From the NCBI GenBank assembly GCA_010015585.1, contig ML975151.1: DNA of 64,000 bases, one strand, 5' to 3'. A program made the translations under genes and the position numbers. The DNA is from Eremomyces bilateralis CBS 781.70 (Eukaryota). Shown here one piece after another: positions 1 through 64,000 of the stretch. Position 1 is the first letter of the stretch, and the number at the start of each line of letters is the position of its first letter. The notes under the pieces are model-generated. The model was not told the origin of the DNA, ran no database searches, and saw nothing but the letters and a program-made list of their open reading frames with translations.

Positions 1-778
1 ATTTTCCTGCTTTTTTTTGCTCTGTAGCCTTCTTGAGTGCTTTCTGTATAGTCTCCTCTGGATATTTGATGCGTTTAGGCATGTTTGGTGGTACAGATTT
101 GAAGATGATGGTAAAATTGTACTTTTGGCCTGGGTTGTGCTTTTGGTCTGGGAGCACCCACAACCGGAGGTTGTGGGGCGGTCATGGGGCACGGATACCA
201 ATGCCTGCATATTACAAATACCGGAATACATACCGCAGTTGTGCAGGGTTTACAGAACGATGATACTCAAGCACAGATATTGTTCAAATAGGTGGGGATG
301 GGTCGAACAATATACTCCACTTAAGGAGCCTTCATGAATCCCAGGTGGCTCCATGAACTGTCCCAATGTATGGCATTGACTTCTCGCAAGTTCGGTGTGG
401 GAGACGATTTCCGTACGTCAACAGAACAGGATAGTATAAAACCACGATTATTCCGGTAGAGGATGTTTCGTCACAAGTAGAACAAATATTCATTGGAACA
501 CTGTTCAGACCTGGACGGTTGTCCACCTCTTCGCTTGATCATTCGGATTCGGCATGCAGGATCTATCGCTTGAATCGGCACAGCCCAAGGATGCACATGG
601 GTGAAGTTGGAAGTCGTATTTTCGCTGTCTTCGTCCTTATGAGGTATCGAGCCTCAACAACTGGCCAAAGTAATAGGAATATGCGCCATGCTTCCGTAAG
701 ATAATGCCCGTAAACAAAGCCGATCCGACGCTGTTTTTATCCACCGATCACCCCCCCATTCTCCAGTACCATCACCAT

Positions 779-1087
779 TTATCTCAGCCGCCTGGCCTCA
801 CGTTCGGACTCAAGCAGGCAGAGGATGTCGTTCTCGCGGACTGGTTCGAAGTCAGTATTGGGCACTACGCCGGGGGTATGTGTTCTGCGCACCTGGTCCC
901 TTGACGTTGCGGATGATCGATCGGGTAGTATCGTCCATGAACTCAACGCGGACCTGAGTCACACCACCACGCGAGCCTGCGAATCGTCAATAATTGTTCG
1001 ATCGGAACGGATTCGTGGGTGCATACCGGTTCGGCCAAGGACGCGGGTCACCTTGACGAGCTTGATGGGAGTCTTGCTGGCTTCCAT
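779..1087 (-). CDS. RPS28: 40S ribosomal protein S28 (eS28), two introns
   Basis: Spliced translation [68 protein letters not shown], the highly conserved eS28 sequence. ATG at 1087, TAA at 779-781. Confidence 0.96.
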
Positions 1088-1702
1088 GTTTGTGACTGTG
1101 GAGAGGAAATCAGCAGTTGCAGCGGCCGCATCGGTTCCGAAACGTACTGTAAAGACTGAGCTTGTGCTTGTCTTCGTGGGACTCGATGAGTTGGATGATG
1201 CGCTGGATCTGGGCTGGCTGGGTCGGGAGGTGATGTTCGGAGATCTGAAATTTTAGCGAGAGATGAGTTTGTGGGAGAAATCGAGAGGTTGTGGCTGATA
1301 TGTGGCTCAAATCAAACTTGTGGCGCAACCCCCGCTGTGTGGCTGGTGCATACACGTGCAGGGGAGGCCCCTGTCTTAAATTCCACAATGCCTGAGCGAC
1401 TTTTCAATCATCGCATTTGACGCATTGAGCCATTGACGAGTCAACATCGAACACAATACCGGATAACGTTTCACGGCTGCAATTGTGCCTCCGAAGGACC
1501 CAGATTGTCCTTTGGAGCATTTGGAAACCGAATTAAACTGCTCTATCGCTACACGCAGTGTCCCCTCCTCGCGACTCGTTTGCTGGAAACCTCCGACTTC
1601 GCTGTCGTGCTCCTCTTGAGCCCCCTCTCGCCCTTGACTCGACTCTGTTAAGCTGCACGCTGCACTTGAAGAACCCTCCTGTGGTTTATAAAGGGTAAAG
1701 TG

Positions 1703-2855
1703 ATGGATCTCGTGAAAGAGTAAGTATTCCGTTCGGAAATTTGACCATCCCGTCTCCAGCCATGGGGTTCCAAATAGCCCCCGAGCAAGACCTACCTCAG
1801 TTGCATTCGCTGATGACTCGCAGTCTAGAGGATCGCCTTCTCTTCGCTATCCCCAAGAAGGGGAGGCTCTCACAGCCTTGCCTTGACCTCCTTCGTGGCT
1901 CAGACATTAAATTCAATAAGCCTCAGAGACTAGACATTACTCTTGTCAGGAACCTCCCGATCGCGCTCGTCTTCTTGCCCGCTGGAGACATACCACGACT
2001 AGTCCAAAGAGGGCGGATAGACTTGGGCATAACAGGACGAGATCAAATTGCTGAGTATCAGCTACGAGATCCGCCTCGGGATGATGGGAAGGGGATAGAC
2101 GAGGTCTTGGCATTGCCGTTCGGAGGCTGCAAGCTTCAAGTTCAGGTACCGAAAGACGGAGATATCACCGAGCCCAAGCAACTGGTTGGGAAGACGGTGT
2201 GCACGAGCTTCCACCACCTGACAAGTTCGTACTTCGCGAAATTCGAGGCAGACGCCACTGGAGCAGCCGCCAATGGAGATGCGAATGGGGAGTTGAAAAC
2301 GGAAATTGAGTGGGCTGGTGGTAGTGTCGAGTCGTCGATTGCGCTCGGAGATGCGGTGGGCATTGTGGATCTAGTTGGTAAGTCGGTTTTTGAGATGCCC
2401 CGTCTACGGATACTAACAAGGCGGCAGAGTCTGGCGACACAATGAGAGCGCATGGTTTGAAAGCCATTTCCACCGTCCTCGAAAGCACCGCAGTGCTCAT
2501 CAAATCAAAACGCGCCAGAAACCCCGAGCTCGTGAACCTTATTGCTTCCAGAATACGCGGTGTAATAAGTAAGTCGCTCTCTTACTTCAAAACCGGTCTC
2601 TTGTACTGACCCGTTTCAGCCGCCCAAGCATATGTGCTCTGCACGTACAATATCAAGCGAGAGTTGCTTCCGATCGCCTCCAAGGTCACGCCTGGAAAGA
2701 GAGCCCCAACCATCAATTCATTGGAGGAGGAAGGATGGGTGGCGGTCAGCTCCATGGTGGAAAGGAAGAAGATCGCCGAAGTGATGGACGAGCTGGAAAG
2801 GATTGGTGCGGAAGACATTCTGGTGCGGACTATTGAGAATGCAAGGTCAAGTTAA
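1703..2855 (+). CDS. HIS1: ATP phosphoribosyltransferase (histidine biosynthesis), about 3 introns
   Basis: ATG GAT CTC GTG AAA GA|GTAAGT intron, then LEDRLLFAIPKKGRL, DLGITGRDQ, GSVE...GIVDLV and C-terminal TPGKRAPTINSLEEEGWVAVSSMV. Confidence 0.95.
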
Positions 2856-3192
2856 AGCGCAACAAACAGTTGCACCGAAAGTTCTTGGACGTAGAGAGAC
2901 AATGTCTGACATGTTATGATAATTAAATGCGAAATTCGCCATAAGATTCATTACATTGATACCGGATTCTTTGCGTCATTTCCCAGGCTTGCAGATGAGC
3001 ATCGGATCCAAATTTGCCGATAGCAGCCACAGAGCGAGTACTTCACGAATATATTTTATTTAATTAACGATAGTGTCGTAGTGTACAAAAGATTAGCCAT
3101 TCGAATCAGAATAAAAGTCCATAAATGCAATATCCATAAACGGGTTTTGAGTCATGATATTATATTTTGCAACACTCAAAACTTTCAGTTTG

Positions 3193-3307
3193 GCTGCGGT
3201 GGCCGAGTGGTTAAGGCGGCAGATTTAAGTTATTGCCCTTTTGGGCGATGGCATTGAAATAAAACCTGCTGGAGCAGTCCACGCGAGTTCGAACCTCGTC
3301 CGCAGCA
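3193..3307 (+). tRNA. tRNA-Leu(UAA) with a 34-nt intron (about 3230-3263)
   Basis: Acceptor stem GCTGCGG/CCGCAGC with discriminator A, D arm GCCGAGTGGTTAAGGC, anticodon TAA at 3226-3228, long variable arm TGGAGCAGTCCA, T arm GCGAG-TTCGAAC-CTCGT, followed by oligo-T Pol III terminator runs. Confidence 0.9.
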
Positions 3308-3625
3308 TCATCTTTTTGCATTTTTTGCATTTTTTTAAATGTTTAATAAATCTTATTTTACGAGGAAATGATTATTTTAGTGGTTTCGAGCAGTATGCGT
3401 AATAGTTGGCGGCGATGGTCGGTGGCAGGCAATTCCCTTGGGTTCATCAGCCCAACAACCGAATGGTTTTCTAGGGAAGTCAGGCGAAAGGCTTCCACTG
3501 AACTCGACTTGTTACTTTAAGATAAAGACCAGACTTCGGTTTGCTTTGTTATTATCGAATAACTAATTCGGCCAATTTAGATCATAGGAAGTTCTCCCCA
3601 ACGCCTCAGCTGGAGCGCCTTGTCC

Positions 3626-6600
3626 CTAGACTCCCAATGGTGGAAGGTCTCCGTCCCAGTTGACTTGCATCGCTAAACATCATTAGCGAAGTTACACTGC
3701 ATCAGGCTGACAGCGACTTACTCATTGGGAAAGGGAAGTAGCTATCTCCCTGTTCACGCATATACATATCGCATCCTCCTTCCCTAGAAGTAGTTAATAC
3801 CATCCACTGGGTAATGCAATGTGTCGGGCACCACTTACTTCGAAATCTTCCTCAATTGCCCTCTCGGACCAGGAGCTCTTCTCAAATTCTCCAACCGGCC
3901 AACTGTCTTCAACATAGCCGTCAACGCGACACAGCTAGCGTCCTTGCCCAAGCACTTATGCCGCCCTGCGCCATAGTGGATGTAGCTGTCCAAAGGCCGA
4001 TCAATCCTGACCTCATCCGGGTCTGGGAACACGCTTGCGTCCTTCGCCGCGTTGATAAATGATACGAACACTTTGTCGCCAGGCTTGATGTTCACGGATT
4101 TCCCGCCATCATCAATGGATACGGCGCTGTGCGCTTCGCGATACACGCCGATGGTGCCATTCAGTCGAATGCCTTCCATGCAATAACCCAGAAGCTTCTC
4201 CTCCGCCTCCGGAGTGTCCGATTTCGCCAGACGATGGATCTCGGACAGGTGTTCCTTATTCACGTCCAACAGATAAAAATCCAGGATCTGCGTAAACACC
4301 TGGGCCTGGTTCGGCACCATCGCACACGTGGTCGGCAGAATTTGCCTCCATGCGATATCCTCAACACTGAGTCCCGAGTCCAAGAGCCGACGAACCATGC
4401 GCGCGCCATAATCTTGCAAGGCATTGTCGTTCTCCCGCCAGGAGTCGACGAGTCTGGAGACGATGCCGGTCCGGTTGACGGACCGCACGGTCGTTTCCAC
4501 CAGCGTTCCGAGTTTCTCGCTGAGGGCTTGCGCCGCCATGTGGAGTGGGAACGACTTCGCGGGTTCAATGTCGAAGCAAATGCAAGCAAAGATCACGGCG
4601 ATAGCCATATACAACTCGCGTTCCGTGAACGCGCCATCGGGGTTTTCTTCGGTCCGTAGGGGGAGGCCGAAAAGGTTGGCTGCGAAGTGGATAGGTGCAA
4701 GGTTACCGACGCTTTGAAAATTAGTAGAGCACTGAATTGTCGAAGAGGGAACTCACTCTCTGGTGATATCAACGTGATTAATGCCGGCGAGCTTATACGA
4801 CTTCTTGTGGAGCAGCTTCAGTGTGATGTGCTCGTAGAAGGCTTTGACATCCTGCTGCCAGTTGTCTTTGTAAAGCCATTTTTGCAATACTTGCCTCTGC
4901 TTCGAATGGGGATCTGTGCTGCCGGAGCTGTTCGCCAAGGTCAGAAACGCAAGAAACTCCTCATTTCGTATGATGCTTACGGTACGGGACACGCTTCTTT
5001 TCCCATTAGCTCTTCCAACGTACCACCCAAGGTGCGGAATGACTTGTGGTCTTCAAGGACCGTCTTTGCTGCGAGGTAACTACTCAAATTTATCCGCGGT
5101 GGAAGTAGCTTTGGACGATCATAGGAGTAATGGGCTTCGCGGCCGAGGTTTCTCATGATCTTCTGGTTCTCGCTTGGGATTGTCATTGGATAATGTGCGT
5201 AGATGGAGTCCGGCTTGAAGTGATGTGGGAAGGCTCGTAAAAAGAGCTTATAGAAGACGCAACCTTGCTCAATGTTGAGATCGTATTGGGCTTCGTTGTA
5301 CCCCCAACTGCAGTTCATTAGCATTTTATTTCAATCGAGGATGGAATCTCACTTTGTAAGGTTCTTCGGATGGTAGTCGATAGTATAGTACCGATCTGAT
5401 CGGACCAGAGTAACCGCATCCGAAAGGATCGCTCTAGAGATAGTGAAGGTCGGCGCAATACCGACACCAGGCACCATTGGAACCTTTGCTTCTTCGGCTA
5501 CGAGGCCTGGGTACATCTCAACAAAGTCAGGATGTCCATACAGCCGGCGCAAGTGCTCCGCGACCTGTGGGTCAGAGTTGATGCTCTCGAACGAGTCGTG
5601 TGGCATCAGCTTGAAAAACGCCCGGAATTCGTTCAATGTTGCCAGTCCCCATTTGCGGGCTTGGGTCATACCAAGGATTTCTATCGCCTTGAGTGCTTTG
5701 GGGACGTTGTTTGCACCGAAGGCACCTAGACGTAGTTATAATTCTAGTTCCAGTGTGCGAGTTAGCGGAACGTACCTGCAGTATCTTCAATAGCATCGGA
5801 CATAATGGTGACCAAATCATCGTCCTTGTACTTGCCATCAGGTCCCCTCTGGAGGCTTGCGAATGGTCTCTCTTGTGGATCCTTATCAAGCGATTCTCCC
5901 AGCTTGTGCATTCCAGCAAGGGCCTCAGGAAGAGACACATCTGCAGCTGGCTTGCCAAACATATCCTGATACACCTTTTCTGCCCATGCTTCATCTTTCA
6001 GGCTTATGGCGGAGTGCCAGCGATATACAAGGTTGAACTCTGCGCTAACCTGGTTACCGACACCACGGGGAGATCCATCTTTTCCGAACACCTTCTCTTC
6101 CATGTCAACCCGAGGGTCAAGTGTCCAAGTCGAGTTTGTGCGGTTCAAGTTGACGATGGTGCGAAGATAGTCAAGGAGTGTGATGTTCATGTATAAACCA
6201 CATGTGATGAGGCGTCCGGTTTCGAACAAGTCTTGATCTCGCTTCAATGTTGCTTTGGAGTGCGCGTCCTTGGACAAACCCGCCTGTGGCTGCGAAAACT
6301 TGCCATTTTCATTGATGGCTGCCAATTGCTCGACAACATAGTTGTGGAAACGGTTGAACATGATCAGGAGAACACCACACCCAGGAGGGAAAAGCAAGAG
6401 GCGGCTTTCGGAGAAACAGTCAGGCTTCAGTTTCCCATCCGTGAAGGTCCTCATCAGTTTCTGGTCCTCCCAATTGTCGCCATACAACGGCGACAGATCC
6501 AGGTAAGATGACGTCTGAGACATGTTGAAATCTCGATGATCAGTCTGGAATAGATCATGAATGATCAGTGATGCCCAGTAAAATAAGATGCTGGACACTT

Positions 6601-7318
6601 TGTTGGGATGCTCTCTGAAGTTCTGACGAGCAAAGAGACAGTCGAACACCAATCCTGGATCGGGCATCGAATCAGGAGTCACTGTCTTGGGCATGACACT
6701 TCGAGCGTATGCAGTGTTCGCTGCCCCTAGTTGAGGATTCATGACGTTATTGCTCGACCCATCCGGCTGGCGGTAGGCGAACATATCTCCAATATACGAC
6801 ATTGGGGGATGCTGGAGCGAATCCCAGAGTCCGTCGATGAACGCGTTGGTCAAATCAACTCTTGTTTTCGATTGAGCGGGGAGGTCAGCGACCAGCTGGA
6901 TGACGCGTTCCATCAGGTAGGTCTTATCATCCATAACATCGCCAGCCATTTTGCTTCCCACGAGATCCTTCAGAGTCTTTACATCGTTGATGCCAATGGT
7001 CTGCATGTCCTGCCAGATGCTGCTGCTTGAAGCTCCAGATTCTCCCTCAATGCTTGCGGCATTGCCCACGGCCGGGGGAATAGGGCGCTGAGAGGCATGA
7101 ATCAATTGTGCGAACTTCGCAAATATGATTGATACCTCTTTTCGGTCAGCACTCCGATCCGAAGAACGGTTGGCCTCTGACTTTGATCCACTCGTGAAAC
7201 CAAATATGCTTCTGATTTGCCCATTGGCCATTTCGGAATATGACTGTGTGTTCGCCCGGTTGCGAGGGGGCTCCTTGTTCTTATCCTTCCTGAACTTCAT
7301 GGATAAATGGCGCAGCAT
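3626..7318 (-). CDS. Fatty-acid dioxygenase (heme peroxidase)-cytochrome P450 fusion, psi-producing oxygenase / linoleate diol synthase family, PpoC-like; multi-exon
   Basis: DOX motifs WASLIIHDLFQT and GNQVSAEFNLVYRWH; QARKWGLATLNEFR; P450 motifs NQAQ, EGIR (ExxR) and HYGAGRHKCLG. Start MLRHLSMKF at 7318; last exon MQVNWDGDLPPLGV* ends at 3626. Confidence 0.92.
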
Positions 7319-9102
7319 GATTGCTGGCAATATGAGAGACGTAGCAATGAAACAATACGAAATTGACAGGTCTCTCATATTCTCTGGTGCTTGGATCAGG
7401 AGTTCAGTTATATGTAGCCCCAAAATTGACCCTGTGGAGAAACCGACTCGCCTTGGTGAAGATCCAGACCGGCCAAGAAGCTCGGTACTCTACCAGAGAA
7501 TTGAAATCAGCTCAGTTGTCTGGAGAGTTTATTCAGCTATCGGGCCAACACATAAAGTCTCCGAGGTAGACAAGAGTGCATCGAAGGGTTGCTGTAACAT
7601 CTCCGTCAGTTGAAAAAGCAAATGTCTGATCTGACCTCTGATATCTCGGGCAGGGCTCATGATATCTCCACAGATCGACAGTCCCCATGATTTGTATTTT
7701 GTGCATATGGGTTGCACTTCCACTCTATTCAATTGATAATTGGTACGGAAGAGTCAATCAGGCTGTCGTGTCTAAGTCTTGGGGTGCACACAGTTCTTGG
7801 ACACAAACCATAGGTTGCTGGAGGAATTAAAGAAAAACTGTTATGGTTAAAATGATCTACGATATAACATCCATGTTCGTCGTAGGTAGATAATCTCTGT
7901 GATCAGTAGAGCAGCTGCTTTCACCAGGTGAAATATTTCGAGCACGGTTCGGAACGTGCGGCTGAACCGATCCACTAAGTTGGCAATTAGGGTCCGGGTT
8001 TGGTCAAAGCTGAAATACCGAGTGAGGGAATGACCGTTGAGCGGCCATCATCTGTAATGGTTTCACTCAACATGTAACCTTTGTTTCGCTGGGTACCGCA
8101 CCGTTTGGGAGCAGAATATGGCCATTAAATGGAAACACATATATTTTGTCCACGACAATTCGTGAAACGCTTGTAAATGCATAGAGTTCGATATAGGGCA
8201 TCTAAGAGTTGAGCATAGGGTTAAGTGGTACCTTGAACTGAGATGAACTGAGGTTCACATTAGTCGTGGATCCCTGGTACGTGTGGAAGAGGCTGGGAAG
8301 ATTCCAAGTCGGGAGAAGCCGATGACCTAGCGCGCAGCAGAAGCAAGGGACGAACCTGGTGTTGTCGTAGGTAATGGGAAAGCCGCGTCCTCGATTCCAG
8401 GTCCGGACGCTATCTGCTGCTGATGATCGGCGAGAATGTAACACAGATACCAGTGCGAACTCTCCATCGGGTTCGTAGGGTATGACAAGTCCGGAGCAAC
8501 ACAGGGATGTGTCATGTCGTTCAGCGAATGGCAGTGGCAGAATATCGACGACTTAATATTAATGCAGGTCGATCATTGTATAAAAGAGGATGTTGTGCCC
8601 ATAGTGTCCGGATTGCCAACATTATGAGATGTTGTGAAAACAAAGACCAGAAGCCTTCCTTGAAAGACCGATACCAAGGACCGAGGAAGCGTGTTCCCTA
8701 CCTAATTCTGCTGTCAATAAGAGGCGATGACGGAATCCATCGTCCCTCCCGAATGCTTGGGCCTTGGGACAGAGGCCTCTAGTGGTGGGCACTCCATCTT
8801 AGCCATGATGTTTTGTCGGCTTCGAAATGACGTGATAAAGTGTCCGAAGCGGAGTGGGCGGTAGAAAAGTCCGCCAGTGTGATACGATCTAGTCCAACGA
8901 CTCGTCGATCACCCCACACCTATTTAGCCATAGTCTACGAACTGTGAAGCCCGAAGGCTACTTTGCAGGACCTCTTGGAGCTCGCTGATGATGGGAATTT
9001 AACTGCGATGCCTATGACCTAAGCCGCATTGCGAAGGAAGATAACAAGTCCTCGATTGCACGTGCGCTTTTAAATCAATTGGGTGAGCGTTCAACGTTTG
9101 AA

Positions 9103-11015
9103 ATGGACCACCCTGAGCATTTCCAGCGACCGACGGAAACCAGGGGGAAGCGGAAGTTTATACTTTGCTTTGATGGAACAGGAAATAAGTTTTCAGGTAC
9201 GTCTTCGGACTCAAGTATTCTGAAAATATATCGTATGCTTGATAGAGAGGACGAGACTCAACTCCATTACTATCAGCCGGGAATTGGAACGTATGTTACT
9301 TCAGCAACTTTGTCACCCCCCTCCACGTACCAGAGTTTCAAGGCGTGGTATACCAAGCAAAAGGACTCTGCCGTTGGAACGAGTCTTTCCGATCATGTTA
9401 TGGGGGGGTACAAGGTGAGAACGGAGGAAAAGACAGGCATTGAGAAAAGTGTTGACAAATGAATAGTTCCTGATGAGGTATTATCTGCCAGGAGACAAGA
9501 TATATTTCTTCGGTTTCTCTCGAGGTGCATATACCGCCCGCTTTCTGGCGGAAATGCTTGACTACGTCGGCCTTATCACCACTGGGAATGAAGAGATGGC
9601 AGGATTTGCCTGGAAGACTTTTGAGAAATGGCAAATGCGCGAAGAGCGAACTGAAGAAGAGAAGAAAAAGAAAAGAGAGCTTCGCGAGTTCATGACTGCA
9701 TTCCGCGAGACCTTTAGTCGACCTGTGGAACCCCTGGAGTTCCTTGGTCTCTTTGACACAGTCAACAGCGTGCCGCGATTTGAGAACGCATTCATGCAGC
9801 GGTCCAAGTTTCCATATACGGCTCGTAGTTCGGCGAAAGTGATTCGGCACGCTGTTTCAATCGATGAGAGACGGGCTAAGTTTCGTCCGGATCTTCTTTA
9901 TCAACCGCCCGGAAAAGCAAGGCGGCATCACTTCTGGCACCACGACCGGCAGTTCGGTCATTTGTCTGCAGCAATCGAGGGGCGCCGCAAGGAAAGGAAC
10001 GGTGGAGAAGACTCGAAACTACAGCCGCAGGATAAATTTAGGCCAAAAAGGCGACCGAATCCGCCCCGGTTCAGCCCTCGCTCCAGCAGCATGCAGGTAC
10101 AGGAGAGGTTCCGCGATCCGTCCGAGGCCTCAGGGCTCGACTCCGCTAGCCGACGCTCGCAAGGCACCAGCTCAGCGTCCGCAACAGATGCAGTACATAC
10201 TGCAGCCGGGGAACAGGACATCAAGGAAGTCTGGTTCGTAGGATGCCATGGAGTAAGTGATTCGGGACTTGTTGCGGCACGGGTACTAACCGTTGTAGGA
10301 CCTTGGCGGAGGGTGGGCGATGGATCTCGACAAACCTGCACCTCTTAGTCATATTCCTCTAGTGTGGATGATAAATGAGGCAGAGCGGGCAGGTCTTAAC
10401 TTTGACGACACCAAGCTACGCAAACTCAACTGCGCACCTGATGTTGAGAGGCGTGAAGGACAACAGCAAAGCGGTGGGTCATCGGCTGCCATTGATGCTG
10501 CTGCTCCACCGGGGGTGTATGGGCTCGACTCGATCGTCCAATCTCACATCTATGACGACGAGAGGAGAGTTGAAGGTTCCGGCGAAGTTGATGGTTCTCA
10601 GTTCCACAGAATCCTGCATGAGCTCTCCATCGGGGGTCGCACCCATGATGCGTTACGCCGGAATAATGGCGCCTCCCTTATGTCGGTGCTCGGCTGGAAC
10701 ATCATGGAGTGGTTGCCGTTCCGAAGGATGGACCTGAAAGAAGATGAATCCTGGACCAGCATCTCATGGCCTTTGCCAAGGGGAGAAGTCCGAGACTTCC
10801 CGGATAATGCAGTTCTTCATAATAGCGTGGTTAAAAGAATGATGGCGGACGAGGCATACAGGCCTGGTAATGTAATTTGCGGGGGGGGCGGCAGAGGGAT
10901 GAGAAGAGCGCCAGAGAAATATGGCTATGGGAAGTGGAAAGTCCTTGAGAATGAGGGAGATCCCGTGTTGGAGTTGTACATCAGAGACGGACCTCGTCCT
11001 GCTTTGGAGGTTTAA
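9103..11015 (+). CDS. DUF2235 / Tle1-like alpha-beta hydrolase (phospholipase-like), two introns
   Basis: ILCFDGTGN, YYQPGIGT, FGFSRGAYTAR (nucleophile elbow), FLGLFDTVNSV, HAVSIDERR and EVWFVGCHGD are the characteristic DUF2235 motifs. Confidence 0.9.
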
Positions 11016-11160
11016 GCGCGGGCAGCATCGAATGAGTGAGATATGAGGGCTTCATTGATCGCGTCTGGTGTCAATAGTAGTCGTGTTCTAATTCAAGGAT
11101 AATAGGTATTGTTGGAGTGGCTGCAACCATGGACGAGAGGAAGATATAATCCTTGGTGTA

Positions 11161-12295
11161 CTGTAGTTGCTAACACGTGATACCGCGCCATTTACGCGTT
11201 GTTGGCCCCTATGGTCCAACAAAGTTCGGGCATGGAATCAACGCGGGCCTTGATCCAATCCTGCCGAATTCCGCCCCATCCCTCTTTCAAAAGCTGTTGC
11301 GTCTCATCAGGCTCCCAATGGGTAAATTTACGTACGTGTTGCTTCATTGGTTGGAAAGCGTCCTCAATGATCGCGAGGTCTGGAGATCCTGCGCAATTGA
11401 AATAGTGTTCAAGACGGTGATCAGAATGGGACTTCCATTCCTTTACGATATTTCCCCTAGCGCGTGGCGGCCCATGGCCTGAGTCTTGGTCCTCCCAATA
11501 CAAAATCGTGACCGTTCTGGATCCAAGGTTTGGTAATGGGATCTAGGATGGAATCGATATATGTTTGTTGTGTCATCTTACCCGTGGTATTGCTCGGTAC
11601 ATTATACGTTACAAGGTCTGATTTGAAGTTGTAGCCAACAGCCCCCCAGACGTGTACGTTATTTTTGGCGTTATCTTCAACTTTCCTTGTCGTTGTACAC
11701 ATTGAGAGCAATACCGCTCGCCCGGGCGTCGAATAATCATCAACTTTCCTTGCGGACCAAGCCCGGCGTGGGACTCGTCGCTGAAACGGACCCTCCTCCA
11801 CAGGTATTTGGTAGGATATCGGTCCTTCATTAAGTTAGCGAAATCGAGGCGCTTTTCGGCGAGGTTCCTAGAAACCCATGCTTCTTGACAGGCGACGCAT
11901 TTATGGTAATCCATCGTACCTATAGCCCGCTTAACGGTACGCCCGCAGACGTCTAGACCAGCCTCATACCCTAGGGCCTCCCAGGACATGGCCCTTCCAT
12001 AGACATCTTGTTCTTCAAGGATCCTCTCCATCTCGTGGATATCTTTAGAGGAGATAAGCGGTTTACGTCCTCTTGGTTCCTGATCAGGGGGGAAATGGCG
12101 ACGATCTCCATTTCGGTTCCTCTTACTGATGAACTCCATACCAGTCCTCCACGGGACTCCTTCGAAGCGAAAGACCTCGGTTTTGGTACGAACTGGGTCG
12201 TATCCATAACGTCTGTTTTGAGCCTCAATGAACTCGACGGCACCGCGAATTCGGGACTTTTTGGGTGAGTCCCAATGAGGATGATTCATCTGCAT
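11161..12295 (-). mobile_element. Degenerate Tc1/mariner (IS630-Tc1-mariner) transposon; transposase broken by two frameshifts
   Basis: ORF pieces contain WRRVRFSDESH, HVWGAVGYNFKS, EDQDSGHG and SPDLAIIE (DDE triad) in three frames. Possible terminus TA|CTGTAGTTGC near 11159-11170; no matching 5' TIR found. Confidence 0.85.
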
Positions 12296-12383
12296 AGTAT
12301 TAGGGTATTTCAGAGCTTTTGATGCGTCAAAGCCATATTTAATTGATATATATTGATGAATTGTCAAAATCATATTTTATCTA

Positions 12384-12566
12384 CAGTCAACCTTCGCTAT
12401 AACGATTGAATCCGCACAGGCGAATCCAATCGTTATAACGCGGATATCGCTAAAATGAATTTTCTTGGCAGCATTGATTGAGAATCCGTGCAGGGAATCT
12501 TATCGCTATAATGCGAATATCGCTGTAGCGGTAATCGTTATAGCGGTGCACGGCGGTGGTTGACTG
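12384..12566. mobile_element. MITE, about 183 bp, Tc1/mariner/pogo-type with TA target-site duplication
   Basis: TA|CAGTCAACCTTCGCTATAACGATT ... AATCGTTATAGCG(gtgcacggcggt)GGTTGACTG|TA. Internal repeats of ATCG(C/T)TATAA(C/T)G. Confidence 0.85.
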
Positions 12567-12820
12567 TATTGGGTATTTGTGTGGCTGCGGATGAACTTCG
12601 GCAATGGTGGCCTGACTGGGATGCAAATTCCAGTCAATCGCGTGCCAGCGCGTTTCAACATTCAGCTAGTCGCAAGTTCGCAACCCGCATTGTCTCCAGA
12701 AAGATAATCAGTGCTTATCGCATCAATAATAACTCTCGCATTTCGCTCAGCGCATCGTTGTTAGTCACATCGTTGATAGGCGCATCTCCGGCGCGTTGTT
12801 CTTCCAAGGAAGCTGTGATA

Positions 12821-15811
12821 ATGCCTCCACGTGCATCGGCACCATCGAAGCGGTCGGCACCATCGAAGCGGTCGGCTCAGGTTATTGACCTGACTGGCGA
12901 TGATGTGGAAAATGGCCACACTGCGAGACCAAAGAAAACGGCCAGAACAGCGAGTTCAGGATATGCATCAGGACTGCCTACCCCCCAAAGTACAGCTCCA
13001 TCTTCATCTCAGTCTTCAGCTCACGGAGGTCAACGCCGAGCTGCAGTCGGAAGCTCATCGTTCGCTGCACCGACAAGCCAGTATGGCGTGTCTGATGATG
13101 ATGAGGCCGATGAGCTCGTCGACTTGGTGCCCTTTGATCCAACCCAGGACTATTCTACTGCATCATTCATCCTCTATGGATCGCTTCAAACGAAGATCGT
13201 CGGGTGTCGATACTATACTGGAGTGACGACTCTAGGCGAGATGACCCTTCTCCGACGAGAGCCGGGGAACCAGTATGACCGAAACGCCATCGCGGCCCGG
13301 AATATGGAGGGCGAACAGATTGGACACATCCCTCGAGACATGGCGGCAGCGATCGCCAAGTACATGGACGATCGATCCCTCCAGGTAGAAGCGCAAATTA
13401 AAGGGAGGAAAGGTTACTACGAGTGCCCTATTCTGCTGGAGTTTTATGGGCCAAACGACCCTGAGAAGAGCGCGGCGATTACTGCGCGGATGAGACGTGA
13501 TGGGCTTCCGGTTGGGAACTTCGAAGAGTTCCACAGGACCAAGAAGGCACTCGAAAAAGCGGCTGCGAAGCAGGCTACTGACCGGGCACGCGTGGCTGCG
13601 ATGAATGGAGACTCGAGTCTACCTGTCGGTGGTTCTTTCCAAGTCCCAACTGCTGCTCCCACTCTGGCCTCAATTATGGAAGAAAGTGAGAAATACAGTG
13701 CAAGAGGCATTGATGAAGTTGTGAAGACATTTGGAGTCGGCACCGATGATCTTGAGAATATGCCCATGGCGGAGCAGCCAGCTGAAATCGCCACAAAAAT
13801 GCTGCCATACCAGCTACAGGTAAGCCAGGCGACTGATTAGAACCGGACTGCAAACGGACACTAATATTCTCCAGGGTCTCCAATGGCTGCTCGACAAGGA
13901 AAGTCCGAAACTACCGCCAAATACAGACGACGTGGTTCAACTCTGGAGGAAGCATCCAACTCAACCGGGCATGTTTTTAAACATTGCCACGACATTCGCA
14001 GTGAAAACCCCCGGCCTCATGAGTGGTGGCATTCTGGCTGATGACATGGGACTTGGGAAAACTTTGCAAATCATTTCTCTGATCATGTCAGACCCGCAGC
14101 GGATAAACTCCCCATCCAAGTCCGCCGGGCCGACACTCATATTGTCGCCTCTGAGCGTAATGAGCAACTGGACCGGACAGATCAAACACCATGTAAAGGA
14201 AGATTCCGCTCTGCGTGTGCTGACTTATCACGGAACGAACAGAAAGGTTCTTCTGAACTCTAAGACGATTGAGGACTATGATGTCGTCATCACGACTTAC
14301 GAGACTGTCATGTCGGAATATTGGTCCTCACAGGAGAATGTACCGCGTGTGAAAGGACTTTACGCTATCAATTGGAGGCGTATCGTTCTTGATGAAGGGC
14401 ATAACATCCGCAACCCTCAAGCGAAGCGTGCTGTGGCAGCTTGTGCGCTTATTGCGCAGTCGCGATGGGTCTGCACCGGCACGCCAGTGATCAACAGCTT
14501 GAAAGATTTGTATTCCATCATCAAGTTCTTACGCTTGTCAGGCGGCCTCGACCAGTTCGAAGCCTTCAATGGTAGGATCATACGTCCAGTCAATGCCGGT
14601 GATGGGGTCGGATATCGTCTACTCCAATCATTGATGCGGAGCATCTGTTTGCGCCGCAACAAAGAGATGAAATTTGTCGATCTGCGAATTCCTGAGCTCA
14701 CGGAATACGTTCACAAGATCCAGCTCTCCGATCACGAGAAAACCAAATATGATGGCCTAGCGTATGTAGTCAATTTCATGTTTCTGACCATGTACTGACC
14801 GATCACAGCTCTGAGGCCAGTGGGGCATGGAAGGAATTCGAGAACACATCTGGACAAGAGGCTGCAAACGCATACCGCCATGTCCTCGAGGTTCTCCTCC
14901 GCCTTCGACAGGTCTGCAACCACTGGAGGCTTTGCGGCGACAGGAGAATCAAGGACATCCTTGACAAGATTGAGAAAGACAAGACGGTCGAACTGACATC
15001 GGAAAACTGTGGTGCGCTGCGCAAAATGCTACAGTTGAGCATCGAGTCCCAAGAGGACTGCCCTATTTGCCTCGACACGCTTAAAGAGCCCATCATCACA
15101 GCCTGCTCTCACATTTACTGCTACGCTTGCATCGAGCGCGTCATCGACACGCAGCACAAATGCCCACTCTGTCGTGCTGATATTCAGTCTCCCCAACACG
15201 TTGTTCGCGCGGCCAAAGACGAGTCGCTCGATTCGACGCCCACTACTTTTGATGAGGATGAGTCGAGCAGTAAGATTGAAGCACTTCTCTCCATTCTCGA
15301 AGCCACACGGGTACGGCCAGGCGAGCCAACTAAGACCGTGGTGTTTAGTCAATGGACCTCATTCCTCAACCTTCTGGAGCCACACCTTCAGAAACGAAAT
15401 ATCAAATTCTGCCGCATCGATGGCACCATGTCTTCGACGCTTCGCGACAACGCGCTGGAGCGGCTCGCATCCGATCCAGAGTGCACGATTATGCTCGCGT
15501 CGCTAGCCGTCTGCTCGGTTGGGCTGAACCTCGTGGCAGCCTCTCAAGTCATCTTGGCGGATTCTTGGTGGGCGCCAGCGATCGAAGACCAAGCGGTTGA
15601 TCGTGTGCACCGGCTGGGCCAGAAGCGGGAGACCACCGTCTGGAGGTTGGTGACAGAAGGGACGGTTGAAGAGAAGGTGTTACAGATCCAAGCAAATAAA
15701 CGGGAGTTGATGAGATTGGCGGTGGCCGAAAAGGAGGGGAAGAAGAAGAAAGGAGGCAGGACGGCACGGTTGCAGGATATTCAGATGCTGTTGGGGACAC
15801 AGCAGGCGTAG
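12821..15811 (+). CDS. SNF2-family helicase / RING E3 ligase with HIRAN domain (HLTF/Rad5-like), two introns
   Basis: HIRAN (TKIVGCRYY...REPGNQYDRNAI), ILADDMGLGKT, DEGH, RING CPICLD..CSHIYCYAC..CPLCR, and helicase C-terminal motif EDQAVDRVHRLGQ. Confidence 0.93.
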
Positions 15812-16204
15812 TTTCTTGTCCTCTTTCGGCTTGGGGGCGTATGGCGTGGGGTTCCGTTTTTCGGTACAAGGAGTGGAAAGAATAGTATCTTAGACGGTTC
15901 CAGTTGTATGATCTGCAGAATCTGGACTGCCGTCTCCATTTCCCGGTCGATCACCCCTCATGGGACTCGTGGCCATCGAGCGTGGTCTCGAAGGGGTGCA
16001 AACGGATAAGTGACATTCAAATTGTTTCCCAGCAATGTATCTGAGTACTAGCATTTTGAGTCTTTCAGGATAAAGATCTTGTGAACTCTAATATCTAATT
16101 GGGAAATTCCTTGGGATCGCTCGCAACCCGGTCTTCCCATTTTTGTATGAAGGTTCAGATGCTCTCAGAGTTGTCCGGCTCCCTTCTATCGTATATCATG
16201 CGGT

Positions 16205-18004
16205 CTATGACGCGAATCTAAAGTCTAGCCGTTTATTGCCTTTATCCGTCGTAGTCGCCAGATAGTTCTCCTTCTCCTCGCCACTCATGGCATCCCACTT
16301 CTTTGTACGGATCTTGTTGGTGTAGACATAAAAGAACTTGGTCCCACCGATCAGAAAGATGTTATAAACGGCAATTCCAATGAGAACACGGTTTCCCGTC
16401 CGATACAGGGGCTTGTCCTCTTCGCGGTAGACCTAAAAGTGTGGTTAGTGAACATTCTCATTCAGAAAGGAACGGAGTTGGCGTCCTCACGTTAGTAGCA
16501 ATGATCGAGCTCGCTTGGATGCACATATTGTAGAAAGCTGTTGCGAACGTTCTGGTACGCACTGTTCCTGCATTCCGAGAAGTGACTGCAACGATGATCG
16601 CGTGTGCATATGGATGTCCGACAAGGAGGGTACTCAAAACCCACCTCACCCACGGGCCTGAGGTTGACGGAATCACTGCCAGGGCAATCAGAATCGGCAG
16701 GGACCAAACTTGGCTGATTAGCGAGATTATGAAACGCTGGTTGATCTTTTCGGAGAGCCATGTCCAGAAGAGCGCTTGCGCGATAAATAATGCGGATGCA
16801 GGTATCGTCAACAAATTGGTCTTGAAGGTATCAAAACCGACGGAACGAAGCTGCAACGTTAGGTAAGCCGTCATTGGATGATTCGGGATGAGCCAACTCA
16901 AGCCCATGAGATAGATAGGCCACATATGATAGTCTGTCAGGCAAAGCCAGATTTCTTGGGGGTTCAGCCCCTCACGATTGTGCATATCGCCTTTTGAAGG
17001 ATCGTCGCGGAGAACCCGGTTGACCATGATCTTCTCTTGATGTTCAGTGAACCAGCCGTCTTTGCCTCTAAACCGAGATTTGGTCTGTGTTGGTGACGGC
17101 GGAAGATAAAATGCGGATATAATGCCGATCAGCCCGGTCAAGGTTCCTTCTAAGGCAAATAACCATCGCCATCCTTCCATTCCATTGACGCCACGTAACC
17201 GCAGAATACCATAGGCAAGAAACGCGGAAATGACGCTGGTGCTCTGATATGCGGTCCAGAAATAGCTGAGGCGAATAGGTAATTCGCTGCTAGTGTAGAA
17301 GTACGACATGTAAAGGATAGCGTCCGGGATGAAGCCGCCTTCAATCAATCCAAGGAGGGAACGGCAGGCGTAAAAAGATGATTTGCCGCTGAGGAATGCC
17401 TGGAGGCTGGCAACCAGACTCCATGAGACCATTTGAATGGGGATCCAACGATCGGGCCCCAGTCTCTTTGAAATGAGCTGAGATGGCACTTCAGCGACCA
17501 AGAAACTGCAGTAGAAAATGGTCATTCCAGTGTTGTACTCGTTGGTAGTGAGGTTAAGATCGTCGAGCATGTTGTCTGAGAGCGCTTGGCTGATGTTCCC
17601 TCGATCAAGTTGTCTTTCCATAGCGTCAGTACGTGGGTATCAGTTGATTGTAAAGGGACTGACAATGCGAAGAACATTAAACACATCCAAGTGCATATCT
17701 TGAAGTCAATCTGTGATGGTGTTAGCTGAGTGCAATCGAATCTGGAAGGGTTATAATTTACCCTCCGAACGACTTTCTTCTCATCCTCTTCCGGCCATGT
17801 GTAATCGGGATCATAGCGATGAAACCCTTCGTAGGTCTCAACGGGCTTATAGAAATCTTGAAGGTCGGAGTCATTATCGAACGTAGTGGCTCCTTTGGTC
17901 CAGAGAGCTCCTTCAAGGACACCCGCGCTCTTTGAGACTGATTCGGAGCTGATTCGTCGGCCACCAACATCTTTTGAAATTGAGTATCTTTTGTCGTCCG
18001 CCAT
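16205..18004 (-). CDS. MFS transporter, Dal5 / allantoate permease (anion:cation symporter) family, 3 introns
   Basis: QLDRGNISQA, AEVPSQLISKRLGPDRWIP, EGWRWLFALEG, NRVLRDDPSKGDMHNR, and C-terminus GNKRLDFRFAS*. Confidence 0.9.
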
Positions 18005-19248
18005 GGTGATCGTCTCTGCTAGGGAATTGGATAGAGAGCATCAATAGTTGAACCATTCAGGGGGATCCGAGACTTATAGTCATCGCTGAGTGGCACCTAT
18101 CTCCACCCTAACATAGCACCCCCATGGGTGCGGTGGGTGCTTCACCCGAACATGTCGTTGAGGATATGACAGAGAAACCGTGGACCGACCTAGGTCGCCA
18201 CTAAGTTCTCCTCCCGTCCCGGAGCTCACATTATGTTCACACTATCAGACGAAGAAAACAAGTTGCTAGCGGGTGCGGGTTAGGAGGCGTATAAGAGCTA
18301 ACCAATGGTAAGGGATCGAATACAGCACGCAACTGGTGGGGTCTATCGCGAAATATGCAGGAATGCAGAAAGTAAGATAAGATGCAACCTATGACAAGGT
18401 GTAGGCGTGTAGCCGTAGAGCCTAGAGGGAGTTGTCGAAGCATTGTGGTGGGATCCAGATTCCAGATTCAGTACGTTCTGAGATGGATGTGATGTCTTGG
18501 CAAATCGCGTGCTCCAGGGGGAGCGCTGACAACATATAGAGCGGAACATTCATGTCAGTGAATCCCACGCCGCTATCAACCCCTGCAACACTACTCCATA
18601 CTTGAAATGCTAAAAATGACATTGAAGATATTATTAGGGAAAATGCGGAGAGATAGTAGTAGCAAAGGGTTTAGCCCTGGGATATCGCCATATCGGTATA
18701 TGACTGAGGAAAGGATCGGTGTACTGACTCACTCAAGCATGTGCAACTCCGGTACGTATCAATCTTGACCTATGCCTAAACGCCATACACATCAAGCTTT
18801 CGAGCGGCTCTTGTGTGCCCTGAACCGTAGTTATGGTATCTTCTCGATGGACACGTGGAAGCCACGTCCCAGAGTGCATCGCCGAGTCGTGAAGTCTTGG
18901 TCATTTCCAGGTCCTCGCCGTCCTGAATTGAACCGAGCCAGTTGCCGCCCGCAAAAGAAAAGCTTAAACGAAAACGAACTGGTAGAATATCGCAACCCCA
19001 TACATGCATGGTCTGCTGTGCAAGGGCGTTCCTCAGACGTAACAGGAAACTGCATATGGAGAGGGCACTAGACGGGGGGATGTGAGACAGTGAGAGGTTT
19101 GCCGATCTTCGTGCTCTCGTGCTAACTTTCACGTCAAATTGCCTAATACAACAATGCGCTGACGCAATTCGGCACACTAGGAAAGGAAAGGATTGGTGAG
19201 ATCCAAGCGAATAAGTCTTCGCAAGGTTTAGGAATCAGTTGAGATGTC

Positions 19249-19759
19249 GGGCATGTTTATCTCAGCAAGCTCAGACGGTATCTTCAGATGCTACACGTGA
19301 CTGCAGTGTGGCGGTGCAGCCAAGGTATCTTCAGATACCCTCTGAGGTTGTAAGGTTTGTGTGGTGGTGTAGTTGAAGTTTTTAGAGTTCCCAATCATTT
19401 CAGTCAACCATTTAACTTTCAGTACTCGAAATCAGCTTAAAGCTTACGCGGGGCTAGGTAAAGGGCAAAGGTACCCGCTCTTTTATAGTATATTAAAAAT
19501 ATATCAAAATAAGCCTATAATATAGGATTATCATCGGCGGTTTCGAAGGGCTGGTGTAGTTGAGCTTTTTGGGCGACCCCGGTCGCCAATTTTAGTGGGG
19601 TTTAGTGCGCCGTAGGGGCCAAATTCGCTCTTTTTACCTACGGAATACACGCCCACCAAAATGCTGCAGAAGGCCCTCAGACGGCATCTGAAGATGCCTG
19701 CACCGCCACAAGCATCTTTGAAGATCCCGTCTGAGTCCCAACTGAGATAAAGGCATGTC
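19249..19759. mobile_element. Non-autonomous DNA-transposon relic (MITE-like), about 510 bp, with long imperfect TIRs
   Basis: Left CATG-TTTATCTCAG..CTCAGACGGTATCTTCAGATGCT..GTGGCGGTGCAG..GGTATCTTCAGATACCCTCTGAGG aligns with the reverse complement of about 19675-19757. The core is partly AT/TpA-rich. Confidence 0.75.
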
Positions 19760-20003
19760 ACTTGCGAGTTACAACCGAAGTTGATTTCGTGATGGGGGTT
19801 CCATTTATTGCACGTGGCTGAGAGTGGGCGCAGCAAGGGAGGATTCTTCAGGTTTCAAGGCATATTCTGACGACGGGAGTGAACTTGGCCATTCACCTTT
19901 CAGAATGTGTTATACTTCGTATGTAAGGTACCATGCAGATGAAGCACCAAACTCTCAAACTGATCAAACCCGCCTTTAAACGTTCCTCCGCCTCGATCCC
20001 TAA

Positions 20004-21613
20004 TTAACCTCTGTGAAAGCATCGGACTGACAGTCTCTCTAGCCGAGCACCATGAGACTTGAGAAGGACTTCCATCCTGGCGATAGGCAAGATTGATTGA
20101 CGCGTCATTTCTTCCAGTGTTTCTAATAGAAGTAAATTCTTCAAGGACGGCAAATTTATCATGGGCACCCTCCTCGCTAGGGGCAGGTACCTTGGTCTGA
20201 AGATGCCTTCGAGCGACGAAGTATCATGAATCCATACCATCCGAGATGCAAAAACACTCATATCTTCAGATGTACCGGGGGGTACATTCTGGGCTGTCTC
20301 CGCAAGGTGGGATTTCAACACAGCGTGGATGCGGACGAATCGATCGCGGAAATATCGGCAGCTGTGATTGAATATGTTTTCAATTTTCATACATATCACC
20401 AAGGCAGGGCGTTCGAGCTACGTTCTTTAGCCACCCCCCCTGATGCACATAGAAACATAACCTCTCCAATATGGATTCAAGTCCACAAAAGCGATATAAT
20501 TTAGGAAGAATGCCTGGGAGCACACATCTCCGTTGTCCGGTCGGAGTCGCCGAATTTTTAGGCAATTGTCAATGACATGCACGCTGTTACTATAGGGATA
20601 CCCCTAAGAAACCCACATTCTTTCCCTCCACCTGCAAAATGCAAGGCAAATGAAGGCTGACAGAAACGGCAGTAACAGTGTCTGGATCTTGTCCTCGGAT
20701 AGATCTACCGGATGAATAGAAGACTCGCTAGGACAGGTCTCCAGCATAAATTTCGTATGGGGGCTTGGAACGTCCTCAAACTAGACAGCGTTCTCTTCGC
20801 AGCTGAATATATGCGTGGTAGGTATCCATTGAGTAGTAGGGCTTGTTGGACATCGAAACACAGTTGAGACTTGAGAACCACTCCAATTACCATGCCATAT
20901 TTCAATATCCTTCCCATAAGCTTTGGCAGCAGAAAGAAAAGCGTTTAGCGGTCCTTGGAGAACTGCACGAGCCGTATCTCGGGTATATTCTTTCGAATGA
21001 TGTGCCTCTGGAACATACTCGTGCCAGACGTGCGATATAGGAAGAAAATTGACGTCGTTCTGTTTGGAGGAGGTCAGTCCAAAACTATTCAAGGACATCT
21101 AAAAGTTACAGAAACAGCTTTATCCTTGAAATAGACCAGAATAGACCTTGCTTCGGACAAACCTCCCCTGCTATAGCTTATTGTCATCGCCGAGGCACCT
21201 GAATCTTCATCATGATCTGTAGGAAGATGCCTCCTTGCCAGCGTATGGCGTCCTTCGGAATTGGTCATACTCAGAGGGTTTGTCGGAGAATGTCGATCCA
21301 CTTCCAACAACTTGATGAGAATCGGGATTAGTACATCACTGAACTCGCCCAGACATGTCGCCTGAATCGACTTCTTCAAAATATGCTGCAGCCACTTTCT
21401 TATGCCAATATCGAAACTTTGAATGCCTCTACGCAATGCTCTCGAAATATATTAACCCGTATTTCCAAGGCCTTGCTCTTTTTATGCTCCGCACCATCAT
21501 GGAGGAGAATTGTGGTTCGATTCCTAATCGATACGGGGATTTCTATAAGTACAGGTCGAACGCTGTGACCAACTTCTAAAACCCCCAGATTTGTTGGTGT
21601 CGTTGTCGGCCAT
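20004..21613 (-). pseudogene. Possible degenerate gene of unknown family (F-box/LRR-like remnant?)
   Basis: A chain of short, coding-looking minus-strand ORFs (20004-20402, 20781-21098, 21089-21436) interrupted by stops and frameshifts; no recognisable catalytic motif. Confidence 0.3.
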
Positions 21614-23263
21614 CGTTGGAGATTTCATCGTCCAACCGACCCATAACAGCAGTGTAATATGACTGTTAGCATTTTAGCAACTTCAGGATCTTGTCACTAC
21701 AAAGCCTGTTTCTCCAGCAGAGCACCCGGGGCGGTAAGGGACCATGCTATTCCGACGCCAATCGTGGGTAGAAGTTCGATCGGTTGAGCCTGGAGGTTCA
21801 TCTCTCGATTTCTCGGGTTAGGTTTCGGTGATGGACATATGCCTCGCCGCGACCAAGACTAAAACGATGCAGGTCGCAGACAGCATATATCGGGGTAAGT
21901 AGAGAAAAAAGATACAGATGGTAAGCCAACACGCTCATAAATGAAGAAAAACAAGATGAAGTGAAGAAGCAGGGAGAGGATTGTATTGCAGACAATGGAA
22001 GACTGAATTCCACGTCCTCGCCGGACAGCTCAGCCATGTTGGTGGCGCATCATAAGCCTTTTCGATACGGATACCTCCATATTAATTTACTGGTGGAAAT
22101 ATCCTCAGCCTCGTTGGATCAATACCTAGGACGAAGGCAGGTGGAAAAACAGTGACTTTTGGGAACTCAGCCTTGGCCCTGGAAGCACGGTTTCGTTCAT
22201 GTGAACTGTTTTGGCGGGGTCTTGGGTCATACTTAAGTGCCTACGAAGCCTATGAATCCCCCAAGCACCCCCTACCCAGGTTGCAGGCTCTCTTCTAACT
22301 TCAGGGATCCAAATTCTAGTTTCTTTAAACTTTGCAATTTCATGTCCATTTCTTGGTTAAATTTTCTAGAAATGGTATAGAATGATAGAGCTCATCGATA
22401 CCAAAATCTTAATACTATTTTCTATAACGAGATTTAACTCCGTGGTGGCAACTATCTCGTTTTGGCTGATTTTTTAACATTTATTCCTGAGAAACCACGG
22501 TGAATATATAATTTTGATATCGATGATGGGAATCCGAAGAGAATTGAGCCGGAAAGCGCCCCATCGCCCCCTATCTTTAAAATGTTGGCGATTTTTGGAA
22601 ACTAACCTAAATTTCTATGATTCTAAGCACCTTAGGTAATTAAAATAGGCCGCATTGTCGACTTGGTGGCTTGGTAATCTGGAGCGGAAGCTGCCCGGTG
22701 AAGCATGTCAATCTCTAGAGCATCACGTCGGTTGCTCGGTTGGTATAAAAGGAGTCTGACTGTTATAGGCATGGCCCATGGTTGGCATAGGCTGAGAGCC
22801 TAAGCCTAATCAAGCCTAGTAGCGTCGAAATGGAACCTCATCAAGATTCCTCTGTCACAGATACCTTTACTCTTTATCTCAATCTAGAATATCTTTGGCT
22901 ATGTGTATGTTGTGTGCATCCAGCTACCGTGCCGTAACACTGACGCGGTGTTAACTTGGTGTGTGCAAGAATCGAAGCGAGTCCGGTGATCGTGCGAGAC
23001 AGTTTGGGAATAATGGAAGGACAGGAGTCCCAAAGGACATACCTCTGGGGGATATAGTGCATGGTATAGAACCATTTCATTGTTGAAGATTTCAGTTAAT
23101 GTCCAGCCGAAACACCAGTAGAGCCACCATGGCATATTGAAGAATCCGCGGTTAGGAACAATATTGAGCCCTACCATGATGAATAACCCAATATCTAGCC
23201 ACTTTACATTGTCCTGTTCTATTCAATCGTACATAATGACAGACTCACAAGCTCAGATGGAAG

Positions 23264-24827
23264 CTACTGCTCCAACGCGATCCGCTCCAACACCTCCTCA
23301 ACCTTCTCTCGCACCCCCTGCTTATGCTTCTTCTTCTCCAAAAAGTGCTGCACGATCTCCTCGCCCATGTACCGTCCTTCCTTCGCGACCTGCCTGATGT
23401 CCTTCTCCTGCGGCAGACCGATATCCTTATGCGGATACTCCACAAACGACGACTCCTTCCGGTTCACCAGCAGCTCGAGCTCCGGCTCCGCGTTGAAGAA
23501 CTTCTGCACCTGCTGCTCGGAGACCTCGGGTAGGGTGTTGGGCTTCCAGTCGGGGCGGGTCTTCTTGCGCTCGATGAGCCGGGCGGAGACGCCCTCGACG
23601 AAGTCCGGGTGCGCCATGAAGACGCCGGCGATGGCGTGTTCCATGCGGAAGGCGGTGGCGATGTCCCAGGTGCGGGCGACGCGCATTTGCTCAAGGGTGA
23701 CGGCGACGGAGGTGGGGGAGCGCTCGTTGATGGTCGCGGTGGTTCGGGCAGCCCACTTCTTGATGGCCTCGGAGGAGTTTGAATCGTTCGTGATGGCTTC
23801 GAGGCCAGAAAGGACGGAGGATATCTTGTGGTTCGGGTTGAATACGGTGTCGATGATCAGTCTTTGCTGTCCGGTGATGGATGGTCGTGGACTGGGTAGA
23901 CCGGTGTTGAACTCCTCGATGGTTGCGTTGATGATCTGGTAACGTTCCTGGAGTGACGTATAGTCTTTGAACTGGAGCTCGGCAAGCCGTGATTCGAGTT
24001 CGGGTAAGGATGTCGAGTGCATGAAATGAGTTGCGACGCCATGATAGCTGTTCAAGGTCAGAAGTTGTCCGCTTCGAGAAGCCACTTGAACTCACAAAAC
24101 GTCAACGCCCTTCAGCTGCTCACTCGTGAGAGCCAAGTATGTTCCCAAATTTCCGTCCATCTTCGGCAGGAAGAAACTCGCTCCCACCTCTGGGAAGAAT
24201 CCGATGGTCGTCTCCGGCATCGCGAACACGGTGTTTTCGGTCGCGATCCTGAACGGGGCGTGGATGCTCAACCCAACGCCCCCGCCCATCGTGATGCCAT
24301 CCATGAATGCAATATACGGCTTGCCATACGTCGCAATCATATGATCAAGCCCGTATTCGACCGCGAAGTAGTCTTTCGACCTTTGCTGACCTGCTGGGCC
24401 TTCTTTGTTCCACTTCGCGAGGGCTGCGACATCACCACCGGCACAGAAGGCTCGTCCGGCACCTTTGATCAATACCACGTTCGCCATGGATGATTTCTCC
24501 CATTCCTATTCCCATATTAGCCAGACATTCCCGCCAATACCAATATCTAGGATCCCATACTCTTAGGCGGGGTATAATTTTTCGCGCCATCGATCCATCT
24601 AGCGAGTTCAACTTTTTCGGCCGGTTGAGTTCGATGAGTCGTAGTCCATACTGGTTCGTGAATACGACGTCTTCGAGGTCATCGTTTGGTTGCTCTTTGA
24701 TGAGCTCCTGCATCGAAGCGTACTGCATGCCATATTGTGAGCGTCTGCCCCTCTAGAAATCGTGGTCGGGACTTACTCTCCGTGTCTGCGGCATTGCGGA
24801 ACTCTGGACTTTCGCTCGGAGAGGCAT
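23264..24827 (-). CDS. EHD3: Mitochondrial 3-hydroxyisobutyryl-CoA hydrolase (crotonase family; Ehd3/mS47), 3 introns
   Basis: IELNRPKKLNSL, RAFCAGGDV, MDGITMGGGVGLSIHAPFRIATENTVFAMPETTIGFFPEVG, HPDFVEGV. Confidence 0.93.
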
Positions 24828-25386
24828 GTTGAAGGCTGGGCGATATGAGCACCGTAGGACAGGCACCGCTATCCGGAGTAGAGATGATCGGGATGACATA
24901 AGGAAGAATTGACAATATGGACTCCAGGGACGTGAAGAAGCTTAACACCGGACGATCAACCTCGGGTTAACTTATGATATTGTGATGAAGCCGATAATAG
25001 CTATTAGAGCAGGAGTCTCCGTGTGCCAACAGCTCTTCAAACAACTGTATATATGCACTGAATGATCAATTGAGAGTAGATGGTCTAAATACAGGTGAGA
25101 AGCCAAATATCAAACTCTCCTTCTAGCCGACTCCGGCAATAGTTCTCCGCAGCTTCGCGTCACGCCTGCGCAAGTTGTCGATGGTCGCATTATCCAATCA
25201 TCGTCGTTGTATATTCTCTGGTCCGTGCTCATCGACAAATTCGCGCAGATGCCGATTTGAACAATTTCTTGCTCTTGCAGCTCAGCTTCCATCAGGCGTT
25301 ACGTACATCTGTGCCTGCTTCCCTTCTCTTCCTTTCCAGTCATTTTCGTTGCGTTTTTACGTTCGGGTTTGATTCCGGCTGCCAAT

Positions 25387-26890
25387 ATGCCTTTCTCCGT
25401 GACGTGCTTCGTTCGCACGTCGCGTACCTTCGCTCGCAGCTCAGCTTCACAGAACCCCCTGCGACAGGCTTTGGGAGTTAAGGGGAGTGCGAGGTTTGTT
25501 TTCCAAGCAAGAACTTATGCTCAAGCAGCATTTGAGCGGAAGAAGCCGCATGTCAATATTGGTATGTGGTTCTCCCAATGGCAGAGAATGATGGGACAGG
25601 CATGGCTGATGTGTCTTGAATAGGAACTATTGGGCACGTCGATCATGGCAAGGTAAACTTTGACTGCACACTCACGATGTGATCTGATGGACTGATCTGA
25701 TGATTCTAGACTACATTAACTGCCGCGATCACAAAACGACAAGCCGAAAAGGGTTATGCCAACTTCCTTGACTATGGCTCCATTGACAAAGCTCCCGAAG
25801 AGCGAAAGCGTGGTATCACCATCGCAACCGCACACATCGAGTATGAGACCGACAACCGCCATTACTCCCACGTCGATTGCCCCGGTCACGCCGATTACAT
25901 TAAGAACATGATCACCGGTGCCGCGAACATGGACGGCGCCATCATCGTCGTCGCCGCTTCGGATGGACAAATGCCCCAGACCCGAGAGCATCTGCTCCTC
26001 GCTCGCCAAGTTGGCGTCGAGAAAATTGTTGTGTTCGTCAACAAGGTCGACGTGGTCGAGGACAAGGAGATGTTGGAGCTCGTTGAGATGGAGATGAGGG
26101 ATCTGCTGACCACCTACGGTTTTGAGGGTGACGACACCCCCATCGTCATGGGAAGCGCACTTTGCGCGCTGGAAAGCAAGCAACCTGAACTCGGCGAGCA
26201 GAAGATCGATGAGCTGTTGGCGGCGGTCGATTCGTGGATCCCCACCCCTGAACGTGCCCTCGACAAGCCCTTCCTGATGTCCATTGAAGACGTCTTCTCG
26301 ATCTCCGGTCGTGGAACCGTCGTTTCGGGTCGCGTGGAGCAAGGCGTCCTGAAGAAGGACTCCGAAGTCGAACTGGTTGGCAAGCAAGAGTTCCCGATCA
26401 AGACCAAGGTCACGGATATCGAAACGTTCAAGAAGTCCTGCGAAGACGCGCGGGCTGGCGACAACTCCGGCTTGTTGCTCCGCGGCGTGAAGCGCGACGA
26501 CGTCAAGCGCGGCATGGTGCTTGCGCTCCCCGGAACGGTCAAGGCGCACACCAAATTCCTGGCATCGCTGTACATCCTCACCAAGGAGGAGGGTGGTCGC
26601 CGCACGGGCTTCGGAAGCAACTACAGGCCTCAATTGTACATCCGAACTGCCGGTAAGTCCCCATGAGTTTTCCGTGCTATGACCATGCCTCTAACTTTTG
26701 CATAGATGAGTCCGCCATCTTGACGTGGCCGGAAGGTGTGGAGCACGGCAAAATGGCGATGCCTGGCGACAACATCGAGATGGTTTGCGATACCTACCAT
26801 CCCATCGCGGTCGAGAACGGTACCCGATTCAACATTCGCGAGGGCGGTCGCACCGTCGGCACTGGCTTGGTGACCAGGGTCCTCAAGTAG
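25387..26890 (+). CDS. TUF1: Mitochondrial translation elongation factor EF-Tu, 3 introns
   Basis: Targeting peptide followed by [42 protein letters not shown] and [10 protein letters not shown]. Confidence 0.97.
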
Positions 26891-27182
26891 GGAGCGAACG
26901 GAAAGTTGAAAAATGATTCAAAATTAGAGAGGAATATTCGCTGGTGAGGTTGGGGCAATTCAATAGAGCACGGAGCGCATGGCTTGGGAGTTATTGCGTG
27001 GCCTTGGGTTCATTGTGTACAATACGTGGGCTATGGGGACTTGTACAATAACGCATCGCACTGGGACCGCTCGAATTCTCCACTTCACCAAGTGTACTCG
27101 GAGACAATGTTGTCGGTAGATCAACAAATTGTTATATTACATGTATATTACATTGAAGGATCAACTGTCTCTATACGTTTTG

Positions 27183-30100
27183 CTACCGATGCTGTCTCAC
27201 ATACTCAGCCAAGACGACCGCCGCGGCCGTCTGCACGTTCAGGCTCCGAACGATACCCAGCTGCCGAATCTCGACAAACGTGTCCATCTCCAGCATCAGC
27301 TCTCCGGGGATACCGTATCGTTCGCTACCTAGCACGAAGACCGCTTTCGTGGGTAGCACGGCCTCCGCTGTACCTAGGATCACGCTATGGTCCGTCTGTT
27401 CAATCCCCACGATCGTATATCCCTCATTCTTTTTCGCTGCCAGCATCTGCTTCAATCCCATCTCCGGACACTCGTGAATCGGCAGATGAACTTCGGAGGA
27501 TACCGAGAGTGCTTTGAATTCCTTGTCCGCGACGACGGATAGCGAGGGGATGTAGAGGCTTCCAGCACCGAACACTTCGGCGCAGCGGCTTAGGCCGCCG
27601 AGGTTGACGGGGTATTCGATGAGCGACGCGACGAGGATCAGGTCGCTGTTTCGGCAGCTTGTCTTCGAGTCGTCTAAGATATTCTCGATCGTGTAGCCTT
27701 TAGTTTGAAGGGGGGCTGCGGCGGTCGCGCCTGCCTCTGCCGCTTGAACCGCCTCTCGCTGTTTCTTCTTCGGTAATTTTACCGGCGGTCGCAGCTCTGG
27801 ATTGCCGAGTGGTAAGGTAGCCGATAAACGGGAGGTATCTAGACCCGATTTTGCATCCTCTTCCCACAGCAGCTGGAAATCCAAGCGTGTCGCTATGGGT
27901 TGCTCGGATGGTTGTGCGTCGATGAACGATCCCTCCACCACGGCTGATAGGCTGCGATCCTCGACAACCCTCATTGGAGGGACACGTCCCGGTACGGCCG
28001 TCTCGGTTTTCAGTTTATGCAAGTATGCCGCGGTATTCTTCAGTATTGGGTTTCCAGTGATCGTATCCCAACCCCGCGATTCGGCATTGTCAAAGAGAAA
28101 AAGGATCGCCCATTGACTTGCGTATCGTACGGCGACGCTCGTGTACATCGACATGGCCATCAACAGCACCATTAACCGACTCGAGAAATCTTCGGACGCG
28201 ACCGGCAGCTGTGCGATGGCTACAGCAGCGCGCACCAAGCTTGAGGTGTATTTCGGGTTGTGGAAATCGTTCGATGCACCTTCGAATGCTCGAAGGAAGT
28301 CGTCGTGCATATCGGGCGTATGATGCAGGAAGCGGACGAGTATCCATTCCACGAGGATGCGGAAACGTGGCATCGCCTCGATCGAGAGCAACCGTAGCAG
28401 GGGCTCGAAATATTGCTTCGAAGTTTCTTGGGAGAAGACGGACTCCGCTAGGATGAATGCGGCCTGCAATTGGGAGGTCCTCTTCCATTTCGCTGGGATG
28501 GTGGCGTCTTTCGTTGACTGATTCGTCCATGGCGTGATGATTCTGTCGAAGAGATCGTAGCAGGCAGAATCATTCAATGCACATAAATGATTGAACATGT
28601 CAAATGTGCATATAAGACTGTAGGATTCGTGAGTGAAGCCGCTACCCAGGCCATAGCGGGTTGAGAGCTCTGGACGGCTGGTAGCAGGCGAGCCGTCCCT
28701 TCCCTTCCCAGCGGGCTCAAGCAGGTACTCCATAGACTCTTCGTACGAAAAGTCTAGCACAATCCTAGGAGGATCAGATACAAATTTGTAAAGGAAAGAA
28801 TCGAGATGGAAAGCCTGGAACGCTTCTGGGTGTTTGAAGAACGCTTCGCGAACGGATCGCATCAGCGAGGGGAGCGTCGCGATCCGGGTTCGACACAGGT
28901 CGAGCAACCCTTCCGCCCAACTCGAGACCAGATCGGCGAATTCTGGGTGTCGCATGCCATGACGGAGGCAATTTTCGTGGAATATGAGCTTGGGGAAGAT
29001 GTGGCAGGTTGCGCGGGGGAAATCTTCGATTTCAAGTCGCTCCCAGATCAGCTGTAATATACGGTCTAAAGCAACTCCTTCCTCTTCTTGGTCTGATGAG
29101 TTAGTCTTTAGGAGATTATAAACGCTCGAACAAACGGACTGTAGTCCCTCTCCTCGCAAGAATCGATAATCTGTGCTCTCAAGGGACCGTAAAAACCCTT
29201 GAAAGGGCTTCGGCTGCAAATCTTCACGAGGAGACGCAAGTTCGATTTTCGGGTGGATTGGTAAACCATGGTCGCTTTCCTGCGTCTCCTGTGTGCTGTC
29301 GCTATGCGGAGATTCCAAGCTCATCTGACTGGCATCTTTCGGTACTTGCGAGATATTTGTGGCAAGTTGACCGATACGCTGAGCGAGGATCCGAACGACT
29401 CTTAAAGCGGAAGGAGGCAGAGACACTTTGGCAGGGAGCTGGAGTTGACGAAATAATTCAACATGCCTATCAGTGATAATATATGGCCTGTACGCAGCGG
29501 ACTGGTATATCCCATGAAGGATGAATGCCAATCCAGTCGGGTTAGGCGGAGGAATTTGGATCAAGTACGTGTTTACGATCTGATGCATAAGCTCGGACGC
29601 CTCATCTTCTTCCAGTCCATTCATTAGTGCCGACAAGAAACTCGAAAGCGCTGCGCCATGCTCGCTGACTATGCGGCGATTCACCCTCAGTAGACTTGAG
29701 GTAAAGTGGGTTCCCTGAGCAGCCCACCCAAGGAACGGGTTGACGATGAGAGATAAAAGGGAAGGCTCTCCCGCCCCGGTTGAAATATTTTGGCGTCGGC
29801 TGAGTGAAGCGAGTAGTTCCGGTCGGTCCATAACCCATTGCGCAATGATGCGTCGGTTCTTGTCTTGCAGCGCCGAATCGAAAGCTGGCGTGAAAAGCAG
29901 GAAAATCCACGATGGATGGACGGGAGAATCGTCGGCGCTGATTTTGTTGAGCTCTGGTATGCAGTCCTCAATCTGATTGAGATACCGTCCGATGATGATC
30001 GTCTCGAATAGAGTGCAGTACCTCTGATAGAAATTCTTGTCGTTTTCAATCTGCTCTTTTCGTATACCGAGCACGGGGGTTTCCCGAGGGTCTTGGATAG

Positions 30101-31045
30101 CATCTAGCGACATCCGCATGATGGCAAGCCCAAGTTTTCTTTGCTGATCGGACCCACGAAGAAGAATCTTCTGCAGAAGTATCCAATAAATATCTTTTCG
30201 AAGCGGTGCCTGAAGCTCGTCGCCCTTAGAGCAGGCTGCAAGTTTCAGCCACACGGCAAGTACACTCGCGATGGACGTCCCGCCATTTTCTCGTTCAGAA
30301 GGCAGCAGTCCCATTACTCGAGACCATACGAGTGAGTGGACGGATACACCTAGAGTAGGTACCATTACTTTGACAGATCCAGTTTTGGATGTTTCGAGCA
30401 GAGTAATGATCACCTGTCTCGCAGCATAACAAATCGCATCATCTTGAGCACCTAGAATGACAAGGAGGTGGCAGAATATGCCTTCGGGGATGACAGTCGG
30501 TACATTGCAGTCGCTGAATAACATGCTCAGAAACAGGACCAAGGAAATGATTTCGCTGCCAGACACAGACTCATCCTGTTCCTTGGGAGCGCGGTATCGC
30601 TGGCTCAGACCATGCGAAACCAAGAATTCTGCTGTCGATGAACTATCACGAATGGATGGGCATCCGGATATATAGTTGCATAAGTGCTCTTCAACTCTGA
30701 GCAGTACGCATGCCCTGACATATTCGGACTTTACAAGAACAGTTGCTAGGCGTCGACTCAGCGATCCAGTATGATCAGGCTCTTTCAATTGGCGAAATAT
30801 TGCATCGCTATAGGATTCGATGACTTTTGATGAGTCTTGCTAGTCTACCATGTTAGATGTTACCGGATTAAAAGTTAATAAGCCGCACAACCTACCAGCT
30901 TGGCCTTGAAAGCAAGTGTAGACAAGATCTGTCCGACTGCGACCAACTGGTCTCCATCGGCGTGGCTGAGATGCGAAGAAACGAATTCTTCTAGGAGCCG
31001 TTGCTGTGGAATGGACTCGGCCAAGTCTACCGCCAAAACGTCCAT
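27183..31045 (-). CDS. TRM3: tRNA (guanosine-18 2'-O)-methyltransferase, SpoU/SPOUT C-terminal domain (Trm3/TARBP1), one 5' intron
   Basis: Long helical protein ending in LVASLIEYPVNLGGLSRCAEVFG, GIEQT, LGSERYGIP and IRQLGIVRSLNVQTA. Exon 1 MDVLAVD... starts at 31045 and splices in frame to the 27183-30788 ORF. Confidence 0.88.
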
Positions 31046-31461
31046 AAGTTAGAGTGACTAGACGGTACATCCATCCAAGTATTGATTAACTATAACAAAA
31101 CTTCGACAACTTTTAAACTAACGATGAATTGTAATTGTTCGGGAGTGATGGAATAACGCAGTCCATTTTTTGATGTGGGACAAAATTGGCAAGCTTCTAG
31201 AAGCGCCAAGCCTTAAACCCGTTGGCGTCGCAACCTGTTTGTTTACACTTTCCTATCAGTGCTACACAGTTCTGTTGTGTGACTGGAGGGAGTGCATACC
31301 GCACAGGCGCACCAACACACTAGATCGACCCACCTCACCAGCCTGACTCGTGTCGCTCCTTCGACTTTAGCAAACAATCGCACTTGCTGGACTTGATGCA
31401 TCTTGTTCAACGGCTAAAATACGCGCAAACTTGGGACTGCATTCACGAATTACTATGCGAC

Positions 31462-33426
31462 ATGGCGATGGACCCGCGGTTTTATCGTGGTCTGTCTTGT
31501 GAGCCACGACTTTACGAATCCACTGCTTCGACCCCCTCGCTCAGGGCTACGGAGCCAGTCCCGGTCGCAATGTCGCCACGACTCGCGATGCACGATCAAG
31601 ACAGCGCGAATGTGAAGGTGGTGGTAAGGGTGAGAGGTTATGTGAAAAGAGGTACAGACTCTTCAATTATCAAGGTGTTATCCGAGCTGCATTCTTATTT
31701 ACCCTGAGCAGAGATCGAACGAGGGGCACAATGTCTGATCAAGATGAACCCCCGCACGCAGACAACGACCCTGCTTGCTCCAAACTCCTTGGACCCAGCA
31801 AATGCAAAAACCAACTCCCGGAAGGTCTTCGAAGAAAAGGCATTCACATTCGACAAGTCATTCTGGTCCCATAGGCTGGAGGATGACCACTATGCGCATC
31901 AGGAAGATGTATACAAATCGTTCGGCGAAGAGTTCCTCGACCACAACTTTGATGGATACCATACCTGCATTTTCGCATACGGCCAGACTGGCTCGGGGAA
32001 AAGCTACACAATGATGGGCACTCCAGAGCAACCTGGACTTATCCCTCGAACATGTCGCGAGCTGTTCGGTCGAATAGAGCGAGATCCTTCGCCCAACACC
32101 ACCTACAATGTCCACGTCTCTTACTTTGAAGTGTATAACGAACATGTACGGGACCTACTTGTGCCACGAACGAATCCACCTCATTACCTAAAAATCCGCG
32201 AGTCGCAGACGGACGGTGTGTATGTCCAAGGATTGACCGATGCACCGGCGAAGAACTACGAGGATGTTGAACGTCTTATGAAAATGGGCGATAGTGTATG
32301 AACTACGTGTCTGTGGCGAAGAGATCGCGCTGACTAGGATACTTAGACCCGAACAACCGCGTCCACGAAAATGAACGACACGTCTTCGCGATCCCACGCC
32401 GTCTTCACCATCCAGCTGAAGCAGATCCAACACTCCCTTACCACAGATGAGACGATCGAGAGCTCCGCACGTATGCGACTCGTCGACCTCGCTGGTTCCG
32501 AGCGAGCAAAAGCGACCGAAGCGACCGGACAACGGCTCCTCGAAGGAGGAAAAATCAACAAGTCCCTCACCACACTCGGTCGCGTCATCGCTGCCTTAGC
32601 CGATCCACGACGGCAAGGAGGACCGAACGGAACACCGAGGAAAGCCGCACCGAGAGATATCGTCCCGTACAGAGACAGTGTCCTGACGTGGTTGCTAAAG
32701 GACAGCTTAGGTGGCAACAGCAAAACCGCGATGGTCGCATGCATTTCACCGTGCGACTATGACGAGACATTATCCACCCTGCGCTACGCCGACCAAGCCA
32801 AGCGAATCCGCACCCGTGCAACCGCCAACGTCGACGCCATCTCCGCCGCCGAACGCGACGCCCAGATCGAAATGATGGCCGAGACGATCCGAAGCCTGCA
32901 AACAACCATCAACGTGACGCGTGTGCGGCGCGAGAAAGAAGAAGAAGGCCTGGAAGACTACCAGAAACAGGTCAACAAAATGCAGCGACTGATGGAAGAG
33001 ACCCGCGCAGTCAGCGATGCGAAGGTTAAAGCGCTGGCGGCCGAGGCGGAGGAGTTGCGGGTCGCGAATGAGAAATTGGTGGACGAGACGGCGGCGTTGC
33101 GGAGGCATTTGGGGCTGGTGTTGGGCGAGCTGAAGAATCCGATCGTCATTCCGAGCGCGCAGCCCGTGGCGTCGGTCGTGCCGGTTCCAGCGATGACGAC
33201 GATCGATTTCGAATATACAGCGGAGGACAAGGAAAATGGGCAGGCGAAGGAGACTGATGGAGAGGGATACATTGAACCGGAGGCGACGCACGGTGATTGG
33301 GCTGCCGAAGTATCAGAGGAGGCAAACGAGTTTTTGAAAGAGTTGGGTCTCTTCCGGCGGAAGATTGGCGATGATACCCAGCGTTTCGGCAGTCGAGGCC
33401 CGCTCGTGGAAGTGCGCGTCAATTGA
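31462..33426 (+). CDS. Short fungal kinesin-3 (UncB/NcKin3-type), two introns
   Basis: [71 protein letters not shown]; short coiled-coil tail without FHA or PH domains. Confidence 0.92.
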
Positions 33427-33552
33427 GGTTTGGTGGGCACATCTGCAAAGGGCGCAAGGAGTTATTCTGTTCATTGTATAGCAGACTGGCTTGCCAAGAG
33501 GGCAGCATTATGAGACTACGCAGCAAAATTTGGAAATACTCAATAGGAGAGC

Positions 33553-36346
33553 TCATCGTTTCGTCGGGGCAAGTTGTGCGATCATGCGATCGAGTTCGCC
33601 GACTGTGTTGCCCGCCGCCTTGCTCTTCAGATCATGGAGCGCGCCCAGGTCCTTCGCTTTGAGCGCCTCTTCCCCCGCCCGAACTATGAGACCGCATTTC
33701 AACCACATTTCGATCCGGTCGGATACCGTCAACCCCGTGCACTTCGGGATGAATAGGGACGCTGTGCGCGTGTTGCCGGCGGCGAGGATTTCGTTGTAGA
33801 ATGGCTATCGACACGTGTCAGTAACTGTCACCATAGTGGAGTACAGATTCAAAACTCACCTCCCAGCTAATCGGGCTGCGCTTAACCTTCGCCATCTCTT
33901 CCAGCTCAATCCAATCTCGTTTCGACACCAGCGCTCGCAGCCGGATCCACCAGAAGGACTTCTCCGGGACCTTGAACTCGGACTGCACGCGTTGCGCTCG
34001 CTTGAGCTGCCCGATGCGGACCAGCTTGAAAATGGTCTCGTTGACCGAAAGGCCCGTGAATCCCGGCCCGGCATCCTTCTCGATCGCATCTTGTATCTTC
34101 AGCAAGCGTTGGGTCTCATCGATGCATTTCGCCTGGAACGTGTTCTCTTTGGAGTCCTGGAGAAGCTTCGCGGCGAGTTTCAGCTTCTCCAGCCGTGCCG
34201 AGAGGACTTTCTGCGCCAGCGCTTCGTCGAAGAGAAGATTACACCCATCGTCGCGTCGATCATCTTGATAGAAAAGATCTTTCAGCAACTCTTTGTCTTG
34301 GTCGGCTGCCAAGGCTTGGACGAGCGCAGTCGCGACTGGTCGACCGTTGATGGTTCGGAAGAAGGATGCCAAGGGCAGTTTCTTCTTCAGTTGCAGCAAG
34401 ACCGAGTAGACCAGATCGGGATCGCCGCTTTCTACCGCTTTGTCAAGGGCGATGACATCTTCCTTCATGTTCAATAATAGTGGCACCTGCTTTCCCGCTC
34501 GAGGTTCGTAGTTTAGCAACTCCGTGGCAAGCTTTGCTCGTCCTTCGTCGTAAGCAGCTTGTGCGATCTCCTCGAACGAGATTCCTTTCTTACCGTTCAA
34601 CTTCTGAACGATGATTCGGCAAATTGCATCGTCGCTATCCAACGACACCTTGACCTTTTGGCTCGCCCAATGGACGTATATCCTTTCCGTTGGAAGATGC
34701 AGAAAATCTGAGAGTTTTAGCGCGAGCAGATACTCTTGCCGATTGATGAGACGCTCAATGAGCCTCTCCGGCGTTAAGCGGAGATACTGCTCGTATGAAA
34801 GCGGAATTCCAATTTCATAGAACCGCACGGCATTTAGAACTCGCAGCGTCTCACACATCTCGACGAACTCATCGCTGTTGTACAGATCGAGAACCGATTT
34901 GCCGAGGGACGCAGCTTTCATGAGCTGCTTCTGCCAGTGCACGTCATACTCATGGCCAGCTGCCTTGACGCATGTATCAACGGCTTCATCAAGGTTTGAG
35001 CGGATCATTTGTATATCATCATCTGCCTTCGGTGACTTTTGCTCCAGCTGTTCAACGGCATCTAAAAGTACAGATGCAGGTGATGTTGAACCAAGCCGGA
35101 AGACCTCCTCGACCGAGTCTTGGATTTAATTAGCAGCGGCTTGGATACCAAGTTCGGTGACGATTTACCTGGAACCCTCTGGATGAACTCGCATGCATCG
35201 TTGGTAAATAGTCGAATTCCATCAATGTCAGGAACCAGTTGAACCCAGTTATCGTAATAATACCTAAGATGATTAGCATAATCCATCAAGTCGTTGAGTT
35301 GGCCTACTTCGATGATGCCCCGTTTGGTCCGATGAGATGCACCTCGTCCTCCCACGCAACTATCACGGCGTTATTGCCGCACCAATGCAGGTCTTTTGGC
35401 AATGTCTTCACTCGCGTATCGTATTCGCTGAAGCGGTTCTGAAAATCGCTTGAAACGACCCAAACCTTGCCATCATCGGTATACAAAGCGACAAACTTCC
35501 CATTCGGTGATACGGCAAGATGTCGAAACGGGCCACGATCGAGCCCTCGATCTTCTGCCTCTGTCGCATCGAGAACAAAAACCGTCCGGTCGATTGCGAA
35601 GAGGACTTCTACTGAGCGTGACAAGGAGTCGCCTGGGGCTATCAACGTCCAGCAGTGGATTTCGCCTTCGGGATGGGCGGCAAGGACTTTTGGACGGGGT
35701 TCTTCATATTTCGAAACGGTGACAAATTCATTGTTCCCCAGGAGGGCAACGAATCCGGTCGACCAGAATCTGCATGATATAACTCCATGTTCATCCGCAC
35801 CCTACCATTATTAGCGATCTGCGCCGAAGAAGTTCGAGCCTGCGAGTCAAACACACATGCGCAAGGTTGAATGGAATAAAGTCGCCTTGAAAGTCGTAGT
35901 ACACCCGGACTGTACCGTCTTCCGTGACGACAATGAGCTTCTCATCTTCAGACCACCCAAGCCCTTTAATGGCACCCTTGTCCCACTAAAAAAAGTTAGC
36001 CATTATATCCGTGTTGATTGCTAGGCATTGGTGCGTTACATTTATGCGGCGAAGAAGCTTGCCTGCACAGCTGTAGATGTCGATCGCAGCTTTTGCTGTC
36101 GATCCACTCCGGACGGTTTGGAGTTTATTTTCATTCCTATGGAATGCTATCCGATGGATTAGAGAATGTATCGACGGAATTTATGAGACGTCAATGCCCA
36201 CCTAGCGCTCCGCTGTATGGTGCTCCAGCCACCAGATAATTCTCTAGCTCTAGTTCTGTGTCAAAGACAGCGGTATAGAGCTGCACCTTGCGATAGAATC
36301 GGTCGCCCACCTTGTCCCATCCGGACATAGGCTTTGACGCGGACAT
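33553..36346 (-). CDS. VPS16: Vacuolar protein sorting protein 16 (HOPS/CORVET), multi-exon
   Basis: N-terminus WDKVGDRFYRK, LVAGAPYSG, LEQKSPKADD, WQKQLMKAASLGK, LRVLNAVR, EPRAGKQVPLLL, and SPISWE. Confidence 0.94.
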
Positions 36347-38632
36347 AGTTAATTACGCATGGAAGGTCATTAGACAATCTGCATCATCGTCCAAATAACA
36401 ACAAGCGGAAATGGAGCATTCTTTGCAATGATGGGGATCTCCTTTTCGGGTTAACCTGGGCACTTGTCACGAGGCCTTCCTGGAAAACATGAGCTCGGGA
36501 TATCGGAACTGCTCTCCGCTCGCGACCTATTCTGACTCAGATACAAAGCTGAAATCCGGCTAGTTGGGAAATTGATCACGTTCAATTAGACATCTCCAGG
36601 TCTCCACACAATTGGCAACACACGTGATGAGGCTCCCCGTCCCCGAAACTCGCCAAGAAAAGGTTATTTTGACTTCAGGTCTAATTTCCAGCCCTATCAC
36701 TCATTTCGTATCCTCGATAGAAATGTATTAATTCATAAAATTCCTGGTTTCGTTCGCTACAATAGATTGCCGGGGTGATGGTGAATCCGGGGGCACTCTT
36801 GCAGGATCACCAGTCTAGGAACCAGCGCCAACCCAACCAAATTGTACCTGTACGGTGGAAGGCACTGCATAAAAGGAGACTGAATTCACATCTTATTTCC
36901 GACTTTTTATTGAAAGAATGACGCTATGTTTGAGATGTCGATGCCCTTAATGTATGCGTTTTCATTGCCTCCAATTTTAAAAGAACATTCTGTTTCATTT
37001 CAAGTCTTCAATTCGAATTACCGGTTTGTCGAGAGTCCTACTGTTGCCCAACAAAAGCCTGTCCTCTGCTAGTCAAGTTCTCCCTTCTCGTTAGTTCTAC
37101 TGTCTTGTTAGTTCCTTCCTGCTTTTAATTCGCATTCAACCCAGCAGATCCTCCAAGCCAGGGCAAGCCAAGGCAAGACAGCGGCATAGCTGGGAATGTT
37201 CGTGGTTAAACCATTCACTTTATCTACTCTGTCAAACCTTGGGCTTTTGGTTTCCCATTGCAGCATAGGAATCAGTCAGTTTAGTTAACTTATCTTACTC
37301 TACTTTCTCTACGGCCACCACTTGGTGGTGCGAGTTGATTGTGCAGTATTCCCCCGAAAGCACATTGCGTCTGCGAGGAAGCAAAATGCATTGAAATGAG
37401 CAGACAATACTGGCTTCTTGCATCCTGCCAGTGCTTACTGGCTCTCGATCACACATTAGTCATGCCGAGGTATCGACATACTCCAACCTGAGACGATCGT
37501 AAATGATTTTAGCTGCTCGAAATGGCGTGTAATTAGATTGGTACGCTCAGGGCAGTGAGTCACTGCAAAGTCCAGCTCTGTGAGAGATTCCATGGTTTCA
37601 TAGGAGAAGAGTTTGGCGCAAAACGCAATAGAAATTATATTGGCCAATCTGATGTTCCTACCAAGTTTCTTAGTGTACTCTACCCAGGGTTCCGCCGAAG
37701 CTCAGACTTTGCCCTTACCAAATTCCTACCACAGCTGAATCCGAACGAAATCCCCAACTACAAGATGAAATGATGCTGTAAGGAGGAAACGAGCAGCGAT
37801 CTTGCTCAGGATGAATATGAATAATGTGAGAAGGCACGTAGGAACTTTCTCGAGCGTCAACGGTCGCCAACTGATGGATTGGGACCCTGGAGTTGTGAAG
37901 AATCAGCCGATAGGGGTTGGCACGGGTGGCATAACTCGACCAAGGCTACTCGCTGGTACTTCACGGTTCCCCTAGAAAATTTTGGTCACGACCCAGCTGA
38001 GAGTGTCCGAATCGCCAGCTGTCCGAATCGCCCTCCAACGTAAGTACGTGGTTTCACCCCCGCTCCGAACTCTCCTTCCTTTTTCTTCTTTTATTCACGG
38101 TGAGTGAGCTATTGACTTGGTGAGGCGGACTCTTTTCGCAATCTTTTCTGGCAGGCATGATCCTCAGATCGCCTGTCGGGCCCGCAGTCGACTGAAGGCG
38201 ATCCGTACAGACGTTTATCCGGTCTGTAGCGTGGGTGCGATAGCATTTATGTTAACTCAACATGTTTGGCGCGGCCGGGTATCGCAAGGATTGAGCGAGC
38301 TTCAGGCTTCGTGCCTCTTGGGAGGGTTACCTCATCAGTTCACTGCGGGGGTCTGGTGTTGGTATTGTGAAGTACTACGATCCGTTCGGACGAGTGCCTA
38401 GCAGCCTCCTTATGTCCTTGTTACCATCTCACTCAGCCTTTCATCTCAGGTACGTCTGTCTTTGCGCACTAACTCGAACCGCAGGTGTTTTGCATGTTCT
38501 CTGCTTACCCATAGCGCCCCTCAGTCATCGTCAGCTTGCGGGCGCTTCACAGGCTTCCCCAGCTGCCGTCACCTATCATGGTGCGTAGCCCCCGGGCAAC
38601 AAGTAAGATCCACTTCGCTTTCACTCTTCACA

Positions 38633-39035
38633 CAGTGATGCGTTCAGTTCTTCTCATTCATCCTGGGACCCTAAGTGGTCATTCATAATCGTCTTGCATG
38701 TACGTTTTTCTTGTCTTTGCTTTTTGTCAGTCAGTGATGTAGTCAGTTGTTTTCCTTTATCCCGTGGACCCTGAGTGGTCATCGCCGCCTCGCATGTATG
38801 TTCTTCTTCCATTTGCTTCTTGCCAGACAGAGATGCGTTCAGGTTTTTGCCTTCATCCTTTGAATCCTGAGTGGTCATCACCGCCTTGTATGTTCACCCT
38901 CCTCCTTTTTTGTCAGACGGTGATGCGTTCAATTCTTCTTCATGGCGGGATCTGGTGAGTAATCTTTTCATGTATGTTCGCCTTCCATTTTGTTCTTGTC
39001 AGACAGTAATATGCGCTCAGCGTTTCTCTTCATCA
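38633..39035 (+). repeat. Degenerate tandem repeat, about 4.3 copies of an 86-99 bp unit
   Basis: Unit CAGTGATGCGTTCAG...CCTGAGTGGTCATC...GTATGTT...TTGTCAGA starts at 38633, 38732, 38828, 38918 and 39004. Confidence 0.85.
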
Positions 39036-40279
39036 GTTACCAACACCGCTACAAGGCAAGCACTCCATCCATTCACTGTTGAGTTGCCAATACACGTTGT
39101 CCTCGTCGTCGTGCACTGCCGTTCCACCTCGTCATCTCCACTACATCACAGTCCTCTCATCGCTGACTTCCAGTCCACTCTACCTTCGCGAGCCTTCCTC
39201 GCTGCGCCCGGCTTCTCAGCCACAGGTCAGTTCCTTCTGTTCTCCCCCCCCGCAATGTGTGAATCTGACATTAAAATAGGAATTTCGTCTCGTCTTGTCA
39301 GACAGTTTGGTTCCCATTGGTGGTCGCCCAGGGACTTCGCCCCCGCCAGTCAGTATCAACCCTGCGATTTTGCTTTTTCTCACTGGCTCAGCCGTCCAGA
39401 TTCCTCATCATCCTCTCTAGTTTGGTTCCCATCGAAGGTCACCTAGTCGAAGGCCACCTAGGAACTTCGTCGCCATCGGTGAGTAGCATCGCCACACTTC
39501 TGCTTATCCTTGCTGACTTAACGTCCAGATTCCTCACCGTTCTCTCTCGCTCGAGCCCAGGGATGGGGCGGGTACTCATCATCTTCGGACATCATCACTT
39601 CTGGCTCTGAGCAAGCTTCCAACCTCACCGGCCTTCAATCTCATCGGCTTCCAACCTCATCGGACGATCCTCCAACAGCCGCCTCCACTAGTATGTGTGC
39701 TCCATGTGCAATTTTCCCCTACAGTTCACTATTAACACTATCTCAGCTTCCACCTCCACATTACCTCACAGCTCGATCCACGCGACAGGGGCGGGTACTC
39801 ATCACGGTTTTCAACTTTTCGGACCTCGAGCACAATAAATTTTTGTCACACTTTATTTGACACCCAGCGACTTTGGCTTTGCCAGTTTGTGACCACGGTC
39901 TTCTGTTTCCTGACTTCTTGTAGCCAACATGCTCCCAGCTTCCTTGCGTCTTCCATCATTTCGGCGTCTTGCAATCGTCATCTGCATTCGTCATCCTCAT
40001 TTCGGTATCCTCTTCGTCGTCTGCATTCATCAGCTTTCGGCATCTTTGTTTCGCGACTGCATTCATCACTGCTTTCGCCATGCTTATTTCGACATCCTCT
40101 TTCGTCGTCTGCCTTTCAGCATCGTTTTGGCATCCTCAATTTCGCTCCTGGATTTCAGCGTCTTTATTTTGGCGTCCTGATTTCCTTGCCTATTTCCAGC
40201 GCTTGCATCCTCATTGGGCACCTGCTTTCGGTATCATTCCGATGTGCTTACATCATCAGTCAATTTAGTCGCATCTCTG

Positions 40280-40511
40280 AATCTCCTCATCTCGGTTTTC
40301 TTCTCACGGCTACTGCATCTCGGTTTCTTTATCGCGGCCTCCTCATCATGGCCTCTTCATCGCGGCCTCCTCGCCATGGCCTCTTCCTCATGGTCTCCTC
40401 ATCTCAGTTTTTTCATCATGGCTCCTAATCACGGCATCCTCATCATGGGCTCCTCTTAACGGCCTCCTCATCACGGCCTCCTCACGGTCTCCTCATGGCC
40501 TCCTCATCTCA
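40280..40511. repeat. Low-complexity minisatellite, about 15-bp unit (GGCCTCCTCATCA(C/T))
   Basis: Repeated cggcctcctcatcat / ggcctcttcatcgc / ggcctcctcgccat / ggcctcctcatcac. Confidence 0.75.
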
Positions 40512-41173
40512 GTTGCTCCTCGTGAGTCGTGTGACTCTTGTTACCCTTACCTTCTTGTTGCTAATGTCTTTCTCAGATTTCCTCGGCGTCGTTCTTTCTT
40601 CTTCGGACATCGCCTCCGCATCTCTCTCAGGCTCCACGGGACAGGGGCGGGTACTCATCGACTCGGACTTTCTTCATTTTTAAGCCTCGAGTAGACCGAT
40701 CTTAGCGGAGATTGTTTGGGCCTTGGGAAGGGGATGGTAAGTTTTCCTGCTTACTTATTTAACCCTTCTTTCGCTAATGCCTTGTCATAGGTATCTCTCA
40801 TGATCAGATTGAGCCTATCAGACGGCCATGGCCGAATGGCCGAACGGATTGTCATCAGTGTATATAGTTTTTTCAAACTGTCAACCTTTACCACACACCA
40901 AGCACCCTGTGTACACCCACCACCAATTTCATATATTTGACTCATTACTTGAGGCCATGGTTGCTGACCAGTCTATTCCGTCGTGAGATCAACGCATAGA
41001 TGCCCTAACGGCCTCGACGCGGACGCATCCACAGACCTGCCCTTCTTTGAGCTCGGTTCTTGTCCCATCAAGCTGCTAGGAGCTTGATCGCGAACGACAT
41101 ACTTGGTGTAATTTATTCTGCGAACGAACTTCAATATTTCAATGTATTCCTTATTAGGCCTATCTTCTTTCTA

Positions 41174-43830
41174 CTAACGTCGCTGTCTCTTGCGCGGGCT
41201 AAGTCCTTTCCAAGCATTTGAAGCCGTCTCTGCTGCAGCACGCTTAGGACGCTGTCTACGCACATCCCCAGACCCAAAAAGAGGATTTTGAGCATCGACT
41301 TGTGCAAATTTTTCGGCGTAGAAAGCTTGCATATCTCCAAAGTGATAATTCCATGCCATTATTGGGGTGCAGGAAGCATATATTCCGCTTGTAGCGAGAG
41401 CCATGTTCCGTGCTTCAACCAGTTCTATGGGGTCGTTTTCCTGCCCTGTCTCTGCCAAAAAATTGGTCACTGTACGAAGGTCACTGCAGTTATACAGAAA
41501 AGGCTGAAGCCGTCGACGTTCAATGTCGGCAAAGAACTCTTCCAACGTCGGAGGTTGCCAAGCAGTCTGTAGAGGGGATTAAGCTATAGTAACAGACACT
41601 GTAACAGAGACAGGTGAAGACAAATGAGATAGAGTAGGGGAAGATATAGGAGTAGGTACAGGGACCGACATAGATATAGAAGTAGTTATAGTGTTCGCAG
41701 CTAGTGTAGATGTAGGAATTGACATAGCGACAGAGGTGTTTATGTGTCGTAAGACCTCAGCAAGTGTTTGACCCCGAGGTTGAGGAGGAGGCTGAAATTG
41801 AGGGATAGAAGGTGGCACACGTCGTTCAAAAACTGATGGATCTCGACGAGTTGATGCCTCGTTCTTCCTCGGTGCACCTCTTGTTTAAGCAGGAAGCGGC
41901 TCTAGGATAGATTGATATGGCCTTGGAGAGAGACTTATTAACCGTCCTTGCTCGCGTTGATAGCGCCAATGATCGTCGTAGTCATTTAGTCGTAACGTCG
42001 ATCTAGAATTCATCATATCTCGTAGCGTATGATGACACGGAAGACCGTTTATGGCCTCAAAGAGACCAGAACAGGGATGTCCGCTGCGACGTTGTGTCTG
42101 CTCCTTCTGGCGCAGCAGATCCTGTTGTCTAATGCGTTCAATTGCCGGTGGCGTAAGAATGTCATGAATGCCGGGAGGTAGGAACGGCATTAACTCCAGT
42201 CTATGCCCGAATTTAACGCTGTGTTTAGAAGAAGCAATCTGTTTCTTATACTTGTTGTATTGACTCTTGACTATCTGCTCAATCCTTCCAACAACACGCA
42301 GCAAGTCGCCTCTTGAAGTCATAAGGTAGTCCTTCAATACCCTATGCATTCCTTCAACAAGAGAGGTTGTATTAGTATTATAGTGTCGATGCTGAGATGT
42401 CCAAGCAGCTGCCCACTTAGTGCGTGTATGCCATTGATTTTTGCGTAAGTATTGGCAAAGCTCTCGCTGGTCAGCATAGTCTTTGAGTAACTCGTCCCAC
42501 TTCAGCTCAAACTCAAGTAGTCCTTTTGCGTAGACAAGCTGCTCTAGTTAGTTCTATGAAATACTTATAAGAGGCCATTAGCGGGGAGCATACCTGACTC
42601 CAACGTTTCATAAATTGACCCCGTTGCTCAGTGATTCTCTGCTTCTCCTCTTTTGTCTCGCCATCAGCGTCTCGCCAGGTCTTTTGAGCTTTTGTTTGCA
42701 CGTTCTTGTTGATATGCCATACGCAAAGGAGTTGTAGAACACCTGGAAACAGAGTGCGAGCTGCCAGTTTCACCGCATCCTCTTGATCGCTAATGAACAC
42801 GCGTGGCTGCGGTGTCCCTGTCTTGAGGAGGAAGTTTGAGATTGCCTAATGGTAATCTGCTTCTTTCTCGCTGTAGAGGAAGCAGAACCCCGCAGAGAAG
42901 AAGGTCTGTAGATTGGTGCAGCCGAGTATGTGCAACAGTAGGAGTTTGTACTTGTTGGTTCGGTACGTACAGTCCATCAATAGGATATCGGGATTCACAA
43001 GTAGTAGCTCGATCTGCTTCTGGTAGGCAAAGAAGATACCTTGTACGTGATTATCCGCGTCCTTCTTAACAGTAAAGACCCATTCCGGCGTAGATAAGTC
43101 ATCCAGTAATGTCTTAATCGGAATCCTCCCATTCAAGTTCTTCTCTCTAATTGCCTTCCTCTCGCTGCGGATATCGGTAGCAGAGACAAGCGTTTCTGGG
43201 TCCTCCTTTTAAATGGCAGCCATTATCTGCATCGGCCGTACCCCAGCATGTATCATTAATTCAATTATGTCTTTCTATACTGATGTACGCCTGCGATAGA
43301 CATTATGCGCACTAGGATTAAGTGATCGGGGGTGGTTATGATGCTTGTGTAGCACCTCTAGCTTCTACTGGTCGTCATTTTTATTCTTGAATATGACAAG
43401 CCTAAAATTACACCCTATTGTGTGTGTGCTTGTGCTTAGAATCCTTGCTCTTGACTGATAGTTTCCGGACCGATCACAATGATAGTAATATCGCGTCTTT
43501 ATACCAGAACCGTGAGGGTTGCTCCATTTGAGTACGAAGCCGTAACCATGCTGCATACCATGGATCTTGAGAGCATTATAGGCTTCTTCATAGGACGCGT
43601 GAAGACCATCTGGAGGAGGGGCGATATCCTCTATGCTGAGGTCTGTAAGAGAAGGAAGAAATTGAATAATTATTGATAATTGAAGTTGTCCCTAACTAGG
43701 CGAGGATGAGAAATTGTGCGCTAGGCCCAGTTGAGCAATTAATTTCCACCATTACTAGTGTGAGGGAGAAATCTCATGCAAGGGAGAAATCTCAAATACG
43801 AAGGGAGAAATCTCACCAGCCAAATCTCAC
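41174..43830 (-). mobile_element. Mutator-like (MULE) transposon; transposase pseudogene about 41174-43627 inactivated by RIP-type mutations
   Basis: FAR1-like N-terminus (YYHCDRSG..GCNFRL..HNH), MULE DDE LLMDCTYRTNKY, FISDQE, LCVWHINKNV, TTSLVEGMH and GLPCHH; several in-frame TAG stops. Sub-terminal repeats AGGGAGAAATCTCA x3 at 43763-43815. Confidence 0.88.
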
Positions 43831-43967
43831 TGGCTGCGTAGCGTATTAGTAAAACCCAATCGCGAAGCGGGCTGAAAATTACTCAGCTTTACGCCCGTTG
43901 TGCCTAAAACTTCGGTCTCAGGAGCATCAACACAATCAATAGTCATGTCGTCTCAGCCTATTGCCTG

Positions 43968-46094
43968 ATGTTGTCTGTACCGCTTTCAATGCTCCCATCC
44001 GCCTCAACGACCTCCGATTCCTCTAATGATGCATCCGACGATGATGAGCTCGCTACCGAATTTATATGGAGAGCTCGATCCGATGCGACATCCGCTGCAG
44101 AAGCGGACCCAGAGCCCCCATTAATGCCATCTCCAGCTGCACCGGCAGGCTCTTCCGCTGGATGTCTCAACTGCCCAACTGGACGCCCTGGAGAGGCCTC
44201 TTATATAGCTATTGATCCGGCTACTAAGATGCCTCTGGGCCAAACTGGAACGTCGTTTCAGAAGATGGAGGGATACGTCTCCTATTATCACAATCCGGAG
44301 GCGCTGCTTGATCTCCCTATTGGCGTTCAAGGCCCCATTAATGCTACAGACACCCAGAATGCTCTATGTGGAAATCCTAGCTGTATCGGCTGCGGCATTT
44401 CCCATCGTGATGGCCAGTCCCTAGATCCATTGCTTTATAATCGATATCCATCGTCCTTCGAAGAGCTTGTAGAGCGATGGGATCTCCCGCTTGTACTCTT
44501 CTCGCAGATATTCGATCAGAAGCTATATACGACGATCGCAGAGCACTCCAACAAGTACGCCCAAAAGCAACAAATCCCGGTTAGCCCTGTTACCGCAGGC
44601 CATATCCAGATATGGCTAGGTCTAGTCCTCTATATGGGGACCTTCAACATCGCATCTCGACGAGATCTATGGAGCAGACATGGCCAGCAACGTCTCCATT
44701 GTATCTCCAGATTTATGTCCTTTACTAGGTGGAATGATATCAAACGAATCATCCATCTTAGTGACCCCGAAACGGAGCCTAATCCGCACTCAGTCTTCGA
44801 GAAAGTCCAGCCGATTGCTTCGATTTTAAATGCTCGCTTTCAGCGTGTATATATCCCTTCAAACTATATTTCAATCGACGAGATCATAGTCAAATTCACA
44901 AGGCGCCCGAAAGAGATCGTCTCGAAACCTATCCCCGTGGACTATAAGATCCTGGCCCTCGCCGATAGAGGCTATGTTTATAGCTTTCTCTTTACCCCAG
45001 GGAATAGTTATGAGACTGCTGGAAAGAAAGATACATCATCAATCCATGAAGTTGAATATCAACCTCCCTTTGGGTGCGAAGATCTTGAGCTTACAGCCGC
45101 ATCAAAGGCTGTGGTTACCCTCGCAGCCTCTCTGCCCGTTGACCTCCGCCGCTTCGTTATCTTTATGGATAACCATTTCACCAACGTTCGCTTGCTCTCC
45201 GTTCTTCGAAGGATGGGGGTTGGGGCCTGTGGCACGACAAGTGCAGCCTATAAGGAATATCCTTTACAGCACTTTCAAGTCGGGAAGGACGATTGCAAAT
45301 GGCCGCTTCAGAAGCAGGATTTCCTCTGTATACGTGATGTTGCTAGCCTGCTATGGAAGGATCGAGTGCTCGTTCGCTTTCTTTTCACCGTTTTCAGCCC
45401 AGACGAAAATGGTCTGGTACTGAGGAAGCGCCCGGCGACTGGTGCCGCAGCGTATCAGAGAGAACTTGATCAAATCTACCCCCCAGGGGCCCATGAAGCG
45501 GAGGTTCTACAGCCTAAAGCAGCCATAATATACAACGCCTTTATGGGCGATGTAGATATCGCTGACCAGCGCCGAGCTTACTCCACGTCCCATCTCATCG
45601 GCCATAAGACATGGCATCCTATTCTCTTCTGGATACTCGATACAGTCGCTTCGAACGCCCATATCCTCGGTACATGGCAGTTTCAAAAGATGAACGTCAA
45701 ATACCTACAAAACCTTAAGGATTTTCGTCTACAGCTCGCCTGGAACATGGTCATTAAAGGTACCTCGATCGACCATGGCTCCCGGTCGGTACAGGGCTTC
45801 AATGAGCAAGATGGACCTCAGATTCGAGGTAACCGAGGTCTTCGGAGAGCTGGAAACTCATATATATCGCGAAATACCGACTTTCCGTACTTTGCGACGC
45901 TCAGAAATGGAGCTCATCGCCCAGTACGGATTCCGAACGGCAAGCGGCGCTGGTGTTGGTTTTGTAGGTGGAAAAAGCGCAAAGATGACCAAGTTAAGGA
46001 CCACAGGACGTTTCTCTACTGTGAGGTCTGTGGAGAGGCGTTTCCGCTCTGTACCACTTGTATAGAGCCATTCCATCAACAGCGACCTAGCTAG
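43968..46094 (+). mobile_element. piggyBac transposase (DDE_Tnp_1_7), 708-codon open frame; candidate right end at about 46385
   Basis: WLGLVLYMG, MSFTRW..IKR, ISIDE, FMDNHFT, WKD, YNAFMGDVDIADQ, and C-terminal cysteine-rich CWFC..CEVC..LCTTC..FH. Candidate right end ...CAGCATGGTCAGGGG|TTAC. Confidence 0.88.
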
Positions 46095-46579
46095 ATTCTT
46101 CTTCTTCACACTCGACTATCTACTCTGTATGAGATTCTTGTACAAATCGAATGTGACGGCATGACTACCCGATTCCATACAGGCTTTTCATACCACTTGG
46201 GATGGCCGCGCTAATTCCAATTCCGGGATGTTTGATGGCTTGATGCAGCATAATTACCTAATATTCAGTGCTGGACTCCCTTTCCAATTTCCATCCGTTG
46301 CTATTGTTGGCTCCTTTTCTCAAGGTCCGTGCCCGCCCGCTTATTTTAACGTAAATTAACGTCCGCAACTCAGCATGGTCAGGGGTTACGGCGGACGAAG
46401 AGGACCGGACCTGCCAGCACGTGGATATCTGCTTTATGTTCCATAGGCCGACTTCATTAGTTCATCTGAGGAGTTCAGCTTTTGGAACTAAGATCCATCA
46501 TATTCATAATATCCATTGCAATCTACGACGAATCTACTATAATATTAGCGCTACCTGCTATTCCATATTTGAAGCATTT

Positions 46580-46830
46580 CGAGGGGGAAGAAATTGAGTT
46601 ACGTTTCTTGGCATTCCCTCAAGCACAGCTCCCACGACCTTAGCCAGAACGCGGCGAAGGATTCACCAAAAGTCCAAAACAGACCTCTAGTAGTCGCCTA
46701 GTTAGGAAAAGAGTATACTTTTTGTCTTTTGATATTATGCTGTTTTTGAACGAATTGGGCCTACCTATGAGTTAGTGGTAAGTTAGTGATGGTTAGAAGA
46801 ATGCCAAGAAACGTAATTTCTTCCCCCCGG
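46580..46830. mobile_element. MITE, about 250 bp, with about 32-bp TIRs
   Basis: Left GGGGGAAGAAATT(gagtt)ACGTTTCTTGGCATTC; right GAATGCCAAGAAACGTAATTTCTTCCCCC is its reverse complement. Confidence 0.8.
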
Positions 46831-47454
46831 AGGGTGCTAGGACGTCACGCGTGCCATCAACATCCTCATTTATTGCGACATCACATTAATCAGAGCGATC
46901 GTTGTCTTCGAATCCGCCTGTACAAGCAGCCTTTCGTGTTTCCGCAGTTGCCGGGTTAATTATATTCATTTGATGCCAGGGGCATTCCGTTTATCCGTAT
47001 TCCGGATCTACTTCTAGTTTATGCCAAGGGCAGCCAAGGTTTCCCTTACCCAGGCTTGGAGGCTTGGAGCACTTGTTCCCTGCCACATCCCACGCCCGAG
47101 GCATTTCAAGCCGCGATCGCTGATGATAAACGGCTGCGGTATGATTGCACGAACGAACCCCACAATGTCCAACGGCGATCAGTATGATCCTCACCAATGG
47201 ATTTTCCTGAAGTTTGCACGCACGTTGGTAATTTCCCGATGCTGCATCACCACGTGTGCAACGATTGCGTTCGATTGGCAAAGGTTCTGCCTCTATGATG
47301 TGCTACATCAGAGAACCACCAAAGTGTATAAAGAAATTACCCGGATGCCTGTAGTCTAGGAATACTGATGGATATAAGCCTTCATTGTCCGCAAACAAGC
47401 TGTTGAATGAACCAGTGAGCGCTGTTTTCTTGAAAGCCAATATTGTTACTCACA

Positions 47455-49809
47455 ATGCGGGCAGCAGCTCAGCTTTTCCCCCTCCTCTCTCTGGTTGGGC
47501 AAGTTCTTGGGGAGAGTTTCGATGCCAATATCAACTATGGCAGCCCGTCCCGAAGGCACGCCGGCCTCGGACTCGACGTCCCTCTAATTGAGCGGCGATT
47601 CGTGAAGAGAGATGATAGGACGTACGACCCTAAAGAGCTGAATTTCACCCACGGTGTTGCATCTGGGGACCCATATCCGAACAGTGTTATTCTGTGGACC
47701 CGCATCGCGCCCTCTCTAAAATCAGATGAGAGCAATGTGGTTGTCAGCGGCACCGCGCCACTCTATAACCATGATACCGAGCCATATATCAAGGCATCCA
47801 AGAACCCCATCTGCGTTGAGTACAAGGTATACTCGGATAAGGAGGCCAGAAGGGTTGTCGACAAGGGCAAGGCATATACCACCAGTGATATTGACTATAC
47901 GCTCAAAGTAAGTCCAACTTCTTCCGGATCTATTTCTTCGACTGATTCGTTCCAGGTTGAAGCGAAAAATCTGAGGCCATTCACAAAATATTGGTATCAA
48001 TTCAATGTCTGCGGCACAGATATCAAGAGTCCTCTTGGCCGAACGAAGACAAGCCCGAACGAAAACGACAGTGGCAAGGACATCAAGCTAGCCGTCTTTT
48101 CATGCTCCAATTACCGTAAGCATATCTAGTTGGCGAGGATAAGATAGCAAGACTGACTTACCCAGCGAATGGATACTTCAACGCCTACGGTAACGTAGCA
48201 AGGAAGGATAACGTTGACTATGTTGTGAGTGCTCCGGAATTCTAGGGATGTTCCATCACTGATTCTGGCTGCGTCAGGTCCATCTCGGAGATTACATCTA
48301 TGAGACCAAAAAGGGTAAGTTGGGGACAGATGAACGAGCGACGGATCCGCCAAACGCCATCTTCACCTTGTACGATTATAGGACACGACATGGACAGGTA
48401 AAGTTTTCAAGCTCATGATAACCATGTCTGCACTTAACATCATGTTTCAGTATCGTTCGGATCTCGACCTTCGAGCCACACACGAACAGTTCCCTTGGAT
48501 CCCGGTATGGGATGATCATGGTAAGAAGTACGTGTCACAATTGAAGTTGGTCTGACATTCTGCAGAGATTGCAAACAACGGTTACAGGGATGGCATGTCT
48601 GCGCTCAACAACACGGAAGAATCATTCCTCAATCATGGTGGTATCTCCGTTGACCAGCGCAAGATGAACGCCGTGAGAGCGTACTTTGAGTGGATGCCCA
48701 TTCGGTAAGCTGGTACTCCAATGCTCCCATGACAATCCAGTAACACGGCGAACAGACAAGTGGATATGGATGACAATCTCCGTATTTGGAGGTCCTTCCA
48801 GCTTGGGAAAACTATGGATCTGATCATGTTGGACACCCGTAACTATGATCGCAGCATTACGGACCTTGGTGCGATTCCCCACAATCCTATGATCGGTGAC
48901 AATGACCGTACTGGCGAATAGAGCGCTGACAAGAAGTTAGGCTGGAATGCCGACTACATTGACCTCATCGGAAATGATGCCGCACGCACGCTGATGGGCT
49001 CTCACCAAGAGAATTGGTTCTATAATCAGTTGTCCAAGTCCCAGAAGCGAGGAGCGACGTGGCGAGTGATTGGGAACCAGCTCGTTTTCTCTCGAGGTGC
49101 CCGCGTGGTCGACGGAAAGCTTACAATGGCCGGAGACAATTGGAATGTAAGCTTGCCCAGTGTACTCCACGCACTCGAGTGAAAAGCTTACCTTCGAAGG
49201 GATACCTTTCCAACCGAAATCGGACTTTCAAGCATTGGTATGACAATGATATTGGCAACAATATCATGCTGGCAGGCGATTCTCACAAGAACTGGGTAAG
49301 TCAATATACCACTGGCCTTCTTTCGCCTGCGATCTAACCCTTTTTAGGTCAGCGACCTCGTTTGGCTTGATGAGCATCCATATGACCCGGCCACCGGCGA
49401 AGGGTCAGTTGGCGTCGAGTTCGCAGGAACGGCGGTGTCCAGCACCGGGTATGGCGGCACCCTCGCTACTGCTGACGAAACGGCCGAAAGTTGGGTGACG
49501 CAGAACGCCGAGATGCATTGGATTGAGGGATACTATCGCGGATACTTTGAGCTCCATGTCTCGCCCAAAGAGGCGGTGGCGAGGTACTATGGATGCCCAA
49601 CGGTTGCTACTCGAAATGCGTGGGAGATTCCGCTGGCCAACTTCACCGTCAAAGCGGGCGCTAACCGCTTGAGCCGTCCCCTGGCTGGCGGTAACGTTGA
49701 AGCGGGTTATTTGTCGGATGGGACGATTACCCACACCAATTTGACCCTCAACACCGAGACTGGCGAGTGGAAGGAGATCGGGTTTGAGCAGATGTTCATT
49801 CAATACTAA
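47455..49809 (+). CDS. Secreted alkaline phosphatase D (PhoD family), about 10 introns
   Basis: Signal peptide MRAAAQLFPLLSLVGQVLG; FTHGVASGDPYPNSVILWTR, LAVFSCSN, HLGDYIYE, VWDDHE, AYFEWMP, MLDTR, LAGDSH and GVEFAGT. Confidence 0.92.
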
Positions 49810-51699
49810 GATACAGTTCTCCACATCAATGACTAGTCCGGGTCATTTATAGCAAGGGTCGACTCTCACCCTCTCTAACCAAATTCAAGCATATTCCGAG
49901 TATTCCGCTGTCCAAATATTCTTTCAGGACAGGTGTCCATTGTGCGTGTATTTAAAGATAATCCGGAGATGCCCCCCTCGTCGCTTCACTGAGATGATCA
50001 CTCTCCTACTGTCCGAGAAATGGTATTCCATACGATCCGTGTTGAGGTTTTCCTAAACCACTTCCGCAACTCCTCCAGGAATAGAGGCAGAGTTGGGGCG
50101 AGGTCTTTTATGGGCCTCGCCTGTCCTGTCATTCTCTCGCTGGGGATTGGCGGCCCAAAATTTGGGAACCTATTTGGCAGGCTTCTGAAAAATAGGAATC
50201 GGTTTCCTCGTCTAAATTTCTAACATTAACTTAGTTGCCTTGAAATACATGCTTTTAGATGTCCTCGGAAGTTACCTGTGTCATTGAAGCAAAACTGAAC
50301 GTATCACCATTTGGACTGCTGAGGTATGACAATCGAGGTCGAGGAAAGTAAGAAAGAGCGGCATCAGCCAGGTGTTGCCTGCAGCGAGATTTTCGCGGAC
50401 GGTGCCGCCCGCAACCACTACGACCCGCTTGTTCCCTCGTACCAAACGGGTTCGAGCAACTGTAGACTGATACAGTATCAACAAGCAAAATATCGACTGG
50501 GTAGGCCGAAGCCTTTTGGCAGTCGCAGAGTTCATTTGCCAGAACAGCGCAGCTGGATATGAGGTGAGTCACTGAACTCTGCCTGGATCCCAATTAGGCA
50601 CGTTACAAGGGCCAGGCAATAGCAAACATGTTGAAGGAGCATTTGAGCCAATGAACCACTCATGCATTGGTTCTCGGCCCGACGAGCCCGAGCATCGAAG
50701 GCAGGGTATTACTCTGTAATGGAGCGGACCGGTCAGGGAATTAGGCAACCGTACGCTAAGCAATCGGAAGAGAAGCGCCAACCAACCCGTTTAATGGATA
50801 CGAGATATAATTCTGTGCTGCATGCAATGTGCCCCTCTCTGGTGCATGCAGAGAGACAGCGTTGATGATGTCTCCAAAGGCGGAAGGTAAGGGTATTCAT
50901 GAGGCGATCGGAGTGGTCGAAAACGACAGTTACTGTCCCGAGTTGAGGATAAAAGCTGTCGACTCCTCACTTTCATCAGGCTCCCTCCTCGTCCACAAAG
51001 CTAAACCGTTTCTCGAATCTGTCTATTGCAACTTGCTGTCTGTCACATCTACCTCTGCGATCACCCTCCGCAAGCTCTTTGCACGAGCCGAACAAGGCTA
51101 AAATCATCACCATGTATGTCTTCTCCAATAATTGATAGGTTCTTCCTCACCGTTGATTTACTGCATCCGCTGTCGCAATGATATCTTGCTGATTAACCTC
51201 CAGAATGGCCTCTGCTCAAATTGAAGAACCAAAGAATGCCTGCGAGTTCCGAACAGGCACCCAAACCGACGGATCCAGGTACACCTACAAGCAATCCGAC
51301 TGTGGACGAACCGATCGTAAATACTCCTCCACTACGTGCCCCCTCAATCAAATTAGGTGAGACTCAGGCAAGGCATGCGTTGACACGGTCATTCGTAACC
51401 GTGGACAGTTGATTGTGTTTCAGAGCTAGTTGGACCTTCATGCCGGAAGAGCAGGAATGTGTTTGAGGAAAGGGATGGCGACCGGTAGAGATATGTGGAG
51501 GAAATGGTGAATATCGTCTCACCTTGTTTTCTCCTTCTTTTCGCAAGATCCGCAGAGCTTGGACAGTCATTCAGTTAGGAAGCGTAGTAATTAAATGCTG
51601 TGTTCCTTTATCATCTTTCCTCTGATGGTTGCCTGAAGTCTTTTGCCTGTGTGAATCAAGGGCAACGCAGATATTCCAATCTTAACAGGATGGAATGGC

Positions 51700-52521
51700 T
51701 TATATGCTTGCATTGGGTGGAGAGGCATTCGATGCGTACGAATGGAGGAAACCCTTGATCATGGAAAATCCATGCCAATCATTACTATACACCGCAGTTT
51801 CAAAGTCTTCGGTCCATCCCTTTGTTCCCCCTTTTAAGCCAAGCACTTCCCCTTCTCTTGCTGATGAATCAAAGTCTGTGAGGACAAACGTATCTCCGTT
51901 AGACAATATGTTGTGTGGATTAATGTCCCCATGAACGATACCAAGTCCGTGGAGATGTTCGATACCCATTTTAATACTCCTCAAACATGCCACTGTGTCA
52001 ATTGGTTGGGCATCTTTAACCCTTTGGAAGAGCGTGTCGCCATATCTTTCAAAGCAGAGCCCTGTTATCACGCCATCTTCAACTTCGCAACCTAGGTATC
52101 TTGCAATGTTTGGATGCGGGGACTTCGCCAGAATCTCGCATATTTGAGCCTCACGTAGCACCAGAGTACTTATATCCGTCGATGCCTTGGTGTCTCCATA
52201 ATAGAGCAAGCTAGGTCGTTTCACATATGAATTTGGAGGTAGGCGGTTCGCCGCTCGTGTGTAGCTTGCTGGAAATACTGGCCGGATCCGCGAGATTGGA
52301 ATCGGATGAAGATTAAGAGTGGATGGATCTATCTTGGAGGACGGAGGATAGCGGCGATCGGTGATAGCATAGAAATACCGAGAGCCGTCGCGGAGGATGA
52401 CCTTGGTGTGGGAAAATGTAAGGACATCGTCCACCTGCTCCCATGCTTCGCTATGCTCCAAGATTTCAAGCACCTAACTGGGATCAGCATAAATCGAGAA
52501 GGATATTCAGTAGCATACCAT
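51700..52521 (-). CDS. Small fungal protein-kinase-like protein (about 258 aa); first coding exon is only the ATG
   Basis: YVKRP (Lys), REAQICE (helix C Glu), HPNIARYLG, HGDINPHNIL and TDFD. ATG|GTATGC...GCTGAT..TAG| intron 52518-52474 joins in frame to ORF 51700-52473. Confidence 0.8.
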
Positions 52522-53140
52522 ATTGACGTAGTGGACGCCTTTTGATATGGTGACTGTGGAGATGATGTGGTTCCTGGAAGAGAAAGGAAGGATGGGCTCT
52601 GCGTAGAATGCATTCGGTGGGTGTCTTGCACATGATGGAGGCCTGAACGCCAAGCAAGCGGACCCGTGACTCTCCCATTGTTTTTCGTTTCCAACAGCAG
52701 CTGCCCGCTGGAACGCGTATTCCAACGCACCCTAGTCCGACGTGCTCGTGCAAACTTTTGCCTTTCTCTCACGCACCCAGCCTGTTCCCACGAACGACCT
52801 GTTCCCACCCACGACGCTCCCCCACCCACAATCATCCGGAGATCCCAAGGGAGTTTTGCAACTTCATTGCTAATGACTGGGAACATGTGAATTAGGCGCT
52901 ACATACAGAGCATAGAGCACTGTTTTGAGGTAAGGTAAAACTTCCTAAGCGACCATATCGCCTCATGAAGTCCGGTGCGCTGGTTAACTTCGGTATATCA
53001 TTAACGTAGCGAGGAAGGCGGGATTACAGTATATCAATTTTTGCATTGGTAGGATAACGTGACGAAATGGATGACGGTATCTAGCAACTCACTTGGTACT
53101 GAGAGATTCTCCCCCGCCTAGAATGAGACCCAATGATATA

Positions 53141-55252
53141 TAGGTTTTCCCCACCTCGTGCACGGCCCCACACAGTGCACGAAATGATATCGCGACATTC
53201 AATATGTAATTAGTTATATCTTTACCAAAATGAATCAGATTGAGCTCGCTCTTGCTGCGTTGGAGTTGGAGGAGAAACCTAATTATACTAAGACTGCAAA
53301 AGAGTATGGAATCGACCGTACAACATTATCTAGGAGACATCGCCAAAAAACCACCTCTAGGCAAGATGCGGACTTGAACAGAGGAAAACTCCATGGATTC
53401 CAGGAGAAGAAACTTGTTTCGTATATCAACGACCTCTGTAGGCGTGGTTTTCCGCCTACTACTACAATGGTACGGAACTTTGCCTGCGATATTGCGAAAC
53501 AAGACATAGGCAAGAACTGGGTCTCTAGATTCGTGGAGCGGCATGAGACGATGCTCGACGGGAGATATCTCAACGTTATCGAGTCCTCCAGGACCCGGGC
53601 GGATAAGGAGCAAGACTATCGTGATTTCTACGCCTTATTAGCCCAAAAGATTACGGAATACGACATTGATCGGGAGAATATGTACAATATGGATGAAAAG
53701 GGCTTCCTTATGGGGATCATGACCAAGATGAGACGGATCGTCTCAAAGGCGGTTTTATCGCAAAATAAGAGCCTAGGGGCCACGACGGATGGTAATCGTG
53801 AGTGGATTACCATTCTTGCATGTATCTGTGCGGATGGTTCCTGGTTACCGCCCGGTCTAATTTACCAGGCGGTTTCCGGTAATCTCCAGGACTCTTGGCT
53901 CCAGGATTTTGACACGGAGAACCACCAGGCCTTTTTTGCTTCATCTCCATCAGGATGGACGAACGATGATCTAGGATTCCATTGGTTGACTACCGTTTTT
54001 GAGCGGTATACGAAGCCGAAGGCGAGACGGAGATATCGTCTCTTGGTTATCGACGGGCACGGTAGCCATATCAATATGAGATTCCTGGATTGGTGCCACG
54101 AAAACCGTATTTTGGTATGCTGGTACCCTCCACATACCACTCATCGCCTACAACCGCTCGACGTTAGCCTGTTTTCACCTCTTGCGACCTATTATGGGCA
54201 GGAACTCAATACCTTCATATCTGAGTGCCAGGGACTCTGTTCTATCACGAAACGAGAGTTTTTTCGCTTATTTTGGGCGGCATGGCATAAAGCTTTCACT
54301 CCTGCCAATATTCGAAGTGGTTGGGAAAAAACAGGACTGGATCCACTAGATCAGTCCGTGGTCCTACAGGCTATCGGGATTAGCGAAACAACCTCTCGAC
54401 CGGGCTCAAATGCATCATCGGCAGATTCTCACCTCTCGTCAACGGACTGGAGACAGGTGAAACGGATTATCCATGGTGCTGTAGGTGATGCGGTTACTTC
54501 GGAGTCGAAAAAGCTTCTCAGCTCGGTCGCACAGCTTTCAACCGATATTACCCTCTTACGAGCGGAAAACCAGGGTCTACGAAAGGCTATCATCAACGAG
54601 AAAAAGAAACGTAAGAGGGCGAAGCCGTTATTTGAAGAGTTACGTGCTGAAACTGGTATAAAGGCACAGTTTTTCAGTCCCTCTAAGATCCAGAGAGCTC
54701 GCGAACTTCAAACACAGAGAGAACAGGAAAAGGTCGATCAAGAGGCACAAAGACAACAGGATAAGGTAGAGAGAGCACAACGCAAGATAGAGAAGGAAAA
54801 AAAGATGATAGAAAACCGTCTCCAACGAGATGAGGCACGTACAAGGAGGGCTACGGAGAAGACCCTTTTGGCGAAAGAGAGGCAGGTTAGTAAGGAGGCT
54901 CGATTAGCCACCCTCCAGATCCGCAGGGAGTCTAGATCCTTTAGAACCACCAAGAGAAAGTCTATACAGGTGGTTTCAAGGCGAAGTCTACAGCCTCACG
55001 TTATCCCCAGTGGTCAAGAAGATACAGAGGGGGGTCCTTCGTCTGGGCGCCCACGGCGTGAGAAACGCCTCCCAAAACGCCTACAGGACTACGAATTAGG
55101 TGGGAAATAAGGCTCTATCTACACAGACCTCACCACCAGCTTTTTCTACATAATTTACTTTTTTATGGGTGCGAGTAGCCTCAAAAACATATCCAAAATA
55201 TCTAGTGAAATCGTGCATTGAGTGGGACCGTGCACGACCCCGGGAAAACCCG
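53141..55252 (+). mobile_element. pogo/Fot1-like DNA transposon, full length, with TA target-site duplications
   Basis: Imperfect about 42-bp TIRs (TAGGTTTTCCCCACCTCGTGCACGGCCCCACACAGTGCACGA versus reverse complement CGGGTTTTCCCGGGGTCGTGCACGGTCCCACTCAATGCACGA) flanked by TA at 53139-40 and 55253-54. Confidence 0.92.
53230..55110 (+). CDS. pogo/Fot1 transposase, 626 aa, uninterrupted
   Basis: N-terminal HTH (TAKEYGIDRTTLSRR), CENP-B-type HTH (GKNWVSRFVERH), and DDE_1 motifs YNMDEKGF, IDGHGSH and LQPLDV. Confidence 0.93.
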   Translation: MNQIELALAALELEEKPNYTKTAKEYGIDRTTLSRRHRQKTTSRQDADLNRGKLHGFQEKKLVSYINDLCRRGFPPTTTMVRNFACDIAKQDIGKNWVSRFVERHETMLDGRYLNVIESSRTRADKEQDYRDFYALLAQKITEYDIDRENMYNMDEKGFLMGIMTKMRRIVSKAVLSQNKSLGATTDGNREWITILACICADGSWLPPGLIYQAVSGNLQDSWLQDFDTENHQAFFASSPSGWTNDDLGFHWLTTVFERYTKPKARRRYRLLVIDGHGSHINMRFLDWCHENRILVCWYPPHTTHRLQPLDVSLFSPLATYYGQELNTFISECQGLCSITKREFFRLFWAAWHKAFTPANIRSGWEKTGLDPLDQSVVLQAIGISETTSRPGSNASSADSHLSSTDWRQVKRIIHGAVGDAVTSESKKLLSSVAQLSTDITLLRAENQGLRKAIINEKKKRKRAKPLFEELRAETGIKAQFFSPSKIQRARELQTQREQEKVDQEAQRQQDKVERAQRKIEKEKKMIENRLQRDEARTRRATEKTLLAKERQVSKEARLATLQIRRESRSFRTTKRKSIQVVSRRSLQPHVIPSGQEDTEGGPSSGRPRREKRLPKRLQDYELGGK

Positions 55253-55356
55253 TATTCGAGTAAGCCCCACTAGCAATTCTGCTTCTCTTGCAATTCCCGG
55301 CGCAATAACGGAGTAGAACCCAAGAGCAGAGTCGTGAAATCATCCAAATCCCACTC

Positions 55357-57397
55357 TCAGCGCCGACGCTGTGGTGTAGATGGGTATACGGGACAATTAA
55401 AACTCATGTGTCCAAAGTCTTCGCCTAAATGTTTCAGAAAGCACAGTGTTAGAGCTTATTGTCCTATAGTGATAATTCCACAGTAGAAAAGCAGCATCAC
55501 ACAGCTGCCTTCCGTTCTTGGGGTACTTACATCGGTAACATTGTGTCTTTGGACAGCTGGGGGAAGAGTGCCCGGTTTGCTTGCACCTAGTGCAGGTGGA
55601 TGTCAAGCGGGACTGGAAAGAACTGGCAGCTTGCGGCGAACGAATGGGTGACGCGACACCGAAGCGAAGTGTATCAAGGAGGGACGGCGACGCAGCGGTC
55701 CGCGAAAGACCAGGAGCGGTTGTCCTAGTAAGACATCGTGGAGGCGTGAGCGGCGGTGATTGTGGATAGGCCGATGACGGGGCCAGCGCCTTTCTTGTTT
55801 GCGAAAATCCAAGGCGAGCCGTGTATTCAGTCTGTTTGAGGGCTGCCCCCGATCGTCAACAAGTTGAATCGGCTTGAGATCGCGAGGTCTTCCTCGGAGG
55901 CCCGCCTCCGTGTGCTGCCGGCATGCTGTGCCATCCCCCATTCAAGGTGGCCAGCAGCAAGTCTGAACGCCCGAGCGAGCTCGTTTCTGTCAATATCGTA
56001 GACCATTCGGCCCTGGCAAGTATAAGCGCCGTTAAGGATGCGCACCAAACTCAGGAAACTGAGTCGCAAGTTATACTGGAATCCAGATTGGTGCTTGAAT
56101 GGTCCAAGACGGAGAAGGCTTTTGTTCAAACCAGCAGAGGTGAATAGACCTTTCCCTCCTCTCTCGACTTGAAAGGGTGCTCTAGCTGCGCGGAGAGAGC
56201 GTAGGAACTCATTGCATCTCTTCTCCACGTTCCGTCTGAGATCTCGTATATCGCGCTCCTCTCGTTGGCGGAGCTGCTCAAACCCTTTGTCCTGTAGACG
56301 GTCGCCTCCGCGATCCAGAAACTTGATAATTTTGACGAGGATCAGCAGACAGTTGGGGAAGAGGACGTTATATCGCTCCTTCAATATGAGGTCGTAGAGA
56401 TCGTCGTTCGTCATGTCATCGTATGCACCAGATTTTAGGGAGTCCAACATCCTCGTTACATAGTCCATATATATCTGAAATCGCTCGCGTTGAAAGTCGT
56501 GCTTAGTCCACCTTGGCTGGTCCTGCTTATCTTAGGGACAAGAGCAATGTTAGCAGTCAATCTCCACAGATTATGACAAGAAAATAAAGAATCGGAAACA
56601 GTCTCCTAACCTTCTATGTCTTTCCGGACTATTGCAGTACAGTTTTCGCGCACATCAGTCATCCAAGGACTCCTTTTCCAGGTGCCATTGGCTCGACGGA
56701 ATGCTTGCATTGCCTCAATAATGAAGAGGCTCCGCAATGCGCTTTTGTCTTCGAGATAGTTAAGCGCATAGCTCGGATGGAAGCCGTTCACACAGGTGTA
56801 ACGTTGGCCTTGGACCGTGACTCGATAATCGCGGGTGCGTCCTATTCCGATGCACTGGAAGCCTTTATACTTGGTAGAATGCGGGCTGCGATAACAGCAG
56901 AACACCACATCTGGCTGCTTCTGTTGGATCATCTCAAGGAATATGGCATATGCTTCATTGAGTTCTTCCTAATATTCGTCCAGGCTTTTGCTCACAGGGA
57001 TCTTGTGGAAGGGGAACGCGTCGAAGCAGCTTATCTTCTCCAGGCCACACCCAGTAACTGTCTTGCAGACTTCGTCCACGGCGTCCAAAGTATCGCAGTC
57101 CTTCACGGTTTGGTGGTGATCGGAGAAATAACGTTGATGCTCTGCAGGCTGCTGAAGGACAATCACGACACCGCCTTTCGTCTCCGGCATGGCTAGCCAC
57201 TTTGCAAATTTGGCCTCCTTGTCGGAAATATCTTCTCCATTATTTTGAAGACAGCGGCCATAACTCTCAATTGCTCGAGCATGGCCTCCAGGACTAACGA
57301 AGGGATCTGGGGTTGCAAGTCTAGTACCGAGAAGGGGTTCAAGCCGATGATCAATTGGAACCCCCAGACACGAACCCGGCAATCGAACATCCGCCAT
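55357..57397 (-). pseudogene. Uracil-DNA-glycosylase-like domain + helical region + two CCHC zinc knuckles; 2 introns, one nonsense codon, one frameshift
   Basis: VVIVLQQP, CFDAFPF, KQPDVVFCC and NGFHPSYALN resemble UDG-fold motifs; CTRCKQTGHSSPSC and spliced CYRCEDFGHMSFNC are CX2CX4HX4C. Introns 56610-56531 and 55530-55425; in-frame TAG at 56971-56969; frameshift near the C run 55846-55850. Confidence 0.65.
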
Positions 57398-58145
57398 AAT
57401 CCCTATGTAGATACCCGTGAACTACTGGAAATAGGGTTCAGACGAATCCTCTCTTTCCTTAGCGCCGGCATGGTGCCGTATATGTAGCCGATGGGATCTT
57501 AGACGAGGCTGGCAGCGTAGATGGCGGCGGCGCAGCAAAATGCAGGCTGCCTTCTCTGTTCATCCACGTCTCAGTCAAGACTAGGATTCGCTCACGGCGT
57601 CAAGCAGGCCAACAGATTTAGGAGAGAAAAGCCCGCATGAGGACGCGTTCGGAATGATTGGCTGTGATTGACGATAATGGATTCCTATACCAATCAGCGC
57701 AGGCGATACGCCAACTTAGTTGATAGATGATTGCCCAGTGACTCCCTCGAAAAGTGCAGAACACCCAGCCTCCACATGGTAAGGGTTAGCAGCGGGTGAT
57801 TGGGTTGACCTATTGCAAGGTACCTTGAACTGAATCTATGTTTACAAAAGGACAAAAGGCGCAGCCGGTTTTGCAAACTACTGAGTCGATTGAGTATACC
57901 GTGGACAGGTACTGTACGACAGCTCACACTACAGGGACGGGAGCGAGGTGGGGATTTTGACAGTCTGGGACTATACAAAAGGAAGGTTAAGAATAATCAG
58001 CGCGACAGTTGGGTGAAGTTAATCTGCACAACCCATGGCCGGCCCAGCCCGTAATGGCAGCCCGTAATGGTTCGGTCCGCAGGCACTACGGTAGAGCACC
58101 CTAGAGTAACCCCCGCAATCCGAATTGACAGTTTGGAGTATTTCT

Positions 58146-58614
58146 ATCGATAAGTCCAACAACCCTGAGCTGTCGAAGGCCATCAACTCTGTTTCGATGG
58201 TACCGCGATGCGACGCGCTGCTACCTCTATCCGTCGGATGTATCAGAGCCAGCCCCTAATACAAACAACTCGCATTCGCCACCTTAGGAGACGGACTTTC
58301 GGCGAAGTCGATGGTTTAGGAGAGGCTGGACGCTTCAAGAGCTGATCGCTCCTATGGTAGTCGAGTATTTCTCTAAAGACCGAGTGTGGCTAGGAAACAA
58401 GAGATCGCTCGAACGGCAGATTCGCGAAATCACCGGAATTCCTGCCGCGTCGAGGAGGAGCATTCTCTCAACTTAGCGTAAAAGAACAACTGTTATGGGC
58501 TCAAGGTCGCGAGACAACGGAAGGCGGAAGACCAAGCATACTCATTGCTGGGGATTTTCGGGGTGAAGCATGGCAATGATTTACGGGGAAGGAATAGACG
58601 AAGCGTTCCGACTC
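58146..58614 (+). pseudogene. HET-domain (heterokaryon incompatibility, HET-E-like N-terminus) remnant, 5'-truncated and frameshifted
   Basis: IDKSNNPELSKAINS/FRWYRDATRCY, FRRSRWFRRGWTLQELIAP, EDQAYSLLGIF and IYGEG. Confidence 0.85.
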
Positions 58615-58984
58615 ATATCAGCTTACTAAGAGTGCGATCTTGGCGGGAAACTTCCCGCCAAGATCGCATTTGCACGTGATCGGCCCGATTCCTCTTACTA
58701 ATTATGTGTTTCGAGGTTTACGTCACAGAGTCGTTCATCTTATCTCCAGATCGCTCTTCAGTAACCTTCCCCCACTGCGAGATGGAACGCCGGCCGGGCT
58801 GGAACGAATTCAAGGATCTTTGACTTCGAACCAGCTCAGAAGCTCTACGCACATTATAGCTCTTATAAATCTACGCAAATTGCACTCTTTAGTCGTTCTC
58901 GACATGCGAAACTATGGGATGACCGGCTCCAAGTTTCGTCTTTCGAGTTAGGTCGACGCCAGGTTGGCCACGCTGGTCAGCGTG

Positions 58985-60651
58985 TCAGGATGTTCCTGTA
59001 ACGGACGGTCCAGAATCTGCTTTGTTCCGCCGTGACTGAGATTTGACCCTCTTCGAATAGGAAAAGTCGCTTGAGTGTCTCACTGATGAGACACTTTCAG
59101 TCGAAGTAGTGCTAATGCGACGGTTGTGCATGTTGGGGGTCAGTTGGTCACTCCGTCGACCGAAATCAGCTTTCGGAGAGTCTGGAGCTCTCTGACTGCA
59201 TTCCAATCTCGCTGCAATGACAGCTTTTTGGGTAAGAAATAGTGCCCGTCCCGGGAAACAGATCTCTGGTCCGACCAAGATCTGCGGAAACAACACTGCT
59301 ATTGGGCCATCCATTACTGATTTCCAGGGTTCTGGCCGATCATTGAGCGCTACTTTATCATACTCGGGTCGACCGTGGTCCTCGAAGTTCCAGCCAACTG
59401 TATCAAGATCGGCTTGAAAAGTGGCCGGTTTAGGACCTTTCTGGAGCTGCTTCCATATCTCAATGGCATTTCCGAAGAAGGTTGTCAATTCCCTAGAGAA
59501 ATATTCCTTATTCTGACTTGTTAGCCATGCGTCAAGTCTTTCAAGCACAAATTGCATTGCACAGCCCGATATGGAGTCGGTCTCTTGCTGTACATCAAAG
59601 ACGCTAGCGATTTGGTATCGCACGATGTCCGCTCGGTCAGGTTGTATCGTGCTTAGCCAATCAAGCGCCTTTACTAGCGCGGCCAGTTCGGTGTCGGTGC
59701 TCTTCGAAAGGTAGAAGGGCTTGAAGATATACTTGCAAAGAGCTTGGGAGATAATGGCCTCAGCAATGGCACTGCGCATACATAGCGCTGGTTCTGTATT
59801 CGACGGTACTTGCAATATCCTCCGCGAGGAGGCTGCAGCCTCAATGTTGACCACCTAACTGATTTTAGCGTCGCGAAGTCCTGAATGTTTCTGTTGACTC
59901 ACGCAAGGGTCTGGAATTTTCTGGTGAAAGCAGTGCCACGCCAATTTATGTACGGTACCGTCTAGCTCAGAGAAGGTGCTTTCTCTTCGAGGCAGTGGTA
60001 TGTTAGCTACAATGCTGAGGCATAGCGGGCGGGTATCTTTGAAACATACATCTGACTCTGTTCGAAATTCAGGATGCCGATTTGACTCTGCAGTTCCTCC
60101 ACTTCTCTTTTACAGTTGTCGAAGTTGGCTGTAATCCTCTCCACCGTCAACCTCTCTATTTCTAGGTCGTGTTTGAGCCCGACGATGTCATCTTGATCTT
60201 TATCATACCGCTTCTTGTATTTTGATATCTCAGCTCGGAGCTGTCGAAGCTGCTGGCTGGTGCTCTCGCATTTTCTCCGTTCCAGCCCAAGCTCTTCCTG
60301 CAGCAGAGAAGCTACCTCATCTTCTCTTCGCTTCGATTCGCCTTTCCATTTTTCATACCCAGCTATGAACTCTTCTTTGAGCAGTCCCTTTTCCGTTCTT
60401 AGCTTGACCACTTCTTTTTGCAGGGCTTCGATGGCTTTCTCTTTACTTCCAATGATCTGGTGCTTCTCTGCCGTCTCTTGCTCTAACGCCGACAATTTGG
60501 TACAAATATTTTCATAATCCAAAATTCCGTCAGAGAATTTTAACAATTCCTCAACCTCACGGCGAATTGTCGAAAGACGCGTTAAGACCGGCTTGCTTAA
60601 TGCTCTCTTTGCAGATCCTGTCGAAGATGATTGCTTGCTCTTATCTGCCAT
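58985..60651 (-). CDS. Hypothetical protein with N-terminal coiled coil, 3 exons
   Basis: ORFs 60007-60657 (E/K/Q-rich heptads) and 58985-59854 are joined by GT-AG introns and a small middle exon; no catalytic motif recognised. Confidence 0.6.
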
Positions 60652-62251
60652 TTCCAAACAAGGGTGATTGGATCAGTAGCAGGAAATTCCATAGTACTGG
60701 GAAAGGAAGGTCTTAAATAGCCGCACTTCCGGTCACTCAATGCGTAGAGACTGGTAGTTGGAGGACCAGCCCACCCTGTAGCTTTCTGAGTATGCAACCC
60801 CGCCTGCTCCTCGGGGAACCAACCAATAATATATCGGTCCTTGCGTCAATTGGTGCATACTGCGTGTTTACGTGGCACTAGTTGCGGCTGGTGCCGCAAT
60901 CGCGGTATTATTTGGGTGACATGATTTGGCATCGTGATGAGTCCGATTGATGGTTTGCAGGAGAGCAGGCTGTTCTTGGTGTACTACCAAGGCTGCAAAG
61001 GTGCTGTGTTGTTGTGGCTAGGTTTGTCATTCCATCGCTTTCCATCATCCGCAACACCACCTCTTCCCCAATGGTCGTCGAGGGCAAATGGGCATAAGCA
61101 CGTCAGTAAATCCTCAAAACACTACTTCATTGGCCCTCTGTTACTTCGTTGAATTTTCTCATCCCTTTGATATTGTTACATGGAAGGAAGGACGAATGAT
61201 GCCCTACCAGACTCCCGTAATTTCTCTTCCCCTGCCTCTGGTGCCGCGCACATAGACGAGCTTAAGCTGACACTTCAGAGAGATGGACCTTCCCGACCTT
61301 CCTTACGAGTTACTCCTTTCCATAAGCGGCTTACTAGAGCGGTTTTGCTATATCAACGCCCTGGCCCAAACCAACCAGCGACAGTATTAGGAAAGGCAGA
61401 CACATGAATTCATGAAATCCACCATCTATCAGACGATCGTTACTTAGGGGTGAGCACCTATCGGCTTCCCTTGAACAATCTCCCTTCCTACCCCGGCCAA
61501 GCTTGACGTTCACGCCGAAGGAGACATATTTGACTCCGGTCTCCGCTGGAAGGAACCGATGATCGTGGAACGGTCGCGCGATGGTCGTGGGAGACGGCTG
61601 TGAGTCTGGGTCCCCCACGACTGCCTTGGACGGTTACATGTGATAATAGGATTCTCTACATCTGTACTGATGGTACTGGCAGCTACTAAATCTTCTGTCT
61701 TCTGGAGTGGCCCAAAGCACTACTGCGTTCCTATTTCCATTGTCGTGATACCGAAAGACGTGCTCATGGACCAGAATACTCAGTAAGACGATTGCGAAGA
61801 ATGAACGAAGGGGCACAACCGACACCAACGGATGATCCTGGATAGAGACACTGGTCGAGGGTGTGGAAGGCTCTCGTAGTGTTTGCACCTATCTGATCTA
61901 TATTATGTAAATATGGTCCGCCAAGATCACTATGCCATCTTCCTACTCATTCACTCATTGGCCTTGCTTTGGTCGTTAGTAAGATCCACTGGATGAATGC
62001 AACTTCAAGGCCAGTAATACTGCCCGGATGCCATCGATCACTCCCATATTACTGGGCTTGGCTGCTTCTGCACATCGCTTGAGAAGCCTGCCTTTATAAA
62101 TTTTCGATGCTGGAGGCGGAGACGTAGAGGTTGTGTCTACGGATGACCTTGGCCTACTTGAGACAAATGATTCTCATTGAAATTCCCGATATGGTTTCCG
62201 CCCCCTTCTTGGCGTTAAATATATCTCCTGCGTGTGGCTAAAACGACTTTT

Positions 62252-63110
62252 CTACTTAAAAGAAAGCTTGATAGTGTCGGCTGGAATAAAGATTTGCTGC
62301 AGGCCATGTCGATACTCAGTCATTTCCCTCTCTTTGTTTTGTGTGTATGCAGCAATCGTGCTCAATGTGTCCTCTCCCGGCAAATGTGTCGTGACGGAAC
62401 AACCTCCCACAATGCATTCGGATACTGCATTTAACATCCCACAAATCTGTAGCCCTCTTGGATAGGTATGTGTGATGTACGTTAGCAGAGCCTCCATCAT
62501 CCGATCAGTAAAACTAGTATCGTTCCTATCTAGGCGTTTAGTGCAAGAATTGAAAATAAGTCGAGGGAAGCACTTACATGGTAGTTGTTAAGCTCGCGCT
62601 ACATATCAACAAGAGGCCTATTCCAAAATGATGGACCAGGATGGACCATTTCCTACCTATCTGTTTATGCTTTTGAAGAGAGTTTCGACGTTTTCTCCTG
62701 GTCTTTGGATCATTCTGTATCTCCTGAGGATACATATCCTCCAGGATTTTATCGATCGCAACACTGGTAACATCCCGGCCAGGGGAACACAGGCTTAGCA
62801 TATACGGATCGCTACGGCAGTCTTCATAAAATTGCTCCGAGTACTGGTAGAGAAGAAGCCTCGCCATTCGAAGTCGAACATGGTCGAAAACAGAGCGTTG
62901 TTTAACGGTTTCGACGCTACGAAAAGCCCGGTAGAGCTTCTTACTCACTGGGCCAGTAGACGTAGGATCAGGAGCTATATCCTGGCACCAAAACTGTGTC
63001 CAAACATTGCTGCGATGGAACGAAAGAAAGCTTGCAGGATCCTCATGGATAAAGAAGTCAGCAGTTTTGATGACTCTTATTATTTTGTCGATGGTAAGAG
63101 ATTTGTCACC
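62252..63110 (-). CDS. Hypothetical protein (possibly degenerate; 5' end uncertain)
   Basis: ORFs 62574-62948 (VRLRMARLLLYQY...KHKQIGRKWSILVHHFGIGLLL) and 62252-62500 are separated by a GTAAGT intron; the upstream frame has stops. Confidence 0.45.
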
Positions 63111-64000
63111 ATGGTCTCCGTAAAATTAAGGTTAGGGCGTTAAGAGCTCTAAGATACGGCGTGCCTGCACATGATGGTGTTGGTATGTTGCTGCACAATG
63201 GAGATCCACTGCTAAGCTGAGCTCGGCGAGGCAACATTCATCTCAGACTGATCAGCATTCTCTATCTCTTTCGGTTGCCCAGGGGCGGAGGGTAGTCCTG
63301 GGGATGGTGAAGGTGAAGAATTTGGAGCTGACAAAGTGACCAGATCCTGGCCTGAGTCCTGAGTGTTGCTCATAACTTGGTCCTGAAGATCCCATTACCA
63401 GTTATCAGCATTTACGGACAATAGAGAAGGATCTTCTAGTCTAGTAGAGATAATGGTGACGATACAATTGCTATTACAAGGCATCGAGTTAAAGAAATAT
63501 AAGTTAGCATGTAAAGGCTCGAGAAACAATCGTGGCATATTCTAGACACAGGCATCGGCTAAATTTAGCAATGTTCAAAATCAAGCTCATGCTAGACCCT
63601 CGAAACAAATCACCCCTGTCTTCAGGGCCCTGAAGACAGGGGTAATGCAAGGCTCTAAAAGCGCATGGAAACAACACGTCGTCTTTGCCTGGAGCCCCTT
63701 TGGGCCACTGTACTGATGACGTCATGTATCTAACATTACAAGTACGATTCCTATCGTTTCATGCACTTCGGTGCTTAACCTCCCTCCCTGTGTGCCGGGC
63801 ACCCCTGCTTGCCGAGCAAAACCATTGGTACTTTGACTTCAATGCAAGCCAGACACTGCACAGATATCAATACTTCTATAGTTCAGTTTAAATATTGCGC
63901 TGTAGCTATCTATTAACATTCGAGACCTTCCTATCGCGAAAACTTACGTTGGCGTGGTCGCATTCGAGCCTGGTTTCCGGAGAGTCTCCCATCTTAGCAC

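Follow-up and report, generated by a model that had tools for sequence, protein, structure and literature searches.

What kind of gene lies between positions 57397 and 55357 of the 64,000-nucleotide stretch of Eremomyces bilateralis CBS 781.70 DNA analysed here (the window), and what would its protein do in a filamentous fungus? The region presents itself as four minus-strand open reading frames (56969-57421, 56606-56968, 55827-56531 and 55397-55855), which the original prediction joined into one spliced gene fusing a uracil-DNA-glycosylase (UDG)-like domain to two CCHC zinc knuckles, regarded as recently inactivated cargo of RIP-affected mobile DNA.

The joining of the four frames into a single gene is confirmed by colinear fungal proteins of 468-664 aa (E 6e-149), by an intact 615-aa homologue (P0005), which aligns by tblastn in four colinear pieces (57397-56612, 56531-55779, 55834-55526 in the other frame, and 55422-55360), and by a contig of the sequencing run X3 (Table 1). 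The introns proposed at 56610-56531 and 55530-55425 have GT..AG borders, and the X3 contig skips 56531-56610 and 55424-55529, both of which are kept in a contig of the DNA run X1; intron 1 is also 84-92% identical to the intron of the metagenome locus L004. The single TAG expected between the frames 56969-57397 and 56606-56932 was found at 56971-56969. The one-base slip is likewise present, but its place is 55837-55835, some 10 nt downstream of the 55846-55850 first proposed: frame 1 ends in SPQ and frame 2 resumes with QTEY, where the homologue P0002 reads SPQQTKY, and the tblastn frame switch falls between 55834 and 55779. The window copy has no lesions other than this TAG and this extra A; it can yield at most a 142-aa fragment and is non-functional. 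In favour of an artefact, in which chance reading frames or an assembly error would have made the stop and the frameshift, there is nothing apart from the two lesions; the colinear homologues, together with spliced and DNA contigs from two separate studies with 0 letters different from the window, refute it, and we give it practically no credence.

Table 1. Features of the pseudogene and of the adjoining transposon (positions are those of the window).
Feature	Position	Strand	Evidence or remark
Whole pseudogene, 3 exons and 2 introns, ATG at 57397 to TGA at 55359-55357	55357..57397	minus	P0005 tblastn, spliced X3 contig
Exon 1: conserved N-terminal motif CLGVPIDHRL and UDG-fold domain (residues ~36-240; helices to 262)	56611..57397	minus	AF2, Foldseek, VIA-align, hhalign
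In-frame TAG, codon 143	56971-56969	minus	homologues have E or K there
Intron 1, 80 nt, GT..AG, phase 1	56531..56610	minus	absent from X3 contig, retained in X1 DNA contig
Exon 2: helical middle domain, Ser/Pro-rich linker, knuckle 1, first half of knuckle 2	55531..56530	minus	alignment A1
+1 frameshift, one extra A in an A-run, after ...SPQ	55835..55837	minus	frames compared with P0002, P0005
CCHC knuckle 1, CTRCKQTGHSSPSC	55553..55594	minus	sequence reading; Pfam zf-CCHC E 0.0067
Knuckle 2, CYRC/EDFGHMSFNC, split by intron 2	55540-55393	minus	sequence reading
Intron 2, 106 nt, GT..AG, inside knuckle 2	55425..55530	minus	absent from X3 contig
Exon 3: remainder of knuckle 2 (..C EDFGHMSFNC), then PVYPSTPQRRR and stop	55357..55424	minus	81% identity with P0005 C-terminus
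pogo/Fot1-like DNA transposon, adjoining, outside the gene; 640-aa open frame	53143..55250	plus	Pfam DDE_1 1.8e-25, HTH_Tnp_Tc5 3.1e-08

Given that the X3 and X1 contigs differ from the window by 0 letters, both lesions recur in the X3 contigs. The transcript-like X3 contig suggests that the window copy is still transcribed and spliced, the RNA kind of this run being a guess whose sole support is the intron-less contig. No listed run is recorded as RNA, and a further run, X4, contributed no sequence here; X3 bears the same organism label but differs in sample and study from the possible source of the window. On the upstream side, the contig extends beyond the ATG by 600 nt or more. Between the window gene and L004, an environmental copy with 89.9% identity, dN/dS is 0.25 at a dS of 0.24, and purifying selection has thus acted on this close pair. 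That the inactivation is recent, as anticipated, is supported by the presence of only two lesions, by this ratio and by the spliced contig.

The divergent UDG fold assigned to the N-terminal half also stood up to structural and profile comparison. The motifs GVVIVLQQP, CFDAFPF, KQPDVVFCC and FHPSY, on which that assignment had relied, are present and fall on the columns with the strongest conservation in an alignment of 93 family sequences, a correspondence far beyond chance. AF2 modelled the N-terminal domain with a pLDDT of 94.9 and a pTM of 0.92 (233 of 264 residues at least 90), all 48 Foldseek hits among the matches listed from the PDB were UDG-superfamily chains (best 4zby, E 1.3e-5), and the best VIA-align matches were UDG-superfamily structures too. 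Among the feature matches in the ESM Atlas, 23 of 30 fell in PF03167-bearing sets, with a TM of 0.56 to a type-4 UDG cluster, and phage PolA proteins, alongside phage UDGs, were the top matches in a viral structure library; to our knowledge, no glycosylase action has been attributed to some UDG-fold domains, such as the N-terminal domains of phage PolA. In profile-profile comparison, the 93-sequence family profile matched 28 family-4 UDGs with a probability of 86% (hhalign; E 5.1e-6, score 44.0 over 98 columns), as against scores of 11.9 for the reversed alignment and at most 22.7 for 20 column shuffles. Other searches returned little: Pfam UDG/PF03167 matched none of the 93 family members at E 0.01, profiles A1 and A2 retrieved no UDG from the PDB sequences, the lone E. 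coli Ung and Mug sequences gave non-significant hhalign probabilities of 0.1-0.2%, and the sole NCBIfam match of P0001, TIGR00758 (UDG_fam4), had an E of 0.017 and scored 14.9 bits where the cut-off is 125.3. By the structural and profile comparisons, the N-terminal half has a UDG fold, nearest to family 4 and UdgX. This UDG-like domain stays below the cut-off of every Pfam and NCBIfam model and matches no PADLOC model (this library being older than Brig1); it is a previously unclassified domain, and our literature searches returned nothing on this family or on DUF7923.

Within this fold the elements beta1/motif A, beta2, beta3 (P-D/k-V-V) and motif B (H-P-S/A-Y) follow the same order as in the family 4 UDGs of Thermotoga maritima (1l9g) and Sulfolobus tokodaii (4zby). 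Conservation among the 93 sequences is highest at P84 (92/93), P208 (91/93), D126 and H207 (90/93 each), K160 (87/93) and S209 (86/93), followed by N204 (80/93) and Q83 (71/93). The proline of motif A and the F-H-P-S-Y of motif B are retained: P84 comes directly after strand 77-81, the H-P-S following the last core strand aligns with the HPA/HPS of family 4, and hhalign pairs HPSY with HPAY, PDVV with PkvI and D126 with the Asn of the family 4 'YIxN'. Other positions set the fungal proteins apart from family 4. Where motif A of the latter is G-E-A/G-P-G (G-E-x-P-G in 28 of the 28 sequences compared), the fungal proteins read L-[Q/L]-Q-P with Leu at the Gly position in 90/93, so that the canonical Gly is absent, no acidic or amide residue for catalysis stands at a confirmed position, and Gly-Glu appears changed to Leu-Gln/Leu, L81-Q82-Q83-P84 being aligned with G-E-A-P only in a relaxed, low-confidence hhalign extension. 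In the profile alignment, the base-reading Asn at the end of beta2 in family 4, which contacts the Watson-Crick face of uracil, is replaced by the near-invariant D126. In the relaxed alignment, all four aligned iron-sulfur cysteines are replaced (by K63, K66, F130 and A149, the first two from a part of it aligned with low confidence). Membership of family 4 was rejected on these grounds, the missed TIGR00758 cut-off included. Beyond family 4, the fungal family adds an N-terminal motif (C-L-x-I/V-A/P-I/V-D-H-R-L) and a C-terminal helical domain, and it is eukaryotic and intron-bearing.

The identity of the residue at the base-reading position bears on the substrate that intact proteins would prefer. 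In UdgX, the His of an R-loop (KRRIH) forms a cross-link with the abasic site, and no equivalent of this loop was identified in the fungal proteins. The Mycobacterium smegmatis UdgX (6ail) has GEQPG as motif A and shares the third-position Gln with the fungal L-x-Q-P (PMC10359453), the only one of these features in common, the fungal proteins being without iron-sulfur cysteines. In hUNG N204D and EcUNG N123D, the change from Asn to Asp at the base-reading position turns specificity from uracil to cytosine (PMC11289083), and this Asp resembles the one aligned in 90/93 fungal sequences; both enzymes belong to family 1 and keep the GQDPY of motif A intact, and the equivalence of the positions comes from profile alignment to family 4, not from superposition. 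Brig1, a UDG-superfamily DNA glycosylase that acts against phages, has E147 in place of the usual Asn (N82 in the S. tokodaii UDG) and acts on a modified cytosine, alpha-glucosyl-hmC, working on single-stranded DNA oligonucleotides (PMC11078745). It is a bacterial, single-domain protein with a known substrate and a role in defence, likened to the fungal family by its acidic residue only. Activity on both single- and double-stranded DNA is described for family 4 and 5 enzymes (PMC5295032). Since an acidic residue takes the place of Asn in both hUNG N204D and Brig1, a cytosine derivative is likelier than uracil here, and by this analogy the preferred base of the intact proteins is more likely to be C, 5mC or similar.

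Intact relatives of the window gene, of ~550-660 aa, combine the N-terminal motif, the UDG-superfamily domain, the helical domain, a Ser/Pro linker and at least two CCHC knuckles. In the window gene both knuckles have the spacing C-X2-C-X4-H-X4-C, the second being completed across intron 2 as had been foreseen, and the fusion of the UDG-like domain with knuckles in one gene, an architecture unlike that of UNG1 or TDG, recurs in 11 of 22 homologues with at least one full knuckle, several of the others being gene models that read through the intron within the knuckle. Pfam zf-CCHC (PF00098) scores 36.5 bits over two stretches of P0005 and 16.9 bits, below the cut-off of 20.8, on the unspliced knuckle 1 of the window. 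The domain family as a whole comprises 255 clusters at 50% identity, whose named members are all ascomycete, and the knuckles are confined to the subfamily of the window gene: zf-CCHC matches are absent from 87 of the 93 family sequences, so that the conserved core consists of the UDG-like and helical domains. The helical middle domain, common to 12 of 21 related metagenome loci, matched no known fold or family, the ESM Atlas returning no usable feature match and only generic helical bundles (TM <0.5) and PDB profile searches designed helical bundles (E at least 0.013). Searches with one or two short peptide patterns, which make for weak evidence of absence, gave 99 matches in prokaryote genomes and 128 in viral contigs, 0 of either being confirmed.

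This layout raises the alternative that the UDG-fold domain is non-enzymatic, a binding or scaffold module in a gag- or nucleocapsid-like accessory of an unrecognised DNA transposon, whose knuckles and helical domain would coat or chaperone DNA or RNA. A CCHC tail behind a helical, possibly oligomerising middle domain resembles nucleocapsid and ORF1p layouts (the LINE-1 ORF1p coiled-coil match is weak and non-significant, E 0.28), motif A is non-canonical, and UDG-like folds fused to polymerases are among the top viral matches. Moreover, Styx, an IS3EU-derived, multi-gene DNA transposon of the Dothideomycete Zymoseptoria, has a CCHC-domain gene beside its transposase (PMC10853768); it is likened to the window gene by description only, is reported from Zymoseptoria alone, and the passages on it make no mention of a UDG-like domain. 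A module of this kind is, however, hard to reconcile with the near-invariance of D126 and H207-P208-S209 across 93 sequences at ~25-35% identity, with the 87 sequences that give no zf-CCHC match and with the 21 related loci, none of which has a transposase partner alongside; we consider it rather unlikely.

ORF1 of non-LTR retrotransposons typically ends in CCHC knuckles. The C-terminal knuckles of the window gene behind a helical region, its multiple copies in one genome and its similarity across taxa would also fit such an ORF1. This reading is extremely unlikely in view of two spliceosomal introns that are retained and spliced, the first being conserved in L004, and of the lack of a reverse transcriptase next to the 21 related loci or of a reverse transcriptase/endonuclease frame downstream in the window, where only the pogo-like element and a kinase-like gene follow.

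Our preferred reading, of a glycosylase-like family with a knuckle-bearing subfamily, brings up the question of how this subfamily came to its present distribution. Pleosporales proteins share 81-84% identity with the window gene; for the N-terminal domain, identity is 84% to Westerdykella, 82/77/77% to the Lojkania copies, 81% to Lindgomyces and 82% to a Trizodia MAG, and with an environmental contig it rises to 88%. Its neighbours behave otherwise: the PhoD gene is 93% identical to Eremomyces bilateralis, 54/59/59% to Westerdykella/Lojkania/Lindgomyces and at most 62% to any other genus, and the kinase-like gene reaches at most 63% to any other genus. Amino-acid identity to distant fungi is thus far above that of both neighbour genes. 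A sister clade has 65-93% identity across four classes, and within it two Talaromyces copies are 77% alike, one of them being 87% identical to a Monosporascus copy. Between clades identity drops to 35-47% with stems of 0.7-2 changes per site, which indicates that the gene is not a slowly evolving one. The distribution is patchy (22 matches) and copies per genome are apparently low, at one contig per protein cluster, with three copies on a single 152-kb contig in Lojkania. These identity levels, rather than tree topology, suggest horizontal spread between species. Topology was set aside as evidence of transfer, the sister clade being star-like and the AU test not rejecting monophyly of the Sordariomycetes within it (p 0.166).

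An ordinary, well-conserved and vertically inherited host DNA-repair gene, of which the window copy would merely have decayed, is the explanation that such data must be weighed against. It would be in keeping with spliceosomal introns that are in use according to the X3 contig, with the monophyly that the AU test leaves standing for the one class tested, and with the position of distant family members among ordinary fungal genes (BTB, MFS, APH, HET). It does not agree with 81-88% identity to other orders against at most 63% for the two neighbour genes, with the Talaromyces-Monosporascus relationship, with the drop in identity and long stems between clades or with the patchy range and the three copies on one Lojkania contig, and we hold it to be very unlikely.

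As to the vehicle of the putative spread, the pogo-like element, bounded by 40-nt inverted repeats (53143-53182 and 55211-55250; 33/40 positions match in local alignment), does not carry the gene as cargo, because the gene starts at 55357, outside these repeats. A 21-nt inverted-repeat pair at 53148/57934 was discarded, consisting of part of the pogo repeat and a chance match. The search for a carrier revealed no transposase or captain among the scanned window ORFs (no DUF3435 captain tyrosine recombinase, the enzyme expected at one end of a Starship, in the 44 ORFs scanned; a larger element may extend beyond the 64-kb window), and no terminal repeats linking the 5' boundary of the shared block with either the 3' flank or the DNA past the pogo-like element; the terminal 16-mer had no counterpart elsewhere in the window (0.66 matches expected and 2 observed, the second 34 kb off with 3 mismatches). 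In the environmental copy, similarity begins just 17 nt upstream of the ATG, and the downstream neighbour gene was not co-transferred with the window gene; the shared unit may therefore be little more than the gene itself.

The description of the gene as RIP-affected could not be upheld either. Usual thresholds for RIP are ~0.89 for TpA/ApT and ~1.03 for (CpA+TpG)/(ApC+GpT). The gene has 0.66 and 1.27, like the core genes of the window (core 36 kb: 0.60 and 1.24), the pogo-like element lies near the thresholds as a borderline case (0.86 and 1.00), and substitutions against the close copy are without a strong C>T / G>A excess.

Taken together, we place at roughly 0.6 the probability that the locus is an inactivated copy of a fungal gene joining a UDG-like domain to zinc knuckles, whose intact proteins would be cytosine-type glycosylases and whose subfamily would be spreading horizontally. 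Of the earlier interpretation, the UDG fold, the knuckle fusion, the architecture unlike UNG1 or TDG and the recent inactivation are kept, whereas RIP and the pogo cargo are not; the proposed roles as a counter-defence to RIP or an anti-TE effector are conjectural. On the basis of the conserved pocket, we infer that intact members of the family excise bases as DNA glycosylases. They would be base-flipping and probably monofunctional enzymes, in which the His of motif B would stabilise the leaving pyrimidine and the acidic Asp at the Asn position would confer cytosine-type specificity, while the knuckles may hold the protein on single-stranded nucleic acid. The knuckle-bearing subfamily would move horizontally among Pezizomycotina on a putative carrier.

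The window copy is a dead gene and the interest of the finding rests with its intact relatives. If our reading is true, these would represent an unrecognised fungal family of the UDG superfamily, without the iron-sulfur cluster, with a changed motif A and with an acidic base-reading residue. Engineered UNG variants that excise cytosine are in current use for base editing, and the fungal proteins would offer a natural scaffold beside them. Filamentous ascomycetes defend their genomes by cytosine methylation and by C-to-T mutation (RIP), and we know of no enzyme excising cytosine or 5mC in these fungi or in the Pezizomycotina at large; a mobile glycosylase of that kind would therefore be of immediate relevance to the way in which transposons and genome defence contend with each other. 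It is tempting to speculate, as a possibility that we ourselves consider doubtful and distinctly unlikely, that the knuckle proteins are mobile cytosine/5mC glycosylases, forming a small selfish unit that crosses fungal classes and either erases cytosine-based defence marks (RIP intermediates, methylation) on itself or its carrier or starts its own copying via base excision at the target, a reading which the near-invariant Asp, the start of similarity 17 nt upstream of the gene and the neighbour without co-transfer would allow.

The four short ORFs read as one spliced gene in the original prediction were confirmed as such both by tblastn, in which the intact 615-aa Lindgomyces homologue P0005 aligned to the window in four colinear pieces covering its residues 1-615 and found no second copy there, and by a spliced contig from the public sequencing run X3. 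ORF listing and sequence reading assemble these stop-to-stop frames into a single minus-strand gene disrupted by two lesions, an in-frame TAG and one extra A. Both the stop and the one-base slip had been anticipated, the latter about 10 nt from its actual place; at the extra A, ...SPQ closes frame 1 and QTEY goes on in frame 2, the Westerdykella protein reading SPQQTKY.

Coordinates of the window gene, its lesions and other features mentioned in the text
Feature	Position	Strand	Basis
Pseudogene	55357-57397	-	ORF listing and sequence reading
Start codon ATG	57397	-	sequence reading
Exon 1	57397-56611	-	sequence reading
Intron 1, GT..AG, 80 nt	56610-56531	-	sequence reading
Exon 2	56530-55531	-	sequence reading
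Intron 2, GT..AG, 106 nt	55530-55425	-	sequence reading
Exon 3, TGA at end	55424-55357	-	sequence reading
Lesion 1, TAG at codon 143 (E or K in homologues)	56971-56969	-	alignment with homologues
Lesion 2, one extra A in A-run	55837-55835	-	frame reading against Westerdykella protein
N-terminal motif (P0001 residues 10-19)	57370-57341	-	A2 alignment
Pogo/Fot1-like element	53143-55250		
Inverted repeats of the element	53143-53182 and 55211-55250		
HET domain-end remnant	58288-58341	+	Pfam
PiggyBac-type transposase ORF	43908-46094	+	
Degenerate tandem repeats	38696-40506		
tRNA	3193-3307	+	Rfam
T6SS_Tle1-like/DUF2235 ORF	9467-10348	+	
Rad5-like gene	12512-15811	+	
DUF7923/CCCH genes, metagenome loci	L009:2024-3334, L015:4635-5945, L011:2844-4301		

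This stretch is present in three public sequencing runs. The 1,414-nt X3 contig is without exactly 56531-56610 and 55424-55529 and a DNA contig of run X1 retains both intron stretches; therefore, both introns are real and in use. The locus is transcribed, the RNA kind of X3 being only guessed (its organism label is the same as that of a possible source run, sample and study being different). Since both contigs show zero letter differences from the window, the TAG and the frameshift are not mere errors of this one assembly, the strains being perhaps identical. An X3 contig also extends unbroken out of exon 1, over more than 600 nt of sequence 5' to the ATG (57398-58000) and for another 283 nt past 58000; it could reflect a long 5' leader, DNA within the run, or a transcript of the broken HET-like gene that overlaps this locus. 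At 58288-58341 Pfam weakly recognises what remains of a HET (heterokaryon incompatibility) domain, its last positions (131-146 of 146 in the profile, E 0.077), amid ORFs that are short, broken and oriented head-to-head with the pseudogene; HET-domain genes also adjoin distant family members in the metagenome loci L009 and L015.

The region had been described as RIP-affected, which the dinucleotide indices do not support: the gene (TpA/ApT 0.66, RIP substrate index 1.27, GC 51%) equals the core genes that occupy the first 36 kb of the window (0.60 and 1.24), and the pogo-like element alone is borderline (0.86 and 1.00) by the usual thresholds. The region is transposon-rich yet not visibly mutated by RIP. 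Besides the pogo-like element it contains a piggyBac-type transposase domain (DDE_Tnp_1_7, E 1.2e-41) encoded by an unbroken ORF of 728 aa. Tandem repeats at 38696-40506 are degenerate (69-93% matches, periods 11-96 nt) and show a strong skew between strands (GC skew to -0.30, AT skew to -0.35); the long ORFs in this block encode low-complexity Ser/Pro/His-rich repeats. The first 36 kb are core genome, and the DUF2235 hydrolase (E 1.5e-56) and Rad5-like genes (HIRAN, SNF2, RING and Helicase_C over three consecutive ORFs) are ordinary fungal ones. Rfam detected a 115-nt tRNA (43.3 bits), presumably intron-containing; ARAGORN in bacterial mode found none in the window.

The predicted divergent UDG fold was borne out by structure and profile comparisons alike. 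AlphaFold2 with A2, the 93-sequence alignment of the domain family, gave a pLDDT of 94.9 and a pTM of 0.92, and all 48 PDB chains among the Foldseek matches listed belong to the UDG superfamily (family 4, UdgX, TDG, SMUG1, vaccinia D4), the top one being the S. tokodaii family-4 enzyme 4zby (E 1.3e-5). ESM Atlas agreed with this assignment, and matches in a viral structure library were phage PolA proteins and phage UDGs. Against 28 family-4 domains collected from Pseudomonadota genomes with Pfam PF03167, the fungal profile scored 44.0 in hhalign (86% probability, E 5.1e-6, 98 columns), the reversed alignment 11.9 and 20 column shuffles at most 22.7 (probability at most 3.3%). The sole NCBIfam match of P0001, the UDG-like part of the window gene, was UDG_fam4 at E 0.017, far under the cut-off. 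The protein is family-4-like in fold and fails four defining family-4 features; it was filed as a separate, so far nameless family of the superfamily. Overall, the sequence features first noticed are confirmed, and their core interpretation as a divergent UDG-fold protein with knuckles, recently inactivated in this copy, is supported.

Used as query (N-terminal 264 aa, X at the stop), P0001 retrieved, out of 478 candidates, 22 proteins with lengths of 468-664 aa: Westerdykella ornata (84% identity), a Trizodia MAG (82%), three Lojkania enalia proteins on one 152-kb contig (81, 77 and 77%), Lindgomyces ingoldianus (81%), four environmental proteins (46-49%) and a clade at 37-40% comprising Leotiomycetes, Sordariomycetes, Eurotiomycetes and one Pleosporales species. 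phmmer, run exhaustively over 1.84 billion representatives, retrieved 255 clusters at E <=0.001, 141 at 1e-10 and 20 at 1e-30. Named members in the 22-protein set are Ascomycota only, and an ESM Atlas cluster is 100% Eukaryota; pattern-limited scans confirmed no members in prokaryote genomes or viral contigs. Full-text literature searches yielded no account of fungal UDG-like proteins with knuckles as a family, nor do the 'Starship' or 'uracil' passages of the 2026 fungal DNA repair review PMC13451438 mention one.

The gene had also been proposed as cargo of mobile DNA. It is not cargo of the neighbouring transposon, as it lies outside the inverted repeats (40 nt, 33 matching) of this pogo/Fot1-like element, whose end is 107 nt past the stop codon of the gene. 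The element encodes an uninterrupted 640-aa frame (DDE_1 1.8e-25, HTH_Tnp_Tc5 3.1e-08) and may still be active. Two E. bilateralis proteins match the neighbouring PhoD gene at 93% and 77% identity, against 54% for Westerdykella, 59% for both Lojkania and Lindgomyces, and no more than 62% for any other genus; for the kinase-like gene just past the element the highest identity to another genus is 63%. The glycosylase-like gene, though dead, retains 81-84% identity to proteins of those three Pleosporales genera and 88% to a 1-kb environmental contig (89.9% in DNA including intron). In the sister clade, proteins of four classes are 65-93% identical: a Monosporascus and a Leptodontidium protein share 90% across 546 aa, and two Talaromyces copies share 77%, one of them being 87% identical to a Monosporascus copy. 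Between clades identity drops to 35-47%, so the gene is not slowly evolving. Horizontal spread is the best reading of these levels of identity. Against it stand the star-like shape of the sister clade, an AU test by which its Sordariomycetes rows could be monophyletic (p 0.166, not rejected), and a search that turned up no carrier: no terminal repeats surround the gene, and the scanned window ORFs contain no transposase or captain domain. The environmental contig, the sole DNA comparison, becomes similar abruptly 17 nt upstream of the ATG; therefore, what other fungi share with the window may hardly extend beyond the gene. Styx, a Zymoseptoria transposon described in PMC10853768 as carrying a CCHC-domain gene, resembles it by analogy only.

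At least one full CX2CX4HX4C knuckle occurs in 11 of the 22 homologues, and P0005 and P0006 end exactly as the spliced window gene does (...CYRC-x-FGH-x-SF-x-CPVYPSTPQRRR), and the predicted fusion of both parts in one gene is thus real within the window's subfamily. Several knuckle-less models end or switch sequence directly after a C-x2-C, as if the annotation had read through an intron inside a knuckle. An alternative C-terminus, ...ELLHLRP-x-RPLV..., common to eight annotated homologues of several classes (P0013, P0014, P0016, P0018-P0022), begins directly after, or replaces, a knuckle; it looks like the same gene-model error shared by public annotations, and knuckle-bearing members are therefore probably undercounted. 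Across A2, Pfam matched zf-CCHC in 6 of 93 members and UDG in none. All 21 related metagenome loci contain the UDG-like domain and 12 continue, in the same ORF or the following same-strand ORF, with a helical middle domain; therefore, many 255-300-aa 'stand-alone' proteins are probably exon-1-only calls. UDG-like and helical domains are the conserved core of the family, the knuckles an addition in the window's subfamily. In three metagenome loci the gene immediately 5' of a distant family member, in the same orientation, encodes DUF7923 and CCCH zinc fingers (two independent cases, L009 and L015 having identical Pfam coordinates and scores); nothing on DUF7923 was found in the literature. A zinc-finger neighbour in one branch versus fused knuckles in another may be meaningful or simply synteny.

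The UDG motif definitions are those of PMC5449639, PMC4787834 and PMC10359453. In the confident part of the hhalign alignment D126 (90/93) falls on the Asn in the Y-I-x-N of family 4, P-D-V-V on P-k-v-I and F-H-P-S-Y on Y-H-P-A-Y, and F/Y130 and A149 take the places of two family-4 cluster cysteines. The relaxed, low-confidence extension places L81-Q82-Q83-P84 on G-E-A-P, and K63 and K66 at C-x2-C. An N-terminal motif, C10-L-x-[IV]-[AP]-[IV]-D16-H17-R18-L (82-89 of 93 sequences; C10 82, D16 89, H17 85, R18 88), falls outside the canonical UDG core, and known UDG families lack an equivalent. Pocket positions are near-invariant although members are only about 25-35% identical and, together with a dN/dS of 0.25 between the window and environmental copies (dS 0.24, 260 codons), argue for a functional pocket rather than a relic. 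According to PMC11289083, hUNG N204D and EcUNG N123D excise cytosine, an acidic residue in place of Asn conferring cytosine-type specificity. The interest of the family lies in the intact relatives rather than in the dead window copy. Because the acidic residue has that effect in these precedents, intact relatives would most likely act by flipping out a cytosine-type base and excising it, and the CCHC knuckles would keep them on single-stranded nucleic acid.
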